DNA of 64,000 bases from an uncultured Gemmatimonadales bacterium (GTDB taxonomy: Bacteria > Gemmatimonadota > Gemmatimonadetes > Gemmatimonadales > GWC2-71-9): positions 120,282 to 184,281 of the forward strand of contig CAWCVB010000003.1 of the NCBI GenBank assembly GCA_963798915.1. Reading direction: 5' to 3'. The notes under the pieces were generated by a model. The model was given only the letters and a program-made list of their open reading frames with translations, was not told where the DNA came from and ran no database searches. Shown in pieces: positions 1 to 64,000 of this stretch (position 1 is its first letter; each line of letters starts with the position of its first letter). The position numbers and the translations under genes were made by a program.

Positions 1-174
1 GAGAAACCGAGCGATAGCCCGAACGACCTCGTCGGGCGCCTCTGCATAACCCTGGTGAAGGCGAAGGACACCGTCACGGAAAGTCAGCAGCACAACCCGG
101 TTCCGGTGCAGCTCAATGCGCAGGACGGACCGGAGGCCCAGGCGATGGAGGCGTTGATGAAACTCTGAGATCAT
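1..174 (-). CDS. N-terminal part of a hypothetical protein, possibly SprT-like (runs off the window)
   Basis: Own translation from ATG 174: MISEFHQRLHRLGLRSVLRIELHRNRVVLLTFRDGVLRLHQGYAEAPDEVVRAIARFL; open to window edge; same strand as the upstream gene. Confidence 0.45.
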   Translation of the reverse strand, partial: MISEFHQRLHRLGLRSVLRIELHRNRVVLLTFRDGVLRLHQGYAEAPDEVVRAIARFL

Positions 175-220
175 GGATCGCGGCTCGCAGCTCGACCCTT
201 ACCAGTCGCCACACGCGACA

Positions 221-260
221 CCTGCCCGCCCTGCCCGTCTCGCCCGTCTCGCCCGTCCTG
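221..260. repeat. 9-nt tandem repeat (CCTGCCCGY/CTCGCCCGT) x4
   Basis: cctgcccgc cctgcccgt ctcgcccgt ctcgcccgt; related units at 5441-5480, 21822-21850, 22098-22133, 24598-24633. Confidence 0.75.
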
Positions 261-1124
261 TCACAGCGCCCCGCCGCCGCCCGCCACCGAGACCGCCGCC
301 TCGCCCCGCCGCCTTGCGAAGCTGTGCTTGTCGGACGGCACGAAGCGCCGTTCCTCCGATTCCCACCGGTAGTGCTGGATCTCCACACTCGTGGGCTTGA
401 TGCGCACTACGTTGAAGACGCTGGGGCGCCCGCCCCTGGTGCGCGAGGTATGGGTACCGGCCGTACTGATGGCGACGACATTGCCCACCTGCCCGGCACC
501 TTCCTGGTGATCGTGGCCGCACAGCACCACATCAGCTCCGGTTTCGGCGATCCGATGCTGGGCGTCGGCGTAGTGGGCCAGGCCCATCCGCTCCGAGATG
601 CCGCCCCGCAGGACGTTATGGTGCATCACCAGCACCCGCGCCGCGGCCGCAGGCGCCTGCGCAAAGATGGCCTGGACCCGCACGGTCTCGGAGCGCGGCA
701 GATGCCCCTTGACCGCCAGGTCTCGCAGGTTCCACGTCAGCGACCCCGGCGCCACACCCCATGCCGTGAGGGCGCCTGCGAGCACCGCGCCGGGAATTTC
801 CAGCACGGGAGTGAGATCTGCCCCGAACCAGCGACGATACTTGGTATAGAGCCGCTCGGTGCCGAGGAGATGCATGGGGCTTTTCCACCACTGCACATCG
901 TGATTGCCTGGGACCACCATCGTTGGCGCGACGGTGTTCAGTCGCCTGAGCAGCCCGTGCGCCGCCTGGAATTCGCCATGGCGGGCACGTTGGGACAGAT
1001 CGCCGGACAGCACAATTGCGGCAGGCCGCACCGTCGCCGCCTCGGCCTCGATGGCCTCGAGCTGGTCGAGCTGGGCGTCCACGCCATAGTGGACGTCCGA
1101 GATATGCAGCAGGGTGAGCGTCAC
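261..1124 (-). CDS. Calcineurin-like metallophosphoesterase (Icc/CpdA-like)
   Basis: Motifs HISDVH, SGDL, PGNHD, HH, GHDH; GTG start overlaps the upstream TGA. Confidence 0.9.
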   Translation of the reverse strand: MTLTLLHISDVHYGVDAQLDQLEAIEAEAATVRPAAIVLSGDLSQRARHGEFQAAHGLLRRLNTVAPTMVVPGNHDVQWWKSPMHLLGTERLYTKYRRWFGADLTPVLEIPGAVLAGALTAWGVAPGSLTWNLRDLAVKGHLPRSETVRVQAIFAQAPAAAARVLVMHHNVLRGGISERMGLAHYADAQHRIAETGADVVLCGHDHQEGAGQVGNVVAISTAGTHTSRTRGGRPSVFNVVRIKPTSVEIQHYRWESEERRFVPSDKHSFARRRGEAAVSVAGGGGAL

Positions 1125-2506
1125 CAGACCGCCCGGACACGGTAGGTCAGGCTCGCCTCGCCGGCGGCCGGCACCTTGACGGTGAAGCGGGTGACGGTTG
1201 ATGAGATTTTCTCCGCCGGCACCGAGCTCGACACGATGGACCACTCGCCAGCCCGTCGCTCCTCCACCACCACCGTCACCGCGGAATCAGTGGCGTTGGT
1301 GAGCGTCACCCGGTAGTCGGCCGTTGCCGAGGTCCGCCAGGTGCCGCGGGTGCTGTCGCGTCGCGAGGTGTAGGAGGTCTGCACCCGCTTGGCGGTAAGG
1401 TCAAAGGCGGTACCGGCATTGAGGCGAAGGTTTTCGCCCGCCGGCGTGTGATCGACCGAGGCCTCCCCCACCAGCTGGAGCCGGCCCGCATCGTCGGCCT
1501 GGTAGATCCGGCCCGTTCCCGCCGGGAGCGGGACGTCGCCGAAGGGCGTCTTCCGCTTGCGCTCAAGGGTATAGCTGATCTCGACCGGCACGTCGCCTTC
1601 ATCGCCGGTCTGGGGCAGGTATCCCCAATACGGTACCGATCCCCGGACCAGGAACATCTTCTGGTATCCCGGCGTCGCCGGCTGGAAGATCGAGACCAGC
1701 GTGGTCTGCCCGGGCTTGAGCGACACCTTGCCCTGCAGCGTGTACAGGTGAAACTCGCCGACCCGTTGCTCGGCGGCTCCGACCGACTCCTGGCTCTTGG
1801 CCACGGCCATGTCGCGCGCGGCGTAGAGCGGGCGCGGAGGCGCGGCCGGATTGGCCCGCCCCACATCGCCCGCGAGGAGCTGCACGTCCGCATCGTTCAC
1901 CATGAGTGCATTGGAATTGAGCGCGGCGGTGCCGGAGACCCGGGCGGAGGTCTTGTCGAGAACGACCGCATAGCTCGCGCTCCACTGCGCGCCCTGCGTG
2001 AAGTAACCCAGCCGGAGCTGGTCCCGGGCAGCCACGCTGCTGAGGTCGAGCGACAGGGTCGGCTCGCCACCGGCCAGCTCGGCGGGGTAGAGCGCCCGAC
2101 CGGGCATGGAGAAAGTGATGGACCCATCGGCCAGCTTGAGCCGAAGCGGGTCCACGCTCAGCACGGTGGCGCGGACCGTGTCGCTGACGGCACCGTCCGC
2201 ACCGGGCCGGACCGTCACGAACCGGAGCTCGCGTCCCACCGAGCGCCGAATAACGCTCTCCTCCGAGAGCAGCCCGTCGAACATGGCGCGGGTGATCGTG
2301 ACATCAGGGTCGAGCGGAAAGACGGAGGCCGCATCGGCCGCGCCGATGGTCACGGCAGCATGCGACGCGCCAGCTGGTACTTTGACGTTGAATGCCTGTC
2401 GCATCAGCACTCGGCCATCGTTGTAGATCGTGAGACTCTGCTGGGCCGGGAGCGGAGCTACAGCGGTCAGCAGGAGTGCGGCAAGAGACCAGCGCACGTG
2501 CGGCAT
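1121..2506 (-). CDS. DUF4139 domain-containing secreted protein
   Basis: Signal peptide then LTIYNDG; WSASY, EFHLYTL and LPAGTGRIY segments typical of DUF4139/DUF4140 proteins. Confidence 0.8.
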   Translation of the reverse strand: MPHVRWSLAALLLTAVAPLPAQQSLTIYNDGRVLMRQAFNVKVPAGASHAAVTIGAADAASVFPLDPDVTITRAMFDGLLSEESVIRRSVGRELRFVTVRPGADGAVSDTVRATVLSVDPLRLKLADGSITFSMPGRALYPAELAGGEPTLSLDLSSVAARDQLRLGYFTQGAQWSASYAVVLDKTSARVSGTAALNSNALMVNDADVQLLAGDVGRANPAAPPRPLYAARDMAVAKSQESVGAAEQRVGEFHLYTLQGKVSLKPGQTTLVSIFQPATPGYQKMFLVRGSVPYWGYLPQTGDEGDVPVEISYTLERKRKTPFGDVPLPAGTGRIYQADDAGRLQLVGEASVDHTPAGENLRLNAGTAFDLTAKRVQTSYTSRRDSTRGTWRTSATADYRVTLTNATDSAVTVVVEERRAGEWSIVSSSVPAEKISSTVTRFTVKVPAAGEASLTYRVRAVW

Positions 2507-2523
2507 GGAAACCTCGGATCGCC

Positions 2524-2817
2524 TCAGTCGGGCAGGTGCCGCATCAGGACACCGAACGCGACCTTGCGCGTGACAAAATAGATGACGATGACGCCGGCCG
2601 CGAGCCAGAGCCGGCCGGTCTGCGAGAGCGGGCCGCGGCTGACCGTATAGAAGGCCACACCCGCGGTGACCGCGAGGGAGATGAACCGGGCGTACCGACT
2701 TGCACGCAGGGAGCGTTGGCGCAGACAATCGGGGCAGAGGTCACCGAACCCGATACCCTTGACGAACGTCCCACAGCGGGCGCAGGGAACCTCAGCGAAG
2801 CCGCTGGGCAACTGCAT
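2524..2817 (-). CDS. Small membrane protein with Zn-ribbon-like cysteines
   Basis: CARC...CPDC followed by two hydrophobic helices; lies between icd and the DUF4139 gene. Confidence 0.65.
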   Translation of the reverse strand: MQLPSGFAEVPCARCGTFVKGIGFGDLCPDCLRQRSLRASRYARFISLAVTAGVAFYTVSRGPLSQTGRLWLAAGVIVIYFVTRKVAFGVLMRHLPD

Positions 2818-3808
2818 CGCCGAACTCCCGGGTGGATGCAGATCCACCGAGATCACGGGTGCGGACGTTGTCGGCGACGATCACCGTCTCCACCGCCGCC
2901 CTGAGGCGCCGGGACCGATCCGCCTCGCCGAGATGATCCAGCATCATCGCGCCCGCGAGGATGAGCGCCGATGGATTGGCCACGCCCTTGCCGGCGATGT
3001 CGGGTGCGCTGCCGTGCACCGCCTCGAAGATGGCAGCATCCGGGCCGATATTGGCGCCCGGTGCCAGCCCCAACCCGCCAGCCAGCCCGGAGATCAGATC
3101 GCTCAGGATGTCACCGAACATGTTCGTCGTCACGATCACATCGAACTGCTCGGGCCGCATCACCAGCTGCATGGCGGCATTGTCGATGATCAGGTCGTTG
3201 GAGTCGATCCGGCCCCGGTATTCCTGGCCGATCTTGCGCGCCGAGTCGAGGAACAGGCCGCTCACCGCCTTGAGAATGTTGGCCTTGTGCACGAAGGTCA
3301 CCTTCTTCCGCCCATGGGCCAGGGCGTAGTCGAAGGCATAGCGGACGATCCGCTCGCACCCGATCCGGGTCACGATGGCAAGCGACTCCGCCACAGCCCG
3401 GGGGTCGTCGCCGACCGGAACGTAATGTTCCACGCCAACGTAGAGTCCCTCGAGGTTCTCCCGCACCAGCACGATATCGACGTGGTCGAATCTTCCGCCC
3501 GGAACAATCGTGCGGGTCGGCCGGACGTTGGCATATAGCTGGAACTCCCGCCGAAGCTCCACGTTGACCGAGCGATAGCCCTCGCCTACCGGCGTCGTGA
3601 GCGGGCCCTTCAGGGCCAGCCCGGTGCGCCGGAGGCTCGCGACCGTCGCTTCCGGCAGGGGAGTTCCCTCCGCCGCCACCGCCGCCATGCCGCCAAGCTG
3701 GCGGTCCCACTTGAAGCCTGCCCCGGTTGCCTCAAGCACCTTGACCGTGGCATCAGAGATTTCAGGGCCGATCCCGTCGCCGGGGATCAGGGTGACTTCA
3801 AAAGCCAT
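2792..3808 (-). CDS. icd: Isocitrate/isopropylmalate dehydrogenase family, NAD-dependent IDH-like
   Basis: IPGDGIGPEI, LKGPLTTP, RENLEGLY, HKANILK, NMFGDILSD, FEAVHGSAPDIAG. Confidence 0.85.
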   Translation of the reverse strand: MAFEVTLIPGDGIGPEISDATVKVLEATGAGFKWDRQLGGMAAVAAEGTPLPEATVASLRRTGLALKGPLTTPVGEGYRSVNVELRREFQLYANVRPTRTIVPGGRFDHVDIVLVRENLEGLYVGVEHYVPVGDDPRAVAESLAIVTRIGCERIVRYAFDYALAHGRKKVTFVHKANILKAVSGLFLDSARKIGQEYRGRIDSNDLIIDNAAMQLVMRPEQFDVIVTTNMFGDILSDLISGLAGGLGLAPGANIGPDAAIFEAVHGSAPDIAGKGVANPSALILAGAMMLDHLGEADRSRRLRAAVETVIVADNVRTRDLGGSASTREFGDAVAQRLR

Positions 3809-3817
3809 GCGGCAATC

Positions 3818-4438
3818 TCAGGGGAATACGGTGGCAGCGGCACGCTGTACCGCCAGGTCAGGAGAGGCACCACGGCCTACGGCAAGAGAGCGCCACACGA
3901 CCGTGGCACGCCGGACATCCACCAGCGCCAGCGAAAGATCGGCGCGCCAACTGCTATCGGGTTCGCGGGAGAAACCGATCGCAGCCGGCACCAGCACCAT
4001 CCGCCCACCGGCCAGCGCGACGAACTTGCGGAGCGGCGAGGCGAGCTGGTCCGGCACATCCTTGACGCGCTCATTCCGTAGCATCGCCTGGCCCATTTCG
4101 TCCGGGTCGGCCAGCATGCCACCGGCGCGACGGGAGATCTTTCTCAGCTCGGGCGGCAGCACCCAGTTGACCTCGGGCGAACGCGAGACCAGTTCAGCAT
4201 CCACCAGCGAGTCGGCACGCCGAAGCGCCGCCACTCGATCGGCCCACGGCTGCCAGGCGCTGTCCGCGGTCACAGCCGGGTCAGCTACCACATACGTGAT
4301 TGGCAGCATGGCAACCTTTTGCCCGAGCAGCGGCGTCACGTCGAGCTGGTGATTCTCGAACTTGCTGTGCTGGGCCGAGGCGGGCGAAGTGACCGCGAGC
4401 GTGAACGGGGCCAGGAGCAAGAAATAAGGGAGGCGCAT
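3818..4438 (-). CDS. Hypothetical secreted protein
   Basis: Signal peptide MRLPYFLLLAPFTLAVTSPASAQ; 206 aa with typical codon usage. Confidence 0.7.
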   Translation of the reverse strand: MRLPYFLLLAPFTLAVTSPASAQHSKFENHQLDVTPLLGQKVAMLPITYVVADPAVTADSAWQPWADRVAALRRADSLVDAELVSRSPEVNWVLPPELRKISRRAGGMLADPDEMGQAMLRNERVKDVPDQLASPLRKFVALAGGRMVLVPAAIGFSREPDSSWRADLSLALVDVRRATVVWRSLAVGRGASPDLAVQRAAATVFP

Positions 4439-4462
4439 GGGAGGGAATCTAACCGGTCGTCG

Positions 4463-4537
4463 GACGACCGAGGACCGACGACCGACGACCGACGACCGAC
4501 GACGGTCGACTTTCAAGTCATGACCGTCGACGGTCGC
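4463..4537. repeat. Heptamer tandem array (GACGACC) x6 plus degenerate units
   Basis: gacgacc gaggacc gacgacc gacgacc gacgacc gacgacg. Confidence 0.9.
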
Positions 4538-4538
4538 T

Positions 4539-5414
4539 CTACTCCAGCGAGATCCCCCCATCCACGACCAGCGTCTGGCCTGTGATGTGGCGGGCGGAAT
4601 CCGAGCAGAGAAAACTCACCACCCGGGCCACGTCTTCCGGTTCCGCGAGCCGGCCCAGGACGCTGTATTTCCGGGCCTTGTCCACCACCTCATCGGGCAG
4701 CATGCTCATCCGTTCGGTCCGGATGAAGCCCGGCGCAACCGCATTGACGTTGACATTGGCCGGTCCCAGCTCGACGGCGGCTGCCCGAGTCAGGCCTTCG
4801 ACGGCCGCCTTGCTGGCGGCGTAGTTGGCCACGCCGAAGCCGGGCCGGGAGGTCTGATGGGCGCTGACGTTCACGATCTTGCCCCAGCGCTGTTCGCGGA
4901 ACACCGGCGCCACCGACCGGATGCAGTTGAACGTGCCGGTGAGGTTGGTGTCCACCACCTCACGCCAGGCCTGCTCGGACAGTCGCCAGAGCGCGCCATC
5001 ATTCGCGATACCGGCATTGTTGACCAGAAAATGGACGGTTCCGTGCCTCTCCCTGACGGCCGCGACGAACGCCTCGACTGCCTGCCTGTCTCGCACGTCG
5101 CATTTGGCGGCAAAGATGCCGACGCCAAAGCTGCTGAGGGAAGTTTCGGTGAGGAGGGCCTGCTCGGTCACGTCCCGGCCCGGCAGGTTCACATAGCAGA
5201 AGGCCACGTTGCAGCCGAGCCGGGCAAACTCATGCGAGACCGCCCGGCCCAGGCCGGTGGCGCCTCCGGTGATGATGGCGGTCTTGCCGCGGAACCCCTT
5301 GGGCATGGTCGGCTGCGCCTGAGCCTGCGGCTCAGCCACGGCCGTGCCCCTGCTCTCGGGTGCGTCACCCTCCCAATCGGGCTGCTGGCCGAAGCCGAAT
5401 TTGGGTCGGTGCAT
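4539..5414 (-). CDS. SDR oxidoreductase, FabG-like
   Basis: TGGATGLG, NNAGI, YAASK, VNAVAPGFI, ITGQTLVVDGG. Confidence 0.9.
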   Translation of the reverse strand: MHRPKFGFGQQPDWEGDAPESRGTAVAEPQAQAQPTMPKGFRGKTAIITGGATGLGRAVSHEFARLGCNVAFCYVNLPGRDVTEQALLTETSLSSFGVGIFAAKCDVRDRQAVEAFVAAVRERHGTVHFLVNNAGIANDGALWRLSEQAWREVVDTNLTGTFNCIRSVAPVFREQRWGKIVNVSAHQTSRPGFGVANYAASKAAVEGLTRAAAVELGPANVNVNAVAPGFIRTERMSMLPDEVVDKARKYSVLGRLAEPEDVARVVSFLCSDSARHITGQTLVVDGGISLE

Positions 5415-5494
5415 GGGCTGAACGTACGGCGGCTCGGCAGGCCGGGCAAGGCGGGCAGGGCGGGCAGGACGGGCGGGCGGACAGTGAAGGACGC

Positions 5495-5527
5495 GAGACT
5501 CGAGACTCGGGACTCGGGACTCGGGCC
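5495..5527. repeat. Heptamer array (GRGACTC) x4
   Basis: gagactc gagactc gggactc gggactc. Confidence 0.85.
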
Positions 5528-5530
5528 CCA

Positions 5531-5590
5531 CGTCATTGCGTCGCCCTTCGTGCGGCCGCAGGCCGCACCTACACGGCGCTCGCAATGACG
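5531..5590. repeat. REP-like palindrome, GTCATTGCG family
   Basis: CGTCATTGCG...CGCAATGACG inverted ends with an internal hairpin. Confidence 0.75.
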
Positions 5591-5635
5591 CCGCGAGGCG
5601 AGTTTGGTTGACCGTCGACCGTCGACGCTCTTAGC

Positions 5636-6697
5636 TCAGAACGCCATCACAGCCTCGTCAGGACACCGATCCGGATGGAGCTGGTAGGATGTGACCGTCG
5701 TGGTGAGGCCACCCGCATCGGTGACGTACCGGTCGAGCAGGTAGAGCGTATCATGCCCGAAGGCAGGAACCGGAAGGACGTCGCCCGAGGCCGGCAGCGG
5801 AAGATCGACGCAGGCCTGGTGGGTCGCACGATTGAGAAGGGTGAGGTAGCTGCGCGGATTCACGATGGTCCGTGTCGACATGTCGAAATCCTGATCCCCA
5901 TGCACGAGCGCCACCCACCCCTTGCCGACATCGGCGGCGCCAAACATTCCGGAAGCCGCCGAGAACATGGCCGGGAAATCCTGCGCCTGTCGCAGCCGCT
6001 CGGCCAAGTCCAGTGGTGTCCCCCGCCGCACGCGCGCCGGTACCGTGAATGAATCCACCACTCTGCCGCCGGTGTGAAGCACACGCGCCCAGGCGTAGCC
6101 ATCGAGCAGCAGGAGCACCGAATCAGCCCAGGCCACGGCACGGCCGCTGGAGAAGACCCCGGTGAGCGAACTACCCTCGGTGAAGTCCGCCGGCACAGGC
6201 GCCATTGGCGTGAACGTATTGCCATGCCGGTCCCAGCGGAGCAGCGATGTCGCACGGCTGACATTGACTCCGGGAATCCATCCGGTGTCGCCTTCCATGA
6301 CCAGACTCTGCGGTGCTGAAGGTACGGTGATCGCGGTATCCGGCCTGCCGTTCAGGAACAGCGTAATGCGCTGCGCCATCATGTCGGCGACAGCGATCGT
6401 ATCGCCAGGAAGCTGGACAATGTCTACCGGGGCTTCAAACTCGCCAGGTCCTCGCCCGTGTCGTCCCACGGTTGCCAGGAACCGGCCATCGGGGTCGAAA
6501 TGCACTATCCGATCACTCCCATTGTCCGCGACGTACCACGAACCATCGCGGGCGTGCAGCAGCCGGATAACCCGTTCGATCGCCGCCGAATCGGGCTCGG
6601 CCAGGATCACGGCGGCGACGCTGTCGAGCGGGTTACCTGGCGCCCCCGCATGCTCCACCCCGTCCGGCGTGCCGCATGCCACGAGTGCACCGAGCAT
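5636..6697 (-). CDS. 6-bladed beta-propeller (NHL-like) lipoprotein
   Basis: Lipobox LVAC; YVADNGSDRIVHFDPDGRFLATVGRHGRGPGEFEAP; true start may lie further upstream. Confidence 0.8.
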   Translation of the reverse strand: MLGALVACGTPDGVEHAGAPGNPLDSVAAVILAEPDSAAIERVIRLLHARDGSWYVADNGSDRIVHFDPDGRFLATVGRHGRGPGEFEAPVDIVQLPGDTIAVADMMAQRITLFLNGRPDTAITVPSAPQSLVMEGDTGWIPGVNVSRATSLLRWDRHGNTFTPMAPVPADFTEGSSLTGVFSSGRAVAWADSVLLLLDGYAWARVLHTGGRVVDSFTVPARVRRGTPLDLAERLRQAQDFPAMFSAASGMFGAADVGKGWVALVHGDQDFDMSTRTIVNPRSYLTLLNRATHQACVDLPLPASGDVLPVPAFGHDTLYLLDRYVTDAGGLTTTVTSYQLHPDRCPDEAVMAF

Positions 6698-6813
6698 CAG
6701 CGTGAATGCAGTATTCCGTACCGGACCCCGTTGATGCGATGCCGGTCGTCTCAGCCGGTTGCCATACTCTACCCCATGCCCTCTTGCCTTTCTCTCGCGC
6801 CGAGCCGAGCGTT

Positions 6814-7383
6814 ATGGGTATGCCAGAGACTGCGGGACAGGAAACGCGGGACGCGAGACGCTGGAGCCGGAAGGCGGTGCTGGCCTTGCCGGATGACGGC
6901 AATCGCTACGAACTCATTGATGGCGAGCTGGTCGTGACGCCCGCGCCACGCGGTGCGCACCAGGTGATGGTGCGGGAACTCTTTCGCCTGCTGGACGGGT
7001 GCGCCCGTGCCATCGGCGGCGTGGAGGTCCTGTGGTCGCCCGCCGACATTTCCCTGGGCGAGGACGAAATCCTCCAGCCGGATCTGTTCGTCTATCGTAC
7101 GGCCGCTGGCAAGCCGCTCCGGGAGTGGCACGATATCGAAGCGCTGCTCCTGGTGGTCGAAGTACTCTCTCCCGCCACCGCCCGCTACGACCGCCAGCTC
7201 AAGCGGCGGCGTTACCAGCGCGCAAAGGTGCCCGAATACTGGATTGTGGATCTCGATGCCCGGCTCATCGAGCGCTGGCGGCCGGATGATGATCGCCCGG
7301 AAGTGCTGGCGGACCGAATTACCTGGATGCTCGAGCCCGGCGGCTCGCCATGCGACATCAATATCGCGGAGTTGTTCGCATAG
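6814..7383 (+). CDS. Uma2 family endonuclease
   Basis: RYELIDGELVVTPAP, QPDL, LVVEVLSP, KRRRY, VPEYWIVD. Confidence 0.92.
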   Translation: MGMPETAGQETRDARRWSRKAVLALPDDGNRYELIDGELVVTPAPRGAHQVMVRELFRLLDGCARAIGGVEVLWSPADISLGEDEILQPDLFVYRTAAGKPLREWHDIEALLLVVEVLSPATARYDRQLKRRRYQRAKVPEYWIVDLDARLIERWRPDDDRPEVLADRITWMLEPGGSPCDINIAELFA

Positions 7384-7384
7384 C

Positions 7385-8572
7385 TTATTCAATCAGCCCC
7401 AACGCCGCCTCCTCGATCCGATGCAGCCGGTCGGCCGATGCCGCCGGGTCGGCGCTGTTATCGGTATTCAGGACGGCAATGACCGCACGACCGGTGGCCG
7501 GATTGAGAAAGAGCAGCGAACGAAATCCCGCCTGATAGCCAGTGTGCCCCACGATCGTGCTGCCGTCGCGGTGATAGACGAAGAACCCCATTCCCATCCA
7601 GTTGTCCCGGCCAGCATTGTACTCATCGCCCGAGATACGGAACGTCGGTTGCCACATCGCGCGGAGCGCTGAGGCGGGGAGCAGCTTGCGTGACCACGCC
7701 GTGTCACCCTTCGCGATGGCCGAGAGCACCCCGATATATGTGGCGAGATCATGAAGCGGCGCATTCCAGCCACTGTTGGGCACCGTAATGCCGGGATCGA
7801 ACTCGCGCGGGTTGGCGACCGCCGAGTCCCGGCCCGAGGCGCTGTCGTGCTGGACGGTGTAGTTGCCGGAGCGGCGATCCGCCAGGTGCCAGGGCGAATG
7901 CCGGAAGAAACTCTCGGTGAGACCCAGCGGCTGGAAGATGTTCTTGTGCACATACGCTTCCCAGGGATCGCCGGTGACGCGTTCAATCACCTTGGCGAGG
8001 AAGACATAGCCGGGGTTCGAATAGCCGTAACGGGAGCCTGGCCGGAACCGCAGCGACATGTAGGGCATCATGCCAGCCAGCTGCGACCACTCCGTGGGCT
8101 CGAACGGCTCCCAGTTTTCGTAACGGCGCCATGGGAAGGTGGGATTCTGGAACCCGCTGGCGTGCGAGAGCAGCATCCGGATGGTGACGCTGTCCATCGC
8201 GCCGAAGGGATCGTGCACCTGTCGCAGCTCCGGCACGTACGTGACGATCGGGTCATCCAGCCCGATCAGATGCTGACCGACGAGCTGCATGATGGCAATC
8301 GCGGTGAGCGTCTTGGTGATGGAGCCATAGTGGAAGACGACGCCCGGTTCCACCCGCAGCCCCGATTCGCGATCCGCCAGGCCCTGATCATCCCGCGCGG
8401 TGATCTTCCCATTCTCCACCAGCACGGCGCTCCACCCCACAACGCCATCCGCACGGGCAAGCGAGTCAAGCTCGGTGGTGAAGCCCTGCCAGCGGCCGGC
8501 ATCGCCCTGCTTCTGCGCTCGAAGAGTGCTGGCTGACGTCAGCAGGAGAAAAGCAGCGGCGAGACAGCGCAT
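7385..8572 (-). CDS. Serine hydrolase, beta-lactamase class C-like
   Basis: SITK (SxxK), LLSHASG, YSN, GHTG; signal peptide. Confidence 0.9.
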   Translation of the reverse strand: MRCLAAAFLLLTSASTLRAQKQGDAGRWQGFTTELDSLARADGVVGWSAVLVENGKITARDDQGLADRESGLRVEPGVVFHYGSITKTLTAIAIMQLVGQHLIGLDDPIVTYVPELRQVHDPFGAMDSVTIRMLLSHASGFQNPTFPWRRYENWEPFEPTEWSQLAGMMPYMSLRFRPGSRYGYSNPGYVFLAKVIERVTGDPWEAYVHKNIFQPLGLTESFFRHSPWHLADRRSGNYTVQHDSASGRDSAVANPREFDPGITVPNSGWNAPLHDLATYIGVLSAIAKGDTAWSRKLLPASALRAMWQPTFRISGDEYNAGRDNWMGMGFFVYHRDGSTIVGHTGYQAGFRSLLFLNPATGRAVIAVLNTDNSADPAASADRLHRIEEAALGLIE

Positions 8573-8595
8573 GTGAACTCCGGATGGAAGGTCGT

Positions 8596-8648
8596 GGCTA
8601 GACGGCTAGACGGCTAGACGGCTAGACGGCTAGGCGGCGAGGCGGCTG
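8596..8648. repeat. Octamer array (GACGGCTA) x4 plus degenerate units
   Basis: Visible directly; related units at 19887-19916 and, inverted, at about 22330-22363. Confidence 0.9.
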
Positions 8649-8665
8649 CCGAAACTCGCCCATGC

Positions 8666-8834
8666 GTCATTGCGAGCATCCCGATGGGATGCGAAGCAAT
8701 CGGGTCGCCCGGTCGCGATCGTCGGCGGAGCTGGTCCGGCATGGGCCTGAGGATCACCGAAAGGCTGCAAGATTGCTTCGTCGGCGCCTGCGGGCGACGC
8801 AAGCGTCGCCCCTACGGCGCCTCCTCGCAATGAC
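8666..8834. repeat. REP doublet, GTCATTGCGAG...GAAGCAATC / GATTGCTTCG...CTCGCAATGAC
   Basis: Inverted pair with internal hairpins; same family at 48441-48530 and 15606-15635. Confidence 0.8.
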
Positions 8835-8854
8835 AGCGCGTGGCTGGCTTCCGT

Positions 8855-8927
8855 TGACGGTTGACCGTCGACCGTCGACCGTCGACCGTCGACTCACCCT
8901 CAGCCCTCAGCTTTCAGCCTTCAGCCC
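8855..8927. repeat. Heptamer arrays (GACCGTC)n and (TCAGCCT)n
   Basis: Second array overlaps the MFS stop codon. Confidence 0.85.
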
Positions 8928-10089
8928 CTACACCCAGCCACACCCCCGTTGCCAGCACCAGCGCGGCCGCCGAAGCGCCAAATGCTACCGCATTCCCTGC
9001 CCGCTGCATCAGCAACCCGAAGACCAGCGCCGCAGGCAGCGCCGCGACTCCGACCACGGCGTGATACGCGCCGAAGCCCCGACCCAGGCTGTTGGGTGAG
9101 AGGCGCGCGACCAGCGCCCGTTCGGCCGGCTCCGAAAAGCCGGCGACCAGCCCGAAACCCAGCATGACGGCAATCGCCAGCAGCTCGCTGAGATTGAACG
9201 CAAATCCGCTCATGACCAGCGCCGCGAGTACGCCGCCCACAGCCACGCTCCAGCGCCCACCGACCCGGTCGGTGAAGGCCCCGCCGGGGTAGCTGGCCGC
9301 CGTGCGGATCACGTGCAGCCCGGCCCACGCCAGCGGGACCACTGCCACCGGCACGCCGGCCTCCTGGATCCGCAGGAGGAGCAGCGCTTCCGGCATCCGC
9401 GCCAGTACCATGAAGGCCAGCGCCAGCACCGGGACCCAGAAGACCCGCCCGGTCGCCTCCGACCGTTCGGCGCGGGGCGCGTCCTGCCTGTGTACGCCGC
9501 GCAAGACGATCGCCAGCACCCCAAACGCCACCAGACCTGGCATCAGGCTGAGCTCAATGACACGGTGGACATCGGTGCCGCGCGAAAGCAGCGCCCAGGC
9601 GGCGAGCGACCCGAGCACGGCACCGAAGTGGTCGGCCGCGCGGTGGAATCCGAATGCCCGTCCCCTGGCCGCCGGCTGGGTCAGGTCGGCGATGAGGGCA
9701 TCCCGCGGCGGGGTGCGGAGCCCCTTCCCTACCCGGTCCACGACCCGGAATCCGACGACCTGCCAGGCGGCGCTGGCGACCGCGATGAGGGGCCGGATCA
9801 GCACGGCGCTGAGGTAGCCAGCCAGGATCAGCGGCTTGCGCCAGCCGGGGCGGTCCGAGAGCCGGCCGCTCACCCACTTGAGGGCCGCCGAGGTGAGGTC
9901 CGCCGCCCCATCCAGGGCGCCCAGGGCCACCGCCCCCCCGCCCAGACTGAGGACAAAGGCCGGGAGGACCGGGTAAACCATCTCGCTGGCAAAATCGTTA
10001 AATAATGAAACAAGTCCCAGACCGCGAACTTGCGGTGGCACGACCGACTCATCCCGCCCATCTCGGCCGTCGCGGCTATTTTCCGCCAT
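8914..10089 (-). CDS. MFS transporter
   Basis: About 12 hydrophobic segments; GRLSDRPG motif A; DRVGKGLRTPPRDALIAD. Confidence 0.9.
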   Translation of the reverse strand: MAENSRDGRDGRDESVVPPQVRGLGLVSLFNDFASEMVYPVLPAFVLSLGGGAVALGALDGAADLTSAALKWVSGRLSDRPGWRKPLILAGYLSAVLIRPLIAVASAAWQVVGFRVVDRVGKGLRTPPRDALIADLTQPAARGRAFGFHRAADHFGAVLGSLAAWALLSRGTDVHRVIELSLMPGLVAFGVLAIVLRGVHRQDAPRAERSEATGRVFWVPVLALAFMVLARMPEALLLLRIQEAGVPVAVVPLAWAGLHVIRTAASYPGGAFTDRVGGRWSVAVGGVLAALVMSGFAFNLSELLAIAVMLGFGLVAGFSEPAERALVARLSPNSLGRGFGAYHAVVGVAALPAALVFGLLMQRAGNAVAFGASAAALVLATGVWLGVGAEG

Positions 10090-11114
10090 GGATCAGACCC
10101 AGTTGACGTTCCAGGAAACCAACCTCTGGGACACCCCGATCAGGGACCTCGGCCTCACCATCGAGGGGACCAGGCTCGAGCCGATCGTCGCCGATTTCCT
10201 GCGCGAACTGGATGCGCGCGGCATCCGGCTCCGCCCTCGATTCTATCTCTCGTCCGAATGGGGCGTACCCTTCGAGACGATCTCGATCGCCATACCCTTC
10301 TACCTCGCCGACCCCGAGCTCATGAAGCTGCATCGCGAGCGGGTCGGTGTCATCGAGGGGCTCGACCGGGAGGACGTGCTCCGGTATCTCCGGCACGAGA
10401 TGGGACACGTCATGAACTACGCCTACCGGCTGTACGACACCGAGGACTGGGTCAAGCTGTTCGGCTCGATCAGCCAGCCGTATGAGGATGATTACACCCC
10501 GCAGCCGTTCAGCCGGCGCCATGTGCGGCACTTGCCGGGCTGGTACGCCCAGAAGCATCCGGACGAAGACTGGTCCGAGACCTTTGCCGTGTGGATGACG
10601 CCAGGGCTCGACTGGCACGCGGACTATGCCGCCTGGCCCGTGGCGCTCGCCAAGCTCAAGTATTGTGACCGTGTCATTGCGCGGGTGCGCGATACCGCGC
10701 CGGTCGTGACCGATGACGCCCTCGATGAGGACGTGGGCGAAATCGGCTACACGCTGGAGGACTTCTACGACGACGCGGAAGACTTGCGCGATGAGCTGCC
10801 GCCCGGCATTGACGGCGCGCTCCGGGCCATCTTTCGCGATTTCACCCGGCGCGAGGCCGATCCGCTGCGGCCCCTCATGCCGGCGGCGACACTGCTGCGC
10901 CGTCTCGAGCGCGACCTGATGGGCAGCATCTTCCGCTGGACCGGCCACTTTCCGGAGCGGACCAGGCCTCCTGGTGCGTCACCTGGCCGAGCGCGCCACC
11001 ACGCTCGGCCTCGGGTACGATGCCGCCCGTGAGGATCAGGCGCGCGTGGCGGTGACGACCTTTGTCACGGCACTTGCCATGAACTTCATCCACCGGGGCG
11101 CCTACTTGCCGTAA
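10088..11114 (+). CDS. Putative zinc-binding metallopeptidase (Peptidase_Mx1-like); frameshift near 10967
   Basis: HEMGH and YAQKHPDEDWSETFAVW; frame continues as LLVRHLAERATTLGL...RGAYLP* after one indel. Confidence 0.8.
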
Positions 11115-12082
11115 CGCTCCATCGCCGCGTCCACGATCTTCCCGATCATCTGGTCATAGCTCAGCCCCGCCGCGCCCGCGGCCATCGCGAACTCGGCGGT
11201 CTCCTCGAGGTAGCAGCTGGCGTTGACCTCCAGCACGTAGATCTCGCCAGTGCCGGTCAGCCGGAGGTCCACCCGGCCGTAATCCCGGACCCGGAGCGCG
11301 CGGTAGGCATCAATGGACACCTTGATCAGCTTGGCGCGCAGTTCATCCGGCAATTCGGCGATCACGCTGCGGGTGCCCTTGTACTCCCGGCTGCGAATGT
11401 TCCACTTGGCGCGGCTGTCGAGGATCTTGGGCTGGTCTTCGGGAAAGCCGGTGAAGTCCACCTCCACCGGCGGCATCGCCACCGGCTTGCTGTTTCCCAG
11501 GATGCCGACGTAGAACTCCCGGCCGTCAATGTATTCCTCGGCCAGCGCGGAGTCGTTGAGGTCGCGGTGAATGGCGGCGACCCGCTTCATGAGGGCGCCC
11601 GTGTCATGCACCAGCGAGTTGGCGGCGATGCCGATCGAGGCGTCGGCCCGGAGCGGCTTGACGAACAGCGGCATCCGGAGGTTGCCGCCGGTTTCGAACC
11701 CCTCCGATTGCGAGAAGACTGCAAAACGGGGATAGAGAATGCCGTCGTAGTCCAGCAGCTTCTTGCTCAGCCCCTTGTCCTGGCTCAGGTAGAGGTCGCC
11801 TGGCCCGCCGCCGGTGTAGCGGACGCCCTGGGTCTCCAGCAGCGCCGCCACCAGCATGTCGCCCATCACGCTGTCGGCAAACATCTCCGCCATGTTGAAG
11901 ACAAGTTCCGGTTTGCGGCGCGAGAGGCCCTTGATGAATTCCGGGACATCGCTGAACAGGGGGAGCACCGAGACGCTGTGTCCCAGCTTGCGCAGCGCAC
12001 GCACCACCTGCGCCACCACGACGTCGAGATCCTCCTGCGTGGGGCGGACCGTCTCGACCGAGGTGAGCACGGTGATCTTCAT
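11102..12082 (-). CDS. D-Ala-D-Ala ligase-like ATP-grasp protein
   Basis: DKGLSKKLL, PLFVKP, EEYIDGREF, YGRVDLR, LEVNA; start overlaps the DUF885 stop. Confidence 0.88.
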   Translation of the reverse strand: MKITVLTSVETVRPTQEDLDVVVAQVVRALRKLGHSVSVLPLFSDVPEFIKGLSRRKPELVFNMAEMFADSVMGDMLVAALLETQGVRYTGGGPGDLYLSQDKGLSKKLLDYDGILYPRFAVFSQSEGFETGGNLRMPLFVKPLRADASIGIAANSLVHDTGALMKRVAAIHRDLNDSALAEEYIDGREFYVGILGNSKPVAMPPVEVDFTGFPEDQPKILDSRAKWNIRSREYKGTRSVIAELPDELRAKLIKVSIDAYRALRVRDYGRVDLRLTGTGEIYVLEVNASCYLEETAEFAMAAGAAGLSYDQMIGKIVDAAMERYGK

Positions 12083-13665
12083 TCGTCGAACCCCATGCCC
12101 CAGCGCGCGAGTGCGATGGGGAGGCCTCCGTAGCCGAAAATCGCGCGATGAAAGTCGGCCAGCGGCGCCGACTGGCCCACCCGCGCCCGCCACGCCTCGC
12201 GCAGCCCCAGGAGTTCGCGCCGGCCCACAGCATAGGAGAGCTGATAGGTCGGCATGGCGCAGTAGCGGCGTACCTCGGCCTCCGCATTGCGCCGCTCCAT
12301 CGGCAGCGCATCGGTCAGGCGGTTTACCGCATCGGTCGGCGTCATGTCTCGCGTGTGCAGCCCCACATCGAGGACGATCCGCACGGCCCGCCACAGCAGA
12401 TCGGTGAGATGGAACAGTTCGGATTCCGGGTCGCTGTGGTAGCCAGCCTCGAACATCAGCGTCTCGGCGTACAGCGCCCACCCTTCCACATTCACGGGCG
12501 TGCGCACGTGCCGGCGTACTTCCGATTTCAGCGACTGGGCGGCCGTGACCTGGACATGGTGCCCGGGAAAGGCCTCGTGCACCACGATGGAGGGAATCTC
12601 GTGAATGCACTGCATCCCGTCTGCGGGGCTCTCCGGCTGGGTCACGAAGAACAGGCCTGGTCCGCCGAGCTCGACCGGCGGCGGCTGATAGGCAGCGAAT
12701 GGCACCACCGATTCAAGGAAGGCCGGTGTGGGGACGAGATCGAGCGGGACCGGCGTCTCCGGAACGAGTGCCTGCTCCAGCATGAAGTGCCGAGCCCGGT
12801 CCACCTCCTGCCGGTAGGTTGCCAGGACATCGGTGACGGTGCTCTCCGCCCGCAACCGGGCGACCGCCGCTCGCCAATCCTCGGTGCCGTCCAGTTTCCG
12901 GGCCACCGCCTTCAGCCGCGCTTCCGTCTCCTCAATAAGGTGCATGCCGTAGCGCCAGAGCTCGGGTGCACCGCCGCGAATGGCGTGCTGGTGGTGAAGG
13001 CGCCGTTCAAACTGGTCCTCGCCCACCGCGTACGCACGCGGGTCATCAGAAGGTAGAATCCCGCTCCCCATGGCACGCCCAAACGCGGTCAGCGCCTCCA
13101 GCGCCTCGCGTCCAGCTTCCTCGAGCTGGCCGGCAAGCGCCGGCGTTGCGGCGGCCAGCGCCGCGACGGCGCGGGCGATCAGCTCGCCACCGCCGCCGAG
13201 CGAGGCCAGCGCAGCGTCTACGAAGATGAGGGGCGGCTGGTCCAGGGTCGCGTGGGCCTGGGCGAGAAACGCGGGAGCAGCCTTGAGGCGCTCGAGCGCC
13301 GCAGGGGCGCGCGTCGCAAGCGGCCCCTGTCGGACCAGCAGCGTGAAGAGGCCTTCGAAGAGATGAGTCAGCCAGAATCCGGGATTCCGAATATGAGGCC
13401 GCTCGTGTTCGAACCGGAACACGAGCGTGCGGAGGTCGCTGAGCAGCGCCGTGCGATCGATCTCATCATCGAGTCCGGGCGGTTCCAGTTCCTCGATGGC
13501 GCCTTCCAGGGAGCGGAAGGCAGCGAGATGGGCCCGCATCGATTCGGGATCAAAGCTTCCGAGCCGGCTGTCGAACGAAGCGACGCCATCGCCGCTGGCA
13601 TCAGCGGGATCAAAATGCCATTTCAGGTCCAGGTAGGACCGGCACAGTTCGTTGACTGTGCTCAT
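12079..13665 (-). CDS. DUF885 family protein
   Basis: HEAFPGHHVQ, EGWALYAE, RAVRIVLDVGLH, EVRRY, LSYAVG. Confidence 0.92.
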   Translation of the reverse strand: MSTVNELCRSYLDLKWHFDPADASGDGVASFDSRLGSFDPESMRAHLAAFRSLEGAIEELEPPGLDDEIDRTALLSDLRTLVFRFEHERPHIRNPGFWLTHLFEGLFTLLVRQGPLATRAPAALERLKAAPAFLAQAHATLDQPPLIFVDAALASLGGGGELIARAVAALAAATPALAGQLEEAGREALEALTAFGRAMGSGILPSDDPRAYAVGEDQFERRLHHQHAIRGGAPELWRYGMHLIEETEARLKAVARKLDGTEDWRAAVARLRAESTVTDVLATYRQEVDRARHFMLEQALVPETPVPLDLVPTPAFLESVVPFAAYQPPPVELGGPGLFFVTQPESPADGMQCIHEIPSIVVHEAFPGHHVQVTAAQSLKSEVRRHVRTPVNVEGWALYAETLMFEAGYHSDPESELFHLTDLLWRAVRIVLDVGLHTRDMTPTDAVNRLTDALPMERRNAEAEVRRYCAMPTYQLSYAVGRRELLGLREAWRARVGQSAPLADFHRAIFGYGGLPIALARWGMGFDE

Positions 13666-13667
13666 GT

Positions 13668-14645
13668 CTAGCGGGCCCGGACTTCCGAGTGATCGCCGAC
13701 CGAGAGTGAACCGGTGAGACCCTCCACCGTGACGTGGCCGCCGAGCAGGGAATGATCGAGGCGGACACCAGAGAGCGCACAGCCCTCGCCCGTGATGACG
13801 TGGCTCAGATGGCTGCCGGTGACGCGGGAACCCGCCTCGATGGTCACGTTGGGCCCGATGGTGCTCGCCTCGATCTGCACGTCATCCTCGATGAGCACGG
13901 GATCGTGAATGGTGACACCCGGATAGTCGCGATGCCGGGCCCGACCTTTTCGCAGCAGAATTTCGTTGGTTTCGAGCAGCGTGTCGAGCTTGCCGCAATC
14001 GTACCACCCGCCAACTTCGGCCGTCAGGATGCGGCGTCCCTGCTCAATCATGTACTGGAAGGCGTCCGTCAGGTAGTACTCGCCCTTGTTGGCCGGCGAC
14101 TCGAGCACGTGGTCCACGCCGGCCCAGAGCGCCGCCACATCACGGATGTAGTAGAGGCCGATGTTGGCCAGGCGCGAAATCGGCTCGGAGGGCTTTTCCA
14201 CGATTCGGGTCATGAAGCCCTTGTCGTCCGTCACCACGACGCCGAAGCGCTGGTAGTCCTCGACTTCCTTGGCCCAGATGATCCCGTCGGCATCCGCCCG
14301 GTTGATGATGGTGAGATCCGCCTCAAAGACGGTATCCACGAAGACAATGAGAATCGGGCCGTGGACATGGGGCCTCGCCAGGTTGACGGCACCGGCCGTG
14401 CCGTCCTGCACCGTCTGCTCGATGAACCGCGAGGGCCAGCGATAGCGGCTCCGGGCATACTGCTCGACCTGCTCCTTCAGATGCCCCGTGATGAAGATCA
14501 GCTCCTCGACGTCGAGCCCGTCGAGCCGGTCCATCACCCAGTCCATGACTGGCCGTCCCGCGACCCGCAGCATCGGCTTGGGCACGAGATGGGTGTGCGG
14601 CCGGAGCCGGGTGCCCTTGCCCGCCAGGGGAATGACGACCTGCAT
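13668..14645 (-). CDS. Sugar-phosphate nucleotidyltransferase with C-terminal beta-helix
   Basis: LAGKGTRLRPHT..PKP, VEKP, WYDCGK; hexapeptide repeats. Confidence 0.92.
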   Translation of the reverse strand: MQVVIPLAGKGTRLRPHTHLVPKPMLRVAGRPVMDWVMDRLDGLDVEELIFITGHLKEQVEQYARSRYRWPSRFIEQTVQDGTAGAVNLARPHVHGPILIVFVDTVFEADLTIINRADADGIIWAKEVEDYQRFGVVVTDDKGFMTRIVEKPSEPISRLANIGLYYIRDVAALWAGVDHVLESPANKGEYYLTDAFQYMIEQGRRILTAEVGGWYDCGKLDTLLETNEILLRKGRARHRDYPGVTIHDPVLIEDDVQIEASTIGPNVTIEAGSRVTGSHLSHVITGEGCALSGVRLDHSLLGGHVTVEGLTGSLSVGDHSEVRAR

Positions 14646-14650
14646 CTCGT

Positions 14651-15001
14651 TCAGCTCCTTCCGTAGCGGTCTTCCAGACGGACCAGGTCATCCAGCTCGG
14701 GGGTGGACGCCTCAAGGACGTCGCTGTCCACAACCGCCTCGATCTGGTGGACCAGCGTCGGCGGAATATGCACGCTTTCACCGGCGCGAAACGGGCGGGC
14801 GACGAGGGCATCACCCTCCATGGTGCGGAGGATGAGTTCGCCGGAGAGCACGTGCATCGTTTCATCTTTCCTGTTGTGGTACTGCAGCGACAGGACGTGA
14901 CCCGCCTTCACGTGCAAGAGCTTCCCCACATAGCTCCCAGCCAGGGCCCAGATCAATTCGTAGCCCCAGGGCTTCTCCACCCGGTACGGCACCTCAGGCA
15001 T
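14651..15001 (-). CDS. Cupin protein, mannose-6-phosphate isomerase C-terminal type
   Basis: KPWG, LSLQYH..KDET, EASTPELDDLVRLEDRYGR. Confidence 0.9.
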   Translation of the reverse strand: MPEVPYRVEKPWGYELIWALAGSYVGKLLHVKAGHVLSLQYHNRKDETMHVLSGELILRTMEGDALVARPFRAGESVHIPPTLVHQIEAVVDSDVLEASTPELDDLVRLEDRYGRS

Positions 15002-15567
15002 CAGCCCTCCGCCAGCGTGAGTTCAAAGGACGACGGCGTGCTGACGCACGCCCGCACGCAAACGCCGCACCCGACGCATCCCTCCTGGTGCAGGCTGGGA
15101 TGCCCCTGCGCATCGATCACCAGTGCGGCCTCGCCCACGGGGCAGGCATCGGCGCACACCCGGCATTCCGTGCCCTGGAAGGTGATGCATCGGTCGGGCC
15201 GGAACGAGAGTTCCGCCAGCCGGTATCCCTGCCACCCATGCTCCGGCAGCGTGAGTGCGCCGGTAGGACACGCGGCGGCGCAGGGCATGTCGGTGCAGAC
15301 CACGCACGGCTGCACCATCGCATCAATGTAAGGGGTCCCGGTCGCCAACCCTCCGCCGGCCTTCACCGAACGAATGGCATGTGGCGGGCAGACGTCGGTG
15401 CAGGCGCCGCAGCGGGTGCAGGCCGCGAGGAAGCCGATCTCCGGCAAGGCGCCTGGCGGACGCAGATAGTGGGCGGCAACCACCCGTTCCTGGGTCTGCT
15501 CGATGATACTGCCCAGCCACTTCTCGATGGCCGACCGGAAGAGTCCCCGGCGTTCGGAGTTGATCAT
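15001..15567 (-). CDS. 4Fe-4S polyferredoxin (MauM/NapG/NapF-like)
   Basis: LRPPGA followed by four Cys clusters (CTRCGAC..CP etc.). Confidence 0.88.
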   Translation of the reverse strand: MINSERRGLFRSAIEKWLGSIIEQTQERVVAAHYLRPPGALPEIGFLAACTRCGACTDVCPPHAIRSVKAGGGLATGTPYIDAMVQPCVVCTDMPCAAACPTGALTLPEHGWQGYRLAELSFRPDRCITFQGTECRVCADACPVGEAALVIDAQGHPSLHQEGCVGCGVCVRACVSTPSSFELTLAEG

Positions 15568-15575
15568 GGGATCAT

Positions 15576-15670
15576 GGGTCGCGGGTCACAGGTCGCGAGT
15601 CACGGGTCATTGCGAGGCCAGCCGATCGCTTCGTCGAGCCGCCGAGCCGCCGAGCCGCCGAGCCGCCGAG
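15576..15670. repeat. Heptamer array (GGGTCRC), REP remnant and octamer array (GCCGAGCC) x4
   Basis: Visible directly between the ferredoxin and M1 peptidase genes. Confidence 0.85.
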
Positions 15671-18664
15671 TCAAAATGCCGGCTCAAAACTGAAGGTCCA
15701 GCGGAACGCCACCGGCTTGAGCGTATCGCGGTCCTCGGCAAGGTCCTCCCGATCCACCCACAAGGGGAAGTCCATCCGGGTTTGAAAGTCGGTCTGACCG
15801 ATCCGGTGGTTTGCCCTCAGGCCCACACCCGCATCACCGGTGAGCCGGGCGTTGCCGGTGGCAGGGTTGGCGAGGTCACCGTTGGCCAGGGCGCCATCAC
15901 CGAACAGCGCGAGCGAAACGTTCCGGAAGAGGCCGCCGCCACGGCGTCCGTAGAGGCGCGCGGCGAGTTCCAGGTTGAGCGCGACCAAGTCCGGCGCCGC
16001 GAGCGTGTGGTCCAGCCCGCGCACGTTGCCATCGCCCGGCACCTGATAGTGGATGTCTTCCTGACGGAAGAGCGAGCCGCGCGACCGGGTGAACGGGTTC
16101 CAGAGTTGCGCGTACGGCCCGGCACCGGCGAGGAACATCTGGCGCTGGCGAATTTCCGGGCCCTTCGTGGCAAAGGTGCCGGCAAAGAGTCGAGAGTCGA
16201 GCGTCAAGCGTCCAGCAAATTCACGACGGGCGGTGGCTTCGATGGAACCGCGGAAGTAGGCGCCCAGCTGGCTACCGGTTCCGCCAGGCGCACCGAGGGC
16301 CGGATGCTGGTAGGCGCCGCCACCGGCGACACTGGTATGGAGTCCCAGCATCCACGCGCCCGTGCGCGTGGTGACGCCGGCATGCACTTCCAGTTCCGCC
16401 GAACCGCCGTCACTCCACGATCCGGGCTCGAGGTAGGCAGGATCAGTGACGCCCACCCATTGCGCCTGCAGGCCGACAGTTGGACTGGTATGGCTCTGCA
16501 GCGAGCGATTCAGGTTCCAGTCGGCGCCGATCTTCGCAGCGCCTCGTCCTTCGACGTGCATCCCTTCGGCCTCGAGTGAGAGGCCGGGAGCGCGGAGCCA
16601 GGTCGGATTGCGGAACCGCATTGCGATGTCGGGGTCGGTCTGGTCCAGGTTGTCTTCGTTGGCCCAGCCGGTGCCCATTGAAAATTGCGTCTCATTCTGC
16701 AGGAAGCGGCCGAGATAATCGCTGCGTTCACGCAGGCCGATCGTAATGCCACCAGTCGAGTTGTACCAGATGGTGGGAGCAAAGCTCATGGCCAGCTTGT
16801 CACGATAGACCGGTTGCGAGAAGAACTTATCTACCCCCAGTTTCGCCGGGCCCGGGCCCGCAATCAGACTCTTCAGCGTAACGCCGTAGTGCCGTTCGTT
16901 GTTGAGCATGTTCCAGTCGTGGGTGCGTACTCGGGGATCCAGGCGGACGCGGTTCGGCTTGCCCGGCGTCGCAAGCTCCACCCACTCCTTCTCGGCGAGA
17001 CCATCCACGCGCGTCGTCACGGTGTCGTGGCCGGCCATGACGGCGACCTCCACCGGCAATCGTCCTTCCTCATGCCGCACCACCTCGACCCGCGTGCGCC
17101 ACGTACCATCCGCCTGCCGCCTGCGGCGTACCCGCCCGATGCCATAATCGTAGAGCGGCGTGCCATGCAGCCACTGGCCAAAGAAGGTCGAGAGATCCAT
17201 CCCTGACACTTCTTCCGCCACGTCGCGGAACGCTGCCTCGTCCACGTGGTGCAGCTGCCAGCGCTGGTAGAAGGTCCGTAGTATCCGGCGCATGGTGTCG
17301 TCGCCCACGATATAGCGCAGAAACTCATAGAACATCTGGCCACGGGTGTAGATGGCAATGTTGTAGCTGGTGAAATCGCGATACTCCTCGCTCACAAGAC
17401 TGGTGGGCTCGCTCATCCCATCGAGGTCCAGATTCAGAATGAACTGCTCGGTGCCAGGCCACTGATCGCGCCCCGTGGTTGCCTCCGCGAACCAGGCCGA
17501 CTGGAAGCTGGTGAACCCCTCGTCGAGAAATCCTTCGCGCCACTCGTTGTTGGCGAGGATGCCCATGGTGTAGTTGTGCCCCAGCTCGTGGACGATGAGT
17601 CCCTGCCCCGCGGAGCCGTTGTGGATCATCATGGGGAATTCGGTGCCGCCGCCTTCAATCCGGTGCACGTTGGTGATCTGGGGCCAGGCAAACTTTCCAT
17701 ACAGCGAATCGAGCCAGCCGAGCGCGATCTCAGTGCGCTTGACCGCCGTGGCACTGCCCCAGCTCTTCTCGTCACCCGGCTGATAGAGCACATGCACCGC
17801 GACGTCCTTGTACCGCCCACCTTCGTAGCGATAGTCCGGCGACATGGACATGGCAAAGTGGTGGACGTCATCCGCGAACCAGACGAGGTGCTTGCGGCCG
17901 TCCGACACGGGCCGGCAGGCGTCACTGAGCGATGCCGTGGCCGCCCCGTAGAAGTCTCGCTGGTACTCGACCGGCGCGTCCTTCAGCTGGTTGGCGCGCT
18001 CCCAGCCTGGGTCGCCGCAGACCGGCACGCCAGTGGCGCCCACGACCTGGTCCTCGGGTACATCGAGTCGCACCGTGAACGACCCGAATTCGCCGTAGAA
18101 TTCGCCGGCGGGATAGAGCGGATGCTCTTCCCAGCCAAACCGATCGTAGACCACCACCTTGGGATACCACTGCGCAAAGTCGAAGTGCCGGCCGCGCCGG
18201 CCCTGCCGCCTCGGCACGGTCGAGGGACGGGCATCCCACTCCATCTCGATATCCATCGACGCCCCCGGTGCCAGCGGCCGAGGCAGTTGGAAGCGGACAA
18301 TGGTGCTGTCGGGTGCGAACGGATAGGTCGCCACCACTGGCTGGCCCATGATGCGGACGTTCCGCACATGGTTGAAGGCGTAGTCGGGGTCCTGGAGATC
18401 GTTGAAGCGGCGACGCCCTTCCGCGGAGTCCGCATCGGACCAGCGGGAACCCGGGCGGAAGGCATTCAGATAGAGATGAAGCGCAAACGACGCGAGACTG
18501 TCGGGCGAATGATTGGTGTAGGTGATCCGCTCAGTACCCCCCAACACTCCCGCTGACTCGTCAAGCCGGGCCGAGATGTCGTACGCTACATGCTGCTGCC
18601 AGTAGGGAGTCCTCGGGCCGGCATGCTGCTGGACGAGCGAGATGGCGAGAAGGAATGGAAGCAT
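15671..18664 (-). CDS. M1 family aminopeptidase with C-terminal beta-barrel-like domain
   Basis: HELGH...DEGF zinc motif, GGTEF (GAMEN variant), QWYPK; C-terminal alternating strands ending in Phe. Confidence 0.88.
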   Translation of the reverse strand: MLPFLLAISLVQQHAGPRTPYWQQHVAYDISARLDESAGVLGGTERITYTNHSPDSLASFALHLYLNAFRPGSRWSDADSAEGRRRFNDLQDPDYAFNHVRNVRIMGQPVVATYPFAPDSTIVRFQLPRPLAPGASMDIEMEWDARPSTVPRRQGRRGRHFDFAQWYPKVVVYDRFGWEEHPLYPAGEFYGEFGSFTVRLDVPEDQVVGATGVPVCGDPGWERANQLKDAPVEYQRDFYGAATASLSDACRPVSDGRKHLVWFADDVHHFAMSMSPDYRYEGGRYKDVAVHVLYQPGDEKSWGSATAVKRTEIALGWLDSLYGKFAWPQITNVHRIEGGGTEFPMMIHNGSAGQGLIVHELGHNYTMGILANNEWREGFLDEGFTSFQSAWFAEATTGRDQWPGTEQFILNLDLDGMSEPTSLVSEEYRDFTSYNIAIYTRGQMFYEFLRYIVGDDTMRRILRTFYQRWQLHHVDEAAFRDVAEEVSGMDLSTFFGQWLHGTPLYDYGIGRVRRRRQADGTWRTRVEVVRHEEGRLPVEVAVMAGHDTVTTRVDGLAEKEWVELATPGKPNRVRLDPRVRTHDWNMLNNERHYGVTLKSLIAGPGPAKLGVDKFFSQPVYRDKLAMSFAPTIWYNSTGGITIGLRERSDYLGRFLQNETQFSMGTGWANEDNLDQTDPDIAMRFRNPTWLRAPGLSLEAEGMHVEGRGAAKIGADWNLNRSLQSHTSPTVGLQAQWVGVTDPAYLEPGSWSDGGSAELEVHAGVTTRTGAWMLGLHTSVAGGGAYQHPALGAPGGTGSQLGAYFRGSIEATARREFAGRLTLDSRLFAGTFATKGPEIRQRQMFLAGAGPYAQLWNPFTRSRGSLFRQEDIHYQVPGDGNVRGLDHTLAAPDLVALNLELAARLYGRRGGGLFRNVSLALFGDGALANGDLANPATGNARLTGDAGVGLRANHRIGQTDFQTRMDFPLWVDREDLAEDRDTLKPVAFRWTFSFEPAF

Positions 18665-18789
18665 GGGTCGAGGGTCGAGGGTCGAGGGTCGAGGGTCGAG
18701 GGTCGAGGGTCGAGGCCAAAGATAACCCCAAGAACAAAGGGCTCCGGTCCTGTACCGAAGCCCTTGACTCTCGACTCTTGACCCTCGAC
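18665..18789. repeat. (GGGTCGA) x7 and an inverted degenerate array enclosing a terminator
   Basis: 18665-18713 perfect units; 18764-18789 ttgactc tcgactc ttgaccc tcgac. Confidence 0.9.
18730..18765 (-). terminator. Rho-independent terminator after atpH
   Basis: AAGGGCTTCGGT-acagg-ACCGGAGCCCTT followed by TGTTCTT on the minus strand. Confidence 0.7.
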
Positions 18790-18796
18790 GGCACAG

Positions 18797-19330
18797 CTAT
18801 CTCACCAATTGCCGCCGAAGTCTCACCATTCGCCGGCGCACCGAGCCATCGTACACCCGCTCGCCCACCCGCACGATGGTGCCACCCAGGATGTCGGGAT
18901 CCACCGTGAAGACAGGCACGACTTCCTTGCCCAGCGCCCGCGCCAGCGCAGCGCGAATCGCCTCCCGGGCTCCCCCGTCCGGATCCCTGGCTACCACGAC
19001 GCTGGCCCGCACCCGGTTGAGCTTGACGTCCAGCATGGCCAGATAGGCATCCGCCATCTCGCCAAAGAGCGCTTGCCGTCCGCGGCGCACCACCACCTGC
19101 AGGAAACGGACGAATTCCTTCGGGGCATCCGGCAGCGCGCGGCCCAGCAGGTCGGCCTTGGCAGCCTTGGTAACGCGGGGCGATACCAGCACCGCCTCGA
19201 CCTCAGGCGACGACATGATGGCGTCCGCTACTGCCCGGATCAGTCCTGCGTACTCCTCGGTGCGCCCACTCTGCTCGCCCAGCGTGAAGAGCACCTCGGC
19301 GTAATTCCGCGCCACCGCTGGCGCCCTCAA
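18797..19330 (-). CDS. atpH: ATP synthase subunit delta
   Basis: VARNYAEVLF, VDPDILGG, YDGSV. Confidence 0.95.
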   Translation of the reverse strand: MRAPAVARNYAEVLFTLGEQSGRTEEYAGLIRAVADAIMSSPEVEAVLVSPRVTKAAKADLLGRALPDAPKEFVRFLQVVVRRGRQALFGEMADAYLAMLDVKLNRVRASVVVARDPDGGAREAIRAALARALGKEVVPVFTVDPDILGGTIVRVGERVYDGSVRRRMVRLRRQLVR

Positions 19331-19869
19331 TTCTGCGACTCCAGCGTGGAGAGGTAGTCGGTCACCAACTTCCGGTCGGCATCACTGTCCAGTCGCTGGC
19401 GAATCAAGCGTCCCGCGGCCGCCAGCGAAAGATCGACGGCTTCGCGCCTGAGGTCGGCGACAGCGCGCTGGCGCTCGTCGTCGAGCTCCCGCCGGGCCCG
19501 CGCCAACAGCTCTTCCTGCTCGTGCCGTGCCTTCTCCAGCACCAGGGCGCGCTCCTTCTCGGCGGCCACCTGGGCCTCGCTCATCAGCTGGTGCGCCTGG
19601 CTCCGGGCATCTGCCAGGAGCTTCTTCTGCTCCTCCAGCACCCGCGCCGATTCTGCCCGGTTCTGGGCAGCGTCGGCGATCTGCTTCTCCAGTGCCTTTT
19701 CGCGGGCTTCCACCGCGCCCAGGATCTGGGGCCAGGCAAACTTCCACAGCACGCCCACCAGCAGGGCGAAGATGACGATGGTCCAGAACATCAGCCCGCC
19801 CTCGACCGTCAAGGGACCGGCCGCGGGCGCTTCCTGGGCTGGGAGGGCAGCTAGCAAGAACGTCGTCAT
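19327..19869 (-). CDS. atpF: ATP synthase F0 subunit b
   Basis: GLMFWTIVIF..LWKFAWP TM helix followed by coiled coil. Confidence 0.95.
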   Translation of the reverse strand: MTTFLLAALPAQEAPAAGPLTVEGGLMFWTIVIFALLVGVLWKFAWPQILGAVEAREKALEKQIADAAQNRAESARVLEEQKKLLADARSQAHQLMSEAQVAAEKERALVLEKARHEQEELLARARRELDDERQRAVADLRREAVDLSLAAAGRLIRQRLDSDADRKLVTDYLSTLESQN

Positions 19870-19954
19870 GCAAATCTCCTGTAGAAGGCTAGACGGCTAG
19901 ACGGCCAGACGGCTGGAACACACTCGCCGTCTCGCCGTCTCGCCAACTCGCCAA

Positions 19955-20272
<318 letters not shown>

Positions 20273-20473
20273 TCAGGTTGTGTGCACCCGCCGCCTGACG
20301 GGCCGACTCTCCGGATCGGCTGTCCCGCGGTGACCCGCCAGCGCCCTCACCGGGCAGCGGGCTTCCGCCACCGGTCGGTGGCGTACAATGCCGGGGCGGC
20401 GCGGATGCTCGGCGCCCCGAAGAGTCGTCGGTCGTCGGTCATCAGTCGACCGTTGACCGTCGACTGTCGACCC

Positions 20474-21439
20474 TCAGTGCGCTTCCTGCATCAGCCCGAT
20501 GAATACCGACGTGAGCAGGGCAAAAACGTACGCCTGCAGGAAGGCAACGAACACTTCCAGCAGCATGATGCCGGTCGCCATGACGGCCGACGCGACGCCC
20601 ACCGAATAGCTCTTGAAGATGAATGTCAGCCCCACCAGGGCGAGCACCAGCACGTGACCCGCGGTCATGTTGGCGAACAGGCGGACCGCCAGCGCGAACG
20701 GCTTGGCCAGCTTCCCGATGATTTCGATCGGGGTCATGATGATCAGCATCAGCGGCTTGAGGATCCATCCGGCGACGCCGCCGGGTAGCCCGTGCGGAAG
20801 AAAGAAGATGGTACCGAGATACCCCTTCACTCCCAGCGCCTTCATGCCCGACAGCTCGATCACCAGGAACGCCACCACCGCCAGCGCCGCCGTCACCGAG
20901 ATGTTACCGGTGGCGGTCGCGCCCCACGGCAGAACACCCAGCAGGTTCATCACCAGAATGAAGAAGAACAGCGTGAGGATGTAGGGTGCGAAGCGGGCCG
21001 AATGGGGGCCGGCGTTGGGCAGCACCACGTCCTGGCGCACCCAGAGCGCCATCGCTTCCATGGCACTGGCAAATCCTCTCGGCGGCCGGTTCTGCTGCTG
21101 GGCCCGGCGCACCGAGCGTCCGCTCATGATGAATACCAGCGCCACGAGGGCGGCCGCAAACATCATGAACACCGTATGCTTGGTGAGGCTCAGATCGACG
21201 GCGTACTTGCCGACGTGCACCGGCTGCCAGTGAGGAAGATGGATGACCCAGCCAAAGGGCAGCTCGATCTCGTCGGAGTTGCCGATGTGGTGCAGGATGT
21301 CGATTTCGTCGCGCTGACCCCGCTCGGCTTCCAGCTGCCCGGCGGTCTCATGCTGCTGTGCGGCCAAGGGCGAGGCGGACGAGAGGCCCGCCAGGCCGAG
21401 AACGAGAATGAGGGAGAACCAGCGCGTGAATCGCATCAT
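20474..21439 (-). CDS. atpB: ATP synthase F0 subunit a with N-terminal extension
   Basis: ATATGNISVT, KPFALAVRLFANMTAGH, LEVFVAFLQAYVF. Confidence 0.95.
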   Translation of the reverse strand: MMRFTRWFSLILVLGLAGLSSASPLAAQQHETAGQLEAERGQRDEIDILHHIGNSDEIELPFGWVIHLPHWQPVHVGKYAVDLSLTKHTVFMMFAAALVALVFIMSGRSVRRAQQQNRPPRGFASAMEAMALWVRQDVVLPNAGPHSARFAPYILTLFFFILVMNLLGVLPWGATATGNISVTAALAVVAFLVIELSGMKALGVKGYLGTIFFLPHGLPGGVAGWILKPLMLIIMTPIEIIGKLAKPFALAVRLFANMTAGHVLVLALVGLTFIFKSYSVGVASAVMATGIMLLEVFVAFLQAYVFALLTSVFIGLMQEAH

Positions 21440-21444
21440 GGCCG

Positions 21445-21807
21445 TCAGGTGCGAGGAAGTGCCGCCAGTGCCACGACGCCCTCGACCAGGAGGAGCGCCG
21501 TCAGCAGACCGGCCAGTGTCACCAGGAGCGGGGTCGCTGCCAGTCCATACGCTGGGCCGACCACCGCCGCCAGCAGTCCGATCAACATCAGCCGGCCCAG
21601 GACTCCGAGGCCCCAGACCAGCAGGAATCGCTGGGTACCGACTGACCGGATCACCCACCAGCCTAGCGGCCCCTGCACCAGGACCGACGCCAGGAGAGCA
21701 ATCCAGACCGCGGGGTGGTCGGCCTCCGGCACCATGCGGAACGCCAAGGCCGCGCCGAACGCCACCACCATCAGGACCAGCGCAGGGTAGAGGTAGCGTG
21801 TCCTCAT
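21445..21807 (-). CDS. AtpI-like 4-TM membrane protein
   Basis: Four hydrophobic helices; canonical position between atpZ and atpB. Confidence 0.75.
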   Translation of the reverse strand: MRTRYLYPALVLMVVAFGAALAFRMVPEADHPAVWIALLASVLVQGPLGWWVIRSVGTQRFLLVWGLGVLGRLMLIGLLAAVVGPAYGLAATPLLVTLAGLLTALLLVEGVVALAALPRT

Positions 21808-22051
21808 GACTCACCCCCGCCATCCTGCCCGCCCCTTGCCCGTCCTGCCCGACTTGTCGAATCAGCGACCACATGGTGCCTCCGAAGCCCAGAAAGGCGC
21901 CCACAATGGTCAGCAGCGAGCCGGTTCCCAGCTTCCGGTCGGCCCACTGCCCTGCGTACAACCCGATCAACATCATGACGGCCAGTTGGATGCCCAGACC
22001 GGCAAAGCGCATGGGCGACGGACCTTGGCCGCCCTTGGGGGTCTCTGGCAC
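21804..22051 (-). CDS. AtpZ/AtpI family protein; probable frameshift near 21840
   Basis: FAGLGIQLA..GLYAGQWADRKLGT; natural stop at 21804 overlaps the next ATG in another frame. Confidence 0.8.
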
Positions 22052-22057
22052 GGGGCA

Positions 22058-22086
22058 AAATTACCCGCTTGTGAAATTTTTCGCAA
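22058..22086 (-). promoter_or_regulatory. Sigma-70 promoter of the atp operon, possibly leaderless
   Basis: TTGCGA-N17-TAATTT, then 6 nt to GTG 22051. Confidence 0.55.
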
Positions 22087-22146
22087 GCACATTACAGGGC
22101 GGGCGAGGCGGGCAGGGCGGCGAGACGGGCAGGTGCTGTTTCGAGC

Positions 22147-22174
22147 GTCATTCCCCGCGAAAGCGGGGAATCCA
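22147..22174. repeat. REP-like hairpin GTCATTCCCCGCGAAAGCGGGGAATCCA
   Basis: Perfect stem with GAAA loop and GTCA start. Confidence 0.8.
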
Positions 22175-22298
22175 TGAGGACCAACCCCGGCCATCGGCGC
22201 CCATACCGAGGTACGGCTACCCTTCCGGTTTTCACTCGGACAAGCCCATCTTCCGGCATGCAGCGAAACCCCCGGTGCGCAGAGCCGTCTGGTGGAAC

Positions 22299-22363
22299 GT
22301 CGACCGTTGACCGTAGACCGTCGACCGTCCAGCCGTCTAGCCGTCTAACCGTCTAACCGTCTA
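22299..22363. repeat. Heptamer (GACCGTY) then octamer (CCGTCTAR) arrays
   Basis: Visible directly upstream of the MoxR gene. Confidence 0.85.
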
Positions 22364-22367
22364 CCAC

Positions 22368-23373
22368 ATGCCTTCAGCCCCAACTGCCATCGCCGACGAC
22401 GTCCAGCAGCTCCAACGGCTGACCGCGCGCCGTGGCTGACCTCCGCCGCCAGGTCGCCCGGCGCATCGTGGGTCAGACGGAGATCGTGGATGGGATCCTC
22501 ACCGCCATCCTGGCTGGGGGGCATGCCCTCCTGATTGGCGTGCCCGGCCTCGCCAAGACCTTGATGGTCCAGAGCGTGGCCGAGGCGCTGCGGCTGACCT
22601 TCAACCGGGTGCAGTTCACGCCCGATCTCATGCCCAGCGACATCACCGGGACCGAGATCATCGAGGAAGATCTTACCACTGGCAAGCGGGCCTTCCGGTT
22701 TGTTCACGGGCCGGTCTTTGCCAATGTCCTGCTCGCGGATGAAATCAACCGGACGCCACCCAAGACCCAGGCCGCGCTACTGCAGGCCATGCAGGAGCAC
22801 CGGGTGACTGCGGGCGGGACAACCTTTCCGCTGCCGGATCCATTCTTTGTGCTGGCGACCCAGAATCCGATCGAGCAGGAGGGCACCTACCCGCTGCCCG
22901 AAGCACAGCTCGACCGCTTCATGCTGGAATTGCGGGTGCGTTATCCGTCAAAGGAAGAAGAAGAGCGCATCGTCGAGCGGACCACCGGCGAGCCGGAGGC
23001 CGCCATCACGCCAGCGCTGGATGCGGAATCGGTGCGTGCCATGCAGGCACTGGTGCGACGGATTCCGGTCTCGAAGGGCCTGGTGACCGCGGCCGTGTCG
23101 CTCACCCGCCGCACCCGGCCCTCGGAGCCCGATGCTCCCTCGGCGGTCAGGGAATTTGTCGAATGGGGCGCGGGGCCGCGGGCGTCGCAGTACCTGGTCC
23201 TGGCCGCCAAGGCCCGGGCCGCAATGGACGGCCGCCCCATGGCCGATCTCGATGATGTCGCCATCGTGGCGCCTTCGGTGCTGCGCCACCGGATCGTGAC
23301 CAACTTTGCGGCCGAAGCGGCAGGGCGGACGAGTGAGGATCTGGTGGAGGAGCTGCTGAAGGCTGAAGGCTGA
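22368..23373 (+). CDS. MoxR family AAA+ ATPase; probable indel near 22428
   Basis: GVPGLAKT, RVQFTPDLMPSDITG, LADEINR, ATQNPIEQEGTYPLPEAQLDRF; upstream ATG 22368 (MPSAPTAIADDVQQLQRL) is one frame off. Confidence 0.92.
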
Positions 23374-23384
23374 AGCCTTCAGGC

Positions 23385-24449
23385 TCACAAGGGCAATGGC
23401 GGCCCTCCGCCGGCCAGCGCGATGATCGGATCGAACATCCGCAGCGGAATGAACAGCCCGAGGAAACTCACCCCGGCCGCCGACTCGAGCACGTCAGACT
23501 CGTCGCTGCTCAAGGTCCGGCCGTCGGTCGCCGTCAGCGTCTCGCCGTCATAGGTCGCCCAGGTGTCGCCGTTGACCTTGATCGTGAAGGTGAACGCATC
23601 GCTGTAGCCGGCCGATGCGGTAAGGTCCAGCCGCCCATTGGGACTCGTAATCGTCTCCGACAGCACGAAGGTTCCGGTGGCAGCGTCATCGTTGTAATTC
23701 CCGTTGAAATGCAGGTCGAACGAGAAGTCGCGGCTGGGCATGTCCAGCGATGAGGTCATGTCAAAGGTGGACGTCCCCGTGTCGTTGGTGGACGCGTTGG
23801 CCGCAAAGTCCACATTGAGGCGCCCGGCTGGGAAGACGAGGTAGCCGGCCACGGCCAGCTCGCCCGAGGTTTCATCGCCGGTCACCTGCACCGTGTAATC
23901 CATGATCGTCGCGCTTCCGACCACTGCCACCAGGCGCGCTTTCGAGGTGCTGCCGCTCGACAGGTCGGTGAGGTCGACATAGCCGGTTTCCACCAGCGGA
24001 GTGACGAACTGGCCTTCAGCATCCTGCTCATAGAGGATCACCCGGATGCCGTTGGCCGGTGCACCGGTACGGTCCGAGGCCACATACTCGCCAGTAGCAT
24101 CATCGTAGACCCAGACTTTGCCGGCGGCTTCGGGGGGAATCGCCAGCGACGCGCTGATGGCCGGCGTGCTGATGCTGGAACGCAGTGTTGCCGCGACGGT
24201 GCGGGCGTCCTGCTGCCGGATGGGGCGGCTGGCGAGCCGACCGACGCTCACGACGGCGGGCGTCCCGCCGAGCGAGGCCGAGACGCCGTCGAATGCCTGG
24301 AAAATGCTGTTGTCGCTGACCCCACCGAATGTCTCGATGTCAGTGCCCATGGCGCTTGCATCGAATTGGCTGGGGCCGGAATCGCCACAGGCCGCGATCA
24401 GGGCCACGGACAGGATGGCGAGGGCCGCGCGGGTCTTGCAGAACGCCAT
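23385..24449 (-). CDS. Hypothetical lipoprotein
   Basis: Lipobox IAAC; beta-rich acidic mature part. Confidence 0.75.
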   Translation of the reverse strand: MAFCKTRAALAILSVALIAACGDSGPSQFDASAMGTDIETFGGVSDNSIFQAFDGVSASLGGTPAVVSVGRLASRPIRQQDARTVAATLRSSISTPAISASLAIPPEAAGKVWVYDDATGEYVASDRTGAPANGIRVILYEQDAEGQFVTPLVETGYVDLTDLSSGSTSKARLVAVVGSATIMDYTVQVTGDETSGELAVAGYLVFPAGRLNVDFAANASTNDTGTSTFDMTSSLDMPSRDFSFDLHFNGNYNDDAATGTFVLSETITSPNGRLDLTASAGYSDAFTFTIKVNGDTWATYDGETLTATDGRTLSSDESDVLESAAGVSFLGLFIPLRMFDPIIALAGGGPPLPL

Positions 24450-24461
24450 GACTCGGTCTCC

Positions 24462-24742
24462 TGGGTCGTGAGTCACGGGTCCCGGGTCGCGGGCCGCAAG
24501 ACTCAGCGATAACACATGGTTAGCTCATTGGTGCCAGGCATTGCACCTTGGCGGATTGATCAGTGCCACCAAGGAGGGGCAATGGGTGGGCCATCACAGG
24601 ACGGGCAGGACGGGCAGGACGGGCGGGACGGGCGCCGCGCGCACGTCGCCCTCGATCCGCGACGCTCGACGCTCGACGCTCGACGCTCGACGCTCGACGC
24701 TCGACCCACGACCCACGACCCGCGACCCACGACCCACGACCC
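24462..24742. repeat. Composite arrays: (GGGTCRY)n, (CAGGACGGG)n, (CGACGCT)n, (CGACCCA)n
   Basis: Outer arrays 24462-24495 and 24702-24742 are mutually inverted. Confidence 0.9.
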
Positions 24743-24783
24743 ATTTTACTCCCCGTTGACAATCCCGCTGCATATTGGTGCTC

Positions 24784-27700
24784 ATGACTGCGCGTTTTCA
24801 GCTCAGGTGCCTGGGTGAGCCGGCGTTGCTGCGGGCTGACGGCCAGGCCGTCCGGATCAAGGTGCGGAAGCACACCGCGCTGCTCATCTATCTGGTGCTG
24901 GAAGGCGACCGCCGCCACCGGCGTGAGAAGCTGGCCGAGTTGCTGTGGCCCAACTTGCCGGATGCCGATGGGCGGCACTCGGTCGCCACCGCCTTGACGT
25001 CACTGCGGGCGGCTTTCGGGCAGGAGGTCCTGGACAGCAACGGCAACGGCGTGCGCTGGAGCTTTCCCCACTTGGACCTGGACCTGCACCGGCTGCAGAA
25101 CGGCCAGATTCTGGGCGATGAGGTCACACCACCGCTGGATGTGGCAGCCTTCCTGGATGGTTTCGAGGTGCCCGACGCCGCTGGCTTCATGCTGTGGCGC
25201 GAGCAGCAGCGCGCCCGCTGGCATCCTTGCATTCGGGACGGCCTGGTCCTCCTCATGGACCGGTGCCGGCGCACCGGCGACAGCCAGCAGATCGAGCAGC
25301 TGGCCGATCGCATGCTGGCACTTGACGAGCTCAGTGAGGAGGCAGTGCGGGCCAAGATGGAGGCCCGTGCCTTTGCCGGCGACCGGGTCAACGCCCTCAA
25401 GATCTTCGAAGCGTGGCGCGAGCGGTTGCAGGAAGAACTCGGCGCCGTCCCGTCGGAGCGGATTGATGGAATGGCCATGCGTCTCCGGAAGCGGAGCTGG
25501 GAGCGTGCGACCCAGCACGCCATTTCGCCGGTGCGCATTGACCAGTGGAAGGACCGCCCCTTCATCGGCCGGGGACGCGAGCACCAGCAGTTGTATGAGG
25601 CGTGGGAGCGCATGCAGCGCGGTGACGCAGGTCATGCCCACGTCCTGGGCGAGTCAGGCATCGGCAAGACGACCCTGGTGGAGCGCCTCTCCACGGCCGC
25701 GGGGCTGGAAGGTGCCTCAGCCGCTCGGGTTCAGTGCTACGACATGGAGCGGGAGATACCCTACGCGGCCATCGGTGGCTTGGTGCGGAGCCTGCTCGAG
25801 CGGCCCGGCGCCAGCGCCGCGTCGCCCGAGGCACTGGCCGACCTGGCACAGGCGGTGCCGGAGATTCGGCGCCGCTTCCCCAACATTCCCGCCGCCTCCG
25901 ACAGCATCGGCGAAACTGCCCGCCTTCGGATCGCCGAGGCCCTGCATGAACTGGTCAGTGCCGTGGCCGACGAGCATCCGCTGGTGCTGGTCATCGACGA
26001 CCATCATCTGGCCGACGACGCGAGCCTGGCCCTGTTGCATCACCTGCTCCGGCGGGTAAAGGGCCAGAAGGTGATGATGGTCTTCATCGGACGCGCCAGC
26101 GAGCTGGGCCAGTCACCCCACGCGGTGCGGCTCCGCGACAACTTTTCCCAGTTCGGCGCGATCACCCTCGAACTGACCCCCATGACGCCGGCGGAATGCG
26201 ACCGGCTGGTTACGGCGTTGTGTCCGGAGCCCGATCGCCAGCCCAATGCGGCCACGCGACGGGCGCTGATTCGGTCCGCGCGCGGCTATCCGATGGTGCT
26301 CGAACTGCTCTGCCAGGACTGGGAGGAGCGGGGGGAGCGCTCGTTGGCGCTGGCACTGGATGCGATGACCATCCAGCCCGACTCGGCGGCCGCGCCCGCC
26401 GAAACCTTCCGCCAGCTGTACGAGCGGATTGCGCAGTCGCTCGATCCAGGTGCGCGCAATGTGCTCAATCTCGCGGCCATCCTGGGTCATCGGGTCAACG
26501 ACATCAGCATGTATTCTCTCGCCGACCTGTCGCTGGGCCAGACGATGGGCGGCATCTCCCGGCTGACCGAGCTTCGGGTGCTCCGGGACGGCGGCGACGG
26601 GCTGGAGTTTGTCAACGAACTGATCCGGACCCACGCCTACATGGGCGTGCCCAGCGCCATGCGGCGGGTCCTGCATGCGAGCATCGCCCAGCGCCTCATC
26701 GACAGTGAGCAGGAGGGCACCGAGGTGATGGGGCTCGAGATTGCCTGGCATTGCATTCGTGGCGGGCGGGTGGAGGAGGCAGTGCCCTACCTGCTGCGCG
26801 GCGCCCGACAGGCGCTGCAACGCGGGGCACCGCACTCGGTTGAGCTGGCGCTCTGTAGTGCCACGGCAGTGCTCAGCACAGCTTCCGACCGGGCCTCTGC
26901 CGCGTTGCTAGTAGTCGAGTCTCTGCAGGAACAGGGGGAATGGGATCGCTCTTTGGTTGAGCTCGAAACACTAGAGACGCACAGCATCACTTCTTTTGAA
27001 TGGATGAGAGAGGCCCAGATTTGTGCAGCTAACTCAGCGCTCTACAGATACGATGAAGCACAGGCCATCACGATGGCGGAGCGCCTCGTTGGCGCGATTG
27101 CGCAGGTAGATGACCCGTTCACCAGCGCCGCATTGGCTAGGGCAACATCGGGCCTAGTCCTCTCGACGCGAAGTCCGGTCCTGGCCGCAAATACACTCGA
27201 AGCTCTAGCTTGCTTCGATTCGAAAATGCTTCAAAGCCCGGGGCGGCAGGACTGGCTACTGGCTCAACTGAGAATTCGGCTGATGGTCGGGGAGACTGAC
27301 GAGCTAGAGCATTCACTCAAGTCGCTTTCGCTCGAAATGGTGGAAACAAAGACAAGGAGCAGCTCCGCAGCAATGCTTGCGATCGGCCGGGGAGGTTTCT
27401 GCTGCGCTACTGGTCGCTACCAAGAGGCGTTAGATCACTTCGACAGCGCCTTGAAGATTGCAATCGAACTTGGTAATAGCTCGCTGATCGCTTCGGCGAA
27501 TGCGAATCGAGCGCTTTGTTTTGGGATGCTTGGTGACTTTGTCCAGCAGGTGCTTTGTGCGAGCGAAGCCTTAGCGCAAGAGCGTCACGTCACCGGCTCC
27601 TATCGGCAGATATTGGCGCGCTATCATGTGGCAGTCGGCAACGCAATGGGTGGTCGACAATCTGAGGCTTTGTCGGCAGCGAGAGGGCTGGAGGGCTTGG

Positions 27701-28179
27701 CTCTGGAGAGTGCGCCAGCGTGGGTGCAACAGGTGCGATTGTTGTTCCTCGCCGATGCGTTCTGGCTGGCAGGCAGACGCCGGGCGGCGATGAAGGCAGC
27801 GGCACTTGGGGTGACGGGCGACTTTGCGCTGCCTTTGGCCACCGGATTCACAGGAACACACGCGCGGTGGCTAGCGCGAGTAACCGACACATCAGAGTCC
27901 GCTCACCGTTACTTAGCGCAACTCGATATTCGATCTGATGAGTTCGACTTGATCGATCGAGCTGAAATAGCCTTGGCTCGATGGATCCTTTCGGAGAGGA
28001 TGGAGTTGCCACATTCCGCCGCCGCTTACGATGAGGCTACGGGGCTCCTGCGGTGTTTGCCCGATGCTGCCACGCAGTTCTTCGCACGCCTTGAGTTTGT
28101 GCTGCAGCCTCGGAGTCGCGTCTCTGCATCGGCTAGGAAGAGCGCGGCGTCAGATAACTCTCAGCGCTTATCCGACTGA
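24784..28179 (+). CDS. BTAD/SARP-type transcriptional regulator with AAA/STAND ATPase and TPR-like C-terminus
   Basis: N-terminal LRCLGEP..ALLIYL..REKLAELLWP; BTAD segment ELSEEAVRAKM; Walker A GESGIGKT; Walker B LVIDD; helical repeats. Confidence 0.88.
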   Translation: MTARFQLRCLGEPALLRADGQAVRIKVRKHTALLIYLVLEGDRRHRREKLAELLWPNLPDADGRHSVATALTSLRAAFGQEVLDSNGNGVRWSFPHLDLDLHRLQNGQILGDEVTPPLDVAAFLDGFEVPDAAGFMLWREQQRARWHPCIRDGLVLLMDRCRRTGDSQQIEQLADRMLALDELSEEAVRAKMEARAFAGDRVNALKIFEAWRERLQEELGAVPSERIDGMAMRLRKRSWERATQHAISPVRIDQWKDRPFIGRGREHQQLYEAWERMQRGDAGHAHVLGESGIGKTTLVERLSTAAGLEGASAARVQCYDMEREIPYAAIGGLVRSLLERPGASAASPEALADLAQAVPEIRRRFPNIPAASDSIGETARLRIAEALHELVSAVADEHPLVLVIDDHHLADDASLALLHHLLRRVKGQKVMMVFIGRASELGQSPHAVRLRDNFSQFGAITLELTPMTPAECDRLVTALCPEPDRQPNAATRRALIRSARGYPMVLELLCQDWEERGERSLALALDAMTIQPDSAAAPAETFRQLYERIAQSLDPGARNVLNLAAILGHRVNDISMYSLADLSLGQTMGGISRLTELRVLRDGGDGLEFVNELIRTHAYMGVPSAMRRVLHASIAQRLIDSEQEGTEVMGLEIAWHCIRGGRVEEAVPYLLRGARQALQRGAPHSVELALCSATAVLSTASDRASAALLVVESLQEQGEWDRSLVELETLETHSITSFEWMREAQICAANSALYRYDEAQAITMAERLVGAIAQVDDPFTSAALARATSGLVLSTRSPVLAANTLEALACFDSKMLQSPGRQDWLLAQLRIRLMVGETDELEHSLKSLSLEMVETKTRSSSAAMLAIGRGGFCCATGRYQEALDHFDSALKIAIELGNSSLIASANANRALCFGMLGDFVQQVLCASEALAQERHVTGSYRQILARYHVAVGNAMGGRQSEALSAARGLEGLALESAPAWVQQVRLLFLADAFWLAGRRRAAMKAAALGVTGDFALPLATGFTGTHARWLARVTDTSESAHRYLAQLDIRSDEFDLIDRAEIALARWILSERMELPHSAAAYDEATGLLRCLPDAATQFFARLEFVLQPRSRVSASARKSAASDNSQRLSD

Positions 28180-28192
28180 ACTCCCTACAGAT

Positions 28193-29593
28193 TCAAACCT
28201 TTCGATTACCTCGCCAAAAGGAGGGCGCCGGCCAGGCAACCCGCCTGGAACGCTGAGGTTGGTCCAGGCCCGCTTCCGCAATGGCGGTATTACCGGCGAT
28301 CATGCGGCGAATCGTGACTGAGCCGATAACCAAGTCGACCAATTCCGGATCAAACTGCGTACCACGACATTTCTGCAATTCGGAGATCACGATATCAAGG
28401 CCCAGTCTTTTGCGGTATGGCCTGTCAGTAGTCATTGCGTCTACCGTGTCACATACTAGTATGATTCTCGACCCAAGCGGAATGGACTTTCCCGCAAGTC
28501 CGCTCGGATAGCCTTGCCCATCCCAACGCTCATGATGGTGGCGGACAGAGTCCTGAACAAAGCCACGGAACTTCGAGATAACGCCTACCAGCTCGGCACT
28601 CCTTGTCGAGTGCGTTTGCATCAATGCTGTTTCCTCTGGGGTAAGGCGCGCCTCCTTGCGTAACAGAGGAGCGAATTCCTCGTGAATCTTTCCGACGTCG
28701 TGAAGCAATGCAGCAGTCTCGACTTGCTCGGCCTCACGAACCGCGAGTCCCCGCTCCATAGCGATTAGCCGCGCCAGTTCACTCACACGCACCGAGTGGC
28801 CAGAGGTGTACGGATCTCGTGCTTCAATAGCTTTGACCATCAGCTGCAGCAGTTCCTGGCCGCTGTGCTGCAGTTGGTGATAAAGGCCGTACACGTAACG
28901 AACCATGATGATCGGTGGAATAACGAAGAATAGTCCGTACGGTCCAAAGCCCCAGGTGCGTTGCGAGTACGCGTAGGCCCAAGCTACTCCCATGGCCATT
29001 ACACTCGCGCCGATGTCGTAGCCAAGAATGCCGCGGGTGTTCAAGCTCCAAACATCACGAAATTGTCGATCAGAGCTGAAAGCCACCGCGACGCTAACGA
29101 GAGCAGAATTTATGAGAAAGTAAAGCGCCGCGAATACAAAGAAGAGCCCGATGTCCCGCTGAACATCAGCGACCAGCAGCGTAGCGAATCCGCCCCCTAA
29201 GTAGGCCGGCGGAATAGAACCGCCAAGCAGGCGGTAAACCAAGAGCGAGACTGTGACTGACAGAACTCGCTGAGCAACGTTAAAAAGGGTCTTCTTTTTT
29301 GCCGTCCCTGCTAGTGCGTGATTTATTCCGACCGAAACTCCGGCCGTCACGCCACCCCAGAATGCTCCGAAGAGCATCGCGCTGGAGATGTGCATAACAA
29401 ATGAGACGGAACCGCGAGCGGAAACACGAAGTGGAATGCCAGTCTTGTCAAGCAGAAATGCGATTACAATGAAGGTTCCGATTTCCCAATAGCCCGGGAA
29501 GATCGGCGCGACCTGAAAGGATAAGACCATTGCTCCCGCCGCCGCCGCGACGGCAGCGACTATCAGCAGGTCAACCTTCGAGTCGCGTGGCAT
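28193..29593 (-). CDS. HD-GYP cyclic-dinucleotide phosphodiesterase with N-terminal multi-TM sensor
   Basis: EARDPYTSGHS, LLHDVGK, HHHERWDGQGYP, DAMTTDRPYR; about 7 hydrophobic helices; low GC. Confidence 0.92.
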   Translation of the reverse strand: MPRDSKVDLLIVAAVAAAAGAMVLSFQVAPIFPGYWEIGTFIVIAFLLDKTGIPLRVSARGSVSFVMHISSAMLFGAFWGGVTAGVSVGINHALAGTAKKKTLFNVAQRVLSVTVSLLVYRLLGGSIPPAYLGGGFATLLVADVQRDIGLFFVFAALYFLINSALVSVAVAFSSDRQFRDVWSLNTRGILGYDIGASVMAMGVAWAYAYSQRTWGFGPYGLFFVIPPIIMVRYVYGLYHQLQHSGQELLQLMVKAIEARDPYTSGHSVRVSELARLIAMERGLAVREAEQVETAALLHDVGKIHEEFAPLLRKEARLTPEETALMQTHSTRSAELVGVISKFRGFVQDSVRHHHERWDGQGYPSGLAGKSIPLGSRIILVCDTVDAMTTDRPYRKRLGLDIVISELQKCRGTQFDPELVDLVIGSVTIRRMIAGNTAIAEAGLDQPQRSRRVAWPAPSFWRGNRKV

Positions 29594-29622
29594 AGAAGGT
29601 ATAGGGTGGGGACCCTTTTAGC

Positions 29623-29703
29623 TTAGACCCAGTCTTGGCCGTCAGCCATTAACAGCTTGGCGACAAAATTGACCATCGCCGAAACGACGTCGATAAGCAA
29701 CAT
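29623..29703 (-). CDS. 26-aa peptide MLLIDVVSAMVNFVAKLLMADGQDWV, candidate signalling peptide precursor
   Basis: Own translation (below the ORF track cut-off); SD GAAGGGGGGTGA 5 nt before ATG; ends 29 nt before the HD-GYP start. Confidence 0.75.
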   Translation of the reverse strand: MLLIDVVSAMVNFVAKLLMADGQDWV

Positions 29704-29894
29704 GAGCGTCACCCCCCTTCGGGTACTATCCGATACTTCGGGAAGTGGCGAGCCTCGCTATGGCCCTCCAGACGCTCCGCTTTTTGGTCCGTCCGCTCGA
29801 TTCCGCTTTTGGTCTTTCGACCTGGGCCCCCGACCCGTGAGTTCCTTTCGTCAACCAGCGAGTGAACCTGCCGCCCGCACCAGTGCCTGCCGCG

Positions 29895-30695
29895 CTACTC
29901 CGGCCGGCGCATCTCCGTCCACCGGTTGGTGGCATCCAGCACCGCAAAAACCGCCGCCCGCTCGGCGCTTTCCTTGATCTCCGCCGAGCCGGTGAGGAGC
30001 AGGGAATCCCGCCCCCCCAGCCCCTGCACGCCCACGAACGCAAACTGCCGCTCGAACGCCTCCACGATGCGCGCGCCTTCCAACCCCAGCGCCACCGTGG
30101 CACTCACGTCCGCCAGCAGGCGATCGAGGACGGTGACCGCCGCCTTGGCCGCAGCCTCGACCCGGCTCCTCGGCGTGTCACTCGATTCCTCCGAGGCCAT
30201 TTCGGTCTGGCTCCGATAGCTGAGCGTCACCTGGATGCCGATCCGGTGGGGCCGCTGTCCAGGGGCCACCGTCAGGTTCTCGAACAGGACCGCACGGCGC
30301 AGCACCTGCTCCCGCACCGCCGTCTGCTCCAGCGCCTCCAGCGGCCTCACCTCCGCCGTCTGCGCCACGCTGATCTTCCTATGATCCACCCGAAGTCCGA
30401 GTTGCGCCAGCAGCGCCGACTCGATGTTCCGCACCAGTTGCTTGGGCTGCAATCCCGACTGCGCCAGGATGTGCACCTCGCTCACCTCACCCAACGGGGT
30501 GGTCACCACCCGCGCCGAGAGAATGCCCTCGAGACTGGTGAGCAGGTTCTCGGCCCGGCGTACCCCCCATGGATCCGGAATGGACTCGTTCGGAGTCTTG
30601 CCCGGATTGGTGGTCGCGCCCTGATGCCTGGCTGAGTATGGTCCCGTCACTGGTGCTCCGTATTCGGGTAATTCGCGCCACTTGTCGTCGGTCAT
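29895..30695 (-). CDS. Hypothetical protein; C-terminus resembles the LeuA allosteric/dimerisation domain
   Basis: EGILSARVV..SEVHILA..PKQLVRNIESAL..DHRKISVAQ; C-terminal LTGSAEIKESAERAAVFAVLDATNR. Confidence 0.8.
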   Translation of the reverse strand: MTDDKWRELPEYGAPVTGPYSARHQGATTNPGKTPNESIPDPWGVRRAENLLTSLEGILSARVVTTPLGEVSEVHILAQSGLQPKQLVRNIESALLAQLGLRVDHRKISVAQTAEVRPLEALEQTAVREQVLRRAVLFENLTVAPGQRPHRIGIQVTLSYRSQTEMASEESSDTPRSRVEAAAKAAVTVLDRLLADVSATVALGLEGARIVEAFERQFAFVGVQGLGGRDSLLLTGSAEIKESAERAAVFAVLDATNRWTEMRRPE

Positions 30696-30742
30696 CGGTC
30701 TTCAGTCGTCAAACGCACCCGACGACCGAAGACTGACGGCCA

Positions 30743-32428
30743 TCATGCCACCACGTTTCGCCCGGCCGCCTTTGCACGGTACAACGCCCGGTCGGCCGTG
30801 ACCAGCAGGTCACCCTCGCCCGGCTGCTTGGGATCGAACTCGGCAATGCCGCAGCTCACCGTGATGAGTCCCGACTCGTAGCCCAGCCGCCGGCCCACCC
30901 CTTCGATGCCGGCCCGCAGCGCCTCGGCCACCCGGGTGGCACCGGCCAGGTCGGTCCGGGTCAGGATTACCACAAACTCGTCGCCGCCGTACCGGGCCGC
31001 CACGTCCGAGGCACGCACCGCATTCCGGACCTCCCCCGCGGCAGCCCGCAGGATTTCGTTGCCGGCCTCGTGCCCGTAGGTGTCGTTGACCTGCTTGAAT
31101 CGATCGAGATCCAGGAAAAGTACAGCAAAGGTCTCGCCATTCCGGCGGGATCGCTCGATTTCGAAGGACAGCCGGTCCCGGAGCACCCGGTAGGTGGACA
31201 ATCCGGTCAGGAGATCCACCGCGGCGGCCTTCTGGGCCTCCTCAGCCCGGCGCTCCTGGTACGGCAGGCACTGCCGGAGCGTGGCCCGGCCGGCGGCGGC
31301 CACTTCGGCAAATTTTTGACAGGTGTCAAATCCGCATGCACCGCAGTCCCACGGCCGACCGTTGGGCCCCAGCCCGATGGCACCCAGGATGGCGGTCACT
31401 GTCTCGCTGTCCGGTTGCATTCGCTCAGGCCGGATGTCAAAGACCGCGCCGACGCTCGCCACCACGGTGCGATCGAGCACCGGCGTCGGCGCCCGCGGGG
31501 GCTCGGTGCTGGCGATGAGCGCCCGGCGCCAGAAAAGCTGGTCCTTGGGCCCGGCGAGCGGGTGGTCCAGCAGCCCCTCGTAGGAGAGGATATCCACGAA
31601 CCCCAGGTCCATCCGGTCCACGCTCACCGCCCGGGCAATGGCCGGGAGCTGGTCCAGCCCGCGCACCATGCGGAAGCGCCCGCTCGCCTGCTTGAACTCT
31701 TCCAGCAGTTCGAGCGGCATGCCGCCGGCCGCGCTCAGGTGCCGGCGCCGCTCCTCGGGCACCCGATTGAACCAGGTAGGCTGGGCCAGGATGTTCACCC
31801 CCCGCGCCCGCAGCACCTCTTCCAGGTCACCAAAGGTGATCGCGGCATCCAGGTCAGGCGCGCCCTCGGCGGCATTGACCCCGGCATGAACGATCTGCAA
31901 CCCCGGCCCGAACCGAACCCGAAGGTGGCGGGCCTCGGCCACCGACGGTGTCGTGACAGGAGCGAGATAGGGAATCAGTTCTGGGTACTGGGCGCGAATG
32001 GTGTCCACCACGACCGGGTCGGTGGAACGAATGAGAGTGCCCCAGGGTTCATCCCGCCACAACTTGAGGTATTCGGCGGCAACCAGCTCGTCGCCGATGA
32101 CGCCCCGCGTGACGGTCCGGAACCCCGCCTCATAACAGCCGTTGACCACCTGTTCCGGCGTGGCGGGGTAGAAATGGGCCACCATCTCGGGGCTGAGGAT
32201 CAGGATACCGTCGCCCTGCGCGGCAATGGCCAGGGCACGCCCGACCTCGCCGTTGACCCGGACCGCGTCGTGCGGGCACACGGAGTAGCACTGGCCGCAA
32301 CGGATGCACAGTTCGTCAACCACCTGCAACAGCGGAGCCTCGCCGGCCACCGCGATCGCATCGGTGGGGCAGTCACGGACGCATGCCAAGCATGCGACAC
32401 ACGATTCCGCGTCGATCACGAAGTGCAA
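30743..32428 (-). CDS. Diguanylate cyclase with 2x[4Fe-4S], [FeFe]-hydrogenase-like and FeS domains
   Basis: CVACLAC..CP, CIRCGQC..CP, DCGACGFDTC..CLPY; DLDRFKQVND, RASD I-site, RYGGDEF. Confidence 0.9.
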   Translation of the reverse strand: MHFVIDAESCVACLACVRDCPTDAIAVAGEAPLLQVVDELCIRCGQCYSVCPHDAVRVNGEVGRALAIAAQGDGILILSPEMVAHFYPATPEQVVNGCYEAGFRTVTRGVIGDELVAAEYLKLWRDEPWGTLIRSTDPVVVDTIRAQYPELIPYLAPVTTPSVAEARHLRVRFGPGLQIVHAGVNAAEGAPDLDAAITFGDLEEVLRARGVNILAQPTWFNRVPEERRRHLSAAGGMPLELLEEFKQASGRFRMVRGLDQLPAIARAVSVDRMDLGFVDILSYEGLLDHPLAGPKDQLFWRRALIASTEPPRAPTPVLDRTVVASVGAVFDIRPERMQPDSETVTAILGAIGLGPNGRPWDCGACGFDTCQKFAEVAAAGRATLRQCLPYQERRAEEAQKAAAVDLLTGLSTYRVLRDRLSFEIERSRRNGETFAVLFLDLDRFKQVNDTYGHEAGNEILRAAAGEVRNAVRASDVAARYGGDEFVVILTRTDLAGATRVAEALRAGIEGVGRRLGYESGLITVSCGIAEFDPKQPGEGDLLVTADRALYRAKAAGRNVVA

Positions 32429-32464
32429 AAATGGCCGCCCTGGTCAATTGGATGGGTGGCTCGC

Positions 32465-32494
32465 AATATGCGCGTTCACGTTCAACAATGTCAA
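32465..32494 (-). promoter_or_regulatory. Candidate sigma-70 promoter of the DGC operon
   Basis: TTGACA-N18-CATATT, 36 nt upstream of the start. Confidence 0.5.
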
Positions 32495-32578
32495 GAGGTG
32501 AGCGGTCGCAAAGCGTGGCAAGATCGCAACTTAGCCGTTGAGGCGCTGCATCATGAAACCACGCGGCACCGGTCTAAA

Positions 32579-34087
32579 TCATTCCAGCGAATAGGCTTTG
32601 ATCTTCCGGTACAATGTTCGCTCCCCGATCCCCAGCTGCTCTGCGGCCCGGCGCCGGTTTCCCCGCGCCTCCCGGAGCGCCGCCCCGATCGCCGCCTTTT
32701 CCACCTCTTCCATGGTCATGCCGGAGCGGTAGACGACGTCCTCATCGGTGTCCTGCTCGGCAATCTGGGACAGCTCGCCGACGATCGGGTTATCGGACAG
32801 CTCGATGACTCGGACCCGTGGGGGCCCATCGTCCAGCCGGCGGCGCAGTTCCTCTACCTGCAGGCGCAGGTCCACCAGGTTCCGGAGGATGAACTCCAGT
32901 TCCTGACTCCCCATGCCATTCTCCCGGATCATCTGGGGCACGCGCACCGGCAGCAGTGCCGGCCCCTCGAAGATGTCGGGCGGGATGTCGCTGGCCCGGA
33001 TCTCGGTGCCCGGCGCCAAAACCACCATGCTCTCGATCAGGTTGCGAAGCTGGCGGACGTTGCCGGGCCAGGGAGCGTTGACCAGCCGCTCCATGGCTTC
33101 CGGCGCAATGCCACGGAAGGTACGGTCATGCAGGCGGGCAAATTCCCGCGTAAAGCGGCGAACCAGCAGCGGGATATCGCCCCGCCGCTCGCGCAGCGGC
33201 GGCAGATAGATGTTGAGCACGTTGAGCCGGTAATACAGGTCGTCACGGAATTCGCCCAGCGCCACCAGGTCCTTGAGCGCCCGATTCGTGGCCGTGACGA
33301 CCCGGACATTGACCCGGATCGGCTGGGTGCCTCCCACCCGGAAGAAGCTGCGGCTCTCCAGCACGCGGAGCAGCTTCACCTGCACGTTGAGCGGCAAATC
33401 GCCGATCTCGTCCAGAAAGATCGTGCCGCCATCCGCCAGCTCGAACCGCCCGAGCCGTCGTTCGGCCGCGCCGGTAAAGGCGCCCTTCTCGTGGCCAAAG
33501 AGTTCGCTTTCGAGCAACGACTCCGGCAGCGCTGCGCAATTGACCGCGATGAAGATCTTGCCTCGCCGAGGCGACAGGTCATGCAGCGCCTTGGCCACCA
33601 GTTCCTTCCCGGTGCCACTCTCGCCCTGGATGAGCACCGTGCTGGTGACCGGCGCCATCTGCTCGATCTTGACCAGCACTTCCTGGATGGCTTCGCTCTC
33701 GCCGGCAATGCCGGTGCGTTCCTGAAGCTGCCGCCGCTCGATCAGTCGGCGGGCCAGGCCGGTCAGCTCATCGGCTGACGCGGGCTTGAGCAGGACGTCG
33801 GTGGCCCCCAGGCGACTGACCCGGTCAGCCCGATCGGAATCCGTCGACTCCAGCAGCGCCAGCGTGGACGCCTCGGCCTCGCGCGCCAGTGCCATGAGGT
33901 GACGGGCAGGCGGCTCGTAGAGCGCGCCGGTAAGGATGATCAGCTCAGGGTGCTCCCGCCGGAGCGCGCCTGGTGCATCATCGAGCGAACTGACCATTGC
34001 CGTGCTGAACCCGGCCGCCTCCAGCGCCGCGTTGGCGCGGACGGCGGTTTCGAGATCGTCCATCGTGATGAGGATCTGGCTGGCCAT
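32579..34087 (-). CDS. Sigma-54-dependent activator (NtrC family) with atypical receiver
   Basis: GESGTGKE, GAFTGA, FLDEIG, WPGNVRQL, C-terminal Fis-type HTH. Confidence 0.93.
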   Translation of the reverse strand: MASQILITMDDLETAVRANAALEAAGFSTAMVSSLDDAPGALRREHPELIILTGALYEPPARHLMALAREAEASTLALLESTDSDRADRVSRLGATDVLLKPASADELTGLARRLIERRQLQERTGIAGESEAIQEVLVKIEQMAPVTSTVLIQGESGTGKELVAKALHDLSPRRGKIFIAVNCAALPESLLESELFGHEKGAFTGAAERRLGRFELADGGTIFLDEIGDLPLNVQVKLLRVLESRSFFRVGGTQPIRVNVRVVTATNRALKDLVALGEFRDDLYYRLNVLNIYLPPLRERRGDIPLLVRRFTREFARLHDRTFRGIAPEAMERLVNAPWPGNVRQLRNLIESMVVLAPGTEIRASDIPPDIFEGPALLPVRVPQMIRENGMGSQELEFILRNLVDLRLQVEELRRRLDDGPPRVRVIELSDNPIVGELSQIAEQDTDEDVVYRSGMTMEEVEKAAIGAALREARGNRRRAAEQLGIGERTLYRKIKAYSLE

Positions 34088-34100
34088 GGGGGAACTTAGG

Positions 34101-34136
34101 CGGGAAGACGGGAAGACGGGAAGACGGGAAGACGGG
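34101..34136. repeat. Octamer array (GGGAAGAC) x4
   Basis: Visible directly; inverted copy inside topA at 53786-53803. Confidence 0.9.
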
Positions 34137-34154
34137 CAGAATCCACAGCAGCGC

Positions 34155-34409
34155 GTCACTCTGAGCGAAGCGAAGAGGCCGGAGACCGAAACTGCGAGCA
34201 CGTCTTGTACGCACTGCCAGCGCATGGACCATCCGGTCCTGGCTAGAGCCCGATACGCAATCCGAGAAACACGCTTCGCCGCCAGATGGCGCGAGGTTCA
34301 TGATTTTCAGGAAGCTCATGCCGATGCGCCCAGGACGACGGGGTGACGCCGAGCTCTCCTGACATTTCCAAGTCTCTGCTCTTCGGCCGCTGCGCGGGCT
34401 CGGAGTGAC
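34155..34409. repeat. REP-like inverted pair GTCACTCTGAGC..CGAAGAG / CTCTTCG..GCTCGGAGTGAC
   Basis: Complementary ends bracket about 200 nt of non-coding DNA. Confidence 0.65.
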
Positions 34410-34415
34410 AATTCC

Positions 34416-34568
34416 TCAGCCGCCCCCGTGGCCCCCTCCTGCGGTCCCGCGCAATTGCTCCACCGCATGATTCAGCAGTCCCGCGAGGACGTTCAATCCG
34501 TCGCGCACGCCGGAGCGACTGCCGGGCAGGTTGATGATGAGGGTCCTGGCTCGGGTGCCGGCCACACC
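34416..34568 (-). pseudogene. Orphan, diverged copy of the mog/moaB 3' end
   Basis: GVAGTRARTLIINLPGSRSGVRDGLNVLAGLLNHAVEQLRGTAGGGHGGG*; 30 of the first 41 aa identical to the mog C-terminus; no start codon. Confidence 0.85.
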
Positions 34569-34956
34569 AGGATGCTGGGATTGCTACTTCGGCAATAGAA
34601 CTCGGGCACCTCGGACAGCGCATCCCAGTGAGCGGCGGCCCGCCACTGGTTGATGGCACCGGCCATCGCACCGCTGTCGGCCGAATTCTAGGCCCCGCTT
34701 GATATCTGCGCATTGCGGGGCCACGACGCTGTGAAATTGGAAAGGCCCGTGACGTGGCACACCAGCAAATGGAAGTTCAGCCCCTCAATAACGCGGGGGG
34801 GGGCGGTGGGCAGGTCCTGGGCGCAGGCCCAGAGCGAGACCAGCAGCCCGGGGGGCCTTGCGAGGTACGGCTTTCCGAACCAGATCTAGCGGCGGGCATG
34901 CAGCTGCCTTCGCCGCTGCGGTGCTCGCAGTAACACCGCCCATGGAGGTAATCCCC

Positions 34957-37139
34957 ATGTATCTCCAGCTCCGCACTCCGGCTGCCATCGCATCACTCCA
35001 ATATCCGGGTAATGCGCTGAAAGTGCCGGGATATTTCGCTTTGCTCATGCTGATCTTGACGGCCACTGCCGTCGCCCAGTCCCAAGAACCGCCGGTCGCC
35101 CGCCAAGTGGACACCGTCGACCACGTGTTTGGCCTGACCATGCCTGATCCGTACCGCTGGATGGAGGGCGAGAACAACGCCGAGTTCAGCGCTTGGCTCA
35201 CAGCGCAAGGAGCGGCCTCGCGCCGCAAGCTCGATTCGCTGCCCACACTGGCCAGTTGGCGCGAGCGGCTGACCGGGGCCGCGGGGGCTACCACGAGGCA
35301 TAGCAGCCACCGGCAAGTGGGCGGGCGGCTGTTCTTCCTGCGCGCGCCCGCCGGCAAGGAAGCGATGCTGATGGTCCGCGAGCCCGACGGCCGCGAGCAC
35401 GTCATTGTCGATCCCGCCAAAGACCCAGGCAGCAGCCTGAGAAAGTACAGCGTGTCGCCGGACGGCGCCAAGGTCGCCGTTAATATCGGCCACGGCGGCA
35501 ACGAAATCAGCGAGCTCGCGCTGTTCGACATCGTCACCGGCACACGGTTGCCGGACACCCTCAAGCCGGTATGGAGCGAGTTCGACGCGAACTGGCTGCC
35601 GGACGGCAGCGGATTCTTCTATACCCGCATGCGTGACATCCAGCCGGGCGATGCGGACCCGCGCAGGGGACGGCCGCCTACCTGCACCGGCTCGGCCAGC
35701 CCCAGGCGAACGACCGCCTGATCGCTCGCGCCGGCGCCGATGATGCGCTCAAGATTCCGGCGCACGACTTCCCCATCATGTGGCTCCAGCCGAACAGCGA
35801 CTGGATCGGACTGGTCATCGGCGGTGCCCGCGCGTCGCAGGGCACCTGCTTGGCGCCACGCGCGGAAGTCTTGGCCGGCAACCCGAAGTGGCGCTGCCTG
35901 ATCGACGTGGCCGACAACGTGCAGAGCGGCGCGCTGCATGGGAACACGCTGTACATGCTGTCGGCGAAGGATGCGCCGAACCGGCGTATTCTGGCGCTCG
36001 ATCTCAGCGATCCGAAAGCACGCTGACTGATGCGCGGGTCGTCGTACCCGAACGCACCGATGCCGTGCTGACCGATCTGGCTGCCGCGTGCGACGGGTTG
36101 TATCTCAAATTGATGCGCCATGGCCTGGACCACATCGAACGGATGGATTATGCGAGCGATGCGCTCCATCCAGTCGCCATGCCGGGCGACGGCACCGTCG
36201 CGCTCATGCGGACCGATCCGCGGCAGGATGGCGCCTTGCTGTCGCTGGAAGGCTGGATCACGCCCCGCAAGGTCTATCGGTACAACCCGGCCAGCGGCAA
36301 GCTTACCGACACCGGCCTCGGCACGCTCGGTGCGCCGGTGTATGCAGAGGGACCGCTGAGGAGATCGAAGCTACCAGCGCCGATGGCACCAGGGTGCCAC
36401 TGAGTGTGATTCACCCACGGGCGCTCGCCAGGGACAGCACCGCGCGCGCCATCGTCTTCGGTTACGGTGGCTACGGCATGAGCATGCAACCGTTCTTCGC
36501 TCCGCTCTTCCAGGAATGGCCCAAGGCGGGCAATGTGATGGCCATCTGCCATGTGCGCGGCGGCGGTGAAAACGGCGACGCCTGGCGCACCGCCGGCACC
36601 GGCCCCAACAAGCAGCGCGGCATCGAAGATTTTATCGCCTGTGCTAAGGAACTGACCAGACGCGGCTACAGCAGTCCGCCGCGCACGGCGGGCTTCGGCG
36701 GAAGCATGGGTGGCATCCTGACTGGTGGCGCCTACACGACCGCGCCGGCGGCGTGGGGCGCGATGATGGTGCAATCGGGCATCTTCAATTCGGTGCGGCT
36801 GCTGGCGGCCAAGAACGGCGCCAATCAGATCGCCGAGATGGGCGATCCGCGCACCGCGGAAGGGATGAAGCAGTCTGTTGGCGATGGATCCATACCAGCA
36901 CGTCCGTGACGGGACAACGTATCCGCCGCTGCTATTGGTCACGGGGGCGGTTGATCAGCGGGTGGCGCCGTAGGAACAGCGGAAAGTTCGGTGCGAGGGT
37001 GATGGCGGTGTCACCGGCCACACCGGTCTGGTTCCGCACTGACGACCAGTTTGGCCACTTCGCGACCAACGCCAACGTTGCGGCGCTGGAATTGGCGGAT
37101 GTCTTTGCTTTCGCCGATGCGCAGACGAAGGCACCTTGA
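34957..37139 (+). pseudogene. Prolyl oligopeptidase (S9A), about 5 frameshifts (true decay or read error)
   Basis: SD GGAGGT; DPYRWME, GYGGY, HVRGGGE, GGSMGG, GAVDQRV, FGH spread over several frames. Confidence 0.85.
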
Positions 37140-37317
37140 AGATGGCGCTAACCCGGATCCCCGCCCACGTCCTGCCCCCGCGCGCGCCACGGTACGGCCA
37201 GTTCTCAGCGCCGCGAGGCCATCCCGCACACTGCCCAACTTCCCGAAGCAGGCAGGAAGATCCTTCAGTCGCTGCGCGACCTCTGCATGACACGCGCACA
37301 CTCACCGCGCTCCACTC

Positions 37318-37810
37318 TCAGCGCCCATGCCCCCCTCCCGCACCCTCCCCGCGGATCAGCCCCACCGCATGCCCGATCAGTGGCGCCAGCACGTCGAGCC
37401 CGTCGCGCACACCGCTGGGGCTGCCGGGCAGGTTCACGATCAGCGTCCGGCCCCGCACGCCGGCCACGCCGCGTGACAGCACGGCATACGGCACTTTCGG
37501 ATAATTCGCTAAGACGAATCGCCTCGGCGATGCCGGGCGCTTCGCGGGTCAGAACCGGTTGGGTTGCCTCTGGCGTGACATCGCGGGCTGCGAGGCCGGT
37601 GCCGCCAGTGGTGAGCACCAGATCAGCGGAGTCGTTATCCGACCAACGCAAGAGCCACTCGCTGATGCGCTGGCGCTCGTCAGGCACCATCTCCCGCGCT
37701 ACCACGTCGTAGCCCTGCGCCATGGCCCACTGAGCAATGGCGGGGCCGGAGAGATCTTCCCGCTCGCCTCTGCTCCCGGCGTCCGAAATGGTGAGCACGG
37801 CGATACGCAT
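37318..37810 (-). CDS. mog: MogA/MoaB molybdopterin adenylyltransferase; frameshift near 37511
   Basis: VLTISD, DLSGP, TTGGTG..RDVTPEAT; continues as LSRGVAG..VNLPGSP in another frame. Confidence 0.9.
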
Positions 37811-37815
37811 GACGC

Positions 37816-38919
37816 TTACTTCGCCTTGTGGACCGAACCGCTGGTGTAAAATGGCCGGGTCACCACTTCCGCCGGCACGTTTTGTCCCCGGATTTCGATC
37901 TCGAACGTTGTGCCAGGCTTGGTGTTGCCGGCCGGCAGGTAGGTGGTGCCAATGCCGTAGCCCAGCGAGGGACTCACCGTCCCACTGCGCACGACATCCA
38001 CCTGGCGCCCGTCAAACCAGACCGGGTATCCGTGGCGGGGAAAGGTCTTCCCTTCGGTCCTGAAGCCAACCATTCGCCGGGTCACGCCCCGCTCCTTCTG
38101 GGCCTTCAACGCCCCGGCGCCAGTGAACGGGGCACCCTTGTCGAGCTTCACGATCCAGCCGAGACCGGCCTCGAGAGGCGTGACGGTATCATCGATTTCA
38201 TTTCCGTAAAGGGCGTAAGCCATTTCCAGCCGCAGCGAATCGCGCGCGCCGAGGCCGATCGGCACCGCCCCCGCCGCGGTGAGCGCCGTCCAGAGTGCTG
38301 GCGTGTCCGCCGCACGACAATAAAGCTCGAACCCATCCTCCCCGGTGTAGCCGGTGCGCGAGACAAAGCAGCCCGCGCCCGCCACGCGACCGCTGGTGAA
38401 GTGATAGTACGCCACGTCGCGCAGTCTGACGTCGGTCAGTGGCTGCAGTACGGCTTCGGCCCTGGGCCCTTGCAATGCCAGCAGCCCGGTGTCGTCGGAG
38501 ATGTCCCGCAGCCGCACGTTGGCGCCGACCTTGAGGTCCACGATGTGCTTCCACGCCTTTTCCCGGTTCGATGCGTTCACCACGATCATGATCTTGTCGT
38601 CGAAGCGGTAGACCGTGCAGTCGTCCACGAAGGTGCCCTCCCTCGTGAGGATGGCGGAGTACTGCACCTGGCCGGATGCCAGTGCGCCGACGTCATTACA
38701 GGTGACCCGGTTGACGAACGCATTCCGGTCCGGCCCCGTGACTTCGAACTCGCCCATGTGAGAGACATCAAAGATGCCCACGTCGGCGCGCACCGCCTGG
38801 TGCTCGGCGGTGATGCCGGTGGGATACTGGACCGGCATCTCGTAGCCGGCAAAGGGCACCATCCTGGCGCCGAGGGCAAGGTGGGCGGAATGGAGAGGGG
38901 TATGTCTGAGAGAGGTCAT
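37816..38919 (-). CDS. gcvT: Glycine cleavage aminomethyltransferase
   Basis: FAGYEMPVQY, FDVSHMGE, SRTGYTGEDGFE, GLGARDSLRLE. Confidence 0.97.
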   Translation of the reverse strand: MTSLRHTPLHSAHLALGARMVPFAGYEMPVQYPTGITAEHQAVRADVGIFDVSHMGEFEVTGPDRNAFVNRVTCNDVGALASGQVQYSAILTREGTFVDDCTVYRFDDKIMIVVNASNREKAWKHIVDLKVGANVRLRDISDDTGLLALQGPRAEAVLQPLTDVRLRDVAYYHFTSGRVAGAGCFVSRTGYTGEDGFELYCRAADTPALWTALTAAGAVPIGLGARDSLRLEMAYALYGNEIDDTVTPLEAGLGWIVKLDKGAPFTGAGALKAQKERGVTRRMVGFRTEGKTFPRHGYPVWFDGRQVDVVRSGTVSPSLGYGIGTTYLPAGNTKPGTTFEIEIRGQNVPAEVVTRPFYTSGSVHKAK

Positions 38920-38981
38920 CGGTCGTCAGTCATCTGTCGTTGGTTGTGAACGAGTGGCCTTCGGTCGTCAGTCCTTGGTCG

Positions 38982-39905
38982 TCAACTGACGACTGAAGAC
39001 TGATGACCGACGACCAGCATAGCCATCAGGGCCTTCTGTGCATGCAGCCGATTCTCCGCTTCGTCAAATACGCGGGAGCGGGGTCCTTCGATCACTGCGT
39101 CGGTCACTTCCTCACCCCGGTGGGCGGGGAGGCAGTGCAGGAAGATGGCATCCTTGGCCGCCTGGGCCATGAGCGCCTCGTCCACCGTGAAGCCGGTGAA
39201 GGCTCGCTCGCGCGCCTGCTGCTCCTCCTCCTGCCCCATCGAGGCCCAGACGTCGGTATTCACGACATGGGCACCGGAGACGGCCGCACGCGGGTCGCGG
39301 TGCAGCGAGACGGGTGCGAGCGCCTGGTTCCGTTCCAGGATGCCGGCATCCGGATCGTACCCTTCCGGGCAGGCCAGCCGCAACTCGAAACCGAGCACAC
39401 CGGCCGCATTGATCCAGCTGTGTGCCATGTTATTGCCATCACCGACCCACGCGACCACCCGGCCCTCCCAGGTGCCGAAGTTTTCGCACAGTGTCAGCAG
39501 GTCTGCCAGCACCTGGCAGGGGTGCAGCAGGTCGGTGAGGCCGTTGATGATCGGAATGGTGGCATAGCGCGCCAGCTCTTCGACGTCGGCGTGGGCAAAA
39601 GTTCGGATCATGATCAGGTCGAGATAGCGCGAGAGCACCCGCGCCGTGTCCTTGATCGGCTCGCCACGGCCGAGCTGGATGTCCCGGCTGCTGAGAAAAA
39701 TGGCCCGCCCGCCCAGCTGCGCCGCGCCCACTTCGAACGACACGCGCGTGCGCGTGGAACTCTTGGTGAAGATCATGCCCAGGGTGCGGCCGGCCAGCGG
39801 CTGCTCGGCGGACTGGCCACGCTTCATCTGCAGGGCGAGGTCAAGCAGCTGCGTCAGTTCGGTGCGGGACAAATCGGGAATGGCGAGGAAATCGCGCTTC
39901 GGCAT
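38982..39905 (-). CDS. argF: Ornithine carbamoyltransferase
   Basis: STRTR, HPCQ, TDVWASMG, HCLP, EAENRLH. Confidence 0.97.
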   Translation of the reverse strand: MPKRDFLAIPDLSRTELTQLLDLALQMKRGQSAEQPLAGRTLGMIFTKSSTRTRVSFEVGAAQLGGRAIFLSSRDIQLGRGEPIKDTARVLSRYLDLIMIRTFAHADVEELARYATIPIINGLTDLLHPCQVLADLLTLCENFGTWEGRVVAWVGDGNNMAHSWINAAGVLGFELRLACPEGYDPDAGILERNQALAPVSLHRDPRAAVSGAHVVNTDVWASMGQEEEQQARERAFTGFTVDEALMAQAAKDAIFLHCLPAHRGEEVTDAVIEGPRSRVFDEAENRLHAQKALMAMLVVGHQSSVVS

Positions 39906-39972
39906 GGGGACTCGGGAGTCGGGGCCGGGACCTCGGGACGGCGTCAAAGATAACCCGGATCGACCGGAGCGC

Positions 39973-40809
39973 TCAGCGCTCAGCGCTCAGCGCCTCCCGC
40001 ATCTCCGCGGCCGTCTGCCATCGGTCGGCCGGCGCCTTGGCCAACCCACGGGCAATGACGTCCCCAAGGCCAACCGGCGCGTCCGACCGAAAGATGCGAA
40101 CGTCGGGCGCCGGCCGGTTGAGCTGCTCCTGCACCAGGAGCGCCTCATTGGGGTTGGAGAACGGCGGCCGACCGGCAAGGCACTCGAAGAGCACGCAGGC
40201 AGTCGCGTAGAGATCCGACCGCGGATCCATCTCCTCCTCGCCGTTGGCCTGCTCCGGACTCATGTACGCGGCGGTCCCCACCGCCATCCCCGAGCGCGTG
40301 ACCCGGTCGGCGGCGGAGGCCTCGACCGCCCGCGCAATGCCGAAGTCCACCAGCACCACACCCGTCGGCGAGATGATGAGATTGTCCGGCTTGACGTCGC
40401 GATGCACCACGCCATGCGCGTGGGCGGCCGCGAGTGCCTCCAGGATTTCTCGCCCGACCCGAATGGTGTCCGCGATGGCGAGGTGCCGCACGCTCTGGAG
40501 GCACGTTCGCAAGCTGGCGCCCTGGATGAAGGGCATGACAAAGTAGATGACCCAGTCGCGCTCGCCCCAATCGAGGATGCCCGCAATGCGCGGGTGCCTG
40601 ATGGCGGACGCAATACGGATTTCGCGAAGGAAGCGTTCCGCCTGGATCCCGGCGCGCAACTCGGGGTGCAGGACCTTCAGCGCCACCTCACAACCCTGGG
40701 GATCGATGGCGAGAAATACCCGGGCTGCCCCACCGCGCCCGATCTCACGCTGGACAGTGTAGAGGTTGCCCAGCGCGTCACGAACGCGGGGGAGCAGGTC
40801 ACGAGGCAT
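39973..40809 (-). CDS. Hanks-type Ser/Thr kinase, catalytic domain only
   Basis: IGRGG, VALK, HRDVKPDN, DFG, GTAAYMSPE. Confidence 0.92.
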   Translation of the reverse strand: MPRDLLPRVRDALGNLYTVQREIGRGGAARVFLAIDPQGCEVALKVLHPELRAGIQAERFLREIRIASAIRHPRIAGILDWGERDWVIYFVMPFIQGASLRTCLQSVRHLAIADTIRVGREILEALAAAHAHGVVHRDVKPDNLIISPTGVVLVDFGIARAVEASAADRVTRSGMAVGTAAYMSPEQANGEEEMDPRSDLYATACVLFECLAGRPPFSNPNEALLVQEQLNRPAPDVRIFRSDAPVGLGDVIARGLAKAPADRWQTAAEMREALSAER

Positions 40810-40820
40810 CCTGACAGCGC

Positions 40821-41063
40821 TCAGCGAGTCAGAATCGGCACCACGAGACGTATGGTGCGAGTGCGCCCCCTCCTGCGCAATGGCGGCGGCGGCGGCGGGG
40901 GCTTCGTGGTACTGAGCGCCACCGCAACCGCCTGCTCGACCTGACCCTGGCTCCAGGCCCAAAGGGACAACGCGTCCACTCGTGCATTCAATGCCTCCCA
41001 CTGTCGCTGGCTGATTGCGGCCATGCCGGCCGGCCGCCGCGCCACTCGCCGTTTCGCGCCCAT
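40821..41063 (-). CDS. Small protein with a poly-Pro tract
   Basis: SD GAGGAGG 5 nt before ATG; fills the gap between two kinase genes; KPPPPPPP. Confidence 0.65.
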   Translation of the reverse strand: MGAKRRVARRPAGMAAISQRQWEALNARVDALSLWAWSQGQVEQAVAVALSTTKPPPPPPPLRRRGRTRTIRLVVPILTR

Positions 41064-41083
41064 GTGTTCCTCCTCATCGGGGT

Positions 41084-43997
41084 CTAGTGCGTCGCCGTGC
41101 CATTCGGTATCCGGCGCGCATCCGCCGTTCCGAAGCCTGCAAGGCGTCTGCGTAAGGCTGCCGCTCTGGCAGCGTTACCCAATTGCTCTGCCGCACGCCG
41201 CCGAACCTCGATGGCGCGGGGCAGAAAAGTCAGAAAGGAGAGCGATTGTGAGCCGTCCAGAACCGCCGCGACCTCGGCCGCCCGAGCCGGATGGCCGCTG
41301 GCCAGGAGCAGTTCGGCCAGTTGCACACGCTCCGGCGCCAGGGCGTCCCACGCTCCCCACACCAGCGTGTCGAGTGGCACGACGCTCCGCAGATTTGCAA
41401 ACAGCTTCAGCGCCGCCGCCGAGTCACCGCCGAGCAGGACCAGATGTGCCGTGAGTGCACGCACCAGCAGAGAGTCGCTCGGGGCTCGGCTTCGGGCGGC
41501 AATCGCCTTGGCGCTGTCGAGGACCCACCGTAACCGGAGCGTATCTCCTCGATGGGCCGACCACTGGCCCAGGTACCAGAGACGCGACGCACCCAGGCGA
41601 GCAGGCGCAGAGAGCATGGTTGCCGCCGCGCTCTCGGCCGGCGCCATGAGACTGCCGCCCGCAACATCGTCGACGAGATAGAACATGCGCGCGGCCGGAA
41701 TCGACGATTGCGCCGAGTCCACCATCCGGACCAGCTCGGCGTCGCGGCCGGAGGCGGCCAGGATGGCAGTCAACCCGATCAGCGCTCCCCACTGATACGC
41801 GGGTGAGGCATCGGCATGATCCAGCACCGAGCGGAAGCCGCTCTCGGCGCACTGCAAATGGCTGCCGCCGGCGGCCAGCCCCTGCGCCGCCATCAACACG
41901 GCGTCCGGAGTACTCCCGGCGGCCCGATCCCAGATGGCTGAACCGGGGCCGGTCTGGATGCAGTCGCGCATGAGCAGCAACGGCACGACCAGTGCACTGT
42001 CAGCTCCGATTCGCTCGAGGCGTTTGATGATCAGGGTCGCGTGGCTCAGATCACCGCGGCGGAACATGAGGTCAGCCAGATGCGTGAGCGGAGGCGAGAA
42101 GCCCGGATCGAGTTCGGCCGCGCGGGTGAATGCCACCTCCGCCAGGGAGTCGAGATTTCCGTCACCGGGCAACAGATGGTAGTAGATCTCGCCTCGCACC
42201 ACCCACGCGTCCGCCCACAGTGAATCCGCCGCCAGGGCGCGCTCGATGCTCGCCAGCGCCGACTCCGCCTTGCCGCTGCCGAAGGCCGCAAACGCTGCGG
42301 CAAAATCGCTGAACCGAGCCGGCAGGAAAGCCAGCGTGGCGCTGCGCCAGCTCGGCCAAGGCGACGGCATCCTCCTGCCTGGCCTCCCACCCGGCAGCCT
42401 GTGCCGCACTCAGCGCCGCCAACGCGAGCGTGGAGTCGCGGGCAAGTGCGTGCTGGTAGTATTCGAGAGCCAAATCGAAGTGACCTTCGCGGTAGGCCCG
42501 ATCACCCTGAAGCCAGTTGGCCAGCGCGCCCGGATCGCGGTCGGCCAGCGAAAGCAGTACCTGGGAATCGAGCTGGCGGCCCGGGGCGAGCAGCGACGGT
42601 AGCAGCTGGGTCAGCACGCCGAGCGCCGGCCAGGAGAGCGAAGCCTGGCTGGAGGCAGCAGCGCGACTCACCTGGCGCACCAGCGTGTCACCCTGGCTGT
42701 CATAGAGACGGAGCACCACCGTCACAGAGTCCGAGCCACTCACAACGGCCCCGTCCATGTAATACCGGGCGTGTGCGCGTCGCGCCAGTGCCCGTTCGGT
42801 GCTGGCGGGCACGCCGGTCGGCGCGGCACGCTGGCTGGTGTTCAGGAGTGTCCAGCCGTCGATCCAGCTGAGCGGATCGGTATGCTGCAACGCATGGCCC
42901 AGGAGCAGCGCTACCGACTGACCCAGGTCGCCCGCCGCGGGCCCGCCGGTCTCCGACAGCGGAAACACCACCACCCGGTTGCGGTCCAGCACGGGCTCGG
43001 GCCACACGAGCAGGGCAATCACGGCGAGCACGGCCAGGATCAGCACGCCCCCGCCGAGCAGGCGATATCGGGAGCGCATCGGCTGCGGTGTATGCCGGCC
43101 TCCGTCCAGGATCGGCACGCGCGAATCACCCGCGATCTGATCCAGTTCGTCTGCCAAGTCGTCAGCCGATTGGAAGCGGTCCGCCGGGAGCTTGGCGAGC
43201 GAGCGGTCGAGCAGCTGCTGCAGCCGGAGCGGCACCGTGGGACGAACCAGTCGGACCGAACGCGGCGTCTCCAGCCGGTGGCGAGCTGTCATGACCTGGG
43301 CCGACGGCCCGGTAAAGGGCGGCTCGCCGAGCAGCATTTCATAGAGCACGCAGCCGAGCGAGTAGATGTCGCTGCGACCGTCAACATCGGAGCCGGCCAG
43401 CTGCTCCGGACTCATGTACGTGGGCGTGCCGATGGTGAGCCCTGGCAGACTGAGGTCGTCGCTGGCCACATTGAGCGCGCGCGCAATGCCGAAGTCGGCC
43501 ACCACGGGCTCACCTTCAGCCAGCAGGATATTTTCGGGCTTGATGTCGCGATGCACGACGCCATGAGCATGGGCATAGGCGAGCGCCTCGCTTACCCGAT
43601 GCGCAATCCGCACTGCATCCGCCACCGGCAGCTGGCCCTCGCGACGAATCCGGTCACGTACCGTGCCACCCGCGATGTACGGCATGGTGAAGAACAACAG
43701 GGTGGACGGTCGACTGTTGACAGCGGACGGATGATCGTCGACCAACAGCGTCCCCGAGTCGAACAGCGGCAGGATATGCGGATGGGTCAGCTGGGCTGCG
43801 ATGTCGATTTCACGCAGGAAACGGCCGACGCCGATGGACAGGGCCAGCTCGGGCTGCAGCACCTTGAGGGCAACGGCCCGATGGTGCCGGGAATCGCGGG
43901 CCAGGTAGACGATGGCCATGCCGCCGCGACCCAGCTCGCGCTCAACCTGATAACGATCCGCTACAACGGTGTCCAGCAGACTGGGTGACCGGGTCAT
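41084..43997 (-). CDS. Membrane Ser/Thr kinase with TPR-like C-terminus; frameshift near 42335
   Basis: LGRGGM, HRDIKPEN, DFG, GTPTYMSPE, one TM helix; two overlapping ORFs join into one protein. Confidence 0.88.
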
Positions 43998-44156
43998 CCG
44001 GCCGTCCTGTGGCTTGCGGTGCTCTAGAATACCGCCTCGCCCGTCAGCCCGAAAGCCAGATGGGTCCGCCGGGAGCCGGCGGTGCGGTTCCGGGCGCGGC
44101 GAGGCTTCGCGTCCCCTGCCTTACCCGCGGGTATGCTGCCGGTTACTTTCTACCGT

Positions 44157-44525
44157 ATGTCTCGGTCGATCCGGTCCGGCCGGCTCTCCGCCCTCTGCTG
44201 CCTGCTGGCAGCGATCGTCGCCCTGGCGCCGTCGCTGCCGTGCATGCTGATGTGCGCCAGCAAGGCCCATCAAGCCCAGATGCAGCACATGCACGGCCAT
44301 GGCATGGCGGCCCCGGATCAGGCCTCGATGCCGTGCAACGGAGAACACCTCCCGGCCCCGCTGGCCTCGGTGGTCACCAGCCTCGCCGCCACGACCATGC
44401 TGCCCCCGACGCTGGCACCCCAGATCATCGGTGCTGTCGGGCGGCGCACCGACACATTGCCGCAGGGAATCCCACCACTCGCACCTCGGCTCCTGCCCGA
44501 GCCTCCGCCTCCGCGCCTGTCCTGA
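44157..44525 (+). CDS. DUF2946-like Cys/His/Met-rich protein with C-terminal Pro-rich motif
   Basis: Hydrophobic N-terminus, CMLMC, HQAQMQHMHGHGM, ends PEPPPPRLS; precedes a porin gene. Confidence 0.65.
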   Translation: MSRSIRSGRLSALCCLLAAIVALAPSLPCMLMCASKAHQAQMQHMHGHGMAAPDQASMPCNGEHLPAPLASVVTSLAATTMLPPTLAPQIIGAVGRRTDTLPQGIPPLAPRLLPEPPPPRLS

Positions 44526-44598
44526 GAACGTATCGCTGACATGCCGGCTGCCGCACCTGGCGCCGGCTCACGATTTCTGTTCAACGGAGGCAGGAGAC

Positions 44599-45741
44599 AT
44601 GAAGGCGAAAGCCGGCATGGCCGGTCTGAGCGCGCTTTGGTTGGCGCTCATGCTCAGCCACCCTATTCCAGCGCAGGCGCAGGACAGCACCACCACAACC
44701 GACACTCCCATCTCGCTTGGCGGCGGCGGCGGACCCGACAACCTCGCCGAAACGGGCCTCAGTGTCACCGCCTTCGGTGTGGCCGACTACCATGTTGATG
44801 CCCGCACCAGCGAGAACAGCTTTGGCGCCGGCAAGTTCGCCGTGGGACTGTTCCGGGAGCTGGGCGACTACACCTACGTCTACGGCCAGCTCACGACGGC
44901 CGTGACCGAGGAAGGTGGCGAGGGAGCCACCGAAACTGAAATCGACAATCTGCTGGTGTCCACCAGCATCCCTGGCGCGACGGCCGTCTCGCTCACGCTG
45001 GGCAAGGTGGACCTGCCCATCGGCTTCGAGCGCGACGACGAGCCGCTGCAATTCCTCGCGAGTCCGAGCTACAACTTCGAGCTGGCCCGCCCGGTGAAGC
45101 TGGTCGGCGTGATGGGCTCCTGGAACGCCGCAGCATCCCTCTCGCTTGAGGGATTCCTGTTCAATGGGTGGGACGACGGGCCCGACCAGAATCATGGCAA
45201 GACGGTCGGTGCCCGGATTGGCACCCTGCCCGCGACGGGTGTGACCCTTGGCGTGAGCGGCCTCTATGGCCCGGAAGGCGAAGCAGGCGCGACCCACAAT
45301 CGCTTCCTGCTGAACGCGGACTATGCCTGGCAGCCGACCTGGGACTGGATCCTGGCAGGCGAAGCGAATTACGGTGGCGACCGCCAGATCATGGAGGACG
45401 GCAGCGATGCCACCTGGTCGGGTGCCATGCTTACCCTGCTGCACCAGTTCACCACTCACCTTGCCGTCGCGGCCCGCGCCGAGGTCTTTCGCGACAGGGA
45501 TGGCGCGCGCACCGGGCTGATGCAGACGCTTTCGTCCTACAGTCTGGCCCCCCTCTTCTCGATGGGGGTCGGCCAGGATGGCATGTTCGCCAATGTGCAG
45601 CACACCACGTTCCGCATTCCCCGTCTCCAGCTCCGTGCCGAGGCCCGGCTTAACCACTCGACCCTGCCAGTCTTCGAGACGTCGGATGGCCTGAGCCAGT
45701 GGGGCACCGAGTTCCGCCTGGCAGCCGTCACCACCTTCTGA
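44599..45741 (+). CDS. Outer-membrane beta-barrel porin (BBP2/porin-O-like)
   Basis: SD AGGAG; signal peptide; LGKVDLPIGFE, NGWD..DQNHGK; C-terminal Phe. Confidence 0.8.
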   Translation: MKAKAGMAGLSALWLALMLSHPIPAQAQDSTTTTDTPISLGGGGGPDNLAETGLSVTAFGVADYHVDARTSENSFGAGKFAVGLFRELGDYTYVYGQLTTAVTEEGGEGATETEIDNLLVSTSIPGATAVSLTLGKVDLPIGFERDDEPLQFLASPSYNFELARPVKLVGVMGSWNAAASLSLEGFLFNGWDDGPDQNHGKTVGARIGTLPATGVTLGVSGLYGPEGEAGATHNRFLLNADYAWQPTWDWILAGEANYGGDRQIMEDGSDATWSGAMLTLLHQFTTHLAVAARAEVFRDRDGARTGLMQTLSSYSLAPLFSMGVGQDGMFANVQHTTFRIPRLQLRAEARLNHSTLPVFETSDGLSQWGTEFRLAAVTTF

Positions 45742-45748
45742 GGGCGCC

Positions 45749-46315
45749 ATGGGACTCTATCGTCTTCGCGATTGCGATCGCTCCGTCAAACTGGCCGCCG
45801 TGCTCTTCCTGCTGATGCTGGGTTACGCCTACATCTTTGCCTTCTTCATGGTAAAGACCTGGGCGGGGCTCACGCCGGCCGACGTCAAGGCGACCTACGT
45901 GCCGGCCGCGACCGTCTCGGAAGGCGCCATGCCAATGGAGAGCTCGTCCAGCAACCAGCCGCTCGACCTGAGCGCAGTTCCTGAGATGAAGCATACGGTG
46001 GATACGCCGTTGCTGATCCAGGACAGCCACATTCACATCATGATCTTTTCGCTGGTGGCGGCGCTCGAGACGCTGGTCATCTTCGGCCTGGAGTGGGGAC
46101 CGCTGTTCCGTAACCTGGTCATTCTGTCAGCCTTCGGATTTGGTGCGCTCGATTTCGCGGGCCAATGGCTCATGAAGGCGGGCATCAGCGGTTTTGCCTG
46201 GCTCACCATCGCGTCCGGCTGGGGCATGGCAGCCACCTACCTGATCATTCTCATCGGCACGCTGCGCGCCGTGACTCGGCCCGCCTCGCGCCTCGATACA
46301 AGGAGTTTCTCATGA
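45749..46315 (+). CDS. Membrane protein, about 4 TM, with His motif
   Basis: Hydrophobic helices; IQDSHIHI. Confidence 0.75.
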   Translation: MGLYRLRDCDRSVKLAAVLFLLMLGYAYIFAFFMVKTWAGLTPADVKATYVPAATVSEGAMPMESSSSNQPLDLSAVPEMKHTVDTPLLIQDSHIHIMIFSLVAALETLVIFGLEWGPLFRNLVILSAFGFGALDFAGQWLMKAGISGFAWLTIASGWGMAATYLIILIGTLRAVTRPASRLDTRSFS

Positions 46316-46875
46316 AGACACGCTGGATCACGGCGGCGGCGCTCATTCTGCCGCTCGCCGCTGCCGCACATCCCACCCCGGTCGTGAAGCTGGTGGAACA
46401 TGCGGACGCCATTCGCCAGAGTCTGCCTGGTGCGGAGCGGTACTTTGTGCACACGGTCACCATTGGCCGGAGCGACCTGGCCACGATCCGCAAGGCCGTG
46501 AAGTACACCCCCGACAGCCCGGAAGTGCGGTTCTACATCGGCAAGCAGGCCGATGGCGACAACGTCGGGGCCGTGCTCTTCCCGCAGGCCAACTCCCCCC
46601 ACGGGCCGGTGGAAGTCGCTCTCGCCATGACGCCGGACGGCCGAATCGGGAAGGTCACGGTGACGCGGGCCACGGTGGAGACCAAGCCGTGGGTGGAGGA
46701 GGCCATCGAGACCGGCTTCCTGGACCAGCTGAAGGGGCTCACGCCGGACGACAACCCGGCCAAGGCGGTGGCGCCGCTCAAGGGCCGACTGGCGTCGATG
46801 CCCTACTATGAGGCGGTGATGATTGCGACCGCAGTCCGGAAGGGGCTGGTGATGTACGGGGTGTTGTACAGGTAA
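46312..46875 (+). CDS. Periplasmic FMN-binding-domain-like protein
   Basis: Signal peptide; HGPVEVALAMTPDGRIGKVTV..E, FLDQLKG; ATGA overlap with the upstream gene. Confidence 0.65.
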   Translation: MKTRWITAAALILPLAAAAHPTPVVKLVEHADAIRQSLPGAERYFVHTVTIGRSDLATIRKAVKYTPDSPEVRFYIGKQADGDNVGAVLFPQANSPHGPVEVALAMTPDGRIGKVTVTRATVETKPWVEEAIETGFLDQLKGLTPDDNPAKAVAPLKGRLASMPYYEAVMIATAVRKGLVMYGVLYR

Positions 46876-46876
46876 T

Positions 46877-46915
46877 AGGGGCCCGGCTTGCCGGGCCCGG
46901 CAAGCCGGGGCCCCT
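46877..46915. terminator. Long hairpin between convergent genes
   Basis: AGGGGCCCGGCTTGCCG-ggcc-CGGCAAGCCGGGGCCCCT. Confidence 0.65.
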
Positions 46916-46923
46916 GCTGCGGG

Positions 46924-48365
46924 TCACAAAATATACCGTCGCAAGTCGTCGTCCCCGATGACGGCTGCCAGGCGATCCGCGGACTCGCTGGGCGTCAAAG
47001 ACGATGCTTCTTGCTGGCGAGTTCCGGCAGGTCAAACAACGTGTCCTCCATCAGGGTGGCGAGGACGGTGTGCAACCGGCGCGCGCCAATGTTCTCCATC
47101 CGGTCGTTGGCCTGGCAGGCCAGCCGGGCCACTTCCACGATGGCGTCGTCCGTGAAGGAGAGTTCGGCGCCTTCGGCCGCGACCAGCGCCTGATACTGCC
47201 GGGTGAGGGAATTTTCCGGTTCGGTCATGATCCTGACGAAGTCGCCCTCGGTCAGCGGCGTGAGTTCGACCCGGATGGGAAAGCGGCCCTGTAATTCGGG
47301 AATCAGGTCGGAGGGCTTGGAGACGTGGAACGCGCCGGCGGCAATGAAGAGGATATGGTCGCTCCGCACGTAGCCATAGCGGGTCTGCACCGTGGAGCCT
47401 TCCACGATCGGCAGGAGGTCGCGCTGGACGCCTTCGCGTGAGACGTCGGGTCCCGCCTGGGACCGCTCGCCCGCGATCTTGTCAATCTCGTCAATGAAGA
47501 TGATGCCGTGGTTCTCCACCCGGTCGAGCGCCTCGTTCACCACGTCGTCCATGTCCACCAGCTTCTTCAGCTCCTCGTCCACCAAGACTCGGCGCGCTTC
47601 AGGGACACCAAGGGTGCGGCGCTTGCTGCGCCGCGGCATCATGTCCTGCAGCATCTCGGTGAAGTTGATGTCCATGCCTTCCATGCCCTGCGGTGGCATC
47701 ATCTCGAACATGGGATAGTTCTGGGGCACGACCTCGATGTCCACCTTGCGTTCGTCGAGCGCGCCGTCGAGGAGGAGCTTGCGGAGCTTCTCCCTGGTGC
47801 GGTCGCGGCTCTCCTCGCCAGGCGCGGGACGTTGCGCCTCTCCGCTGGGGCTCACCACGAAGGCGGCCGGGGTGCTGCGCTCCGACGGCGCCTCGGGTGG
47901 CGCCGGGAGCAGCAAGTCGAGCAGCCGTTCCTCGGCACTGCCCTCCGCCTGGGGATAGACCTCGTCCTCCCGCTCGCTTCGCACCATGTTGATGGCCGAG
48001 TCGACCAGGTCGCGGATCATCGACTCGGCATCCCGGCCGACGTAGCCGACTTCGGTAAACTTCGACGCCTCGACCTTGAGGAATGGCGCTCCCGAGAGCC
48101 GCGCCAGCCGGCGCGCCACTTCGGTCTTGCCCACCCCCGTCGGGCCGATCATGATGATGTTGTAGGGCGTGATTTCGTCCCGGATATCCTCGGGCGTCTG
48201 GGCGCGGCGCCACCGGTTGCGTACGGCGATGGCCACCGCCCGCTTGGCCGCGTCCTGGCCCACGATATACCGATCCAGCTCCGCCACGATCTGGCGGGGC
48301 GGCAGCTCCTCGAGCCACGGGGTGGGCTCGGGCGGGGAGGAGGGTTCGAGAGATGTATCAGTCAT
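46924..48365 (-). CDS. hslU: ATP-dependent protease ATPase subunit; indels near 46980 and 47010
   Basis: [34 protein letters not shown]; canonical end DDLRRYIL* recovered in a shifted frame. Confidence 0.96.
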
Positions 48366-48373
48366 CGCCTAAA

Positions 48374-48597
48374 GTCGAGGGTCGAGGGTCGAGGGTCGAG
48401 GGTCGAGCGTCGAGCGTCGAGCGTCGAGCGTCGAGGGTGCGTCATTGCGAGGGCCAACGGCCCGAAGCAATGACGTGTCCGGGGCTACCCGATTGCTTCG
48501 TCGGCGGCAATGCCGCCTCCTCGCAATGACGCGCTTTCAGCCTTCAGCCTTCAGCCTTCAGCCTTCAGCCTTCAGCCTTCAGCCTTCAGCCTTCAGC
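48374..48597. repeat. (GTCGAGS) x9, REP doublet 48441-48530 and (TTCAGCC) x8
   Basis: Fills the entire hslV-hslU spacer. Confidence 0.92.
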
Positions 48598-49124
48598 TCC
48601 AATATCGTGATATTCCGGTTCGTGAACACACAGATGTCCGCGGCGATCTCCAGGGAGCGGCGGACGATCTCGCCGACCGGCAGCGAGTCCATCGCCAGCA
48701 GGGCACGCGCAGCCGCCAGCGCAAAGTTGCCACCCGAGCCGATGGCGGCGATGCCATCATCCGGCTCGATGAGCTCACCGCCGCCGCTCACCACGAAGGT
48801 GTGCTCAGGATCGGCCAGCACCAGCAGTGCATCCAGGCGCCGAAGCACCCGGTCGCTGCGCCAGTCCTTGGCCAGCTCCACCGCAGCCCGTGGAAGGTTG
48901 CCGGAATAGCGCTCGATCTTCTCCTCGAATTTCTCGAACAGCGTGAGTGCATCGGCCACCGAGCCGGCAAAGCCGGCCAGCACCCGGCCGCCCTTGAGCG
49001 TCCGAACCTTGACCGAGCGCGCCTTCATGACCGTTTCACCGATGGTCACCTGGCCGTCCCCGCCGACAGCAACCCGCCCATCCCGGCGCACGGCGATGAT
49101 CGTCGTCCCGTGAAATTCCTGCAT
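48579..49124 (-). CDS. hslV: ATP-dependent protease peptidase subunit
   Basis: [37 protein letters not shown]. Confidence 0.97.
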
Positions 49125-49135
49125 GGCGACTCCGC

Positions 49136-50059
49136 TCACCCGCCGCGCGGGTGGGCCTGCTGGTAAACCTGCTTCAGCCGTTCGACACTTGTGTGCGTGT
49201 AGATCTGGGTCGTGCTCAGCGAGGCGTGACCCAGCAGCTCCTGCACCGCGCGCAGGTCCGCACCGGCATCGAGCATATGGGTTGCGAAGCTGTGTCGCAA
49301 CGAATGCACGCTCAGCGCATCGCCGCCGACGCCGTCCAGAAGGCGGTGCATGGCTCGCTGGATGCTCCGGGTCGAGAGTCGCCGGCCCCGCCGGCTCAGG
49401 AACACGGCCTGGCGATCGGCATCGCGCTTCCCCGCCGGCGGCTCGCGCAAGGCAAGGTAGCGCCGCAAGGCAAGAACGGCACGCGAACCGACCGGCACGA
49501 TCCGTTCCTTGCGACCCTTGCCAAGTACCCGGGCCTGATCCGAGAGCAGGTCGAGCGCCCGAAGGTCGAGGCCCGCGAGTTCTGACAGTCGCATGCCGGT
49601 GGAATAGAACAGCTCCAGCATGGCCAGGTCCCGCACCGCCTCGAAGTCGTCGCCTTCGCTTCGCGACTCGGCGTACTCGAAGAGACGAGCCGCCTGCCCG
49701 CGATCCAGGTAGCCCGGCAGGCGCTTCTCCAGCTTGGGCATCCGTGCTGCCCGGGGTGCCGGATTCACGACGCCTTCGTGATCGGCAAGGTAGCGGAAGA
49801 GACTGCGGACGGCGCTGAGGGCCCGGGCCGCCGACCGCCTGGAGAGGCCGCGCCGCTGCATGTCGGCCAGGAAGCCGCGGATGCCGAGGCGGTCGATGCT
49901 GGTCCATGACCAGTCGCCATAGTGCCGCCCGCAGAACTCCTCGAACTGCGCCAGGTCACGGCCGTAGGCCGCGACGGTGTTCGGGCTCCGCTGCCGCTCT
50001 TTTTCGAGATGCAGCAGGAACTGCGTGGCCTCCGGCCGTAGCGTTGGTGCCTTCACCAT
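49136..50059 (-). CDS. xerC: Tyrosine recombinase XerC
   Basis: [37 protein letters not shown]; between trmFO and hslV. Confidence 0.92.
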
Positions 50060-51345
50060 GTCCTCATCCACGCACGGAAGTCGCCCAGCGCGCGCTCGGC
50101 GAGCAGCTGGCGCTTCCGGTCCTTTCTTACCTTGCCAGGCAGCGGGTCCACCAGCCCGAAGTTGGCGTTCATCGGCTGGAAATGGCGCGGATCAGCCTCT
50201 CGCAGGTAGCGGTAGAGGCCGCCCAGCATGGTCGTGGGAGGTGGCACCACCGGCGCCTCGTCCCGCAGCGCGCGCGCCAGGTTGATGCCGGCCAGCAGCC
50301 CGGTGCCCAGCGACTCGGTGTAGCCTTCCACGCCCGTGAGCTGGCCGGCCAGGAAGAGGCGCGGATCCCCGCGCACGGTGAGCCCCGCATCGAGGGCAGC
50401 GGGACTGTTCACGTAGGAGTTGCGATGGATGCTGCCGTACCGGAGGAATTCTGCCTGCTCCAGCCCCGGCACCATCGCAAAGACCCGCCGTTGCTCCGGA
50501 ATGCGAAGCCGGGTCTGGCAGCCCACCAGGTTCCACATCTGGCCGGCGACGTCCTCGCGTCGAAGCTGCATCACCGCATGGGCTTCCCTGCCGGTGGCCG
50601 GATCCGTGAGCCCCACCGGCTTCATGGGGCCAAAGCGCGGGGTGTCGCGCCCGCGACGCGCCATTTCCTCAACCGGCATGCAGCCCTCGAAGTATGGCAC
50701 CTCATCGAACGCATGGCCGCTGAATTGGTCTGCCGCCGTGAGCGCATCGATGAACGCGTCATACTGTTCGTGCGTCATCGGGGCATTGAGGTAGTCGTCG
50801 CCACCCTTCCCATAGCGCGAGGCAGCAAAGAGGCGGCTGCGGTCAAGCGAGTCATCGCTCACGATCGGGGCGATGGCGTCATGGAATGCGAGCGCGTCGG
50901 TGCCCAGCCGGGACGAAATCGCACGGGCCATTGCATCGGATGTCAGCGGACCGGTGGCGACGATGCCGGGCGACGGCATCGCGGTGACTTCCCCGGCGTG
51001 AACGGCAATGCGCGGGTGAGCCCTGATCTTTTCATCGGCCAGGCGGGAGAAAATCTCCCGATCCACCGCGAGGGCGCTTCCACCGGGTACGCGCGCGGCG
51101 TCGGCGAGCGGAAGCAGCACGCTACCCAACTGCCGAAGCTCGGCCTTGAGCAGGCCGTGCGCATTGCTCACGTCCACCGACTTGAAGGTATTGCTGCAGA
51201 CCAGTTCCGCGAGCCGTCCACTCTGGTGGGCCGGCGTGGGCACGGCGGGCCGCATCTCGCAGAGCGTCACGTCAAGGCCCCGCTCCGCGAGTGCCCACGC
51301 GGCCTCGGTTCCCGCGAGGCCGCCTCCCACAACGATGACGCTCAC
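50053..51345 (-). CDS. trmFO: tRNA m5U54 methyltransferase, FAD/folate-dependent
   Basis: GGGLAG, AELVCSN, FGPMKPVGL, AGQLTGVEGY, FQPMNANFG. Confidence 0.96.
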   Translation of the reverse strand: MSVIVVGGGLAGTEAAWALAERGLDVTLCEMRPAVPTPAHQSGRLAELVCSNTFKSVDVSNAHGLLKAELRQLGSVLLPLADAARVPGGSALAVDREIFSRLADEKIRAHPRIAVHAGEVTAMPSPGIVATGPLTSDAMARAISSRLGTDALAFHDAIAPIVSDDSLDRSRLFAASRYGKGGDDYLNAPMTHEQYDAFIDALTAADQFSGHAFDEVPYFEGCMPVEEMARRGRDTPRFGPMKPVGLTDPATGREAHAVMQLRREDVAGQMWNLVGCQTRLRIPEQRRVFAMVPGLEQAEFLRYGSIHRNSYVNSPAALDAGLTVRGDPRLFLAGQLTGVEGYTESLGTGLLAGINLARALRDEAPVVPPPTTMLGGLYRYLREADPRHFQPMNANFGLVDPLPGKVRKDRKRQLLAERALGDFRAWMRTW

Positions 51346-53828
51346 GCCAGGGCCGACTCCTCAGGCTCAGTCACGATGACCTTGTTGCCGCACTTCATGC
51401 AGGTCAGCGTCTCCCCATCGGCCTTGGTCTTCCTGCGCTCCATGCCCTCCCAGCCGCACTCCGCGCAGGTTTCCTTCACCGGCTTGTTCCAGGTGGAGAA
51501 ATCGCACTCGGGATATCGCATGCATCCCCAGAATGACTTGCCCCGCTTGGTGCGCCGCTCGGCGATGTCACCGCCGCACTTGGGACACTTGACCCCGATG
51601 GGAATGGATCGTGTTCCCTTGCACTCCGGGTAGCGGGTGCAGGCAAGGAACTCACCGAAGCGCCCGGTCTTGATGACCATCGGCGCGCCGCAGAGATGAC
51701 ACTTTTCGTCGCTCGGCCGATCCGGTGCACGGTCCTTCTTGAGCGACTTCACGTAGTCGCACGAGTCCTTGTACTTGACGCACGCCAGGTACGGACCGAA
51801 GCGTCCGGTGCGCAGCTCGATCCTGGAGCCGCACTTGGGGCATCGCTCCTGCTCCAGCTTGGCCGAATCCAGGCCGTGCGCCTCCGCCACCAGTGCGTTC
51901 AGGTCCACCTTGGCGAGCGACTTGGTGAACGGACCATAAAATTCCCGAAGCACGGCCTGCCAGTCCTTGCCCTCCTCCTCGATCTGGTCCAGCTCCTCCT
52001 CCATCCGCGACGTGAACTCCACGTTGAAGATGTCGGGAAACTCGGCGATCATCATCTTCTCGACCGTCTCGCCCAGGTCGGTCGGGAAAAAACGCCGCTG
52101 CTCGAGCTTGGCGTATTCGCGCGCCGTGAGCGTCGAGACAATGGCGCTGTAGGTCGATGGCCGCCCAATGCCAAGTCGCTCCAGCTCCTTGACCAGACTC
52201 GCCTCCGAGAACCGCGGTGGCGGCTCGGTAAAATGCTGTGACGGCGTGATCGCCAGGACCTTGACCGTGTCGCCCTCCGCCAGGGGCGGAATCGGCGGCA
52301 GGTCGTCCATGGTCTTGCCCTCTTCCACCTCACGCCCCTCGAGATAGACCCGGTGGTACCCATCAAAGACGAGGACGGAACCGGTGGCACGGAACAGATA
52401 GTCGCCGATGGCAAAGTCCACGATGGTCATGTCGTAGACCGCGGGCATCATCTGCGACGCAACAAAGCGCTGCCAGATGAGCTGGTAGAGCCGGAACTGG
52501 TCCGCCTCCAAGTGACGCTGCAAAGATTCGGGCCGGCGGGTGACGTCGGTGGGCCGCACCGCTTCATGCGCGTCCTGCACCCGCTGCTGCTTCTTCGCGG
52601 AATAGGCGTTGGGGCTGTCCGGCAGGTATCGCTTGTCGTATTCCGACTCGATGAAGCCGCGGACCGCCGCGATGGCTTGATCGGACACCCGGACGGAGTC
52701 GGTGCGCATGTAGGTGATGAGGCCCGTGGGGCCGTCCTCGCCGATGTCCACGCCTTCGTAGAGGCCTTGCGCGGCTCGCATGGTGCGACGGCTGGAGAAG
52801 CCCAGCTTCTTGGCGGCTTCCTGCTGCAGCGTGCTGGTCGTAAAAGGCGCGCCCGGCCGCTTCCGCCGCTGCTTCTTCTCGACGCTGGAGACTGTGAACG
52901 GCTTGCCCGTCACTGCCGTCACGACCGCCTTGGCCGCCCTCTCGGTCGGCAGGACCGGCTTGTGCCCCTTGATTTTGTGCAGGGACGCCTGGAACTGCTG
53001 GCCGCCTTTCTCGCAGTCGGCCTCGATGGTCCAGTACTCCTGGGGCTTGAAGGCGCGAATCTCGCGTTCACGTTCGACGATCAGCCGGAGCGCCACCGTC
53101 TGGACCCGTCCGGCTGAGAGACCGGTCTTGATGGTTTTCCAGAGGATCGGACTCGCCTTGTAGCCCACCAGCCGGTCCAGCACCCGCCTAGCCTGCTGCG
53201 CATCCACCTTGCGCTGGTCGATGTCGCTGGGCGAACGCAGCGCTTCCTTGATGGCGTCCCGGGTGATTTCGTGAAAGAGAATGCGCTGCGTCGGCACGGC
53301 GCGGTCAAGCTGGGTGGCCACATGCCACGCGATCGCCTCGCCCTCGCGATCGGGGTCGGTGGCGAGGAGCACCTGGCTGGCCGCCTTGGCTGCCTTCTTG
53401 ATATCGCTGAGTGTCTGGGTCTTGCCCTTGATCGTGACGTACTCGGGCTGGAAGGTGCGGCCCTGCTCGTCAATCTCCACGCCCAGCTTCCGGGTCGGGA
53501 GGTCGCGCAGGTGACCCACCGTGGCCTTGACCGAGTAGCCCCGGCCCAGATACTTGCCGATGGTACGCGCCTTGGTGGGAGACTCGACGATGACCAGCGC
53601 GTCACCCGGGCGGATCGCCGCGGTCTGAGACCGGCCCGCACGGCTGGCCTTAGGGCGGGTCTGAGACCCGGCCTTACCGCTACCGCCGGAGGCGCTCTTC
53701 CTCCGCCCTGTCGTGCCCGCATCGGGACGCGCGCCGGAGGCGGGGGCGGTCTTAGACCGCCCCCTACGGGCTTCGCCCTTCCCTCCCGTCTTCCCGTCTT
53801 CCCGGCTCGTCGCCTTTTTCTTTGTCAT
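51342..53828 (-). CDS. topA: DNA topoisomerase I with low-complexity N-terminal extension
   Basis: LVIVESPTKA, ATDPDREGE, SAGRVQ, ITYMRTDS; C-terminal Zn ribbons. Confidence 0.97.
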   Translation of the reverse strand: MTKKKATSREDGKTGGKGEARRGRSKTAPASGARPDAGTTGRRKSASGGSGKAGSQTRPKASRAGRSQTAAIRPGDALVIVESPTKARTIGKYLGRGYSVKATVGHLRDLPTRKLGVEIDEQGRTFQPEYVTIKGKTQTLSDIKKAAKAASQVLLATDPDREGEAIAWHVATQLDRAVPTQRILFHEITRDAIKEALRSPSDIDQRKVDAQQARRVLDRLVGYKASPILWKTIKTGLSAGRVQTVALRLIVEREREIRAFKPQEYWTIEADCEKGGQQFQASLHKIKGHKPVLPTERAAKAVVTAVTGKPFTVSSVEKKQRRKRPGAPFTTSTLQQEAAKKLGFSSRRTMRAAQGLYEGVDIGEDGPTGLITYMRTDSVRVSDQAIAAVRGFIESEYDKRYLPDSPNAYSAKKQQRVQDAHEAVRPTDVTRRPESLQRHLEADQFRLYQLIWQRFVASQMMPAVYDMTIVDFAIGDYLFRATGSVLVFDGYHRVYLEGREVEEGKTMDDLPPIPPLAEGDTVKVLAITPSQHFTEPPPRFSEASLVKELERLGIGRPSTYSAIVSTLTAREYAKLEQRRFFPTDLGETVEKMMIAEFPDIFNVEFTSRMEEELDQIEEEGKDWQAVLREFYGPFTKSLAKVDLNALVAEAHGLDSAKLEQERCPKCGSRIELRTGRFGPYLACVKYKDSCDYVKSLKKDRAPDRPSDEKCHLCGAPMVIKTGRFGEFLACTRYPECKGTRSIPIGVKCPKCGGDIAERRTKRGKSFWGCMRYPECDFSTWNKPVKETCAECGWEGMERRKTKADGETLTCMKCGNKVIVTEPEESALA

Positions 53829-53944
53829 GAAACCAATCTGGCCCCTCGGGGCCGTCTGAAGTACAACAATTCGGGGTAGCAAGAAAGCCCGCCCGGCGCT
53901 CACTTGGCAAGGACGAACACGATAAACCCATATATACCAATATG

Positions 53945-54478
53945 TTACCAGCCTGCGTGTCGTCTGGCCAGCTCCGCCACGAGGCGGGCGACGGGTCCCG
54001 GTTCGTCGGCGGCGTTGGAAATGACTACATCGGCCAGTCGATAGAATGGCTCCCGTTCTGTCAATAAAACACTCAGGCGTTCCCGGAGGGAGCCGTGGGA
54101 GAGCAACGGACGAGCAGGCGCTGTGCGCTGTGCGCTATGGGCTATCCGCTGTGCGACAACGTCCACCGGGACCGCCAGATAGATAATGAAAGCACTCTGC
54201 AGCGCATTTGCCATTTCGCCGGTCTGGGCGGCCCAGCCGCCACCCGGAGCCAGGACTGCCGGCCTTGCGCTGAGCGCTGAGCGCATGACGTCCCGCTCCA
54301 GCTCACGGAAACGGGATTCGCCCCGGCTGCTGAACAACTCCCGCACCGCCTGACCGGTCACCCGCTCGATCTCGTCATCCAGATCGACAAAAGGCGCCCC
54401 CAGCTGGTCTGCGGCCAGTCGGCCGACGGTGGTCTTGCCGGAACCCGGCAACCCGACCAGCACGACGTGGCGCTTCAT
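53945..54478 (-). CDS. aroK: Shikimate kinase
   Basis: GLPGSGKT, DLD, GESRFRELE, GGG, RPLL. Confidence 0.93.
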   Translation of the reverse strand: MKRHVVLVGLPGSGKTTVGRLAADQLGAPFVDLDDEIERVTGQAVRELFSSRGESRFRELERDVMRSALSARPAVLAPGGGWAAQTGEMANALQSAFIIYLAVPVDVVAQRIAHSAQRTAPARPLLSHGSLRERLSVLLTEREPFYRLADVVISNAADEPGPVARLVAELARRHAGW

Positions 54479-55695
54479 CCGCCCGACCCGGATTCCTCCG
54501 TCCAGCGTCGGCCGAGCGAAGTGAGGTAGCCGTCGTAGTTGCGCCGCATCTCACCTAACGAGTCACCGCCGAATTTCTCCAGCATCGCATCCGCCAGCAC
54601 CAGCGCCACGACCGCCTCACCGATCACACCGGCAGCCGGGACGGCCGTCACATCGGAGCGCTCGCTCTGGGCGTTGGCCGGCTCACCGGTACGAAGGTCG
54701 ACGGTCCGAAGCGGTTGCATCAGCGTGGCGATCGGCTTCATGGCGAGCCGGACGACGATCGGCTCGCCGGTCGTGATCCCGCCCTCTAGGCCGCCCGCCC
54801 GATTGCTGGTGCGCCGATAGCCGCCGCGGCGGTCGCCAGCCGGCGCCGTTCCATCCTTCGTGATCGGATCATGAACCTCTGAGCCGAGTCGCCGAGCCGC
54901 CGAGACGCCCAGTCCAATTTCGACCGCCTTGATGGCGGGAATGGCCATCAGCATTCCTGCCAGTCGGCCATCCAGCTTCCGGTCCCAGCTCACATGGCTG
55001 CCAAGCCCGACCGGAGCCCCGGTCGCCACGACCTCGACTTCGCCGCCCAGGGTGTCGCCAGCCGCCTTGGCCTCGTCAATCCGCTCTACCATGAGAGCGG
55101 AGGCGGCGGCATCCAGGCATCGAACCGGTGACTGATCGGCCGTCGGATTGAGGGGAAACGGAAGGTCAGCCGGCACCGACGCGGCAATGCCGCCAAGCGA
55201 GACGACGTGACTTCCGATTTCGATGCCGAACTCCTCAAGGAGCCGCCGCGCCAGGGCGCCCGCCGCCACCCGCGCGGCGGTCTCGCGGGCGCTCGCACGC
55301 TCGAGGATGTCGCGGGCATCGAGCCGGTCATACTTGAGGATGCCGGAGAGATCGGCGTGGCCGGGCCGGGGCCGGGCCACCCGGCGGCGGCGCACCTCGC
55401 CGGTATCGGCCGCCGGCTCGTGAGCCATCACGTCTTCCCAGTTGGCCCAGTCGCGATTGGGAACCAGCACGGCGACAGGCGAGCCGAGCGTCTCTCCGGC
55501 GCGAATGCCCGAAATCCACTCGATTCTGTCCTGCTCGATCTTCATCCGGGCGCCGCGCCCGTAGCCCTGCATCCGGCGGGAGAGCTCCCGGTTCACCTGC
55601 TCGGCGCTGATGGCCAGACCGGCCGGCAGGCCCTCGACGATGGCAACCAGCCCCCGTCCGTGGCTCTCTCCCGCCGTGGTGAACCGAAGCCCCAT
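54475..55695 (-). CDS. aroC: Chorismate synthase
   Basis: TAGESHG, RPGHAD, ERASARET, GGLEGG, ERSD. Confidence 0.97.
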   Translation of the reverse strand: MGLRFTTAGESHGRGLVAIVEGLPAGLAISAEQVNRELSRRMQGYGRGARMKIEQDRIEWISGIRAGETLGSPVAVLVPNRDWANWEDVMAHEPAADTGEVRRRRVARPRPGHADLSGILKYDRLDARDILERASARETAARVAAGALARRLLEEFGIEIGSHVVSLGGIAASVPADLPFPLNPTADQSPVRCLDAAASALMVERIDEAKAAGDTLGGEVEVVATGAPVGLGSHVSWDRKLDGRLAGMLMAIPAIKAVEIGLGVSAARRLGSEVHDPITKDGTAPAGDRRGGYRRTSNRAGGLEGGITTGEPIVVRLAMKPIATLMQPLRTVDLRTGEPANAQSERSDVTAVPAAGVIGEAVVALVLADAMLEKFGGDSLGEMRRNYDGYLTSLGRRWTEESGSGG

Positions 55696-55709
55696 GACCA
55701 CTCCCTTCC

Positions 55710-55745
55710 AAAAAACCACAAGCCCGGCGTGAACCGGGCTGGTGG
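55710..55745 (-). terminator. Rho-independent terminator after pilQ
   Basis: CCACCAGCCCGG-ttcacg-CCGGGCTTGTGG then T6. Confidence 0.75.
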
Positions 55746-55767
55746 GACTGCTGGAGGCATCGGACGC

Positions 55768-57573
55768 TCAGGGCGTCGCGATACCGTCATCCACGATCCG
55801 CGGCGTGACCAAGATAATGAGGTCGCGGCGGTTCTCGTCGGTTGAACTGAAGCTGAACAGCTTGCCGACCAGCGGCAGGCCGGACAGCAGCGGGATCCCG
55901 GACCGGGTCTTCTGGACCGTGGTCACGGTCAGTCCGCCAATCACGCTGGTCTCGCCATCGTTGACCAGCAGCTGGTTCTTGGTGGCCTGCTTCTGGATCG
56001 AGAAGCCCAGGTCGGCGGCCGCAAGCGGCACCACCTGTGACCGCTCGGTCTGCAGGTTCATGAGAATCTGCCGGTTCGACGGTCACGTGCGGCGTGACGG
56101 TCAACCGGATACCGGTCTCCTTGAACTGGACCGTCGCGCGTGCCGCACCGTTGGCTCCCGGCTGGCCGACTCGGCGTCCACGACCCGCAGCGGGATCTCG
56201 TCGCCAACCAGAATGTCGGCCTGCTGGTTATCCAGCGTGGTGATCAACGGCTCCGCCTGCACGTCCGACATTTCGACCCGCTCCAGCGCACTCAGGAAGC
56301 TGGTCAGGCTGAACCCGCCAATGGCGGTGGAGAAGACCAGGTCGAGCGCAGAGCCGCTGATGTTGGCGTCGGCGTTGGCGATCGCGGAAAGCGAGTTGCC
56401 GCCGAGGTCGATGAAGTTCACGTCCTTGTCAAAGGTCGCACCGGCCTCGCCATTCGGGTCCTGGCGCTGGACCAGCTTGTTGAAGAACTGGCTGCGGCTG
56501 CCCAGGTCATACTTGAGCCCCAGCTCCTCCAGGCTGCGACGATCCACGACAATGATCTTGGCCTGGATCGATACCTGTGCCGTCCGGGTGTCCATGCCGC
56601 GCACGAAATCGGAGATGCTGCCGATCCGGCTCTTGGTGTCAGTGATGACAAGTGCGTTGGCGCTGGTGGCCGCCACGACCCGGCCGCGACCCTTGGTCAG
56701 GACGCTTTCCACCACCTTGACCAGCGAGTCGGCCTGCTTGTAGTCCAGCTGCACCAGGCGCGTCTCCAGCGGCTCGAGCGAATCGAGCGCCGCAAGCGTG
56801 GCCGGCTGGTCAACCCGAATGATGCCGCCGGGCATTTCCTGCGCGGTCAGTCCCTGCGTGGCCAGCACGGCCGCGAAGGCCTCGGGCCAGGGCTGGTTGC
56901 GGATTTCCGCGGTGACCTCGCCCTTGATGTCCTTGCCGAGGACGATGTTGCGGCCGCTGAAGGCGGCAAAGCCCGCCACCACGTCGGCGATGCTGGCGCG
57001 ATCCCAGCTCACGGTGATCCGGGGCTCGGGACCCGACTGATACGCCGACTGCACCGCGACCCGCGGCGTCTGCAGCGAGACGTCGCTGGAGACAGGCACG
57101 ACCCGCACCGGGCGGTCCACCATCGGCTCCGGCGTCGCCAGGGCGGCCGGCGTCATGGACGACCAGCTGAGGAAGGTGCGGGACGCATCGAAGACAATGC
57201 GAACGGCGCCGTCCTCGCGCTGCACGGTATAGTCCTTGAGGGCGTCCATGTCGAGCACGACACGCACGACATCGGGCGCATACTGGCTGTAACGGATGTT
57301 GCGCACGCCGGCACGGACCACGCCGTCGTAGGTGCTGCCGGCCGCCGACAGCGACGCGCCGACGAGGTCAAGCACCAGGCGGTCCGGATTCCGCAGCACG
57401 AAATCCTTCACGTCCACCGAGCCACGAACGCCGATGACCACTTCCGCGTGGCCGGCAGCGGGTTGCAGCGTCACGGCGGTCACTTCACCGCTCTGTGCCT
57501 CGGCAGCCCGGGCCAGCGGCGAAATGGAAAGCGCCAGCGCAAGCGCGAGCAGGGATCGAATCAGGGCCTTCAT
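55768..57573 (-). CDS. pilQ: Type IV pilus secretin with AMIN domain; frameshifts near 56075-56140
   Basis: AMIN (NPDRLVLD), QVSIQAKI, VIGGL, GIPLLSGLPLVGKLF, LIILVTPRI. Confidence 0.93.
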
Positions 57574-58112
57574 GGCGTCATATCCTCCTGCTTGCGCAGC
57601 GAGAGAGTCTCCTGCCGTTCGAATCCGAAATCCTCGATCTGGAACGTCACATCCTTGGTCTGGATCCTGACGACCTGCATCCGACCCAGGCGCTCACCTT
57701 CGCGGAGCATGTAGCGCTTGCCGGAATCCTTCTCGCGCATGACTGCCACGCTGCTGGTCACGCCGCCGTTGCGGTTTTCGTAGATTGCGACCAGCTGCAG
57801 ATTCTCGATCGTGGGCCCGGTGGCCTTGAGCGAGATCAGGGACGCAAACGGGTCGCGCGTGCCGCCGGCATAGGCAAAGCTTTCGCGCTGCACGGCGTTC
57901 TCGACCAGCGGCGCCGCAATGGCACCCGCGGTGGCGGTCTGGGCGCCTGCGGCCGATGCCACCGGGGCCGGCTTGGGACCGCGCGCCTTCTGGATGCTGT
58001 CGCGAACGGCGCTCACGTTGACGGTGTCCGGCTTGTCGGTCTGCGCGGCGCCACCACAGGCCGCCAGCAGTGAGACCGCCAGCAGACTCCGCATGAGATG
58101 CTTATGTCCCAC
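57570..58112 (-). CDS. pilP: PilP-like lipoprotein
   Basis: Lipobox LAAC, RDPF motif; between pilO and pilQ. Confidence 0.8.
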   Translation of the reverse strand: MGHKHLMRSLLAVSLLAACGGAAQTDKPDTVNVSAVRDSIQKARGPKPAPVASAAGAQTATAGAIAAPLVENAVQRESFAYAGGTRDPFASLISLKATGPTIENLQLVAIYENRNGGVTSSVAVMREKDSGKRYMLREGERLGRMQVVRIQTKDVTFQIEDFGFERQETLSLRKQEDMTP

Positions 58113-58731
58113 TGGTCTCTCCCTCCATGCTGCCGGACTTCACGAAGGTCCGGATCTGGAACTTGGCCTCGAGCAGCGCGCCAGTTGAATCGCCCAGCGC
58201 CTTGGCAGAGGCCGCGTTGGCCACGGCGATCTGGACGTCCTGCGGCACGATGATTCGCTGCAGGCTGGCCACATCGCTCAGAAATTCGCCGATCTGGTCG
58301 TAGTGGCCGACCACCGAGATCTGGTACTTGTAGGTATTGAACGGCACCGGACCACCTTCGACCGGCAGTGGCACCACCTGCGCCAGGTTCACCCCGCGAA
58401 TCTTGGCGCGGGTGGACATGTCATCGAGCAGATTGGGCACTTCATTGCGCTCCGGCACCAGCCGGCGGAGGAGCGCCAGACTGGCCCGGTGAGCCTCCAG
58501 CTTCTTCCGCACGTCCTCGGCGGTTCCGCGGGCCAGCTCCCGCTTGGCGCTGTCGATCTGCGCCTGCAGTGTGGCCAGCGTATCCTGCATCGCGACGGCG
58601 GCGCTCCGCTCGGCGCTCACGCCCGGGAAACCCAGGCTCGAGACGACGCTGCCGGTGTAGCCCATGTAACCCACGATCACGGCCAGCAGGCCGATCAGGA
58701 TTGGCGTGGACTTCTGCTGTGTGCTCGCCAT
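58102..58731 (-). CDS. pilO: Type IV pilus assembly protein PilO
   Basis: TM, coiled coil, VPERNEVPNLL, GHYDQIGEFL..RII. Confidence 0.9.
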   Translation of the reverse strand: MASTQQKSTPILIGLLAVIVGYMGYTGSVVSSLGFPGVSAERSAAVAMQDTLATLQAQIDSAKRELARGTAEDVRKKLEAHRASLALLRRLVPERNEVPNLLDDMSTRAKIRGVNLAQVVPLPVEGGPVPFNTYKYQISVVGHYDQIGEFLSDVASLQRIIVPQDVQIAVANAASAKALGDSTGALLEAKFQIRTFVKSGSMEGETSGT

Positions 58732-58734
58732 GAC

Positions 58735-59479
58735 TTACCTCACCGACTCGCTGAGGGGCACCGTGCGGATGTAGGCGGAGTCCGCCCGGCGGAATTCGGC
58801 ACGAATCACAAAGGCGGTCACCGGCCGCTCCTGCTCGACCACCGTCTGGGCCGACACCGGCGTCACATTCTGGATCCAGGGCGACGCCTCCAGCTGGCGC
58901 AGGAAGCGGGTATAGGCCTGGATGTCCACCGTGCGCCCCTCGACCCGGAACCCAAGCGACTGCTGGGCAGCTGAATCAGCAGCAGCAGCCGGCAGAATCG
59001 GCCTTGGTCGGCTTGGCGCCTGGCTTGGCTGCCGGCGCCGGTACGGCGGCTGCGAGAGCAGACTGGTCCAGCGTCACGGTGGTGAGCCAGGTATAGGCCG
59101 GCAGCGCGCGGGAGACTTCATCCAGCACATGGGGCCAGACATAGCGGTCGCCATCCACCGAGCGGATGGTGCTGATCTGCGCAAGGAGCGAGTCGCGAAT
59201 CAGTTCCTGCTTGTGCTTCTGCGCCAGGAACGTCTTGAACCGCTGGTGCTCGCTGCGCGCCTGCTCCAGCTTCGGCTCGATGGCGTGGAGCTGACGCTGG
59301 GTCATGAACCAGGTGACCCCCAGGAAGCCGATCGCGACCACCCAGGCAGCCACGGCCGCGAGGAGCAGGGGATCCTTCACCTTGCCACCCAGGCCCGCGA
59401 ACCGTTCGCCCAGTCCCTTGAGCGGATTGGCGCCGGCGCTCTTGTGCTTGCGGCCGGGCCGTAGATTGACGTTGATCAT
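58735..59479 (-). CDS. pilN: Type IV pilus assembly protein PilN; frameshift near 58985
   Basis: MINVNLRP, TM, WPHVLDEVSRALP..WLT; C-terminus FLRQLEASPW in another frame. Confidence 0.88.
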
Positions 59480-59504
59480 CAGATACCGGGTCCTGTCAGC
59501 GGGT

Positions 59505-60548
59505 TCAGGCGGCCTGCCGCAAGGCAAGGCCGATTGGCAACATCAGCAAGGGCGCAATTTCATCGACGTGCAGTGCATCAAAGACACCGTCGGCAACCTG
59601 GACGCGCTCAACCGGGTTGGCCTGCTGCACCGGCAGGCGCAGCCGGTCCGCCACGACCTTGTTGAGTCCGGGAATGCGCGAACCGCCGCCTGTCGTGAAG
59701 ATCCGGGAGACACCAGCGCCGGACCGGCTGGACGACTGCAGGAACGCTGCGGCACGCTCGATTCCCACGGCCAGCTCTTCGCCCCGGCTCTCGAGGAATG
59801 GCAGCAGCATGGGGTCGGTTTCCACCGACTGCAGCACTGCCTCGGCTTCCTCCGCGCTCAACCCGCGCTCGCGCTGCAGGTCTTCCCGGAAGCGCCGCGT
59901 GCCGATCGCGATGTCGCGGGTGAGCACCGGGACGCCATCGTCCAGGATGTTCACGTTGGTCATCTCATGACCGATATTGACCAATCCGACCATGCCGTGC
60001 ATGGCCTGGGGATGGTTGAGCTCGAAGGCGTTGTGGAGCGCAAAGGCGTCGATGTCGATGACCTGTGCCTCGAGGCCCACGTCCGCCAGCAGCGCCAGCT
60101 TGGTCTCGATCAGTTCGCGCTTGGCCGCTACCAGCAGCACGGTCATCTGCAGGCCGTCACCCTCGGGATCCAGGATCTGGAAGTCCAGTTCGACATTGTC
60201 CATGTCGAACGGCACGTGCTGCTCCGCTTCCCAGCGGATCACCTCGCGCGCCTCCGCCTGCTTCATCCGGTCCATGGTGATCTTCTTGATGATCACGTCC
60301 CGGCCGCCCACCGCGGTCACCACGTGCTTGGTCTTGATCCCGGCCGATGCCATCAGGCCGCGGATGGCATCGGCGACGATGCCCTTGTCCATCACCTCGC
60401 CCTCGACGATGGCGTCATCCACCACCTGAGTCGTGGCCACCTTGGTGATGACCGGCTCGCCGCTGCCATGCGAGATCTGCACGAGCTTGATCAGCCCGCT
60501 GCCGATGTCGAGCGCGACGGTGGTCTTCTTTCGGCCGAACAGTGCCAT
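59505..60548 (-). CDS. pilM: Type IV pilus assembly protein PilM
   Basis: LDIGSGLIK, WEAEQHVPF, TGGGSRIPG, IGLALR. Confidence 0.95.
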   Translation of the reverse strand: MALFGRKKTTVALDIGSGLIKLVQISHGSGEPVITKVATTQVVDDAIVEGEVMDKGIVADAIRGLMASAGIKTKHVVTAVGGRDVIIKKITMDRMKQAEAREVIRWEAEQHVPFDMDNVELDFQILDPEGDGLQMTVLLVAAKRELIETKLALLADVGLEAQVIDIDAFALHNAFELNHPQAMHGMVGLVNIGHEMTNVNILDDGVPVLTRDIAIGTRRFREDLQRERGLSAEEAEAVLQSVETDPMLLPFLESRGEELAVGIERAAAFLQSSSRSGAGVSRIFTTGGGSRIPGLNKVVADRLRLPVQQANPVERVQVADGVFDALHVDEIAPLLMLPIGLALRQAA

Positions 60549-60701
60549 ACGATGCCTGCGCTTGTGTGGGTGGATGACCCGCTACCGTATCACCAGCCTG
60601 GCCGGGATGCCGCATCGAAATCCGGCTTCATTGGCCTCGGAAACGCGTGCAAACGACTGCCGCAAACCGGAGTAGAGCGAAAGAGATTGCACCGGCGGAA
60701 G

Positions 60702-60717
60702 TGCAACGGGTATGCCA
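60702..60717 (-). promoter_or_regulatory. Sigma-54 (-24/-12) promoter upstream of pilM
   Basis: TGGCAT-ACCCG-TTGCA with exact GG-N10-GC spacing, about 150 nt before pilM. Confidence 0.7.
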
Positions 60718-60844
60718 GTAGGCATACTGGTTGGCTAAGTGGTTGTGGGTTGTGCGCTTAGCGCTTGGCGCTTGGCGCAGAAAGAGGGTACCGGCTGAGC
60801 TCCGGCACCCCCTTTTGCGCGGTTTGTTGCGGGTCGCAGGATGG

Positions 60845-60894
60845 GGGTCGTGGGTCGTGGGTCGTGGGCCGTGGGTCGTGGGCCGTGGGTCGTG
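60845..60894. repeat. Heptamer array (GGGYCGT) x7
   Basis: Abuts the stop of the four-helix-bundle gene. Confidence 0.9.
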
Positions 60895-60896
60895 CG

Positions 60897-61253
60897 CTAC
60901 CGTGCGAGAACCGACTCCAGCAGTCGATATATCAGACGACCGGTTCGGTCACTCACTTGCAGGACCGCGTCCGCAGTATCAGCTGAGCACAACCCGAGTT
61001 CAGCTGCGAGGTGGCACTGACTTTCAAGCTCGTGCAACGATCCTCGTGAGATTCGGAGGAAGGAGGCGAACTGAGCATCGGTGCCTCTGCCCGCGCCCTC
61101 GGCGATGTTCGACATGACGGAGACTGCCGCCCGCCGCATCTGCGCTGTGAGGCCAAACCGTTCGGCGACCGGAAACCGGTCTGTGAACTTGTAAACTGCT
61201 ACGGCCAGTCCCTGGCTGGACTTCCACGCGTCCAGGTCGAGGTAGTTCCCCAT
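60897..61253 (-). CDS. Four helix bundle protein (23S rRNA IVP / TIGR02436-like)
   Basis: LDAWKSS, FP..ERFGLTAQMRRAAVSVMSNIAEG, FLRISRGSL.ELESQ. Confidence 0.93.
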   Translation of the reverse strand: MGNYLDLDAWKSSQGLAVAVYKFTDRFPVAERFGLTAQMRRAAVSVMSNIAEGAGRGTDAQFASFLRISRGSLHELESQCHLAAELGLCSADTADAVLQVSDRTGRLIYRLLESVLAR

Positions 61254-61328
61254 TCACCAGCATAAGCCCTGGTGACTTCCCGAATGGCATCAAGAGAACG
61301 CGGAACATTCGCATTCTCCCGCATCAGA

Positions 61329-61374
61329 ACCCGCGACCCACGACTCAAAGCCCACGACCCACGACCCACGACTC
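61329..61374. repeat. Heptamer array (ACGACCC)n, inverse of 60845-60894
   Basis: acccgcg acccacg actcaaa gcccacg acccacg acccacg actc. Confidence 0.85.
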
Positions 61375-62517
61375 AGTACAACTGCGCCCAACCCCTGCTG
61401 GCGAATGGGACCACCTTGGCCGAGGCTCGGAGCGCCCGGCTCACGGCGCAGGAGGAGTAGCTCACCTCCGGATCGCCGATGAAGCTGGTCAGGTCGCCGA
61501 GCTGGGCGTTGCTGGCCAGCAGGGCGCCGGTGACCTTGTTGCCGGTACCGCGGCTCTGGACCTGGCCCAGGACAATGATGATGCCGTTGAACTCGAAGTT
61601 GCCCCGGATGTCCAGGTCGCCGCTCACCAGAAGCACGCCCTGCCCGCGCCCATTCTGCAGCTGCAGGCTGCCTTGGCGGTAGACAATGGGGAAGTAGTCG
61701 GCTGCATTGCGGCACCAGCATGACCCCTCCGACCCCCGGTTCGCCCCAGTTGAGGATGTTGGTCTGGTCGCAGCGGGCCGGTGTGCCAATGGTGACTGGC
61801 GCCATGCCGTTGTAGCTGCCGCTGCCGAGCGTCAGGTCGGCATTGTCCTTGAGCGCGTTGAACGGCTGGTTGAAGAGCGAGTCGGTGATGGTGGAATCGT
61901 GCGACTGCTGTTGCGGCACGCCGTCCAGCACGGCCGCATGGCCGACCTGCACCGTGTCATTGGTGCGGACGCCCGCCAGGTCCGAGCCAGCATCACAGCC
62001 GCTCCACCCCGCCGGGTCGCCATCGTGGCCGTCGATCTCGGCGTTGCCTCCCACGGTAACCGTGCCTCGCGCGGTCACGGCGGCCTTGATGTCCACCGAG
62101 GCCGGGTTCTGCTTGACCAGCTGGCCCAGCATGCGGTAGGCAAGGACCTCACCGCTTGGCAAGCGCCGTTCACCAGAGGCCCGAATGAGAAAAGACATGT
62201 CGCTCACCCGTAGCACTTCGCCGCCGGTGTATACCCCTGAGCCGGTACCGAGTTCGGTCTCGAGGATGGCTGCACTGTCCCCAACGGGAAGCAGATTGTT
62301 GGACTTAGGCCAAGCCGCCACCGTGGATGCCGAGACCGGCATCGGCCGCTTCGAAGGCCTGTCCAGCGTAAATCGTATTCTGGCCCCCGCGCTGCTCGAG
62401 GCGGCCGGCGAACACCGTCCCGGCCACAATTGCGCCAATGACAACCAGCGCAAAGACGGCCAGCGCCAGGGCAATGCCGCGCTCATTCTTCACATCAGGT
62501 GCGTATCGCATCGTCAT
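61373..62517 (-). CDS. PilX-like minor pilin; frameshifts near 62320-62400 and 61705
   Basis: NERGIALALAVFALVVIG; three overlapping ORF pieces ending GWAQLY*. Confidence 0.8.
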
Positions 62518-62526
62518 TGCCTCGGT

Positions 62527-63359
62527 TCAGGGAGCGTTCCGCAGCCGAATGCGGATCTTGAGACTGTCCTGGTTCAGCTGGCGGCTGTCATAGCCCGACT
62601 TGGAGATGGCATTGGCCGTCTCTCCGTGCAGTGTCGCTTCGATCACGCGCACCGATGAGGGTGTGGTCGTCGCTGCGCCCGAGGCATTGCGAAAGCCGAA
62701 GGTACTGTCGGCCGCCGACAGACGGTCCGAGCACCGGCTGCAGGGTTGACCCATTGGCTGACATGCCCAGCCAGGACCGCCCGCCCGACGTGTAGATGCT
62801 CATGGTCATCAGCTCATAATTGCGCACTGGCGCATCGAGCTGGATGTCACTCGGGACAATGGCGGCTGACGGCAGGTTCACCACCGTCGCGGCGGTACCA
62901 TCCGGGCAGGTGCCAGTAGTCACCGAGCCCACAATGAAGTCGTCCCAGCGATCGTCGGTGGTGATGGTTGGATCCACTTCGACAAAGAGCAGCAGGCCAT
63001 CATTGGTGCTGATATCGCTCATGCCGAAGTTGTGGGTGCTCCGGAGCTTGACCTGGGTGCCCGAGGCGTAGCAGGCCAAGGCCAGCCGCCGCATCGCCCG
63101 ATACGTGATGCTGGTGGCCGAGAGACTGATCAGGTCCGATCCGCTCCCATCAATGTTGATTTCCCGCAACTCAGCCGGCAGAAGGCCGCCGCCGGCGCGA
63201 AGATTGGATTGCAGGCTGGTCTTCTCGGCCTGGGCCTGGCTGACGCGCGACGCGCTGGTCAGGCTGCGGACAAGGGTGGCAGCCCACGATACCGAGCAGG
63301 ACCATCACGATGAGAAGCTCGACGAGCGTGAATCCGCGCTGGTTGCGTGTCATGGTCAT
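62527..63359 (-). CDS. PilW-like minor pilin; several frameshifts
   Basis: QRGFTLVELLIVMVLLG; C-terminal IRIRLRNAP*. Confidence 0.8.
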
Positions 63360-63733
63360 GGGCACCGGATCTGAGTGGTCATGGTGGCGGTGCGCGTGCC
63401 GGAGGTGATCGGGTAGGTGACCGTCACGCTGAGTTCGCGCAAGTCCGCAGCGATGGCCGGCGTGGTCACTCTCCACGCCTCGGTCATTCCGTTCGGCCCC
63501 GTCGCCGATCCGCTCGCCCCCAGCGTGCTGCAGGAGGGCGTGACGCTGAGTGCCTGCTGGCGCAGGATCTCAAGTCGGGTCAGGGCCAATTGCGTCGCTT
63601 TAGTGGTCATGTTGCCGCGGCCGATCATCCGGGTGACCAGGGCCGAGGTGCTGAGCAGAGCCAGGACCCCCACACCCAGAATCACGATCGCGACCATCAC
63701 TTCGATCAGGGTGAAACCGGACCTATTCTTCAC
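63356..63733 (-). CDS. PilV-like minor pilin
   Basis: SGFTLIEVMVAIVILGVG prepilin motif. Confidence 0.88.
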   Translation of the reverse strand: MKNRSGFTLIEVMVAIVILGVGVLALLSTSALVTRMIGRGNMTTKATQLALTRLEILRQQALSVTPSCSTLGASGSATGPNGMTEAWRVTTPAIAADLRELSVTVTYPITSGTRTATMTTQIRCP

Positions 63734-64000
63734 TGATTGACCCTCCCGTACGGCGCTACCGTGAGACTGGCAGTCTTACCTGACCTTGCGAACGTGACAT
63801 TGACCGTTGTGCTCCCGTTAGTACCCAAGCCTCGTGGGTCATAGCCTACGGACCAATTCGACGGCGACATCGTCACACCGTACTCCGCGCCGAGTGCGAC
63901 GGACGCCAGGGTGTCGTTGGTCGCGCTCAGCACTACGCCGCTGGTTCCGCTGAATTGGGCGGTCACGAGCTGGTTATTTTGGACCGCGGCGGCCCGGGCG
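63730..64000 (-). CDS. 3' end of a FimT/GspH-like pilin (partial)
   Basis: VGYDPRG..LTVAPYGRV C-terminus; stop overlaps the pilV-like start. Confidence 0.65.
   Translation of the reverse strand, partial: ARAAAVQNNQLVTAQFSGTSGVVLSATNDTLASVALGAEYGVTMSPSNWSVGYDPRGLGTNGSTTVNVTFARSGKTASLTVAPYGRVNQ

Follow-up and report, generated by a model that had tools for sequence, protein, structure and literature searches.

The window analyzed here, a stretch of 64,000 nucleotides from an uncultured Gemmatimonadales bacterium, carries on its minus strand a gene for a membrane HD-GYP phosphodiesterase of 466 aa (28193..29593). The protein joins a MASE9-like domain of 7–8 putative transmembrane (TM) segments (approximately residues 1–240) to an HD-GYP domain that matches the HD_5 profile (PF13487) over positions 2–170 of 170 (113.6 bits against a cut-off of 27.2, E 1e-32). 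An initial sequence-only reading had described the HD, HHE and GYP motifs as intact; they were located at residues 298, 353 and 361, respectively, all are invariant in 64 orthologs, and the protein is predicted to be an HD-GYP enzyme that hydrolyzes c-di-GMP. The membrane part scored 31.5 and 36.1 bits against the MASE9 profile (PF20972, cut-off 24.3) with only partial profile coverage (from position 52 or 76 to position 161 of 203) and is therefore taken as a divergent MASE9 member. A Kyte-Doolittle scan found six strong and approximately two weaker hydrophobic segments between residues 5 and 237, compared with the approximately eight predicted TM segments that a MASE9 domain has ahead of its output domain. 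The MASE9 HD-GYP gene is single copy in the genome.

Upstream lies a conserved gene for a hypothetical protein of 266 aa, here called "up" (29895..30695, minus strand), which is always located upstream of the module described below. It is preceded by a gene for an Fe-S/Fe-hydrogenase-like GGDEF diguanylate cyclase (30743..32428, minus strand, assigned with Pfam), an arrangement seen by tblastn in 37 loci. The "up" protein has no Pfam or NCBIfam match, and its homologs, which number more than 3193, are without exception named hypothetical. The predicted structure (AF2 pLDDT 85.6) suggests a disordered stretch at residues 1–44, followed by a ferredoxin-like domain and then by a putative regulatory, ligand-binding domain of the LeuA/CMS type, with a Foldseek match to LeuA at E 4.5e-6 and a VIA Z of 9.1 to the LiCMS regulatory domain.

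Between "up" and the HD-GYP gene, exactly where the sequence-only reading had placed it, is a minus-strand micro-ORF of 26 codons plus TAA (29623..29703; ATG at 29703-29701, stop at 29625-29623) that encodes a hydrophobic peptide ending in DGQDWV, its 26 aa agreeing with the translation given in that reading. The strong Shine-Dalgarno (SD) sequence claimed for it is likewise present: GAAGGGGGGTGA occupies 29720-29709 and ends 5 nt upstream of the ATG, with GGGGGGTGA (29709..29717, minus strand) as the SD proper. There is an in-frame GTG at 29712, ahead of the ATG. Micro-ORF and HD-GYP ORF occupy different reading frames, and the HD-GYP protein already has 7–8 hydrophobic segments of its own; the idea that the peptide is a split-off first MASE9 helix was rejected on these two grounds.

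The RNA around the micro-ORF is clearly structured and conserved and the SD-like sequence is itself part of conserved helices, both of which would suit an open frame that arose by chance within a riboswitch, an sRNA or some other structured RNA with a purely non-coding role. We nevertheless regard this as hardly credible, because three-base periodicity is confined to the micro-ORF (GC by codon position of 0.53/0.44/0.68) and lacking from the leader, which is flat at 0.59–0.61, and because pN/pS is 0.315 in frame compared with 1.43 and 1.59 in the other two frames. Differences by codon position number 46/31/84, and the T content of codon position 2 (0.39) resembles that of HD-GYP genes. Further against a chance frame, length differences among the peptides are of whole codons, the frame is open in 35 of 36 loci, and a Trp near the C-terminus persists in most of the family even though the W codon is paired in the long-range helix described below in approximately 30% of loci only, a figure that also led us to reject the idea that this codon belongs to the helix. 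Taken from genome comparison, these signatures show the 26-codon ORF to be a real gene under purifying selection, and its translation is predicted. Nine of ten exact micro-peptide sequences had no match in a collection of approximately 15 billion proteins.

That an SD followed by a small ORF ending near Trp would recur in homologous loci, as the sequence-only reading expected, was borne out. An equivalent ORF behind GGRGGTGACGC was found in 36/36 orthologous HD-GYP loci of relatives with upstream DNA; a DNA-pattern scan added 49 loci with an HD-GYP gene downstream and, among true matches with enough DNA, none without it; and in a distant family the micro-ORF was present in 6/6 loci. Among 401 genomes sampled from the phylum, at least 144 have the exact RNA pattern, compared with 2 matches for a reversed-pattern control. 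These comparisons show conservation of the module throughout the class Gemmatimonadetes, with the micro-ORF always immediately 5′ to a predicted MASE9-like HD-GYP gene; cultured Gemmatimonas relatives also seem to possess the module. Where an HTH-REC gene separates the micro-ORF from the 266-aa gene, the peptide gene stays adjoining HD-GYP. In one genome the two have decayed together, with stop codons in HD-GYP and the loss of the micro-ORF's own stop. Some same-genus metagenome-assembled genomes (MAGs) appeared to lack HD-GYP, a true absence that was rejected since the contigs of the two concerned (G002 and G009) end within the leader or micro-ORF.

The peptides vary from 16 to 29 codons across loci and almost always end in W-x-stop or W-stop. 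Among 101 unique peptides, one count put W within the last three residues in 90 and another put it last or second to last in 91, and an acidic residue precedes the last W by four positions in 55. Such stop-anchored conservation, with W near the end and an acidic residue four before it, suits a nascent-chain or termination-stalling motif equally well. The dominant residues are A, L, F, V, I and W, and mean GRAVY is 0.97; by its coding signatures and hydropathy, the predicted product falls among small membrane proteins (<50 aa with a hydrophobic helix). Peptides of 16–21 aa make up 30 of the 101 and an uncharged run of at least 18 residues occurs in only 14 of 99; many family members are thus too short for a bilayer-spanning helix, which speaks against a membrane subunit.

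The micro-ORF is embedded in a structured and conserved RNA of approximately 145 nt, a feature that the sequence-only reading had missed. Three AGCGGAG-like repeats all precede the micro-ORF. Alignments place repeat 1 (AGCGGAA, 29801-29807) and repeat 2 (AGCGGAC, 29791-29797) as direct repeats (29791..29807, minus strand) 10 nt apart, a spacing kept in 58 of 85 sequences, and repeat 3 (AGCGGAGC, 29774-29781, minus strand) falls within a three-way junction at 29704..29782 (minus strand) that was derived from minimum free energy folds and pair counts. Its helices, all on the minus strand, are P1 (29771-29777 with 29704-29710), the P2 hairpin with loop ATAGCGA (29762-29769 with 29747-29754) and P3 (29740-29746 with 29711-29717), whose 5′ strand is the anti-SD CACTTCCC; the micro-ORF SD supplies the 3′ strand of P3 together with the beginning of P1. 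Counted on a subtype alignment of 52 sequences with the structure named by us, 92.3% of the junction cells are paired compared with 38–53% when the strands are slid, and compensatory changes affect 7/8 P2 pairs and 4/7 P3 pairs. RNAalifold gave 3 pairs only on the raw alignment of 34 sequences, because two leader subtypes are misaligned in it. The P2 hairpin sequence can also be read as a sigma-54 −24/−12 element, a reading that was dropped since the P2 stem co-varies as RNA. Folds that sequester the micro-ORF SD have energies of −33 to −46 kcal/mol and its translation may therefore be rare.

A second, long-range helix, P0, is predicted between a 5′ strand at 29823..29847, followed by a small hairpin GGTCGAAAGACC at 29811-29822, and a 3′ strand at 29594..29616 (both on the minus strand) in the 29-nt spacer from the micro-ORF stop to the HD-GYP ATG. 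The predicted duplex has −26.5 kcal/mol in the window, and over 59 loci the mean is −30.1 kcal/mol for cognate and −22.0 kcal/mol for non-cognate partners, with the cognate partner ranking in the top 10% in 35 of the 59. The helix has a median of 20 pairs with a core at +9 to +24 from the micro-ORF stop, and it ends a median of 7 nt before the HD-GYP ATG. Just 6 of 68 HD-GYP genes have a GGAG, GAGG or AGGA core upstream, so that most of these genes are without an SD of their own. The conserved RNA structure sequesters both the micro-ORF SD and the HD-GYP start region. Since P0 pairs the spacer before the HD-GYP start, translation of the micro-ORF should open that start site, and it follows from the double sequestration that coupling in cis accounts for at least some of the function.

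The covariance search of Rfam, which includes the c-di-GMP-I and c-di-GMP-II riboswitches, returned no match at E up to 1 on either strand of 27500-31500 (cmscan). Within 27800-30900 the sigma-70 promoter scan gave no sites and terminator-like sites were not above the shuffled expectation. CsrA was considered as a binder of the GGA-containing repeats and set aside, as PF02599 was not found in the 85%-complete genome.

An ORF for a small hydrophobic peptide, enclosed by long-range 5′-3′ pairing and preceded by a strongly structured 5′ UTR that hides its SD, is also what characterizes type I toxin mRNAs of the hok type. The peptide could accordingly be a toxin-like membrane peptide that merely adjoins HD-GYP, with an mRNA kept inert by 5′-3′ fold-back and SD sequestration as in hok, tisB and aapA1. 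We consider this very unlikely: type I systems have an antisense RNA antitoxin and are often multi-copy or mobile, whereas the genome has one copy of the leader, and the module is inherited vertically in strict class-wide synteny with HD-GYP and "up", with the same enzyme gene invariably coupled downstream, rather than being patchy or mobile. The 3′ strand of P0, moreover, overlies the region where HD-GYP starts, a functional tie between micro-ORF and HD-GYP.

A more serious competitor is that the micro-ORF acts purely in cis as a leader or arrest peptide, controlling only HD-GYP translation, with the released peptide being functionless. Under this explanation the [D/E]xxxW(x)-stop end would slow or arrest termination, perhaps through a small molecule in the exit tunnel, and the paused ribosome would keep P0 open and the HD-GYP start exposed. 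ermC and cat leaders, TnaC and SpeFL are precedents. The 3′ strand of P0 begins just past the stop codon, with a core at or slightly beyond the reach of a terminating ribosome; peptide conservation is anchored to the stop codon, purifying selection on the micro-ORF is compatible as well, and the whole peptide of 16–29 aa would presumably fit in the ribosome exit tunnel. Weighing against it, hydrophobicity is maintained throughout, N-terminal parts included, between members with approximately 20% identity, which an arrest motif does not need. The choice of stop codon is also unrestricted (TAA 39, TAG 39, TGA 23), a conserved Pro is absent (Pro 0.2%), and the support from complex prediction for binding, given below, is weak but not zero. 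We rate a purely cis-acting peptide as possible, at clearly less than an even chance.

The sequence-only reading had gone further in the other direction and proposed a ligand or modulator of the HD-GYP protein modeled on the agr and ComQXP systems, which in its strong form would amount to an exported or released pheromone that is sensed by the HD-GYP membrane domain as a cell-to-cell signal and read out as c-di-GMP hydrolysis. ComQXP, agr and ComS-XIP are peptide pheromone systems in which a short precursor gene stands beside the gene of a polytopic receptor, and the Trp near the C-terminus calls to mind ComX and the short hydrophobic pheromones of the XIP type. The locus resembles them in this arrangement, in the strict linkage of peptide and receptor and in a fast-diverging block of the two: between same-genus genomes, nucleotide identity drops from approximately 0.89 in the flanking gene to 0.65–0.75 in the micro-ORF and HD-GYP block, pS is saturated in HD-GYP compared with 0.33 in "up", and divergence is greatest in the TM domain. 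The breaks of the two MAG contigs inside the leader or micro-ORF are likewise reminiscent of pherotype loci. However, faster divergence can be explained otherwise (low-GC3 genes, weak expression or recombination), and the machinery of a pheromone is missing: no exporter, processing peptidase, prenyltransferase, radical-SAM or other RiPP enzyme gene was found within approximately 14 kb. Specifically, 17 ORFs of at least 150 aa between 14 and 44 kb and the 5 locus proteins contained no polyprenyl synthase or transferase domain as in ComQ and no AgrB-like membrane peptidase. The 101 peptides have no signal-peptide n-region, and Cys, required for a thiolactone, accounts for 0.6% of their residues. 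The output differs as well, being HD-GYP with no HisKA or HATPase in the downstream protein, whereas ComP is a histidine kinase. Gemmatimonadota are reported as Gram-negative, and a released peptide would thus need to cross the outer membrane, while the mRNA architecture points to co-translation within the same, producing cell. An exported signal is therefore improbable in our judgment, and that part of the earlier proposal is not supported; what stands of it is a conserved gene strictly linked to HD-GYP, together with weak support for a complex. A bolder variant, in which the peptide would be an intramembrane ligand of the MASE9-type sensor whose allele pairs co-diversify like pherotypes, giving a Gram-negative phylum a self-recognition or quorum signal that is read directly as c-di-GMP hydrolysis and whose production is under a novel class of RNA switch responding to a ligand or protein, seems just as doubtful.

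The best reading, which we hold tentatively and at somewhat below even chances, is that the micro-ORF encodes a partner of the MASE9-like membrane domain, a micro-protein whose synthesis is gated by RNA and translationally coupled to that of the enzyme. The two-cistron module would run from the structured leader through the micro-gene to the membrane HD-GYP. An input, either a ligand or a protein and possibly the 266-aa "up" protein with its LeuA-type regulatory domain, would open the junction; ribosomes would then translate the micro-ORF, invade P0 at its stop codon and expose the HD-GYP start, so that peptide and enzyme would be made together. Once released, the hydrophobic peptide with its [D/E]xxxW C-terminal tail may stay in the membrane of the producing cell and bind the MASE9-like TM domain, either as a subunit or to modulate c-di-GMP hydrolysis allosterically, much as MgrB or SafA act on PhoQ. 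We count as support that peptide hydrophobicity appears to be under selection despite the low identity. Complex prediction of peptide and HD-GYP gave an ipSAE of 0.39 (runs 0.42, 0.37 and 0.39) compared with 0.02 for the best control, the controls being unrelated natural 26-mers rather than matched hydrophobic peptides; pLDDT of the partner was 65–66 and at least 88% of contacts agreed between runs. When the tool was calibrated, the mark was attained by 116 of 157 solved complexes, compared with 2 of 215 mismatched pairs, with 18 of the passing solved complexes and both passing mismatches scoring 0.60 or less, in a set whose chains all have 30 residues or more. A hydrophobic helix may dock on any TM bundle, and the model lends weak support to binding. 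Ligand binding within the membrane is also proposed for MASE9 by its authors (bioRxiv 10.1101/2021.11.05.467447).

Among known systems, the module resembles the small modulators of membrane proteins (MgrB-PhoQ, SafA-PhoQ, PmrR-LpxT and MgtR-MgtC) in having a hydrophobic product of <50 aa encoded near, or in the regulon of, a polytopic membrane protein, with binding proposed to be through TM segments. It differs in that the partner is a MASE9-like c-di-GMP phosphodiesterase and not a histidine kinase or transporter, in that many peptides (16–21 aa) are too short for the bilayer, and in that translation of the gene is presumably tied to that of its proposed partner within a dedicated RNA structure, binding itself being a weakly supported structural prediction. 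Leader-ORF control of a helix-held start is known from the ermC/ermB and cat/cmlA leaders, from classical translational coupling and from the arrest peptides TnaC and SpeFL. As in those systems, a short ORF with a strong SD precedes a gene with a predicted base-paired initiation region, and a ribosome finishing the leader ORF could reach the paired strand. Here, by contrast, sequestration is by a distal 5′ strand, and a helix of approximately 20 bp thereby encloses the whole leader and ORF, the SD of the leader ORF is itself locked in the three-way junction, which would make for two-tier control, and the peptide is uniformly hydrophobic. TnaC has a conserved W...D...P-stop pattern with a C-terminal Pro; the W12/D16/P24 pattern is absent here, and the acidic residue precedes W by four positions instead of following it. 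A further likeness is to Clostridioides difficile, in which small membrane-associated proteins are reported to be encoded behind class I c-di-GMP riboswitches that act by transcription termination, with multi-copy genes whose proteins act on sporulation (PMC13724677). Both place small membrane-associated proteins under a structured 5′ RNA in c-di-GMP signaling, whereas the RNA here has no Rfam match and the gene is single copy and in an operon with HD-GYP.

A full-text search of the literature, largely outside subscription journals, yielded no paper that describes an RNA motif or micro-ORF ahead of MASE9/HD-GYP genes. With nothing found there or in Rfam, the module is to be regarded as an undescribed control module common to many Gemmatimonadota. 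To our knowledge, no ligand or input is known for the MASE-type membrane domains of c-di-GMP enzymes. Just one characterized MASE9 protein is reported, and as poorly expressed, in the MASE9 paper (bioRxiv 10.1101/2021.11.05.467447). The module, widespread in soil Gemmatimonadota, offers a concrete candidate for a MASE partner, namely a peptide of 16–29 aa made in step with the enzyme, and with it a conserved structured RNA of approximately 145 nt outside the families of Rfam that appears to gate both cistrons.

The module made up of a structured RNA leader, a micro-ORF and a gene for a MASE9-like membrane HD-GYP protein is real, conserved and undescribed; no published description of it was found in the full-text literature searched. 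The micro-ORF runs on the minus strand from 29703 down to 29623 (26 codons plus TAA; product MLLIDVVSAMVNFVAKLLMADGQDWV), its 5' context on that strand is GAAGGGGGGTGA-CGCTC-ATG, and an in-frame GTG lies three codons upstream of the ATG. A spacer of 29 nt separates its stop from the HD-GYP gene (28193-29593, minus), whose 466-aa product combines an HD_5/HD-GYP domain (E 1e-32) with a MASE9 match of 31.5 and 36.1 bits in two scans (cut-off 24.3; partial profile coverage). Six strong and about two weaker hydrophobic segments occupy residues 5-237 in a hydropathy scan, and the motifs HD298, HHE353 and GYP361 are invariant across 64 orthologues. Upstream of the module lies a 266-aa gene (29895-30695, minus) without a Pfam or NCBIfam match, preceded by an Fe-S/Fe-hydrogenase-like GGDEF diguanylate cyclase gene (30743-32428, minus) in which two 4Fe-4S ferredoxin motifs, an Fe-only-hydrogenase large-subunit-like domain and a putative Fe-S cluster domain stand before the GGDEF domain. 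The sequence-only reading described the ORF, its strong Shine-Dalgarno sequence (SD), its neighbours and the motif-bearing membrane HD-GYP protein correctly, as judged by the sequence, domain scans, hydropathy and the 64-orthologue alignment; the RNA that encloses the micro-ORF went unseen in it. The gene immediately upstream of the GGDEF gene, and co-oriented with it, encodes a sigma-54-dependent response regulator (32579-34225, minus; REC-like N-terminus, Sigma54_activat, HTH_8). Convergent with the HD-GYP gene is a gene for a 1134-aa BTAD-AAA_16-TPR (SARP/LuxR-like STAND) regulator (24775-28179, plus), in the last third of which GC drops from 0.69 to 0.55-0.60.

Sixty related genomes were searched with the HD-GYP protein and 37 loci were fetched, including the window's own and one (L012) without upstream DNA. 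All 36 loci with upstream DNA carry GGRGGTGACGC (with rare variants), followed 2-5 nt on by ATG (in a few, GTG) and a short hydrophobic ORF, so that the SD and small ORF first described at a single locus recur in each of these loci. In L036 (G044:C5) the micro-ORF stop is lost, leaving 79 codons open, and the HD-GYP frame holds a TGA and a TAG; because these lesions share one genome, the two genes apparently decay together there. A DNA pattern based on the leader RNA rather than the peptide was scanned over one genome per species (185,579 species) and gave at least 120 loci. Among the matches listed, 49 loci have the small ORF and a downstream HD-GYP gene, 26 have the upstream 266-aa gene with less than 700 nt of downstream DNA, eight are too short for judgement, and 37, lacking the ORF and both flanking genes, are chance matches in GC-rich genomes of unrelated organisms such as Streptomyces; again among the matches listed, no true locus with enough downstream DNA was without HD-GYP, and the true matches are labelled Gemmatimonadota, barring a few bins otherwise labelled. 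The carriers include Gemmatimonadaceae loci. Of 401 genomes sampled from the whole phylum, 144 contain the exact leader pattern, against two matches for a reversed control pattern, and this is a lower bound since known carriers with variant motifs escape it; by family the counts are f1 79/166, f2 54/93, f3 5/5, f4 2/7, f6 2/30, f7 1/70 and others 0/29. One unpublished genome is present in each tally (G023 in the 60-genome search, G189 in the 401-genome count), and no other result depends on these two.

The 266-aa gene is invariably upstream of the RNA and micro-ORF. Another family of the class, distantly related, has a homologue of the HD-GYP transmembrane (TM) domain in 6 of 31 genomes, and all six loci show the order 266-aa gene, AAAGGAGGTG, a hydrophobic ORF of 20-24 codons ending W-stop, a G-run and HD-GYP. 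In one sub-clade (L017, L020, L048, L054, L079, L098, L099, L110, L116) the RNA leader is set apart from the 266-aa gene by an extra ~0.7-0.9 kb, with leader, micro-ORF and HD-GYP remaining contiguous; a ~200-aa ORF in this extra DNA of L017 and L020 looks, by eye from its translation, like an excisionase-type HTH plus receiver protein. Two same-genus MAG contigs (L173, G002:C335; L174, G009:C75) end within the leader or the first micro-ORF codons, and the apparent absence of HD-GYP is therefore an assembly break, possibly reflecting strain-level variation that begins there.

Pooling the loci gave 101 unique peptides. The GC content of their ORFs at the three codon positions (0.53/0.44/0.68, with T at position 2 of 0.39) is close to that of the HD-GYP genes (0.63/0.44/0.67), and the 99 nt upstream of the micro-ORF are without periodicity (GC 0.59-0.61). 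Across 14 independent close pairs, differences by codon position number 46/31/84, and pN/pS is 0.315 in frame versus 1.43 and 1.59 when read out of frame. Starts are ATG (91), GTG (8) and TTG (2), stops are TAA (39), TAG (39) and TGA (23), and lengths range from 16 to 29 aa, with two longer peptides from upstream starts. The peptides consist mostly of A, L, F, V, S, G, W (6.9%) and I, with Pro at 0.2% and Cys at 0.6%. An end near Trp, which the sequence-only reading proposed to look for in homologues, is present in 90 of the 101, where W lies within the last three residues (second-to-last in 69, last in 22), and an acidic residue stands four before the last W in 55 peptides. The micro-ORF is essentially unannotated: nine of ten peptides looked up exactly among ~15 billion proteins were absent, and the tenth is a JGI 'hypothetical protein'.

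The ~145 nt upstream of the micro-ORF ATG are conserved non-coding sequence. They hold, in this order, a G/C-rich element, a small hairpin that co-varies, three direct repeats resembling AGCGGAG (with 10 nt between the first two in 58 of 85 sequences) and a three-way junction. This leader is single copy in the window's genome and was without an Rfam family match in a scan of the locus. Minimum free energy (MFE) folds were computed for 27 sequences of the window's leader subtype; with energies of -33 to -46 kcal/mol, they concur on three helices: P1, GAGCGUC with GACGCUC, which abuts the start codon; P2, a hairpin with the loop (C)RUAGCGR; and P3, CACUUCCC with GGGAGGUG, the latter being the SD. 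In a 52-sequence alignment, 92.3% of cells are paired in the proposed structure versus 38-53% with the 3' strands slid by 1-3 columns, a control that is somewhat favourable because the structure came from the same 52 sequences. Compensatory changes occur in seven of eight P2 pairs and four of seven P3 pairs in this alignment, and P1 is nearly invariant, with one GC-to-CG double change. In the Gemmatimonadaceae leader subtype, GCG-GA-GCC-AA-CC pairs instead with GG-GA-GGU-GA-CGC. The tandem G.A/A.G of this SD-holding helix is invariant in 49 of 49 sequences (e.g., L031, L050, L071), positions that hardly vary and thus neither prove nor refute the pairing. With the conserved GACU that follows a variable hairpin in this subtype, the tandem could form a k-turn- or loop-E-like motif, a putative protein-binding site.

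A long-range helix, P0, closes around the micro-ORF. The spacer from the micro-ORF stop to the HD-GYP ATG is complementary to the 40 nt that precede repeat 1; in the window the strands lie at ~29823-29847 and 29594-29616 (minus), and their duplex is predicted at -26.5 kcal/mol. The mean for cognate duplexes is -30.1 kcal/mol versus -22.0 for non-cognate ones and -19.8 for shuffled spacers (Mann-Whitney p ~1e-17, with related loci not independent), and the cognate partner is in the top 10% for 35/59 loci from the 5' side and 31/59 from the 3' side. Some loci, e.g., L083, L052 and L070, keep 20-22 continuous pairs with quite unlike sequences. P0 has a median of 20 pairs, a core from +9 to +24 of the first stop-codon base that is paired in 67-91% of loci, and an end at a median of 7 nt before the HD-GYP ATG; a GGAG/GAGG/AGGA core is found upstream of the HD-GYP gene in only 6/68. 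The W codon falls within P0 in only ~30% of loci, and therefore RNA pairing does not account for the conserved Trp.

A ribosome covers roughly a dozen nt 3' of its A site and unwinds mRNA while moving. Gene order, coding signatures, two tiers of sequestration and covariation are all observed and show the architecture of the following mechanism; its coupling we infer. Opening of P3 and P1 would permit micro-ORF translation, and a ribosome at the micro-ORF stop, since it reaches so far 3' and unwinds mRNA, would have to open P0, which would expose the start region of HD-GYP; translation of HD-GYP would then hinge on that of the micro-ORF. As trigger, the leader repeats point to a protein or to an alternative pairing. 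CsrA was not found in the window's genome (85% complete). The adjacent 266-aa protein is a candidate RNA trigger by position and predicted fold only. In its AF2 model (pLDDT 85.6), the C-terminal domain (134-261) resembles the LeuA/citramalate synthase regulatory domain that binds Leu/Ile (Foldseek E 4.5e-6 to 5e-4; VIA Z 9.1, rmsd 3.1, 109 residues aligned). The N-terminus is predicted to be disordered ahead of a ferredoxin-like domain (41-114), a common and little informative fold (Z ~8-9 to unrelated families). The family has more than 3193 homologues, all named hypothetical and none with a Pfam match, and most of them begin ~16 codons downstream of the start of the longest ORF for this gene in the window.

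We give slightly less than an even chance to the peptide being a trans-acting partner of HD-GYP, and regard a purely cis leader or arrest peptide as rather unlikely; hydrophobicity, the MASE9 ligand proposal and a complex prediction were weighed here against short lengths and a stop-anchored motif. The peptides have a mean GRAVY of 0.97 despite ~20% identity, which is the signature of a membrane-partitioning segment and not of specific tunnel contacts, and speaks for action in trans; the conserved motif, tied in position to the stop like that of arrest peptides, speaks against it. The MASE9 authors argue for ligand binding within the membrane (bioRxiv 10.1101/2021.11.05.467447). For a trans-acting partner, the TM domain (1-245) was predicted in complex with the peptide, using a 64-row alignment for each and controls, and gave an ipSAE of 0.39 (runs 0.42, 0.37, 0.39) against 0.02 for the best control, which is classed as 'weak support', with a partner pLDDT of 65-66 and at least 88% of contacts agreeing between runs. 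In calibration, which included no chain shorter than 30 residues, this mark was reached by 116/157 solved complexes and 2/215 mismatched pairs; at scores up to 0.60 the passes comprise just 18 of the solved complexes and both of the mismatched pairs. Counting against a trans role, 30 of the 101 peptides are 16-21 aa long, and an uncharged run of at least 18 residues is present in only 14/99.

The more specific idea that the peptide is a pheromone sensed by HD-GYP we regard as very unlikely. It draws on a divergence that is far greater in the HD-GYP block than in the 266-aa gene: between same-genus genomes the 266-aa protein is 95% identical (gene pS 0.33), and HD-GYP synonymous sites are saturated (pS 0.74-0.88) at 71-94% protein identity, with the TM domain the most divergent part. 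GC3 is lower in the HD-GYP gene (0.56-0.80) than in the 266-aa gene (0.70-0.99) at all 33 loci with both measured, GC and GC3 of the HD-GYP gene plus downstream DNA (window ~26800-29800) are below those of the 266-aa gene across loci L001-L037 (33 measured), and window GC falls from 0.68 to 0.55 at the block. The HD-GYP region is a hyper-divergent, low-GC3 block. Against a pheromone, a Pfam scan of 17 ORFs of at least 150 aa between 14 and 44 kb of the window and five proteins at the locus found no exporter, AgrB/ComQ-like enzyme or RiPP enzyme, in agreement with the earlier remark that no processing or export gene was in evidence and to the detriment of the agr/ComQXP-type analogy made alongside it. 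The scanned neighbours are ATP synthase, a MoxR ATPase, the BTAD-AAA-TPR regulator, the GGDEF protein, the sigma-54 activator, protein kinases and metabolic genes, with one M1 peptidase gene 10 kb away.

Two known principles meet in the module: in one, a leader ORF exposes the start of the gene downstream, and in the other, a membrane sensor is encoded together with a small hydrophobic protein. It differs from known cases in its arrangement, RNA gating in two tiers with the ORF enclosed by way of a distal 5' strand, and in the type of partner, a MASE9-like HD-GYP; the partner role we likewise infer. The nearest thematic precedent found comes from C. difficile, where small membrane-associated proteins are encoded behind class I c-di-GMP riboswitches (PMC13724677); the module differs from it in RNA, mechanism and target. 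In 37 loci with the window's leader subtype the GGDEF cyclase is conserved ahead of the 266-aa gene; it was not seen in Gemmatimonadaceae-subtype loci. A single circuit may join this cyclase, as a putative redox sensor, to the gated phosphodiesterase.
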